A stretch of 55,903 bases of DNA, counting the filler, from Platydemus manokwari (lineage: Eukaryota): the NCBI GenBank assembly GCA_037951405.1. It is 5 parts of 5 records of this genome, joined end to end, with 100 filler letters (N's around TTAATTAATTAA, not from the genome) between each part and the next. Parts side by side here need not be neighbours in the genome. Positions count along the whole stretch, not along the records: positions 21,634 to 35,303 come from JBBMOY011651402.1; 4 more parts are not named here. One strand, given 5' to 3'. The notes beneath the pieces are model-generated. The model was given only the letters and a program-made list of their open reading frames with translations. It was not told where the DNA came from and made no database searches. Position numbers and translations under genes: made by a program. Position 1 is the stretch's first letter. Every line of letters starts with the position of its first letter. Of this stretch, positions 1 to 55,903 are shown piece by piece.

Positions 1-88
1 TAACATGTTGTTCATTGTTCTAATTTAGAAATTTAAAAATTGCGAAACCCCTGGAGTGTACTGGTGGAACACTGGTTGAAAACCACTG
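1..88. mobile_element. Right end of a hAT (Buster/Charlie-type) DNA transposon
   Basis: Ends ...GGTTGAAAACCACTG at 88 (reverse complement CAGTGGTTTTCAACC, a typical Buster/Charlie TIR). The flank ATCTAATC has the NNNTANNN target pattern. Confidence 0.6.
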
Positions 89-1883
89 ATCTAATCATAT
101 ATTAAAACATCTTTTCAAAAGTGTCATTTTCATTTTTTTTGACGATTCTTCGACATCCTTTGTGCAATCAGGTATACCGCATAATTTGGCAATGGATGAT
201 GAAGGAGGAGTGTTTGGGAATATGATATAGCAATGCGATTAAACAAATCAAAGCTAAATATAGATCAAGAATTCCTAAATGTCTCAGACAAAGCCGACTA
301 TTCTTTGTTTAAAAAATCGATAAAATGCAGATCTGTCCATTGTGTTGATGGATTCGAGTGAAATTAATGCCCAATAATATTATTTGCAATTCAATATGAC
401 TTTTTCGTTACGGTCAGTTAATTAATGCCCATTCCGAATGTCCCATTTGGCATATGCCATGACATTTTGACATTTATTTTTATTAAACTTCATTTATGAC
501 AATTTCCATAACCTCCATTTCCTAATTTGGTCATTTTATTTTACCGATAGCCGATCATGGATTGAGTTTTGTGGATTTTTTTGTTACCTCGCAAGTACTG
601 TTTTTTTTTGGGTTTCTTTTCCATTTGCTTGACTTCAATTAAGAATATTGAATAAAAATTGATTCTCTTTTTGCCCCGTACATGTTCTTTATGATTTCCT
701 ATTCGCTTTTAATCAAATATTGTCTATCGATTTGAATCAAATACCAGATAATGGCGATCATAATGAAAATAAAAATATGCGAAAATATAACACGTCATGA
801 ACATCGTTGAGTATCGTTAATATTTTTTCTTTCAAACTCTACATAGTAATGATCACAAAAGATCCCTTTCTTTGATAGTAATTCCTTAATTATCTTATCA
901 TAGTCTTGTTTCTAGTATCATTATGCAACGAGTTAATTATTAAAATGATTTGCATTGAGAGATCTTTTGAAAAATTTGATGACTCTGCGCTATTAGAATC
1001 TGTCACTAATATGGGCTTTTGATATACAGATAATAGTGTGTATTTATATGTATGAGAACCGTTTTAGAATGCCCAATAACTTGTAACTCTTATAAAACAT
1101 GTTTAGGCCACGTCTAATCTATTTCAATGAAGTTTGTCTGATTCATAATGGAAAAAACATGGTACGTTCTACTAATTTTCGATGTGCTAATAACATATTA
1201 TTTGCGCAGCACACACTATATTTTCTATCACCTAGATCTCTTTTTCATTTTTGTCTAGCTGTGTGTGTTTAAGCGTATTACGATGTTTTTGTTGCGTTGG
1301 TGTTGTGCTTTGCTCAATTCATAAACACTGTGTATGAATTTCTGTTTTTTATTAATGTGGTTCGGTAATTATTCGGAAAAGAATGAAAGAAAATTCATCT
1401 TGAAAAACGTCATTCTTCCTGGATACGCTTTATTTTGTTTACAAGAAGCTAATGGAAACTATATATGGACAATATTAGGTTTGACTTGAGAATTGATGGT
1501 CTATAATGAAAAGATCGATAAATCTTCTGCAAAAATCTATGAAGTAGAATAATATTTTATTTCATAGTTGCACGGAATAATAATTCAAGAGAAATATATG
1601 ATTTTTGTTCGTCATACACGTTTTATAAGGTTGGATTTTTGTGAATTTGTTTCCGATACAAGAGAAAAATTGATTTGGTACAATCTCAATGGTGTTGATA
1701 TTACTGTTTTGATGTTGATTTTCGGACTGGTTTAGTGTGGAAATCTTTTGTGAGATTGAATGATAACATATTTCGACAAAATATTTTTATTATGTATAAT
1801 TATAATGTATTTAATAAGTTGATTATATTTTAATAATAACTAGATCTCATGATATAAACTGAATTATCAATCATTATCGAATG

Positions 1884-1919
<36 letters not shown>

Positions 1920-1920
1920 T
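1884..1920. repeat. (TAA)n microsatellite
   Basis: Tandem ATA/TAA triplets. Confidence 0.9.
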
Positions 1921-2894
1921 AATCATAATCCTTTACTGATATTTACAGCTTATATTTTCCGTAATTGTTTTATCGGTCTCAGATCGATTGTTGGGTACCA
2001 ACGAAGTAATTTGATGAAATCTCTAAAAATACATCAGTAAAACCTGTACAATAAAATTTCAAACAAAACTGAAATGTTTTTTCCTCTTCCAACGGTCGTA
2101 TAATGTTGACCAATATTTCAAGAGACAAATTATTATTCGTTGACCACAGATAAATGAATTAAATACAATCTAATAATCGAAGCCGGATCAATTTAATATA
2201 AATTTCGTTATGGATCGTTTTGTGAATAGTTGATGGCGAAAATAATATTTGACGAAAAAGATTTTTGCTTTCATTTCATTGACGGATGAATTGTAATAAT
2301 CGATATACAAATATAAATACATAGTATGGTAAATATAATAATATTTTGTTTTAATGTATCGAAATGATATTTTGTTTAAATGAATCTATTGATAATAAAT
2401 ATCTTATAATAACGATGTCACTACCATCACTTGACTTTATTTTATATGAAAAGCTTCATTAATTATGCGTAAAATATCATCTTCATTTTTGTCATATATT
2501 TTTCAATGAAGCAGATATATTTTCTTTCAACAATCTCTCTCAACACCTTGATAAATGATTATCTGCCATCTGTTTCTCATTTTATGTGGCATCACTGATC
2601 GAGATTTATTTATATCTTGTTGATGTCCGATATTAGTGTTTCGTTCTTTCCATTGAGCATTGCGTAGAAATCCAAGTTTTCCTGGAGATTTCGCTCCGAA
2701 AAATGTCATACATATATAAATCTATGTTGTATCCACGTTGCTATGGTGACAGTTGTGACGTGATTCAAACATCAATTGATAATAAATTATTAATGAGAAT
2801 TTTTACACGCACGCACAGGAATCTTTGATTATTGTGATTTTGTTTTTATTATTATCCGTCGGTCTTTCCTTAAATGAGTGTCATTTTTTGTCAG

Positions 2895-3190
2895 ACAACT
2901 CCAATAAAAACATATGCTTCAATCCGGCTATTCTGCTCAATTTGGGATCACTTGAAAGTCAGTCAAATGCAATATCTAAATCTCCCAATCAAATGCATTC
3001 TGATGTCAATGCGATCAGCAGTCCAAACAGTCAGCTACAATCAGAATCATCATCACCAATGCCTTCTAATTTCCGATTAAGTCCTCTAACATCGATATCG
3101 AATTTGCCTCGACGTAATATGCCTCAGATGAATAACCATATTCCTAACAAGCGACTTTGTCCAGATCTGCATCATTGGAACAGTCAATGA
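2895..3190 (+). CDS. Probable terminal coding exon of an unidentified gene (Ser/Pro/Gln/Asn-rich low-complexity tail)
   Basis: Acceptor catttttttgtcAG at 2893-2894, then an open, locally GC-enriched frame (..SPNQMHSDVNAISSPNSQLQSESSSPMPSNF..HHWNSQ*). No domain recognised and upstream exons not located. Confidence 0.4.
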
Positions 3191-4897
3191 TCGTGTAAAT
3201 AGTTCTTATTTTAATTTTTTTCTCATCTTTGTAAGTTGTGCGCGCATTTTTTAACGAAAAAAAAATCAATTTGTCTACAAAATCTATTGATTACTATTTT
3301 CTTCTATGAGAATTTATCTACTGATTGATAGAAAGTAGATAATAAATTAATTGCAAAAAAATGTATTTTACATTTTATTTTCAAATCATTTTTAAATAGA
3401 TTGTAAAAAGCAAAGGCTAATATTGTGATTCAATCATGTTTTTTTATTTTGATTTTGAACGAAAAAAAAGAAAACCTTTTTAAATGGCATATAATTCATA
3501 TTTTATTTTAACCAGAGTGGTCTAGTTAACAAGAATTCTATAATCTATTATGGTGCCATGATTATGAACCTAGTTTCGATGTTTTATGTTTAAACTATTT
3601 ATATTGCTGCTCGTAATGAGCGCGCATCTGTATGTGAAACAAGTGTTGTTGTATGTCACCAATAGTAAATGATGTTGTAAGAATATTTGTTCATATTTGA
3701 TATATTGCACTGATTGTCACAACGAATAGTTTTGTATTGTATTTTACGTGAAATATATGGCTGATATTTTTATTAAATAAATCTCATATCCATACACATT
3801 CTTATTATCCACACGCTCACACACAACAAACACGATGCTTAATCAACAAATTATTATAATTATAATCAAATTATTATTATTATAATCAGAATTAATTATC
3901 AATATTATTATCTTTAAATTTATTAATAATAATAATAATATTTTCCTTTTTAAATATATTGATTTTATATTATTCGTTCTTATATTATTCTTTCGAAAAT
4001 TCGTTTTCTTTCTTATTTTTCGTATTGTTATTACTCAAAAGATTATTATAAATATTAATAATAAAATTAATTGTCATTAACATTTATCCTATCATTATTA
4101 TTATTAATAATTTAACAATAAATCATTTTGATTGGCTTAGAAATATTTAATTTCGATTCAGAAATATTTTATACATTATATTATTTATTTATTTATTTAA
4201 TTGAATTGTTTACTAACGGCATATTAGATTTATTTTTACAATTCATTAGGTATATATTTAAACAACGAATAAACAAAAGTCAATCATTATGTTTGGACAA
4301 TTTGTTCGAATTGGTTATATGAATGAATGTGCATCAATATTTGATTTATCAATCGGGACTGTCCTTGGATTATTTGTTAAAATCGTTACAGTGCAATAAA
4401 TTTGCAAAACATATCAATCAGATATTTTATATCATAAATTGCTGTCATATTCATCATCATTGTCATCTGATTGAAGTACATTTTGGAAGATTTAATCCTC
4501 TAATAAACTCAATTAAATCATATTTTTAACATCCTTATTTTATATTGATTTTATATTTATCGAGTCTTTATGGTTCACAAATTCTCTAAGTCTGATATAT
4601 TATGTAATAATCAATATAAATGACGAAATTGAAAACACACACACATATATATATTCTTTATTTTATTTAATCCTTTTCATTTTACCTCATAAAGCGATTA
4701 TTTTTCCATTTATGTGGTTGATAGTTGATATGCTCGGTTTATTCCTTGAACAATAAAAGATTTTATTGAAAATCAACAATTTATGCTGCGGGTTTTCGTA
4801 CTTTTGCTTGGGTAGAAAATCAAGAACATTTTAAAAAATCTATTGATCGTTCAAACTTAAAGCAGGCTAACATTGTATATTTAGCTCCACGTGGTCT

Positions 4898-5425
4898 GGT
4901 AACTAATGACGATAATAATAGTGTTTGGAAAATATAGGGATCTTTTCCAGATAAATCCCGCCAAAAAGTTAACCCACACCACCCAAAAAAGATTATAAAA
5001 AAGAGAAAATGAAAGAGAGGGTGAAATTGGGACATGCTATTAATAAATTGCTTTACCTCCAAATGATCTCATACAAGTAGCTGTCTACTAAGAATCGGTG
5101 TGTGTCGCATTTGCGCTAATTCTGCGTCTTGTATCTACAATGTACCAGAAAGATTCGATGGTTTGCGTGTGAACTCCAGTGGTTGGATCCACAAAGTTTT
5201 TGTTATGATTAACCGTTTGATGAGTATAATTTATGCCAATCATCATTTCAGTTTCTTGGTATGGTCTCTACATATCGCAAGTGATGATTGAGTCAGGAGC
5301 GATGCAGATCTATATTGTGTCTAGCAAAGTGGCCACAGTTCTATATGCCACTGCATATATAAATACTTCTTTAGTCTCCCTGCAGGTCCCTTTGAAAATC
5401 CTCTATTGGGGAAGGACACACCTCC
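4898..5425 (-). mobile_element. Decayed Merlin (IS1016/ISXO2-like) transposase, C-terminal half of DDE domain
   Basis: Minus-strand translation with stops and a frameshift: IFKGTCRETKEVFIYAVAYRTVATLLDTI*ICIAPDSIITCDM*RPY...YTHQTVNHNKNFVDPTTGVHTQTIESFW...LVDSYLYEIIWR. The H-x-TVNH-x3-FVDP-x-TG-x-HTQ-x-IES-x-W motif is characteristic of the family. Element ends are approximate. Confidence 0.85.
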
Positions 5426-8400
5426 ATATTCTTTATTGAAATATAGAAATATTGTGAAAATATTGGATATCTTAAAAGCTCAATGTTATCTTTGAAAGTT
5501 GAGAGTCAAATATTATTGTGTATTTTAAATAAGTAAAACTGTTCAAAAGAGAAAGCCACAAAACAAAAAATGTCATAAAAATTCGGAAATGTAAACACGT
5601 GTTATCTTCTGTCATTTCCCTCTTTGATAGTAAAACATTCTCAAGTTCATTTTATCTGAATCGATCCGTTGATATTTTTAAAAATAGAATTCCACTAAAT
5701 TTATAACCTACTATACATCTTTGTGTAGAAATTAGTTTTACATTGGGATTTGTCAATCAAATTAATTTTTCTATTTAAGCTCTCGACAGTATGTTTGGTA
5801 GATCGCAAAATCAGCCAAAATGTTTGCAGGAACCAGGGAAATAATCGTAAAAATTATTGATACACTAGATCTGATAAGCACATATGCCATGGCCCAATCA
5901 GATTCGTTCTAATATTAATCCATATTTAGAAGTTAAAAATCGACAAGCACAAACCTACAAATGGCAGCAAACTCATATTTGTCAACAAGAGATACAAGGT
6001 AAATTGCAAGCAGATCAATGCCCAGACGAATTTAACCAATGAGAAAGGAAGACGCGTGACATCAAATAGGCACACTCAATAGATTTATAAAAGAGATTGA
6101 GTTCCATTAATAACTGCCAGTCTTATTTAGTTGATAACCTGTGTTTTATTCTTGACTTTAACGTGATTTTCAGCAGCCAATCTTTATGGTTGTTTTTTAT
6201 TATGTCTCAGACTTTCGAATCCAAATCTCACCTTGTGTGATAGACTATCGTTGATTTGAACAAAAGTTTAAGTGTATTTGTTCATAATTGAGCCTGTGAT
6301 ATTGTACTTTAATACAATTTTCAGGTTTATTTGTTAATTATTACCCAACAAGTACTTCATTATGCTTTGATTAGATGATGACTTTCAGAAAATGAAACTC
6401 CTTAAATTAGAGAAAAGGGATTACTGTTCTTTTTAAAATATACTTTTACGTAAAACTAACTCTCGTGTGCCTATCGTTATTATTAGTTGTTAGAAAAGAG
6501 AACCAAAAATACTTTCTATTTGTTATACGTTTACATTCAAATGCTTCCCTCGAGACCAAATTGTTCAATAGTGGTTTCTTACAATAATTTCTTTCCTTCA
6601 AATAATTCCACGCATTCCCTTTTGAATTTGAACTCACCTAATTGGAAAGTTGTAATAATTCTGTCAATTTAAGAAGCTGTTGTAACGAAAAGTTGTTGTT
6701 TATAATTTTTTTCAAAAATTTGTTTACCGGTATTTATCCCCTAAATTATGGTATCGTCGCGTGTTTTTTCTTATTATAAGCTCATTGTTTATTTTTTCAT
6801 CATTTAATCCGACCAATATTGAACGAAATGAAACTAACGAATGAAATAAACCCTTGTTTAAGCACTTTAAACGTCCGCATGCCAACGCAAAAATATCGAT
6901 GTAAAGATGGCCAACTGCCAGTTGGAGGCCAGGTTTTGGTTATGTTTTTGTGTAGTGCGAGTATTGGTTTCATAGTATCTTTGTATTTCTGTGAGTCGTG
7001 AAATAAAGTTAATTGCCTTCGGTTTTTGGAGTCACTGGTTATTCAGATGTTCAGAAATAGAAACCAACACCAATAATATTTATGTTTTAATTGCTTATTT
7101 AGCGATTTTTCCGTTTCGACTTTGTATTAATCTGCTTGAGCTATTTATTAAAGTTATTTTGAGAAAATTAGTGCTTTTTGCATTACGATTTTTATGTTAG
7201 ATTTATTACTATTAATGTTATTATTTTTCAATCTCACACGCATACCCACACACAGACATATATAAATGTGTGTCTGTGTGTGTATTTCTGCTTTCATGTT
7301 TTTGTATAATAATATTGATACCCAAAAATTTTATTAATTAAGTAAAATTGAACTTAATATCTTAAAAAATGAAAAGCAATCCCCGATGAAATAAATTATT
7401 GATATCTAAAATGATCGGCAATAAATTTTCTAGATTGAAGATTAATAACAAAAATTTATAAAAGATTTTTAGATAACCATTCAGAAAATGTATCAAATAT
7501 CGATAATTGTTGAGGATCAAATAATGGTCAGCCATTGTCAACAATTACATCAATATCAACAATCCATTGATCTCATCTATTAGTTAAAGCCCAGCCCAGC
7601 TCGATAACAAGTCTCAAATTAATCCCAATAATAAATCTGTCCTAATTTATTATTGTTCTACTCTTCATTCACTATTAAACTTCAAAATGAAATTGATAAA
7701 TTCCGAAATCCCAAATTCATCAATTCCCAATTCTGTTGTAGAGACATGTTAATATTTTTGAAACATAAATACCAATCACTAAATAATTCAACTTTGTCTT
7801 TTTGACTTTGATTACAAACTAATATCGAGAAATCTGAATTTCTTTTTCTATTTCCATGTTTTGATACTCCATTTGTTTTATGATACCAGTGCTGTTTGAA
7901 CTGGTCTCAGAGACAGCATCCTCTCAAGCCCAGCCTTAAGATGATCGGTTTTTTAACGATATTTAGTCAAAATAATCAAAATAACTCCCTTAAATAAAAT
8001 TTCATTTCTTAAAATTCAGTTAATGAATGACATATATGCCAGAGTATATTTGTGTTAAGATTATGCTGCATCGTTAAATCCTGAAGTATAAATAATTATT
8101 TTATAATCCATTCCGACATAGCACTATTAATCTCTATTAATCTATAAATTGCAAAATCCCAATATTAAAAACTATTTGGCAAAATCGGATTTATACAGTT
8201 CTAATTATACCGATGATAGTTTTATCACTGTTCCTTATTTTATACGACCACCATTTTTAAATTGGAAAATGTTTTTCTTTCCAAATCAATAGTTTAAATT
8301 ATTTTATTTTCGAATTTTTGAAAGAATCCTAAAAGTTTTTATTGATATTTTGAACTTGATCAGCATTCCGAAATTTAAAAATTGCCTAACGAAACATCGG

Positions 8401-8938
8401 TTCTTTGGAAAAATAAATGGAAATCATTTTAATTTATTGGCTGAAGTTAAGAAAAGCCTTAATACAATAAAGTTGTAAATTTCCTGTACTGTTTTTAAAA
8501 AAATTGTTTTATTAAATTCATTGAAAACATTTTGAATTTTTGGTTTAATCAGAATAAGAATGATTTTAGTCGTTTAGAATCTAAAATTAAGTTAACTTTA
8601 AGTGCGCCAAAATATTTCATAGTGTAACTAAATGAAAATTAATGATTTTCCCCTTTTTTGAAAACTTGAGAAGCAATTCGAATTTTCATATTTGTTTTAT
8701 GAAAACAATTAATTTGCAATTATCACAGGGTTTTGTGGGGTCATTTTAAATTATAAAATATTAAATAATAAAATATTATAAAAATAAAACTAAACAAATG
8801 ATTTATTATCATTCAAAAATTGCCCATATCACAGTTGCTTCTTATCGCAGTCCAAAACTGAAATGACAGAGGTAATGACTACATGATAAAGTTAAAATTA
8901 ACATTTGGTGTGAGACTTTATGAGTAAACCAGATAAAT

Positions 8939-9038
8939 NNNNNNNNNNNNNNNNNNNNNNNNNNNNNNNNNNNNNNNNNNNNTTAATTAATTAANNNNNN
9001 NNNNNNNNNNNNNNNNNNNNNNNNNNNNNNNNNNNNNN
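8939..9038. other. Assembly gap with TTAATTAATTAA linker
   Basis: N-run + TTAATTAATTAA + N-run, 100 nt in total. Confidence 0.95.
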
Positions 9039-9349
9039 ATATATTGAAGGAAGATGAGCTATTGGAAAATAATAGACTGAAATTGTAATTAATTCAATAT
9101 TCTAAAACAGGATAATTTTTATTAAATTAATTCAAGATAATAAATTCATATTTTCATGATCTTTCTCTGTCAATGTTTTATTAAATATCATGAATTCTAG
9201 GATATTGCTTTTTGAGGTTCGTGTGAAATATATTTCCAGTAAATATATATTCAATACCATTCTTTATTTAAATTAATAAAATATTTCATTAATTTCACGA
9301 ATCCTCATTCATCATTTCAGAGAAAGATATTTTCGCATAAACTACAAGG

Positions 9350-10430
9350 CATAGCAATTATCGACCATTATTATCAAAGGAAACATTCCCATCTTTTGTA
9401 CATACACAGCTTTCCATTGCCAACATATAAATTGCAAATACAAAGCTTTTGACCTTTAATCTTAACACTTTTATTATGTTTCCTTTATATATATTCTAGA
9501 ATTATTTTTCGAATTTTTAGAGGTCCGGTAAGCAAAAATAATAATTTTTACTACATACCAAGTAATGTTAAATCTTTCTTCTTTAAGCATTCATAATTTT
9601 TTTTCTTAACTCTATGAAATTTTGCTTTTTATTCTATAATATATCTATTAATGGTTTGATTTTTGAATAACCTTTTAAGAATAAAATAAAAATCTTTGAA
9701 TAATTTAATTAATTAATTGAAGCATGAAATATTAAATAATAATGCCTTAAAACTTTGATTCTGATTCTGATATTATAAATTGGAACTTATTATTAACAGG
9801 AATTAAAGATGTTTCTATTTTAATTGAAATTTCATAACTCTTTATTTCATTACATATTTTATCACAGAACTCTTTATATATCTTTTCAAACTTTATTGTA
9901 AGTTCCGACACAACAACTATCAGATTATAACCAGTTTTATAATCTTTGTTTAATAATTCTAACTTCGTTATTTAAAATAAGTTTCAGCTTTTGCATAACT
10001 TCGTTAATTTCTTTATCTTAATGTTTTCTATGAGCAATATCTGTTTTATTCTCTCGAATTCCTAAGTTTGTTATTTCATAACTATTTACATCTAAATAAT
10101 TTTTCATAACATCATGAAGTCCATATATATGATCAATATTTAAATCAAATTTTAATCATTTATATAAACGAAATAAGATATCCAATAATAATTGTCCAGA
10201 TAATTGTATTTGAATTTTATTATAAATTTGATGTCTTCTTATCAAAAGTATTTTCATTCTTCTTTATTTAATAGAATACTATATTGAAATTTGCTTAATA
10301 AATCGAAATTAAATCGGTTAAGGTTTAGAATAATAATTTGGCAAAAGATCAGATATTAACATATTGATTTGCCAATCAAGTACCAAATCATCTGCTAACA
10401 GTTGAGTGCTTGAATCTGACATAGAAAGAT
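9350..10430 (-). mobile_element. Possible heavily decayed non-LTR retrotransposon RT remnant
   Basis: Minus frame STQLLADDLVL (~10380-10412) resembles the (Y/F)ADD catalytic motif of LINE RTs. The downstream sequence is coding-like but full of stops. Confidence 0.3.
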
Positions 10431-10466
10431 TCCAGAACACGGGCAATTTTCGCCTATTTTATACGA

Positions 10467-11116
10467 CAGTGGTCTTCACACTTTTTGTGTTGCTACCCAA
10501 TTTACGAGTTCAAATTTTTTCGCGACCCCTAGGGACTAAAATAAAAATAATAAGGTAAATATTTGTAATAAAAAACTATTTTAAACACCAACAAATCAAA
10601 ATATATTTAATAATAACAACGGCTTTGCATATTCCATCATAAAATATCAAATCTTGTCTCTATTTCAGTGATCGCTGGTATTTCAGTACTAATTTCTGAT
10701 CCTAATATTCCTGGTCTTAATATAAGTCAGTGTCGAAAATGATTTTTCATACAAATAAGTTGATGCGAAAGTAAGAGAAAGTATGGCTAGTTCTGATAAT
10801 AGTAAATAATCTGTTTTTACACTAGCCCAAAAGGAGCTTAAGTTTTGTTTTTGAAAAATTTTCTTTCAAGCCCAAATCACTGAATCTTCTTGAGCTTTAA
10901 GTGAGAGATGATTCTTGTTGAGATTGCTTTTTGCATTAAGAAAAAATTTACTATTTTGTCGTCGAAAAATATCAATAAAATAAAAGAATAATTGTATTAA
11001 AAATTATTTAAAATTAGACTTCTCATATTTAAAGCACATTTTTTATGATTACATTACTATAACTCTGAAATTTCTGGGGCATCCAAAAGTTTTTTTGTGA
11101 CCTTTGAAGAACACTG
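10467..11116 (-). mobile_element. Internally deleted hAT (Buster/Charlie-type) element with transposase C-terminal dimerisation remnant
   Basis: TIRs CAGTGGTCTTCA (10467) and TGAAGAACACTG (11116). Minus frame LLTFASTYLYEKSFSTLTYIKTR matches the hATC motif LLPF.TTYLCE..FS....IKTK. Flanks TTATACGA and ATTTAGGG both have a central TA but are no longer identical. Confidence 0.8.
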
Positions 11117-13212
11117 ATTTAGGGAAATAATAGTCTTAAAATTTGAATGACAAAAATTCAATGAATAACTAAAACAATAGAAGCGTGAAAATTTCTATAA
11201 ATTGATAAACTAAACAACAATAGATAAAATAACTTAGTGATTTGAAAACAATAATTTTACATCACTCAACATAAAATTCACGCGTGTACTGCATAAGAGT
11301 TCAGATAGTTTCTTATTTAGAACTTTCAACAATGATGATAGATCAATGACTTATGGAATGTATGGTATATCTCTGTAAGCTATATCATATATGCCATACT
11401 CAAGAATGGCTACTCAGACTAGACCATAACCTTATTCTCAGTAAATTTATTAATAGTTAATATTTCTATCATATCTTTGTTCTATATCAGTTAAGTAAAT
11501 AAAAGTTTGTGCTTTATTCTCAGTCATAGTGAAAACCCTCAAAAGTTCCTAAATTCCACATCGCCAATCAAAATTCACTTAGAATCATCAATAAATCCTA
11601 TTCAACCTTTGAATATTCGTCGAAACATTCCATAGAAGATGCCAAAGCTTGAAAGCGAAATTACCAGTACCAATTCCTGATAATCTATCGTTATTGACAA
11701 TATATGCTAGCTATAAAGTCAAGCGATCATTTTTATTCGATAGAAATAGGTGGAGCACAAATAAGCAAACAATAAATAATAACATAACATCAATAAGTTC
11801 ATTAAGAAGATAAAGATGATAGTCAAAAGCACAATAAAAATAACAAAGTAAAAATATTGAGAAATTTTTTAACAATCTCCATCACTCTAAAGAAATAATA
11901 ATCTATATGAATATGAAGAATCAATTCTTTGAAAAACCAAACAATTAATAATCTGGTTCCGAAATTCCTAAGAATATATCGAGTAGTTTCAGTAAAGTGT
12001 TCCTTTTCGTGTCCTCCAAATTTTATCATTACTATTATTCAATAATATTGATCATGACCTAATCAATACTTGGAGTTCTGATCTGATGATTCCTTATCAA
12101 AATAAATAACAAAACCTTTCGAATATCAAAATATATTATTGCTATTACAATAAGAACTATTATGAATATTTTAGATGCTGCTTTTATACACTGAAAAGCT
12201 GGACAATTTCTTTCAATTCGCAGAAAAGCTTTAACGGTTAATAAGCTCCATAGAGAAGTAAAACCATTTAACATTGACCCTTGCTCTTGTAAATAAGATA
12301 TATATGTATATAAAACTATAAGAATAAAATAATTATAAATAAAATTACTTTTATCTCGAGTCTTTTAGCATTATGCATACCTGACTTCTCTAGAGAGAGA
12401 TCGCGAATTTGCAAACCCAACGTATTGGTGATTAATAATTTTGAAAATATAAAAACAAAATCATGTGAATTAAAATAATTCATAAAATTTAAAAACCAGA
12501 TGAATAAATTTGGTACCTAGGATATAATTGATCACAAGCAATTTATCATCAAGAAAATCAAGACAATAAAATAATTCATCGACGTTAAAAATAATCATTC
12601 GAGATTCTCTAATTCCGGAAAACAATTTCAAATTTAAATAAACGATTTTTCAACAAAACTTTACGAAATACAAATTCCAATAATTTTCACATGTACAGCA
12701 CCAAAAATTTCAGATAATTCATTAAACTATCAATAAACAACACACGTTTAATTCAATGTGACGTTATCGAAAGTGAGAAATATTAGAATGATCCCAGGAA
12801 TTTTATTTGAAAAATACTCCTCATTAATTACCATAAGTTTTCAATAACATTGATAATGATGAAGATATACGTATTAAAAAATATTTGTTTAAAATTCACA
12901 AATTGCATCCAATATCTTTCAAATACTATCAATAGAATCATTAAATCGAGTGCCATCAAAATGCCAAAACAATCACGGTAAGCAGAGATAATTTTTTAAA
13001 ATTAATTATACTACTTACAAAAGTAATCAGCTAAAAATTGGTAGAAAATTCCAAAAAATTACAAACTAATAAATAAATGAATCATGTTGTGAATTTATGC
13101 AATCAAAAAATTAGATCGACCTTTTTAACAATTCAATCGAATGACGCGAGAGATTCAACAAATATGTACAAATCAATAATCACTGACAAAATATTTATCA
13201 TTTAAATAACTG

Positions 13213-14420
13213 TTAATCACGAGGTGAGAGGTTGCGCCATTTAGCAATCTGAGCATAAATATCTCCACGTAAATGCTGTGCCAAACATATAACGATGATC
13301 TAGAATCGATTAATAAATAATGGAAACAGTTGTCAATGCAATTAAACCTGCAATATTGCTATTCCAACCATGACTCCTGCCACTGGAACGATGTTGTTTT
13401 CGATCCATTTTTGGCCAGCAAATACGCAACCAATCGTATAGATTCGTTCATTTCGTATTTTATCCATACTTTTATCTCGAATCATTCGCCCACATAACAG
13501 ATTTCTTATATTAGTCTATTGTTATTATTAAATATCAACTGATTTCAATTTATGAAGAAACCTTGGCCGTTGTTTTACAGCACGAAGGCGGCACAGCACA
13601 TTTTTCGGCACTAGGAGAACTACAATTGAAATACATATTCATATCCCAATCATTGGGTCCATCAATGCCACAACAAAGCAACTAAATTAATAAATCCGTT
13701 AAAGCTAATCGTAAATCAATATTTACCAAATTAACGTACTTGTAAGCAAAAGAATTAAAAATAAAAACGTTTTAACTCACCCAAATCTCTTGAACCCAAT
13801 CGATGAGATCTCTCAAATCAACATTTTCCCGATAATTAATCAGAATCGTTTTCAAATTCAATTTGATTTGATCAATAACCCAATCTTTATAAACAAATGT
13901 CAACACACAAACGATAACTTCCATACAAAATATTATGCCAATAGTAACACAAAACTAAAATAAATGTATCAATAATGGATAATATTTATCTTTCATAAAA
14001 TGGAGCATACCAACATTAACATAGTGGTATTTTCTCTTAATGCACCAAAGCAACCCAAAAATCCAATGGCAAAAAATAACATTCCAATGATAACAAAAAA
14101 TAGGACTGGGTCAATCGCTAGATGGGTAAAATTTTTGAGATTTGTAAAATAAGATTTCTCAGTCCATGCCCAAACACCAATAGCTATTATGATCAATCCT
14201 AAAATCTAAATTTTGATCATAATTATAAAATAGATTTATAGTCTCAATATACCATAAATATAACATTCAGACCAAATAGAAAATGCTTCAAAAAGCAACC
14301 GACTTCTGATTTTTCACGTCTTCTTCGTTGAGCACGTACTGCTCTATGATATAGCCTATCTAATGTAGCTATTCCAAAATATCTATCTCTACTATTAGCT
14401 CTGTTTGGACGACCAGACAT
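13213..14420 (-). CDS. Tetraspanin, TspanC8 subgroup (Tspan5/14/17/33-like), 303 aa, 6 exons
   Basis: Exons 14420-14253, 14205-14011, 13954-13781, 13681-13562, 13515-13348, 13299-13213; all introns GT-AG and phase 0 (47, 56, 99, 46, 48 nt). Protein MSGRPN..KHFLFGLNVIFM|ILGLIIIAIGVWAW..GFLGCFGALREN..|..DLRDLIDWVQEIW|LLCCGIDGPNDWDMNMYFNCSSPSAEKCAVPPSCCK..|..LLCG..IYTIGC..|IIVICLAQHLRGDI..RD*. Four TM helices, CCG motif and 8 Cys in the large extracellular loop. Confidence 0.95.
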
Positions 14421-28800: not shown

Positions 28801-30055
28801 GATATAGAAAAAGCTTTCCTATTTATACACTTATTAACAGTGCTTCTTACTCTAGAAAAATAGAACTTTCAGAAAGTAAACTTATTAATCGAGATAATAA
28901 ATGAAAAGCGTAATGTAGCATTTATATGTGAACATCACATCCTGAGCAACATAAATTTAGCATGTTAAGTAAGAATGACGAATATTCATGATAATTTTCA
29001 ACAAAGTAATCAATCCCATTCTCGTCTAAATGGACAATGACATTACATATCGCATTTTCTTGAAATCCACAAAACTACATGCTTCATCATGCCGACGATA
29101 GCATGGTTGTCTAAAAGACATGAAATGACTTCAAGATATAGCACTAATAGATGCACATAAGCAAAAATATAATAGTAGCTTCGAATTTAAGGCAGAGAAA
29201 TATGGAAGACTCTGTAACATCAAAGTAGGAAATAAACAAAAAGAAAAAAGTGATAATCATAAAGTTAAAAGAAAAATAATCATCTAAGATCAGAGTGAAA
29301 GTCTACTATCAGTAGTTATGCATAAATTATGTTCACGCATTAAAAAATCTTTCAAAGAATTGGTCACTTACGAAACACTACAAAACTGATTCTTTACTTT
29401 TCACACTGATTACATTCCATCCAGTCTCTCTTTGCTATATTTTAGATTTTATTGACATTTTAAACGATCTTATGAATTTTGTAATGGGATTCAATACATA
29501 ATTTCTATTCATATATTTTTATTTTACTTTTATCTCATATTATCCAATTGATCAATGGTTTATAATGGACCAAACATAATAGTAAAAAATTATTAAACCA
29601 TTTAATGTGAAATAAACGTGTTCTTTAAAAATAATTTAAAATTCACATAATAAAGACTGCTAAAAACATGAGAATTTGAATCATACATGGATTGAACAGT
29701 GTGCTGATGTTATCTTAAAATAAATATAATAATAAAAATAGAAAAATTACTTGATTGACATTTTTAATAATTCCAAATAGATGATGTTAAACATGTTCCA
29801 CTGCACAAATCGTTAATAATTAAACATCATTTACAATACATTTGATAATTTGATCACTTACAATGAGCATTGCTTAGAAATCCATTACAGTTGGAATGGA
29901 CAATACAACAGCACATATAAAGAGTTAATTGGCATTTTCATCACCATTCCAGATACAACAAAGCAATTTACGTTAAATAACTGAAATGGAAATTTTACCT
30001 AATTTCTGATTATCATGAATTGAACTGGCAAATGAAATAGTTCTTCAAAATTCTT

Positions 30056-30273
30056 TTATGGTTTCACAAAATGATATCCTTGCCAATTTTGATTTGATTT
30101 CTTCCGACTTGCAGGCAGAGTACTGCTAGTATACATCACTAATACACATGACCCTTTAGTATTATCATAGAAGAATGATTTGCATTGATTTTCACGAACA
30201 CATCTGCAAACAAATATCAACACATTATCAAATTTAATAAAATATTTTACAATGAAGCACAATGTAGTATAGT
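30056..30273 (-). pseudogene. C-type lectin + PAN protein, copy 3, 5'-truncated
   Basis: Exon 2 (30203-30056: CVRENQCKSFFYDNTKGSCVLVMYTSSTLPASRKKSNQNWQGYHFVKP*), intron 30250-30204, and only the last codons of exon 1 (TILHCAS(L), cf. TKLHCGSL). Everything upstream is unrelated sequence. Confidence 0.85.
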
Positions 30274-30507
30274 AATCTAGTAATCCTGATAGTAATAGTA
30301 ATGTTAATATCAAGAATGATAATCAGCTACCGTCAGCAACAGATAACTTTAAACAGAAACAGAAGAACCCAGGATACTCGATGTTAAAAGTACAGTACAT
30401 AATGTATCTGGTGTATAATGTAAAGTATAAAGTACAGTACATAGTGTATCTACTGTATAAAATAAATCGTTTAAGTGTTTTTGTAAAACAAGTATTTATA
30501 TTTTAGA

Positions 30508-32043
30508 ATGAGCCACAAACTCACAGAAACAGATGAAACTACCATGCCCAAGAGAAAAGGAATATCAGTAAAGAAGACGGTAAAAGCCCGGATCTTTCAT
30601 GACAGAATAGAAGCGTTTATGAATGTAAACCATTGGAGGCAGACCAATATTACAAGGGTACAAGATATGCCCAATTGCCTAAAGGAAAAAGCAGTTGGAG
30701 AAAGGCACCTCGTCAATCCAAAGAAAAATTTGGGGAGTTGAACAGCGACTGCCTCCTAATCTAGAATCACAGATCCTTTTTGCGAATGAAAATGACGGAG
30801 AAGGATATTAAAAGAAGAGTGCGATTTGTCTATGTGGCATTAGCACAACCGGAATTCGCCAGTGGGCTTGTTCCGATAGCTGTTCATATTAGATTATCAA
30901 GGGCAAGTGACGTATTCTAACGTAATTACCCCCAAAGCTCAGCTTTTGGATTACCGAACGACTCAACATGGCCTAATTGAAGAAACGATTCAAGGAAGAA
31001 GAGATGAACTATTGGCCAAAGAGGAAGTCAATAAACTATTGAAGGGAACAATAGTTATCGGCCACAGAGTATTAGAAGGACTAATAGCTCTGAGAATCAC
31101 CCTTGGAGACCTATGTGGAGTGAAGGAACTATAAAATTTGCCAGTATTTGGAGAAGATAGCGTAAAGAGGAGTAAAGGGAGATTCACTCTCCAAAGATTT
31201 GCAAGTCAATATATCGGCTACGAGTTCCCGAGAAGATTTACGAAATATGAAAAAAGTCACATAGTGGAAATAATAAAGAAAATCTAACTTGCGGGGAAGC
31301 TAGGTGGACGGATCATTACTTATTCGAACCCAAGGAAACCAGAGAAGAAAGGAAGGACAAGGAAGAAACCAAGGTGTGAATCCCGTCCAAGAAAATAGAG
31401 CAGCCCAAGAAAACAGAACAGTCAAAGAAAACGGAACAACCAACGAAGAAAAAGGAGACTGGGAAGACTCAAATCTCATCACGGATAATGCAAAAACCCA
31501 GACCATCCACAAGCAGTGGAACAGGAGAATGCCAACCCTCCACCAATAAAAGGATTAAGTTAGAGGAAATTGATATTAAATAGATGCTATGGGACACTCC
31601 AGACTCTGTAGAGATTCTGGATGAAGATGAACTATGGAAATATACTAAAAGCCTTGATTTGGACAACCCAGAGTCCAAGATTATATACGAGTGGCATACT
31701 CGCGCGGAGGTGGAAGAGAAGAGATACTTCACCCTGGAAGACGAAGAAGTGCAGCCACAAGAATCCCAAGCAAGGGAAAGTCGAGAGGGTACAGTCCCTG
31801 GAAGAAAGAATCGCAGAGTTGGAACGCAAAGGCGCAAAAAAGCAAATTCAGAAAAGAAAAGAAAATGGAAGGAGGCGAAGACGCAATTCGACCTTAATGA
31901 AGTCCCTCTCCAACAAATCCAAGAGGATGGGGACATATTTCAGCTAGGCTATTTAGCCTATTTCTGTAAAAGAACCGGAGAAGAGCGCCGTATCAAGAGG
32001 AAAATATGAGCGCGGAATTAGAAATGAAAAGACATTGAATTAG
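30508..32043 (+). pseudogene. Decayed ~510-codon accessory ORF with a Rex4/ISG20-like DEDDh 3'-5' exonuclease fold and a charged C-terminal tail
   Basis: Read across frameshifts and stops: ..AVHI/DYQGQVTYSNVITPKAQLLDYRTTQHGLIEETIQ..AKEEVNKLLKGTIVIGHRVLEGLIALRI..FTLQRFASQYIGYEF.., matching the Rex4 pattern VN..G.V.YD.YVKP...V.DYRT..SGI..V..LLKGRILVGH....DL..L..SLK.LA...LG. Then KKxEQ(P/S) x3, an acidic block and a coiled-coil/basic end. Confidence 0.75.
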
Positions 32044-32160
32044 AATTTTGATTGTGATTTTAATAATGATTATATTTTTGGGCGAATTAATAAATGTATT
32101 TTGTTGTTTGATTTTATTGTTTTTGAGATTAGGAAATTTCAAAAATTTTGAGGGGGCGAA

Positions 32161-33120
32161 TGAAGAGTACACATTGTAAAAATAGTTAAATACAAACGAA
32201 AGTAAATTTCTGAAAATAAAAGTTAAGTTTAAAGATAAAGAAAATAAATTAATTTTATTAAAATTAGATAATAAAGTAGAAAAATAATTTTTAAATTAAA
32301 TTATTAATAAGAAAAAAATAATTATTTGAATAAATAAAAAAAATAAGAAATTTTAAATTATTATTAGAAAAAAGAAATTTGTTTTAACAAATTAAAATAA
32401 TTATATAGAAGCCAAGATTTTAAGAAATTATCGATCAACATCGGGTGATATTGATCCAAATGTAGGAGTTGAATATACATGTCAAATCGGGTTAGAGAAA
32501 AGTGCTGCAAGTGGTGCGAACACAATAACAGTATATAAAGGCGAACTTATAGTGAACAAGTCATAATTAATCAGGACCAAAGAAGCGTAGTGATTAGAAA
32601 TCAGGATTATCAAAAGCCCACAAGAAAGAATAGTGAATTGTTTTATCAGGAAACCTTAGAAGAGCAAATCGACAGGTTATTTTGTTTTTGATTTCAGTAA
32701 TAGTGAAATATTCGAGGAAGTAGTATTCCCGAATATTGAAATCAGTAAATTAACTAGTGATAGAATATTCGCGGATAGTATCCCGAATATTAGTTTTTCA
32801 ATTGTATTGTGATATTCGTGGACAGTGCTTCCCGAATATCGGTATTGTATTGTAGAGTGTATAGAGCGTCCGTACCCCGTTACGCACGCTGGTAGTTTGT
32901 AGTATCGACCAGGAGTAGTCCTCGGTCAGTAATTCAAATTGGTGAGCGGACCAGTTCCGTGATTATAACAAAACTTTATTAGGGGCTAGGCCTTTTGTGT
33001 GATTAATAAAGAGTTGTATATATACTGTTATAGAAATATAACTTAGTGTGCAACTTTGTTTTGAATTTGGACTCAGGTTATTACGAGGATTGTTGCGCTC
33101 TACACTCGGTAGACCCAACA
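32161..33120 (+). mobile_element. LTR family copy B (3' LTR, 960 bp)
   Basis: TG...CA termini, preceded by a PPT; TATATAAA at ~32533 and AATAAA at ~33005; colinear with 51505-52445. Confidence 0.85.
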
Positions 33121-34494
33121 TTATTATTATTATTACTATTATTATTATTATTATCAAGATATTAAACAGATAATTATGGAGAACATAATAATAACAAAAC
33201 AATAATAATTATATTAATAATACAATAGTAAATAAGCCAAGCGAATAAAATAAAACCCGTAATAAGATTTATTTAAGAAACTAAAAATTTAACAAGAACA
33301 AAAAGAGCAACAAAGAACGGCAAACCGTGAAATGCACTATTAAAGTAGATTTTGGATAAAAATCTAACTGAGGGATATGAAAAATACAAAATGGAGCCGA
33401 CTATTGTTATTAATAAATGATTAATTTAATTAATTAATTTTTTTAAGAATTTATTACAATGCTATGACTAAATATGATACGAAATTTAATCACTCTTAAA
33501 ACTCCATAAATCTCCTTGTCAGTTCGGTTTCCGTGTAATCTCGAAATAACTCCTGCTCTGGTAGACTTAAGAATTTTTTTTAGTGAGTAAATACTACAAA
33601 CAGTAATTTCTTAATTAATAATTTTTGAACTGATGACATCGCTTATCACGTCTCCATTTATTTTAAACATTTTATTTAATATATGGTGATTTTCTCGTTT
33701 TTTCCAAATTTAATGTCTCTATTCTATTTCATTTGTTAATAACTATATAGCAATTTTTTGTTTTAGCATTTTATATCTCGTTATTATTTTTATTTGCTTT
33801 TTATTTATCATCGATTATTAATTACAGGATCTGTAATTCGGTGATATACGTAGCCTTGAATACTCGATTGTTGAGCTATTTGAAGTCAAAATTGATGAAA
33901 CATTCAACTCTATGTTAACTTACGGTAACATTTATTTCCTCAGTATTTTTGTGAGAATATAATTTGGTGACTAAAATTTTTTTACTTGCTTTTGATTCAA
34001 TTGAGAAATTTAATATTTACCGATAACAACATTGGCAATATTGATAGAATTGAATAAATGTAGACCCATTTAGTAGAAAACCCTTTAGCAGAATTGATTT
34101 GTAAACTATCTCCGTCGATTTTCAACTAAGAAATTTTTTAAAAATATTCTTACCACTTTTTTCTGAATTTCATAGTGATAATTTTTATTTATTTATATTT
34201 TTTAATCATAAGAATTTTTTCTCTGAAAAATATAAACATCTACTACTTTAAGTCAATTAATTCATTAATTTTTAAAATAAACCTAATTTATTTAAAACAA
34301 AAAATTAACATTTGGTTTAAAAATTAAAACAAATTATTGCTAATATATTTATAAAGCCGAAATTATAATTTCACCAACCTAACAAAATTTATAATCGAAA
34401 AACAGAAAGCAAAACATTTATTGCATCAATTCAAAAATTCCAAAAGCGATAAAATAATCAAGGAGGTCTAAAGATACAACAAAACTCAATTCTT

Positions 34495-34751
34495 TCAACG
34501 ATTGCCATTCATAGAGGTTCCGTGTAAGTATTTTTTTTCTAGATACATTAATTCAGGTGGGATGAGATTCGAGCCATTTATTCCCTTTACACTAATTCGA
34601 CTAGGACGCACCATAATGCCATGATCAGGTGGGCATACAAAATATCGCTTATTTAATACCAACCCATCGTGTTTACCAGTTTTATGACGTAGCTCAATAC
34701 CAACCCATATACCATCCGAAAAGTTAACGGATCCAACATATCGAACGATAC
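34495..34751 (-). CDS. Terminal exon encoding a CAP-Gly domain, CLIP3/CLIP4-like
   Basis: Acceptor ..taatgacAG, then GIVRYVGSVNFSDGIWVGIELRHKTGKHDGLVLNKRYFVCPPDHGIMVRPSRISVKGING..*. GK(N/H)DG motif present; the VRPSR-x4-GING tail is typical of the last CAP-Gly of CLIP4-like proteins. Upstream exons not found. Confidence 0.88.
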
Positions 34752-35303
34752 CTGTCATTATAAACTTCATTAAAATCGTTTACAAAATAATGCAAATTTG
34801 AATGAATCACACGTGTCTTGGATTAAACGATTAATTTTGTATTATCGGATTAAATAAATAATGATTGCAAATCTACGAATAATAATGTTGATATAGACAA
34901 ATGATCTTCGTCTTACCATAAAAATTAATGAACAATTAAATTTTAAACAATATTGATTACAATCTAAAATATATAATGAGCACTGAGAATATTAAAATAA
35001 CATTTCGTACAAATGTCAGTGATCGAATTACTTTAAAATATCGCAGCGATTTTAAAATTAAACTGATTTATGTTAGAAAGTAATTATAATCATAAAAAAA
35101 TACTTAATAAATTAAACTTTATTATTTCTATTCATCACATTGGATATAGGACATGGAAAACTGTTGGTAATAATGGCAATCACAATAATAAAGATCGTGT
35201 TATCAATATTGGCAATAATAATACAGGGAAAAATAATAATTATAATGTGTACAAAATAGGAAATAATAACAATAATATGAAAATGATATTAATAAATCAA
35301 TTA

Positions 35304-35403
35304 NNNNNNNNNNNNNNNNNNNNNNNNNNNNNNNNNNNNNNNNNNNNTTAATTAATTAANNNNNNNNNNNNNNNNNNNNNNNNNNNNNNNNNNNNNNNNN
35401 NNN
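35304..35403. other. Assembly gap with TTAATTAATTAA linker
   Basis: N-run + linker + N-run, followed by (TTA)n at 35404-35460. Confidence 0.95.
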
Positions 35404-35423
35404 TATTATTATTTTTATTATTA

Positions 35424-35458
<35 letters not shown>

Positions 35459-37289
35459 TAGTAATAACACCGTATAACTCTCTAGAATATTATTCGTTAA
35501 ATAATCCTTCGAGAATAAGGCACTATACTAAAGATTTTATTTTTAATATTCCAAAATTTTGACCTAGCCTCTTATCAAGAAAAGTCTTACTTAGTGATAC
35601 ATTGAAATTAAAAGATTTAGTAAGGTTCCTAATGCTTATAAGATTTTATAATCAGTGTAAAATCTTTCTTAATCCGTAAGTGCTGTTGGAAGACAAATGG
35701 ATCTGTTCGAAGTCTTCATGCAGCATGTAAAGTAGTAGGGAATTAAAGTTAAGAATAATCTGGTGAAAAATTTGCTTAACACATTGTGAAGACTGTCATT
35801 ATCAATTGATTATAGATGTCAGATCAAATGTTTACTCTGCAAATCGAACTTAATATGACACGCTCACCTTTTGTTATCGATATTGGCCTCTGAAAATTAA
35901 TAGAATGAATCTAGCACAAATATAAATTTGTTTTGACTAATAAACGGCTGGTTTTTTTATAATGAATCAGTCAAAGTAGGTTTTAGATGATTTAGATTTA
36001 TAAGTTAACATCAACATAATAGTGTTGCCTTTGATTTGGGGTTTTTATTTTCGACCTAGATCAATATCAATCTTGTTTTTTCTTTTCGACATTTGAATAA
36101 CTTGAGAAATTATCGATTTGAAATATTATTTTTAAATTTCAGCTTTAACTTTTATTTGTTTTATGTATTGCAATTGATGACTGACCAATTGTTTGAAAGG
36201 TCAGAATTTTATTTTTAGAAATTGATCTGTTTAGTGCAACACTTTGAAAGAATTAGAAATCTTCGAATAGAAATCCAAATTAATTTTAAAAAAAATTAGT
36301 TTTTGTCCTCATTAATACAGTGAGGTTTATAATTCAAATAAAATTAAGATTAATAATTAAAAAAAATATTTTTAAATGATTATGTTAAAAATATTTAATA
36401 TATGTATTTTTGAAATGGTCTTGCTCAAAACATTACTGCAATCTGTCAATTTGTTAAAAAATATGTTGAGAATAATTTTTATAAAAATTATTTTTAAGGT
36501 AATAAATTGAAAATAATCGAATATTTGTTTATAATGAATGTATTACATATTATTTGTGTGGTGAAATTATGTGTTTTGAATTAAACATGAAAAATGAAGA
36601 AGTTTCAACAACTAACAATAATATTAGGAAATTTATAAAGATATGGTTAGCACTTGATTTCACAATAGTTTTTTTTTCATATTTGGTAAAAGTAGCTTAG
36701 ATTAAGACATCACTTTAAATATTGATAATATAAAGAATCGTTGATCTTTTGTCAGAATAATTTCTATTAAATTGTGATATTTATTAATCTGGATTCATTG
36801 AGATAAAAAAATTTACTAATATTTCATTTCTTTTCAGATATTATTAGATTCTAACCCATAAGACCTTTTTAAAAATTGTATTGGAACTTTTTTAAATATA
36901 ATATGTTAACGTGATCGATTGAGATCAATTCGATTCTCAAAAGAATAAATAATCTTCCAATTTGGGGAAAATTTCTTATCTGTTTGTTTGTATTGGATCT
37001 ATCAACAGTATGCAAGTAAAGCAGACAATATAATCATTTGAAGATGAGTAACAGTTTATGTCGTACATTAAAAGAATGTTAAAAATTTATTGTCATTTTT
37101 CAACATTAGTTGTTAAATGTAGTCGAACTCCGTTCACATCAACCTGCTTAATATTAAAACTTTGTTTATATCAACTTAATCGAAAATTAATTTGTCATTT
37201 ACTATTGATTATTGGTAATTTATTTCGTTTAATAACATCTCATTTATTTAAACTTCACAAATTTGATTTACTGGATTATCGGTTATATA

Positions 37290-38720
37290 TTTGAGTTTTA
37301 AGGAGCACAAATAAACGTTATGAATATAAGGTATACAGGGTAAGTTTAAGTTGAGCTAATGATGGTAAACTAGTGGTTATTGATAAAGTGGAATCAAGAA
37401 TCGAAGCATGAATGCAAACAAAGTAGATATCATCAGTAGTCGAACATATGTCATCATAAATTATAAACTGCATAAAATTTCAAAAATAAAGCTTAGCAGG
37501 AACAATAAATTTTTCAAATAAAAAAATAGAACAAGAGAAAGACAGACAACTTCATTGGTGAGATAATAGCCTAATTCGGAAGAAACATTAATGATGAAGA
37601 CAGATCCACAAAAAAAACTGAAAGAAAGGCCTCGATTATTTGAGATCACCAGGAATAATAGAAACTTATTCATGGCAAATCATTGGGATATTGTACAGAA
37701 TTAGTGAAACAAATGATAATCCATTAAACCACAACCCGCGAAAATATAGAAGAGATCGCAGTGAAAACCATCGTGGAATACTCCTTTGTATATTAAAAAA
37801 AGGAAAGGAAATATATCATACTATACCTTGATTTTAGACAGTTAAATTAAATAATACAAAGACAATCTTTTCCAATGCCAAATGTAAAAGAAATGTTAAA
37901 TGTATTATACAGTTTTAAATACTTTATTGATTTTGGTAATATGTATTACCAAATAGGATTCGATGAAAAGTCCCAAAAATAGCATTTTCAACAAAAAACG
38001 GTCAATATTGTTTCACTATTATGCCACTTGGAATTTCAGCTGCACCTGGTATTTTTCAAGAATTAATGACTAAAGTACTTAATGGTATGGGAGACACAGG
38101 CCTTATGGTTTACTTAGATGATATATTAATAATTTATAAAACAGTAGGACACTGTAAAACCTTATAAGAAGCAATGCAGAGAACTATGAAAGTTAGATTA
38201 CGAATAAAAATATTAAAAGAAATCAAGCTTCTAGGCCACATAATAAGTAAATAAAGAATCAAACCATACTCAAATAAAATTGAAGAAACTTAATTCTTAA
38301 ATACAGATCGATAAAGGATGATATCAATTCGATAATAAAAGATAAACAAAAAACTATCTAGGTTCTAATACCACCAGAGATTAAATACACATTGACTTAG
38401 TTAGGCATAAGTTATATTTGATAAGAAAATAGACAGATCCCAGTGACATGTCAATAGCAAAGTGGATAGGGAAGATATCAAAAGATATATTGAGGAAAAT
38501 CAGAAAAGATAAACAGTAGAAATAACAAAACTCAAACTTAAGTTAGGGGACAATGTATTTATTAATAAAAAAGTACGGACCAAATACCAATAAAGATTCA
38601 ATGGCCCATATGAAGTGATACGAAAGAACCATAAAATGAGTCATCGATTACAGAGAAAAAATGGTGCAGTGATAACAAATAGTGGTAGAGAAAATCAAAT
38701 CTTTCATTGGATATGAGGAC
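37290..38720 (+). mobile_element. Ty3/Gypsy remnant with RT core and integrase GPY/F tail, multiply deleted
   Basis: FIDFGNMYYQIGFDEKSQK/IAFSTKNGQYCFTIMPLGISAAPGIFQELMTKVL..MVYLDDILI (YLDD 38111-38122), IKLLGHII, and LKLGDNVFINKKVRTKYQ*RFNGPYEVI (~38535-38620). Boundaries are approximate. Confidence 0.9.
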
Positions 38721-52610: not shown

Positions 52611-54019
52611 TTTTATTAATGAGGATTATAATTATCAACAAATATATCTGATAATTACGGATTTCGTCTATTTATAATTACTTTTTTAAGTTCTTTTTAC
52701 ATTATCCTGATTATTAATAATATTATTAAGAAATTCATCCAAGGTTATATAATGAATATCCGTTATCATGGATTTTATTAATATTTGATAAAATCAATTA
52801 GTTGAGTCGATTGATATGAGCTATGAATCTGGGTTTTTACATTACTGATCGATTCAGTTTCTCGAAATAACGACAGAAAATAATGTTTCTCATCTCAATG
52901 GTGTCTCATCGTTAGGAAAAAATAAACAATACATTTCTTATGCTTGACTGAATTTTAGAAAATGGCATCTCCATCACGGTCATTATTTGCTTCATCGTTG
53001 AAAGAAAATGCTGATGATTTGTCTAGCTGTTCTCTCGAACGTCATTCATTGTTCTGTGATAATAATAAAATGAATTTATTAATTATTTCATAATTAAAAA
53101 CTATTTCGATTAATTGAATATCAATGAATATTAAATTTGTTTTAATTAGCACTTAATTTAAACAAAAATCGATATATTATTTATTTATTAAATTCTAATT
53201 AATGTTAATTAATTATTTAATTAATTTTCCATACAATAAGATATGTTTCCAATTATCATAGACGTATTCATAGATATATTAATTTTAAGTTCCATAACTT
53301 TTGTTTAAATGAGGTGCAGGGAAAGTTAATTAATTCACAAATCGGTGTACGATACATTAAAAGTGAAATGTCAAAACGTAACAATAAAAACATTAATAGT
53401 TGTCATTGACATCAGTTTCCACTGATATTGTTAGTGCCGGAATCTGTGATTGTCGATTTCCTCATTTAAAAGCTACTATTAATATAAACAAATTAATGAA
53501 ATGGTGGCATAATCCAATAACTATTATCCAGTGAATCCATTGTAACATAATTAATTTAGCAGCTATCTGAATTTATATACTGCTGCAAATGTGACGATAG
53601 GTATTTTATGGCTTTATTGAAGTTAATTATTGATTTTACTGCATTTCAATAAAATCTTGCATTATAGGTGCGACCATTTATGCCCTATTTATTAAGAAAT
53701 AAGTACTTTGAGGTACAGATTTAATATAGAAAATATCAAAGTTTATTTGGCACAGGAAATCCATAATTTAATAATATTTTTTTAATTTGTTGAGTGTATT
53801 GCAAAAATCTATGCAGTTTATTTGCAGTTTATTCTTTAAAAACATTTTAAATTTTTTATTTAAGTACTTAAGAATAATTTTATTTTTTTGAAATAAAATA
53901 TTAAATCACTATAGTTTCAAAATCTCCTAAAATTTGATTATTTGAAAAAGAGATCCCAGTACGTCAAAAAGCAATTTATTAAAACTTAGCGAGGACACCT
54001 TTTTTTAACATTAGAAGCT

Positions 54020-54610
54020 AATGGAAAGATATCTAAGTTAATCATTGAGAAGTTTCAGGAACTAGGTATTGGTGTTTTATCTCAAAATAAACATTAATAT
54101 CTATTCAACAGATTTGAAATATAGATCCAAAACCTGTCCATAATGTAATGAAATGAAGATTTCATCCAAATCAATTACATAGTACAGGTGGAGATGCCAC
54201 AAATATAGAAGAAGTTTCGGAATTTGAACAAAAACTTGGTTAAATTACTCGACCTTGTCTCTTTTCGAGATTATGAATAAGATATTTATGGTGCACAGGG
54301 TTCACACAAAAGGTGTATTAGCAAAATGACCTCCATAAGCAAACCAACAATCAGAAAATGGTGACAATCTTTATTAAAATAAAACTAAGAATTATTTGTT
54401 AAGGTACAAAATTTGTAGATTCCACACCCATGAATAAATAGTTTGGCATAGCAAAATAATTGGAGAGCCCTATTTTGGAGGGGTCAAATATAATAGCGAA
54501 CGTCGAAGACATGGTATTTAAGTTTTTGAAAATCTGAAGACTTATAGTATGAAAGATTTGATTCTTATTTATAAAGCGCATCGACTCTAAAAGCCATAAA
54601 CACAAATTAA
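54020..54610 (+). mobile_element. Second decayed Merlin (ISXO2-like) transposase, N-terminal Zn-ribbon/HTH and start of DDE domain
   Basis: KTCP*CNEMKISSKSIT*YRWRCHKYRRSFGI*TKTWLNYSTLSLFEI..ISKPTIRKW, then IIGEPYFGGVKYNSERRRHGI*VF, compared with the Merlin pattern IDES.FG..KYNRGR....WVFG. Confidence 0.75.
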
Positions 54611-55903
54611 ATAGAATTTTTATATTTAAAATGATACTTTTATTTAATTTAACCATGATCCATAATATATGAGTTGTTTTTTTCTTTTTTCAACTAAAAT
54701 TGAATTTTAAGCAAAAATTTCATTAAATTATGATTAAAAATAAATTTTTATATTAAATTATGCACGAAAGTACATTACATTAAAATTCGGTCAAAGGACC
54801 TTTTTCTTAACTTAAGCCACTTTTGATCTGCGAAAACATGCATTGTGATTTGAATATTAAAAACGAAGAAGTTTTAACAACTAACATAATTAAAAAAATA
54901 AATTAACTATTTATGTGTTATGATTAAAATAGGAGATCGGTTTTAAGACTATGTTTTATCCCTATTAGACATCATAAAAAGTGAGATATTATCTGAATTA
55001 TCTGAATAAATCAAACATCACAATTATGTATAAAATCAAGTTATAAAATTATCTTATACGTGAAAATTCGTTATTACTTTTTCTTAACTTAATCCAAATA
55101 AACCATTAAAATTGTCATGTGAAAGGCAATTGTATTAGGGGGTCATGATTTAGTACAATAAAGTGCAATTTACCCTATAAAAATTTGGTTGAAACGCATT
55201 AAATTTGCAAAATAATTCTCTTTTAAAATATGCGCTATTTTATTTACGCCGATTTAATTTTATCCTATTTTTAATTTATAAACAAACGCTTGCAAATATC
55301 CATGCGTGATACTTGATAGATATTTTCCAAATCATCTGAAAAAGAGATTTAATAAATATATACCATCATAGTGTATATTAGATATTTTTCTTGTCATAAC
55401 ATTCTATATAATCAAAATACTAAAACGTTTTTCTTTTATTTCATTAAGACTTCTAAATTTCACATAAACATAATTAATCTATCGTACGATTTACAGTGTG
55501 ATCAGCCAGTCATTATCATAATTATTTATCTATTTGCAAAATGACTCTTACTAACTCATTTCTGGTGCGATACAACCTCATTGATAGCACTAATATATTA
55601 TATGTATTCTGATCAAGCATTGCAGAACTGAAATTTACAAATGAATTCCAATTGGTAAGAATTTATTGCTCTAAAATCTATTTCTATAGGCCCAATAATT
55701 GGCAATAACAATCACAGCACTTTTCAACACAAAACATTGTAGTGTGCACAAACCAAACTGAATAAAAGCGATAACAAAATCTTAAATCAATCAGAATAAT
55801 TAGCAGTTCAATCTTAAATGAAAGTATTAACAATTTTACTTTTAAATTTGTTGATTGTGTGGGTCAATGCAAGAGCTCACAATTCATATTATGACGATGA
55901 AGC

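Follow-up and report, generated by a model that had tools for sequence, protein, structure and literature searches.

What does an LTR retroelement gain from an exonuclease gene, and what might it still gain from one that has lost every catalytic residue? These questions arise from a stretch of 55,903 nucleotides of the Platydemus manokwari genome (27% G+C, in keeping with a planarian, for which PMC11410931 gives over 70% A+T, and scaffolded with gaps; hereafter the window), in which the original prediction, made from the sequence alone, placed a decayed ORF resembling DEDDh exonucleases of the Rex4/ISG20 type in the env (ORF3) position of an LTR element. The splice acceptor, the decayed, purine-rich and intronless ORF, the polypurine tract (PPT) and the 3' LTR that it described are all where it had put them, and the features of the window that concern this element and its LTRs are the following:

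30264-30506, plus strand: element-internal spacer; its last part is a T-rich tract with the splice-acceptor AG at 30505-30506
30508-30692, plus strand: start of the ORF, with the first helix and PN-x-LK motif of an N-terminal barrel domain (weak barrel-profile match)
30692-30695, plus strand: position at which about 92 codons are deleted, taking out most of the cupin/AlkB-like barrel and disrupting the frame (motif spacing, other contigs)
30768-31287, plus strand: DEDDh fold of ISG20/Rex4 type, devoid of its catalytic residues and interrupted by a frame break near 30883 and by stops at 31132 and 31285
31288-32009, plus strand: charged low-complexity tail of the ORF (one more frame break; stops at 31377 and 31581)
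32150-32160, plus strand: PPT immediately 5' of the LTR (purines at 10 of 11 positions, then TG)
32161-33120, plus strand: 3' LTR of 960 bp, TG..CA, its first part AT-rich, resembling the LTR at 51505-52445
51505-52445, plus strand: related LTR, apparently solo (77% identity to the LTR at 32161 over 906 columns)
17743-18927, minus strand: more distantly related solo LTR of 1185 bp, with a 4-bp target-site duplication

The T-rich tract and AG of the acceptor are separated from the ATG at 30508 by a single A (30507), and the ORF continues without introns to its last stop at 32007-32009 (63% purine, some 500 codons in its present state). Its frame breaks number at least three (near 30692, near 30883, and between 31285 and 31380), five in-path stops interrupt it (30762, 31132, 31285, 31377 and 31581), and its frame 1 contains all three of the motifs that had been quoted as Rex4/ISG20-like. 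The LTR at 17743-18927 is 62% identical to that at 32161 overall and 78% identical over 407 nt at the 3' end. No target-site duplication was seen at the LTR at 51505-52445, and the ORF-bearing copy is without a 5' end. The left edge of its spacer (about 30264) abuts a fragment, on the minus strand and ending at 30266, of a lectin-like host gene, and the other half of this gene was not found beyond the LTR; we therefore read this edge as a deletion or an assembly join rather than as an integration end. Two of the three LTRs are directly followed by an (ATT)n or (AAT)n microsatellite (33121-33154 and 52446-52610), possibly a target preference or a later expansion.

No gag or pol adjoins the ORF in the window, where two decayed Gypsy RT/RNase H remnants lie separately near 22.5 kb (22477-23300, minus strand) and 38 kb (37600-38290, plus strand). 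The RT-RNase H piece at 22498-22701, which is 57% identical over 68 residues to a Gypsy-type polyprotein discussed below (P0083), was rejected as part of the ORF copy because it is on the other strand and 7.5 kb away. The lectin-like fragment belongs to a trio of related host-like genes, all with stops or truncated (24934-25860, plus strand; 30050-30266 and 48079-48906, minus strand), in which a C-type lectin and, after it, a PAN/apple-like stretch were recognised by eye and Pfam gave no match. The window also holds, on the minus strand, a host tetraspanin gene (13345-14423) with introns of about 47-56 nt, for which the cluster atlas returned generic tetraspanin clusters, a CAP-Gly exon (34498-34779), and weak remnants under the Pfam cut-off of an IS1595/Merlin-like transposase and a hAT dimerisation domain (5091-5267 and 10692-10865).

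Contig depth in one public run, perhaps the window's own source and a quantity not to be equated with copy number, was 7-9 in the left flank, jumped from 197 (30155-30285) to 1145 (30286-30416), ranged from 234 to 2202 in every bin of the ORF, reached 9361 in the LTR and fell to 15 in the right flank. The stretch is thus a repeat, with a depth about 30- to 300-fold over that of the left flank, and in this run the proposal of a multi-copy LTR element carrying the ORF is borne out. It might nonetheless be argued that the ORF comes from some other mobile element, or from a family of host genes, and touches the LTR through a rearrangement or an assembly join, since the assembly is gapped, the left end is a non-integration junction, and DEDDh nucleases are carried by KolobokD DNA transposons (PMC9587614, in its accessible text). 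Yet the PPT exactly abuts the TG of the LTR, the depth stays far over background and never drops to it between ORF and LTR, position 32138 is covered by 15 contigs (the best of which leaves 55 letters to its end), and relatives of the ORF sit behind a retropepsin ORF, so that we regard an accidental contact as very unlikely.

The assignment of the ORF to the Rex4/ISG20-like, DEDDh class has held. Translated, 30889-31287 matches ISG20 (E 5.3e-6) and ISG20L2 (E 1.8e-5) among 177,635 PDB sequences, and relatives are predicted to have the ISG20 fold; Pfam found no family in five pieces of the decayed ORF. A word-based homologue search returned 428 candidates, none significant, with the decayed frame as query, and nine matches with the family alignment. 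A full HMMER search yielded 69 proteins, which motif sorting divided into 46 of one family and 23 cellular-type Rex4 relatives ('cellular-type' is our own label, and source names stand on only three of those proteins). The family profile scores 96.5 bits on the window, where 500 shuffles reach at most 2.0, a result that is partly circular because the profile was built from hits of the window query; its E values for two frames of the nuclease domain are 2.7e-28 and 2.3e-7, and profile comparison places the domain nearest ISG20/ISG20L2 (E 2.8e-30). Family members have about 500 residues (mostly 300-700), 22 of the 42 aligned match Pfam RNase_T, and 17 of 20 looked-up matches originate in ENA, JGI and Logan contigs. 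Nothing was found in viral contigs for two sub-alignments of the family, nor in prokaryote genomes, and the cluster atlas returned only generic RNase_T clusters for the member P0020. Three proteins of about 780-800 residues (P0002, P0004 and P0016), two of them named from the spittlebug Clastoptera arizonana, carry up to four tandem Rex4-like domains, mostly dead. A C-terminal motif that by eye seemed common to the window and P0008, P0012 and P0065 was not significant when scored.

In a tree of 95 domains, from which four short proteins had been dropped and which did not include the host's own REXO4, the 36 cellular-type rows form one side of a branch supported at 100/99, and the window ORF lies on the family side, within an 11-row set supported at 96/87. 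When the catalytic columns were left out and a simpler model was used, the split between cellular-type and family rows stayed at 100 and the support for the window's branch went down to 72. An intronless, decayed, ISG20-like ORF is also what a processed pseudogene of host REXO4, ISG20 or AEN beside a solo LTR would look like. We reject this origin as extremely improbable, because in both trees the ORF nests in the element-type family, away from the cellular-type domains, and because it is repeated in the run and retains remnants of a second, barrel domain.

A working nuclease in this lineage, in contrast, is not supported. The original prediction had overlooked that all five catalytic positions (D, E, D, H, D) are lost in the window ORF and that about 92 N-terminal codons are missing. 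None of the eight scorable members of the window's branch is intact, whereas 40 of 44 scorable rows outside it, near-duplicates counted, keep D, E, D/E, H and D; the active members carry a His in the third motif, which places them in the DEDDh and not the DEDDy class. Four dead rows sit outside the window's branch. The reading of several independent catalytic losses was set aside; the tree needs two changes, and a single origin may also fit. Six of the eight scorable members of the dead branch are nevertheless open frames, of 511-609 residues.

Such open frames bear on whether the gene is neutral cargo, a captured passenger that drifts and, in the dead branch, is on its way to loss. The decay of the window copy agrees with this, as does the report that rotifer ORF3s neither track copy number clearly nor clearly depart from neutrality (PMC5408684, in the part accessible). 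However, members of the dead branch only 17-51% identical to one of their number (P0012) keep long open frames, common motifs and a confidently predicted fold, and we consider mere drift very improbable.

Comparison with other contigs of the run helps to separate the decay of this copy from the loss of catalysis. Between 30640 and 31300 there are 53 places, about 8%, where at least 30% of the depth has another letter, and the other-copy differences listed include the frame break near 30883 and two of the three stops that fall within the nuclease domain or shortly ahead of it; much of the decay of the window ORF is therefore private to this copy. No acidic catalytic codon occurs among the 40 of the 53 differences listed, and since the whole branch is also without an intact site, the catalytic loss is older than the decay of the window copy. 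The window's own copy is dead, and its interest lies in the family that it revealed.

AlphaFold2 models of two intact relatives (pLDDT 75.5 and 78.4; confident over about 340-370 residues) indicate what kind of protein this family encodes. DEDDh proteins lead the fold-match lists of both models, and for the C-terminal domains ISG20 is the top match (Z 18.5, rmsd 2.2, 158 aligned; Z 17.6, rmsd 2.5, 158 aligned). Near structural matches include the small-RNA-degrading nuclease SDN1 (Z 13-14), and Exuperantia, which is catalytically inactive, is also among the matches (Z 10.9-11.2). The tail that corresponds to 31288-32009 is mostly of low confidence in both models.

The N-terminal domain is predicted to be a double-stranded beta-helix, a barrel that is not known from REXO4 or ISG20. 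In the shorter model, of P0020, plain cupins rank first (Z 10-11, about 95 aligned); in that of P0012, with a complete N-terminus, the barrel matches ALKBH6 (Z 11.8, rmsd 3.5, 138 aligned, 6% identity), Ofd2 (Z 11.7) and, by Foldseek, ABH8 (E 9.5e-6). Viral structural matches include several plant-virus replicases, which carry AlkB domains. Pfam and profile searches gave no sequence-level match for the barrel, whose single conserved His is present in 31 of 35 rows; of an HxD/E..H iron-ligand set, neither an HxD pair nor a second His is conserved, the register against AlkB having been set by eye. As there is neither a conserved iron-binding set nor a sequence match, 'AlkB-like' here denotes a resemblance of fold only. 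In the window, residues 21-59 of the ORF match the barrel profile weakly (E 0.0017, three frames), PN-x-LK and SFLR lie 35.7 codons apart, where the median for 15 members is 128, and other contigs have a joint and loose ends at 30692/30695. The window copy has lost most of the barrel, about 92 codons.

How such a gene might be expressed, and by what kind of element, was approached through the loci of relatives. A metagenome scan gave 14 loci. Thirteen of them are family members, which belong to a single active sub-branch and include near-duplicates; the longest of these loci measures 5.7 kb. The motif TTYAG lies at most 8 nt from the start codon in 11 of these 13 relatives and in the window, compared with 10 of 743 and 54 of 1990 other ATGs (1-3%); the pattern was picked after seeing the data, and a stricter one is found in 6 of 13. 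We predict that the gene is probably expressed from a spliced transcript. Ahead of the nuclease gene, locus L001 has an ORF with two membrane segments and two coiled-coil ORFs, and L011 (3-1679) has, directly upstream, a retropepsin fused to a membrane protein. The short coiled-coil ORFs ahead of the gene are duplicated (L001, 1773-2204 and 2669-3058; L002, 588-1166), and two of the three have an acceptor-like motif just 5' of their ATG.

The protease region of L011 shares 59% identity over 155 residues with the end of P0082, a protein with RNase H, integrase and extra proteases, and 35% with a protease of P0083, whose order is PR-RT-RH-IN-membrane protein and whose best solved match is Ty3-G (E 1e-129). 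RT or integrase did not occur with the nuclease ORF on one contig, nor did any contig have two LTRs. Where the original prediction had left the superfamily unproven, retropepsin homology now gives indirect support for Ty3/Gypsy, in the active branch only. The window's element, with a tract and LTR of its own, is tied to the Gypsy-type element of the relatives by gene homology, and through this branch rather than through anything in its own element it is probably Ty3/Gypsy as well. The polyproteins P0081, P0082 and P0083, together with L011 (3-1679), are of Gypsy type with extra retropepsin domains and an apparent C2H2 finger, which lie after the integrase in P0082 and before the RT in P0083, and with a fused membrane protein that has no Pfam match, an unusual env-like arrangement. 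A search of viral contigs for P0082 found nothing.

Six of the 13 loci end in a common C-run-GAGA-TGT motif followed by AT-rich DNA, possibly the start of an LTR; the window has a G-rich tract instead. In L004 (2757-2800), as in L005, L006, L007 and L012, a hairpin of the CAGCG-AGGT-CGCTG type precedes the C-run, the GAGA and then the TGT, so that a C-rich stand-in occupies the place expected of a PPT. An 18-nt terminal motif has three exact matches in viral contigs, without the family or pol.

From these gene orders we infer a complex element of Gypsy type in which the nuclease gene is the last of several accessory genes on the 3' side. The predicted env (ORF3) position is upheld in so far as the gene is accessory, lies on the 3' side and follows a conserved acceptor motif. 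It does not hold in the sense of an env replacement, because membrane-protein and coiled-coil ORFs lie ahead of the nuclease gene in relatives.

We propose that a Gypsy ancestor captured a Rex4/ISG20-type nuclease, which would be expressed from spliced RNA. Active members (DEE/D-H-D) may act on the 3' ends of single-stranded nucleic acid, shortening or degrading it, and the barrel would probably bind the substrate; the window's branch would have kept both folds minus catalysis for binding only. That there was one old capture, after which most branches stayed active 3'-5' exonucleases and the window's was retained for binding, seems to us quite likely. The window's branch would be a pseudo-nuclease lineage that likely binds RNA instead of cutting it, and its protein would act as a decoy by sequestering small RNAs of the host or by shielding the element's RNA. 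Few transposon-encoded counters to small-RNA silencing are known in animals.

The retention of both folds without catalysis disfavours trimming as a required step and favours binding. This bears on the alternative that the gene is borne by the element for its own cycle, in 3'-end trimming or protection of RNA or cDNA or as a particle scaffold, with no role against the host. The five residues kept by most members outside the window's branch speak for such a service, and 3'-end processing has been proposed for the DEDDy ORF3s of rotifers (Rodriguez et al., PMC5408684, in its accessible text). At least 12 scorable members, eight in the window's branch and four outside it, have nonetheless lost catalysis with long frames open, a poor fit to required trimming; a scaffold role may still apply. 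Overall, we judge a purely internal role rather unlikely.

Counter-defence, against host small-RNA or RNA-decay defence, may instead be the job of the gene, a reading whose chances we put slightly below even. The decoy draws on precedents, namely the fold match to SDN1, the inactive Maelstrom and EXD1, and the arenavirus exonuclease, which acts in immune suppression according to the portion of the source available (PMC7968707). A more specific version appears unlikely to us. In it, a still undescribed group of retrovirus-like, complex Ty3/Gypsy elements in invertebrates would carry a spliced counter-defence gene in which an AlkB-like domain, dead as an enzyme but reading methylated nucleotides, is coupled to an ISG20-like 3' exonuclease; the product would remove or sequester marked host guide RNAs, and at least one branch, the window's included, would now be a pure binding decoy. 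For the whole chain, from the decayed 3' end of a multi-copy LTR element, through a last gene that is ISG20-like and has lost catalysis, to an RNA-binding counter-defence decoy, we consider the chances about even.

The closest known systems are the LTR elements of rotifers, whose exonuclease ORF3s are of the DEDDy class in the accessible parts of the reports (PMC5408684, PMC5718144, PMC6338049). As in the present family, the ORF3 of the bdelloid elements Juno and Vesta is a 3'-5' exonuclease homologue encoded by a separate accessory gene 3' of pol, and DEDD is changed to DEED there as in most active family members; unlike it, the rotifer proteins are RNase D/mut-7/WRN-like with intact sites (PMC5408684, from the same accessible text). 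The present family is DEDDh, nearest ISG20/ISG20L2; its proteins have an N-terminal barrel, their genes follow further accessory ORFs, and some of its branches are dead. Human ISG20 and ISG20L2, the Rex4 group and Arabidopsis SDN1 are the best sequence or fold matches of the nuclease domain, but these are cellular genes, while our family is a separate side of the tree and the window's branch is without D-E-D-H-D. Maelstrom, EXD1 and Exuperantia combine a DEDD fold with loss of catalysis, as here, but are host proteins and not the nearest fold matches. The first two have been described as inactive DEDD derivatives (PMC5408684, in the part accessible).

Among mobile elements, KolobokD has a DEDDh nuclease as well, but it is a DNA transposon with a TREX/ERI1/Exuperantia-like nuclease (PMC9587614, as far as its accessible text extends), and the planarian Burro is Gypsy-like with many extra domains but exceeds 30 kb and has no exonuclease listed in the accessible portion of its description (PMC6431247). 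Phalaenopsis orchid Gypsy elements share with our family an extra ORF with a barrel of the 2OG-oxygenase type; in the accessible part of that report the orchid AlkB domain is an active m6A demethylase, whereas the family barrel is alike by fold only and is fused to a nuclease fold (PMC9289625). The word exonuclease is absent from a survey of env-bearing Gypsy elements (PMC13524379), and in the accessible open literature, with Repbase outside its scope, we found no LTR element described as carrying a nuclease that is ISG20-like or fused to a barrel.

The family would thus represent a second capture of an exonuclease by LTR elements, from the ISG20/Rex4 group, with a pairing of domains for which that literature gave no match. 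The role of exonuclease ORF3s has been open since the rotifer reports, and this family, a natural control set of intact open frames with and without catalytic residues, bears on the choice between replication and counter-defence. Exonuclease ORF3s in LTR elements were already known; what is new here is the different class of nuclease, the added barrel domain and the dead branch.

Follow-up and report, generated by a model that had tools for sequence, protein, structure and literature searches.

Tandem AGU-triloop hairpins in long terminal repeats of Platydemus manokwari: look-alikes of iron-responsive elements and candidate RNA signals of a retroelement family

Pseudo-triloops have been described as protein-binding motifs in epsilon, TAR, the foamy-virus R-U5 region and BMV (PMC1636360), and stem-loops within R are a frequent feature of long terminal repeats (LTRs; PMC2664473). 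The iron-responsive element (IRE) combines five features, namely a C14-G18 pair, AGU at positions 15-17, a single bulged U or C at position 19, a bulged C8 and a five-pair upper helix; viral pseudo-triloops tolerate the loss of the 3′ bulged base, whereas IREs do not (PMC8466369). The cis-acting RNA signals of LTR retrotransposons outside yeast are poorly mapped, and the LTRs described below carry a short, precisely defined and testable motif.

The window, meaning the whole stretch of 55,903 nucleotides of P. manokwari DNA analysed here (GCA_037951405.1, five joined parts), is part of a repeat-rich animal genome. It has about 26% GC, is nearly free of open reading frames (ORFs), is rich in AAT runs and contains CAP-Gly, PAN and RT-RNase H fragments; the planarian background is more than 70% A/T and gypsy-rich (PMC11410931; general background in PMC6431247, PMC8532177, PMC3904948 and PMC8252951). 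Four short repeated stretches, in both orientations, at 8913-9060, 21507-21717, 35278-35458 and 46752-46981, have as their cores two 44-base N runs around a 12-base palindrome, which are filler between the joined parts. Paralogous C-type-lectin-like and PAN-domain gene fragments lie in opposite orientations at 24934-26983, 29854-30322 (minus strand) and 48328-48906 (minus strand). A sigma-70 promoter scan gave matches at chance level and is irrelevant to a eukaryote.

Three related LTR ends and their surroundings were delimited as follows.

32161..33120, plus strand: LTR A, 960 bp, TG...CA, with a purine tract directly upstream and an ATT run downstream
51505..52445, plus strand: LTR B, 941 bp, TG...CA, about 79% identical to LTR A
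17743..18135, minus strand: 3′ module of LTR C, an LTR in which the sequence further upstream shows no alignment to A or B
32150..32160, plus strand: candidate polypurine tract, its role suggested by its position
32532..32563, plus strand: TATA box (32532-32539) and putative start site (TCA, with its A at 32563, 31 nt on)
33035..33063, plus strand: candidate poly(A) signal set, comprising AATATA, CA at 33051-33052 and a T-rich tract, with TGTA upstream at 33015
30487..32009, plus strand: broken accessory gene, just before the purine tract of LTR A

Homology between A and B starts at 32161/51505 and stops at 33120/52445, and the assignment as LTRs draws on the TG...CA ends, the dispersed copies, the purine tract at A and the succession of a TATA box and poly(A)-type signals. 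Three LTRs had been proposed from the sequence; A and B are full length, but the third, on the minus strand, shares only its 3′ ~390 nt with them and has its own TATA-like box at 18485-18479 and a possible 5′ end near 18859. Since the purine tract abuts LTR A, the sense strand is the plus strand, and the reversed orientation was ruled out by this tract together with the strand of the ORFs. We read LTR A as the 3′ LTR of a decayed element. An LTR pair, a target-site duplication, a primer-binding site and a linked gag-pol were not seen for these LTRs in the window, and at LTR B neither a purine tract nor a target-site duplication was found. A CAP-Gly host-gene exon (34498-34752, minus strand; two relatives, 83% identity) lies between LTRs A and B, which are therefore unlikely to bound one element. 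Assignment to the Ty3/gypsy superfamily is a guess. On the minus strand lie a decayed gag-like and RT-RNase H fragment at 22300-23400 (Pfam E=1.4e-18) and a separate stretch at ~20290-21120, beside an AAT run, that ends before a TGGTGAC primer-site-like motif; both are at most candidates for a link to LTR C. Both full-length LTRs abut ATT/AAT trinucleotide runs (33121-33154; 52446-52609), which suggests microsatellite targeting or expansion; AAT runs have reportedly been linked to planarian LTR elements in work by Grohme from 2018.

The TATA box and start are kept in LTR B (51881-51888 and 51912). Identity between A and B is 88% up to the TCA, drops to 64% for 200 nt (58-61% in shuffled sequence) and then gives way to a module common to C, and further downstream the LTR ends are 68-83% identical. 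We infer a start site at 32563. Near the end of all three LTRs, TGTA, AATATA, CA and the T-rich tract are kept and would be the poly(A) signals, with AATAAA occupying unrelated positions in each copy. Placing the promoter at the conserved AATATAAC, close to where the LTR ends, was considered and rejected; a poly(A) signal would then have no space, and the zone lacking ATG that is described below begins at the upstream TATA box.

Seven hairpins reported by the sequence-only reading were all recovered, each at its exact position and on its strand. They represent two paralogous slots, a and b, in the three related LTR ends, plus one duplicate, and are not independent copies.

32707..32737, plus strand: H1, slot-a duplicate with its loop displaced by 2 nt
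32764..32791, plus strand: H2, slot a, plain U-AGU-A triloop, 3′ bulge absent
32811..32840, plus strand: H3, slot b, CAGUG loop, 2-nt 3′ bulge, passing the SIREs core rule only at its limit
52122..52151, plus strand: H4, slot a, one upper pair broken
52185..52214, plus strand: H5, slot b
18103..18131, minus strand: H6, slot a, 1-nt 3′ bulge
18032..18061, minus strand: H7, slot b, best IRE look-alike of the set

The motif pattern matches seven times in the window and never in 50 dinucleotide shuffles, so that the hairpins are not due to chance. A covariance-model search built from the seven found no eighth copy in the window, its next best match scoring 16.1 bits (the training copies, which match by construction, score 51.8-65.6). 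None turned up in phages either. The common build is a lower stem of 8 (8-9) pairs, a one-base 5′ bulge, an upper stem of 3 (3-4) pairs and a Y-AGU-R triloop. In the stable fold, the 3′ bulge after the AGU loop has two bases in four hairpins, one base in two and none in one. The bulged base is A, C or T and the loops are CAGTG (three), TAGTG (two) and TAGTA (two), both as had been listed. Pairing between loop positions 1 and 5 had been said to be always available; the sequence permits it in all seven, but the minimum-energy fold shows the cross-loop pair in H2 and H4 only. Slot a (H2, H4, H6) has an A-U outer pair and a U-AGU loop in every copy and is preceded by TAG in all three LTRs; slot b (H3, H5, H7) has a G-C outer pair and CAGUG in every copy. 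Nine of the 12 pairs per hairpin are invariant, two show a two-sided change and one is broken once. With the outer pairs bound to their slots and nine of 12 pairs invariant, the covariation amounts to one old event per pair; the A-U versus G-C difference put forward as covariation is thus real, but it is one event among copies that are not independent. In LTR B, AATAAA lies inside a third hairpin between the twins (52157-52184), which has a weaker equivalent in C and is lost in A.

It had also been proposed that the hairpins, lying downstream of the TATA box, are transcribed. They do lie there, 144-277 nt past the inferred start, in an ATG-poor stretch such as a 5′ leader would have, and ATG depletion makes their transcription probable. 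From the inferred start to the LTR end (32563-33120, 51912-52445 and 18455-17743), one sense ATG is seen where 30.2 are expected, and ATG is the most depleted of the 64 trinucleotides. Only four of 1036 550-nt windows lack ATG, all four inside these LTRs; around LTR A no ATG occurs between 32480 and 33175. Counted by themselves, the three leader parts that cannot be aligned contain one ATG against 7.0 expected (1 of 500 shuffles). Antisense ATG is depleted as well (6 against 24.4 expected), for which a sense leader does not account and which may reflect antisense transcription from the LTR or be a consequence of stem pairing. The same leader parts (32564-32706, 51913-52121 and 18455-18132) are rich in TTTCAG (7 against 0.4 expected), TCAGT (5 against 0.7) and GAAGAA (9 against 0.36), which resemble acceptor, initiator or splicing-enhancer motifs.

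A long, structured and nearly ATG-free leader would suit a role in translation, with the hairpins recruiting host factors for Gag synthesis by an IRES-like or shunting mechanism. Loss of upstream ATGs, however, suits ordinary scanning, which stable hairpins obstruct; the window links no start codon or gag to the leader, and the antisense depletion is again not accounted for. We regard this explanation as having a rather slim chance. The hairpins could also act in 3′ end control, as the HIV poly(A) hairpin and the HTLV-1 R structure do, by hiding the signal of the 5′ LTR or by bridging signal and cleavage site. Comparable R structures are described (PMC2664473), and LTR B has its AATAAA (52160) between the twins, enclosed in a separate stem; but C reads GATAAA at this place and A has lost the hexamer, and the conserved signal set lies 195 nt further downstream, which leaves this explanation improbable.

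The sequence-only reading had likened the hairpins to IREs and proposed that the RNA of the element is coupled to host IRP and iron status. The resemblance is measurable, in that two of the seven just satisfy the SIREs core rule and one is matched by Rfam below the threshold, but two of the five defining features fail throughout. AGU is present at positions 15-17 in all seven, shifted by 2 nt in H1, and a C lies exactly 5 nt ahead of the loop in six (7 nt from the loop pentamer in H1). The C14-G18 cross-loop pair is found in three of the seven, all in slot b, its place being taken by U-G in two and U-A in two. A single bulged base at 19 occurs in two of seven stable folds; N19 is C or U when the sequence is read in the IRE register, which is unstable. 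The bulged C8 and the five-pair upper helix fail in all seven hairpins, the best upper helix forming four of five pairs, one of them G-U, beside a U-C mismatch. In every minimum-energy fold C8 has a G as its partner; its computed probability of being unpaired is below 0.001 in six copies and 0.085 in H4. The price of forcing it open is 6.0 kcal/mol for five copies, 3.6 for H3 and 1.6 for H4, and for six of the seven the energy of the canonical IRE fold is positive. The early caveat that the canonical C can pair with G is therefore borne out throughout and is the decisive point. On these computed folds, the hairpins have an IRE-like apex and are not members of the IRE class.

Searches gave the same picture. 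The best match in the Rfam IRE covariance-model scan was IRE_II on H7 (15.8 bits, E=2, cut-off 30), in an alignment that requires looping out the G. Scans of the whole window and of 32650-33130 gave no Rfam IRE match at E<=10, H4 and H5 being covered by the whole-window scan only, and the Rfam and tRNA scans returned no family above its cut-off, that is, no ribozyme, no IRE and 0 tRNA. The SIREs check was made with our own script, which covered motifs 1-2 and a loose YAGWR loop out of a scheme that also includes 16 SELEX motifs and a quality score (rule from PMC2896125). Out of 17 candidates it passed three, namely H3, H7 and 51953, the last of which is not conserved; a shuffled window gave 0.32. 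In both H3 and H7 there are one mismatch and two G-U pairs, together with G25, for which SIREs issues a warning because it pairs with C8 (PMC2896125). We discarded 51953, which has -2.5 kcal/mol, adopts a fold in a different register and has no counterpart in A and C.

That the hairpins are atypical IREs, bound by host IRP/cytosolic aconitase and tying element RNA to iron status, draws on the AGU triplet in all seven, the spacing of the C in six, the two copies that pass the scripted rule and the alignment of IRE_II to H7. With 144-277 nt between them and the cap, the hairpins would be remote for an IRE that represses from the 5′ end. The earthworm ferritin IRE, in which C8 is predicted to be paired (0.9% canonical fold), binds IRP weakly in vitro (PMC4184891), so that low-affinity IRP binding of the hairpins may be possible. 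Against this stand the pairing of C8 and the unfavourable canonical fold in six of seven copies, the imperfections of both SIREs passers under a rule that also passes shuffled sequence, and an Rfam score of about half the cut-off; moreover, a U14-G18 pair binds yet does not regulate (PMC8466369), and Schistosoma ferritin mRNAs are described as lacking an IRE (PMC9128280). Taken together, we hold IRP coupling to be very unlikely, and the packaging or dimerisation stem-loops that the sequence-only reading named as an alternative are the better lead.

Conservation is concentrated in the stems of the twin hairpins, where 43 of 44 columns are invariant, against 83 of 98 in other stems and 94 of 155 unpaired columns (Fisher p=2e-7 for twin stems versus unpaired columns). 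Neutral relics left behind by a local duplication would fit the second duplication of slot a in LTR A and the decay of all copies, but the near-invariance of the stems in LTR ends that are just 68-83% identical downstream, and the retention of both slots in three subfamilies with unalignable leaders, render that highly improbable. Further downstream in LTR A, two hairpins show changes of the kind expected of paired RNA.

32907..32927, plus strand: further conserved hairpin, with one compensatory change (A-U/G-C) and one G-U change
32937..32956, plus strand: further conserved hairpin, with one compensatory change and two G-U changes

The downstream hairpins contain two compensatory changes, and one-sided changes there yield G-U rather than A-C by 7:1, or 6:2 with a fold that is blind to G-U. 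RNAalifold gives -62.9 kcal/mol with a favourable covariation term (-1.21) for the sense strand and -50.6 kcal/mol with an unfavourable term (+3.12) for the antisense strand. Single-sequence folding z-scores do not separate the strands (-2.3 to -4.0 sense, -3.3 to -3.9 antisense). Because there are only three LTR ends, this covariation is too thin to serve as proof of RNA structure.

Invariant stems fit a DNA site equally well. The inverted repeats could be degenerate heat-shock elements (HSEs) or sites of another dimeric transcription factor, with the hairpin a by-product of palindromy. In agreement with such sites, the stems keep their sequence instead of covarying, folding z-scores are equally good for the two strands, all six one-mismatch nGAAn triplets of the three LTRs lie in the hairpin arms, and HSE-driven LTRs are proven in a flatworm (PMC12801592). 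Heat-shock-like arrays, which had been suggested as an alternative, nevertheless find little in the details. Perfect nGAAn triplets number 0 in the three LTRs, with three perfect units in none of the seven hairpins; slot b has TGA where the first GAA is expected, and the arms are spaced 22-25 nt apart, out of phase, where one array would need 20 or 30. The window holds 34 one-mismatch triplets, and 10 shuffles hold 17-40, which is no enrichment. In Macrostomum LTRs, the HSEs that work have the canonical form and precede the start site (PMC12801592), whereas the hairpins here lie past the inferred one, and a DNA site leaves the conserved AGU loop and the free bulge unexplained. A DNA-level function is, in our judgement, unlikely, though it retains some weight.

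We consider it somewhat probable that the hairpins are cis-acting RNA handles of an LTR retroelement family, of the epsilon/TAR type, for a protein of the element and serving packaging or dimerisation. At their distance from the start they would head the conserved structured module, in R, and so at both RNA ends, or in R/U5, where an RNA-binding protein encoded by the element would read loop and stem and mark the RNA for packaging. Gag/nucleocapsid would be the most likely reader and the cupin-ISG20-like accessory protein described below the second. The 3′ bulge of 0, 1 or 2 nt fits viral pseudo-triloops and not IREs, because the viral ones tolerate its loss (PMC8466369). TAR is cap-proximal and these hairpins are not, which counts against such handles, as does the window itself, in which a gag or pol belonging to these LTRs was not established. 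The sequences, their conservation, the predicted folds, the LTR anatomy and the scarcity of ATG are observed; the start, the R/U5 boundary, the binding of a protein, its identity and the function are inferred.

Being self-complementary, the hairpin copies can also take up other folds, a nested rod or a duplex between molecules, and such refolding would help dimerisation or end-to-end pairing. The nested fold is better than the twin fold for H1-H3 of LTR A (-44.9 versus -39.0) and for LTR B (-29.3 versus -25.5), equal for H2-H3 of LTR A and worse in LTR C. Once long-range pairs are permitted, the local hairpins of H1 and H3 in LTR A are mostly lost, as they are at equilibrium in LTR B (P 0.00-0.26). 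For all ten pairs tried, the duplex is predicted to be stabler than two hairpins, by 2.2-11 kcal/mol, which is unspecific and true of any hairpin. The difference in outer pair between the slots fits local and not nested pairing, suggesting that it is the local fold that has been selected.

The broken gene just before LTR A contains an ISG20/REX4-type DEDDh exonuclease domain at ~30771-31284, which is interrupted twice, by a change of frame close to 30880 and by a stop codon (31132-31134); in PDB, the domain matches human ISG20 (E=2.8e-6). Its protein has 63 relatives at E<=0.001 (best E=1.7e-17), none of which shows an RT or integrase domain, most showing the exonuclease family only or nothing. 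One relative of 420 aa has a good predicted fold (pLDDT 84) with cupin-like and ISG20-like domains. Many relatives retain the DEDDh residues, while the copy in the window and two close relatives lack the first acidic motif. The N-terminal piece (30487-30738) gave a family match at a probability of 3%, which is not significant, and the ORF of the tail (31584-32006) had no homologue and no match to the tail of a relative. The family, with its cupin-like domain, ISG20/REX4-type exonuclease and disordered tail, may be more novel than the hairpins, and our literature search found no description of a cupin-ISG20 accessory gene. That it is borne by the element is a lead only, resting on one locus.

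ISG20 is reported to bind the lower stem of HBV epsilon without cutting it and to need more than nine stem pairs (PMC9157404), and the hairpin lower stems, at 8-9 pairs, fall short of this, which speaks against an ISG20-like partner. It is nonetheless conceivable, at a slender chance, that a circuit similar to Rex/RexRE or Tat/TAR exists, in which the cupin-ISG20-like protein attaches to the twin hairpins of R through their AGU triloops and either protects the RNA or switches it between twin and nested or dimer folds; IRE mimicry might then let host IRP compete for the loops. The missing first acidic motif fits an RNA-binding pseudo-nuclease in such a circuit.

In the open-licence literature we found no report of an IRE-like or pseudo-triloop hairpin in a retrotransposon LTR, and the hairpin pair, which is real, probably represents a hitherto undescribed case of an LTR RNA signal whose kind is known. 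It sits in a structured, almost ATG-free leader beside an accessory gene family with dozens of unnamed relatives, and binding by a protein of the element or by IRP would make this a retrovirus-style regulatory loop in a retrotransposon. That IRE look-alikes can arise from a general pseudo-triloop motif is a caution for IRE prediction in transposon-rich genomes.

Compared with known systems, the hairpins share with IREs (Rfam RF00037/RF02253) and the TFRC 3′ UTR array a length of ~30 nt, an AGU apex, a possible 1-5 cross-loop pair, a C five bases before the loop and an arrangement in tandem. They differ from these in pairing C8 with G, in a bulge of free identity at position 10, in an upper helix of 3-4 pairs, in U-G or U-A closing pairs in four of seven, in a 3′ bulge of 0-2 nt and in falling below the Rfam cut-off. 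HSE-bearing LTRs (ONSEN; Macrostomum Mag, CsRN1 and Gmr1; PMC12801592) likewise have nGAAn/nTTCn units within the LTR, whereas here there is no canonical triplet, the position is past the start and the arms are out of phase. Bdelloid LTR retrotransposons have an extra 3′ exonuclease gene too, a DEDDy ORF3 (PMC5408684, whose available text does not mention a hairpin or stem-loop); the gene here is of the DEDDh (ISG20/REX4) type and is fused to a cupin-like domain in relatives. With Ty1/Ty3 (PAL, CYC5/CYC3 and the Gag-binding pseudoknot; PMC4974528) the hairpins have in common self-complementary 5′ motifs and possible dimerisation or circularisation; the likeness is not based on sequence, and the R of Ty1 is dispensable for retrosome localisation (PMC4974528). 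HIV TAR, HTLV-1 RexRE and retroviral R stem-loops (PMC2664473) also place a hairpin in R downstream of the TATA box, with an accessory gene just before the 3′ LTR, but the present hairpins are not cap-proximal, no env or retroviral genes were seen in the window, and the cupin and DEDDh domains are unrelated to Tat or Rex. Relative to the apical stem-loop of HBV epsilon (PMC1636360), the loop here is AGU rather than UGU, the bulge is on the 5′ side, a priming bulge is absent and there are two to three short copies. What the two would share is a pseudo-triloop, here a putative one, with a single-base stem bulge, in a cis element of a reverse-transcribing element that would here, too, lie at both RNA ends, and in HBV its lower stem is bound by ISG20 (PMC9157404).
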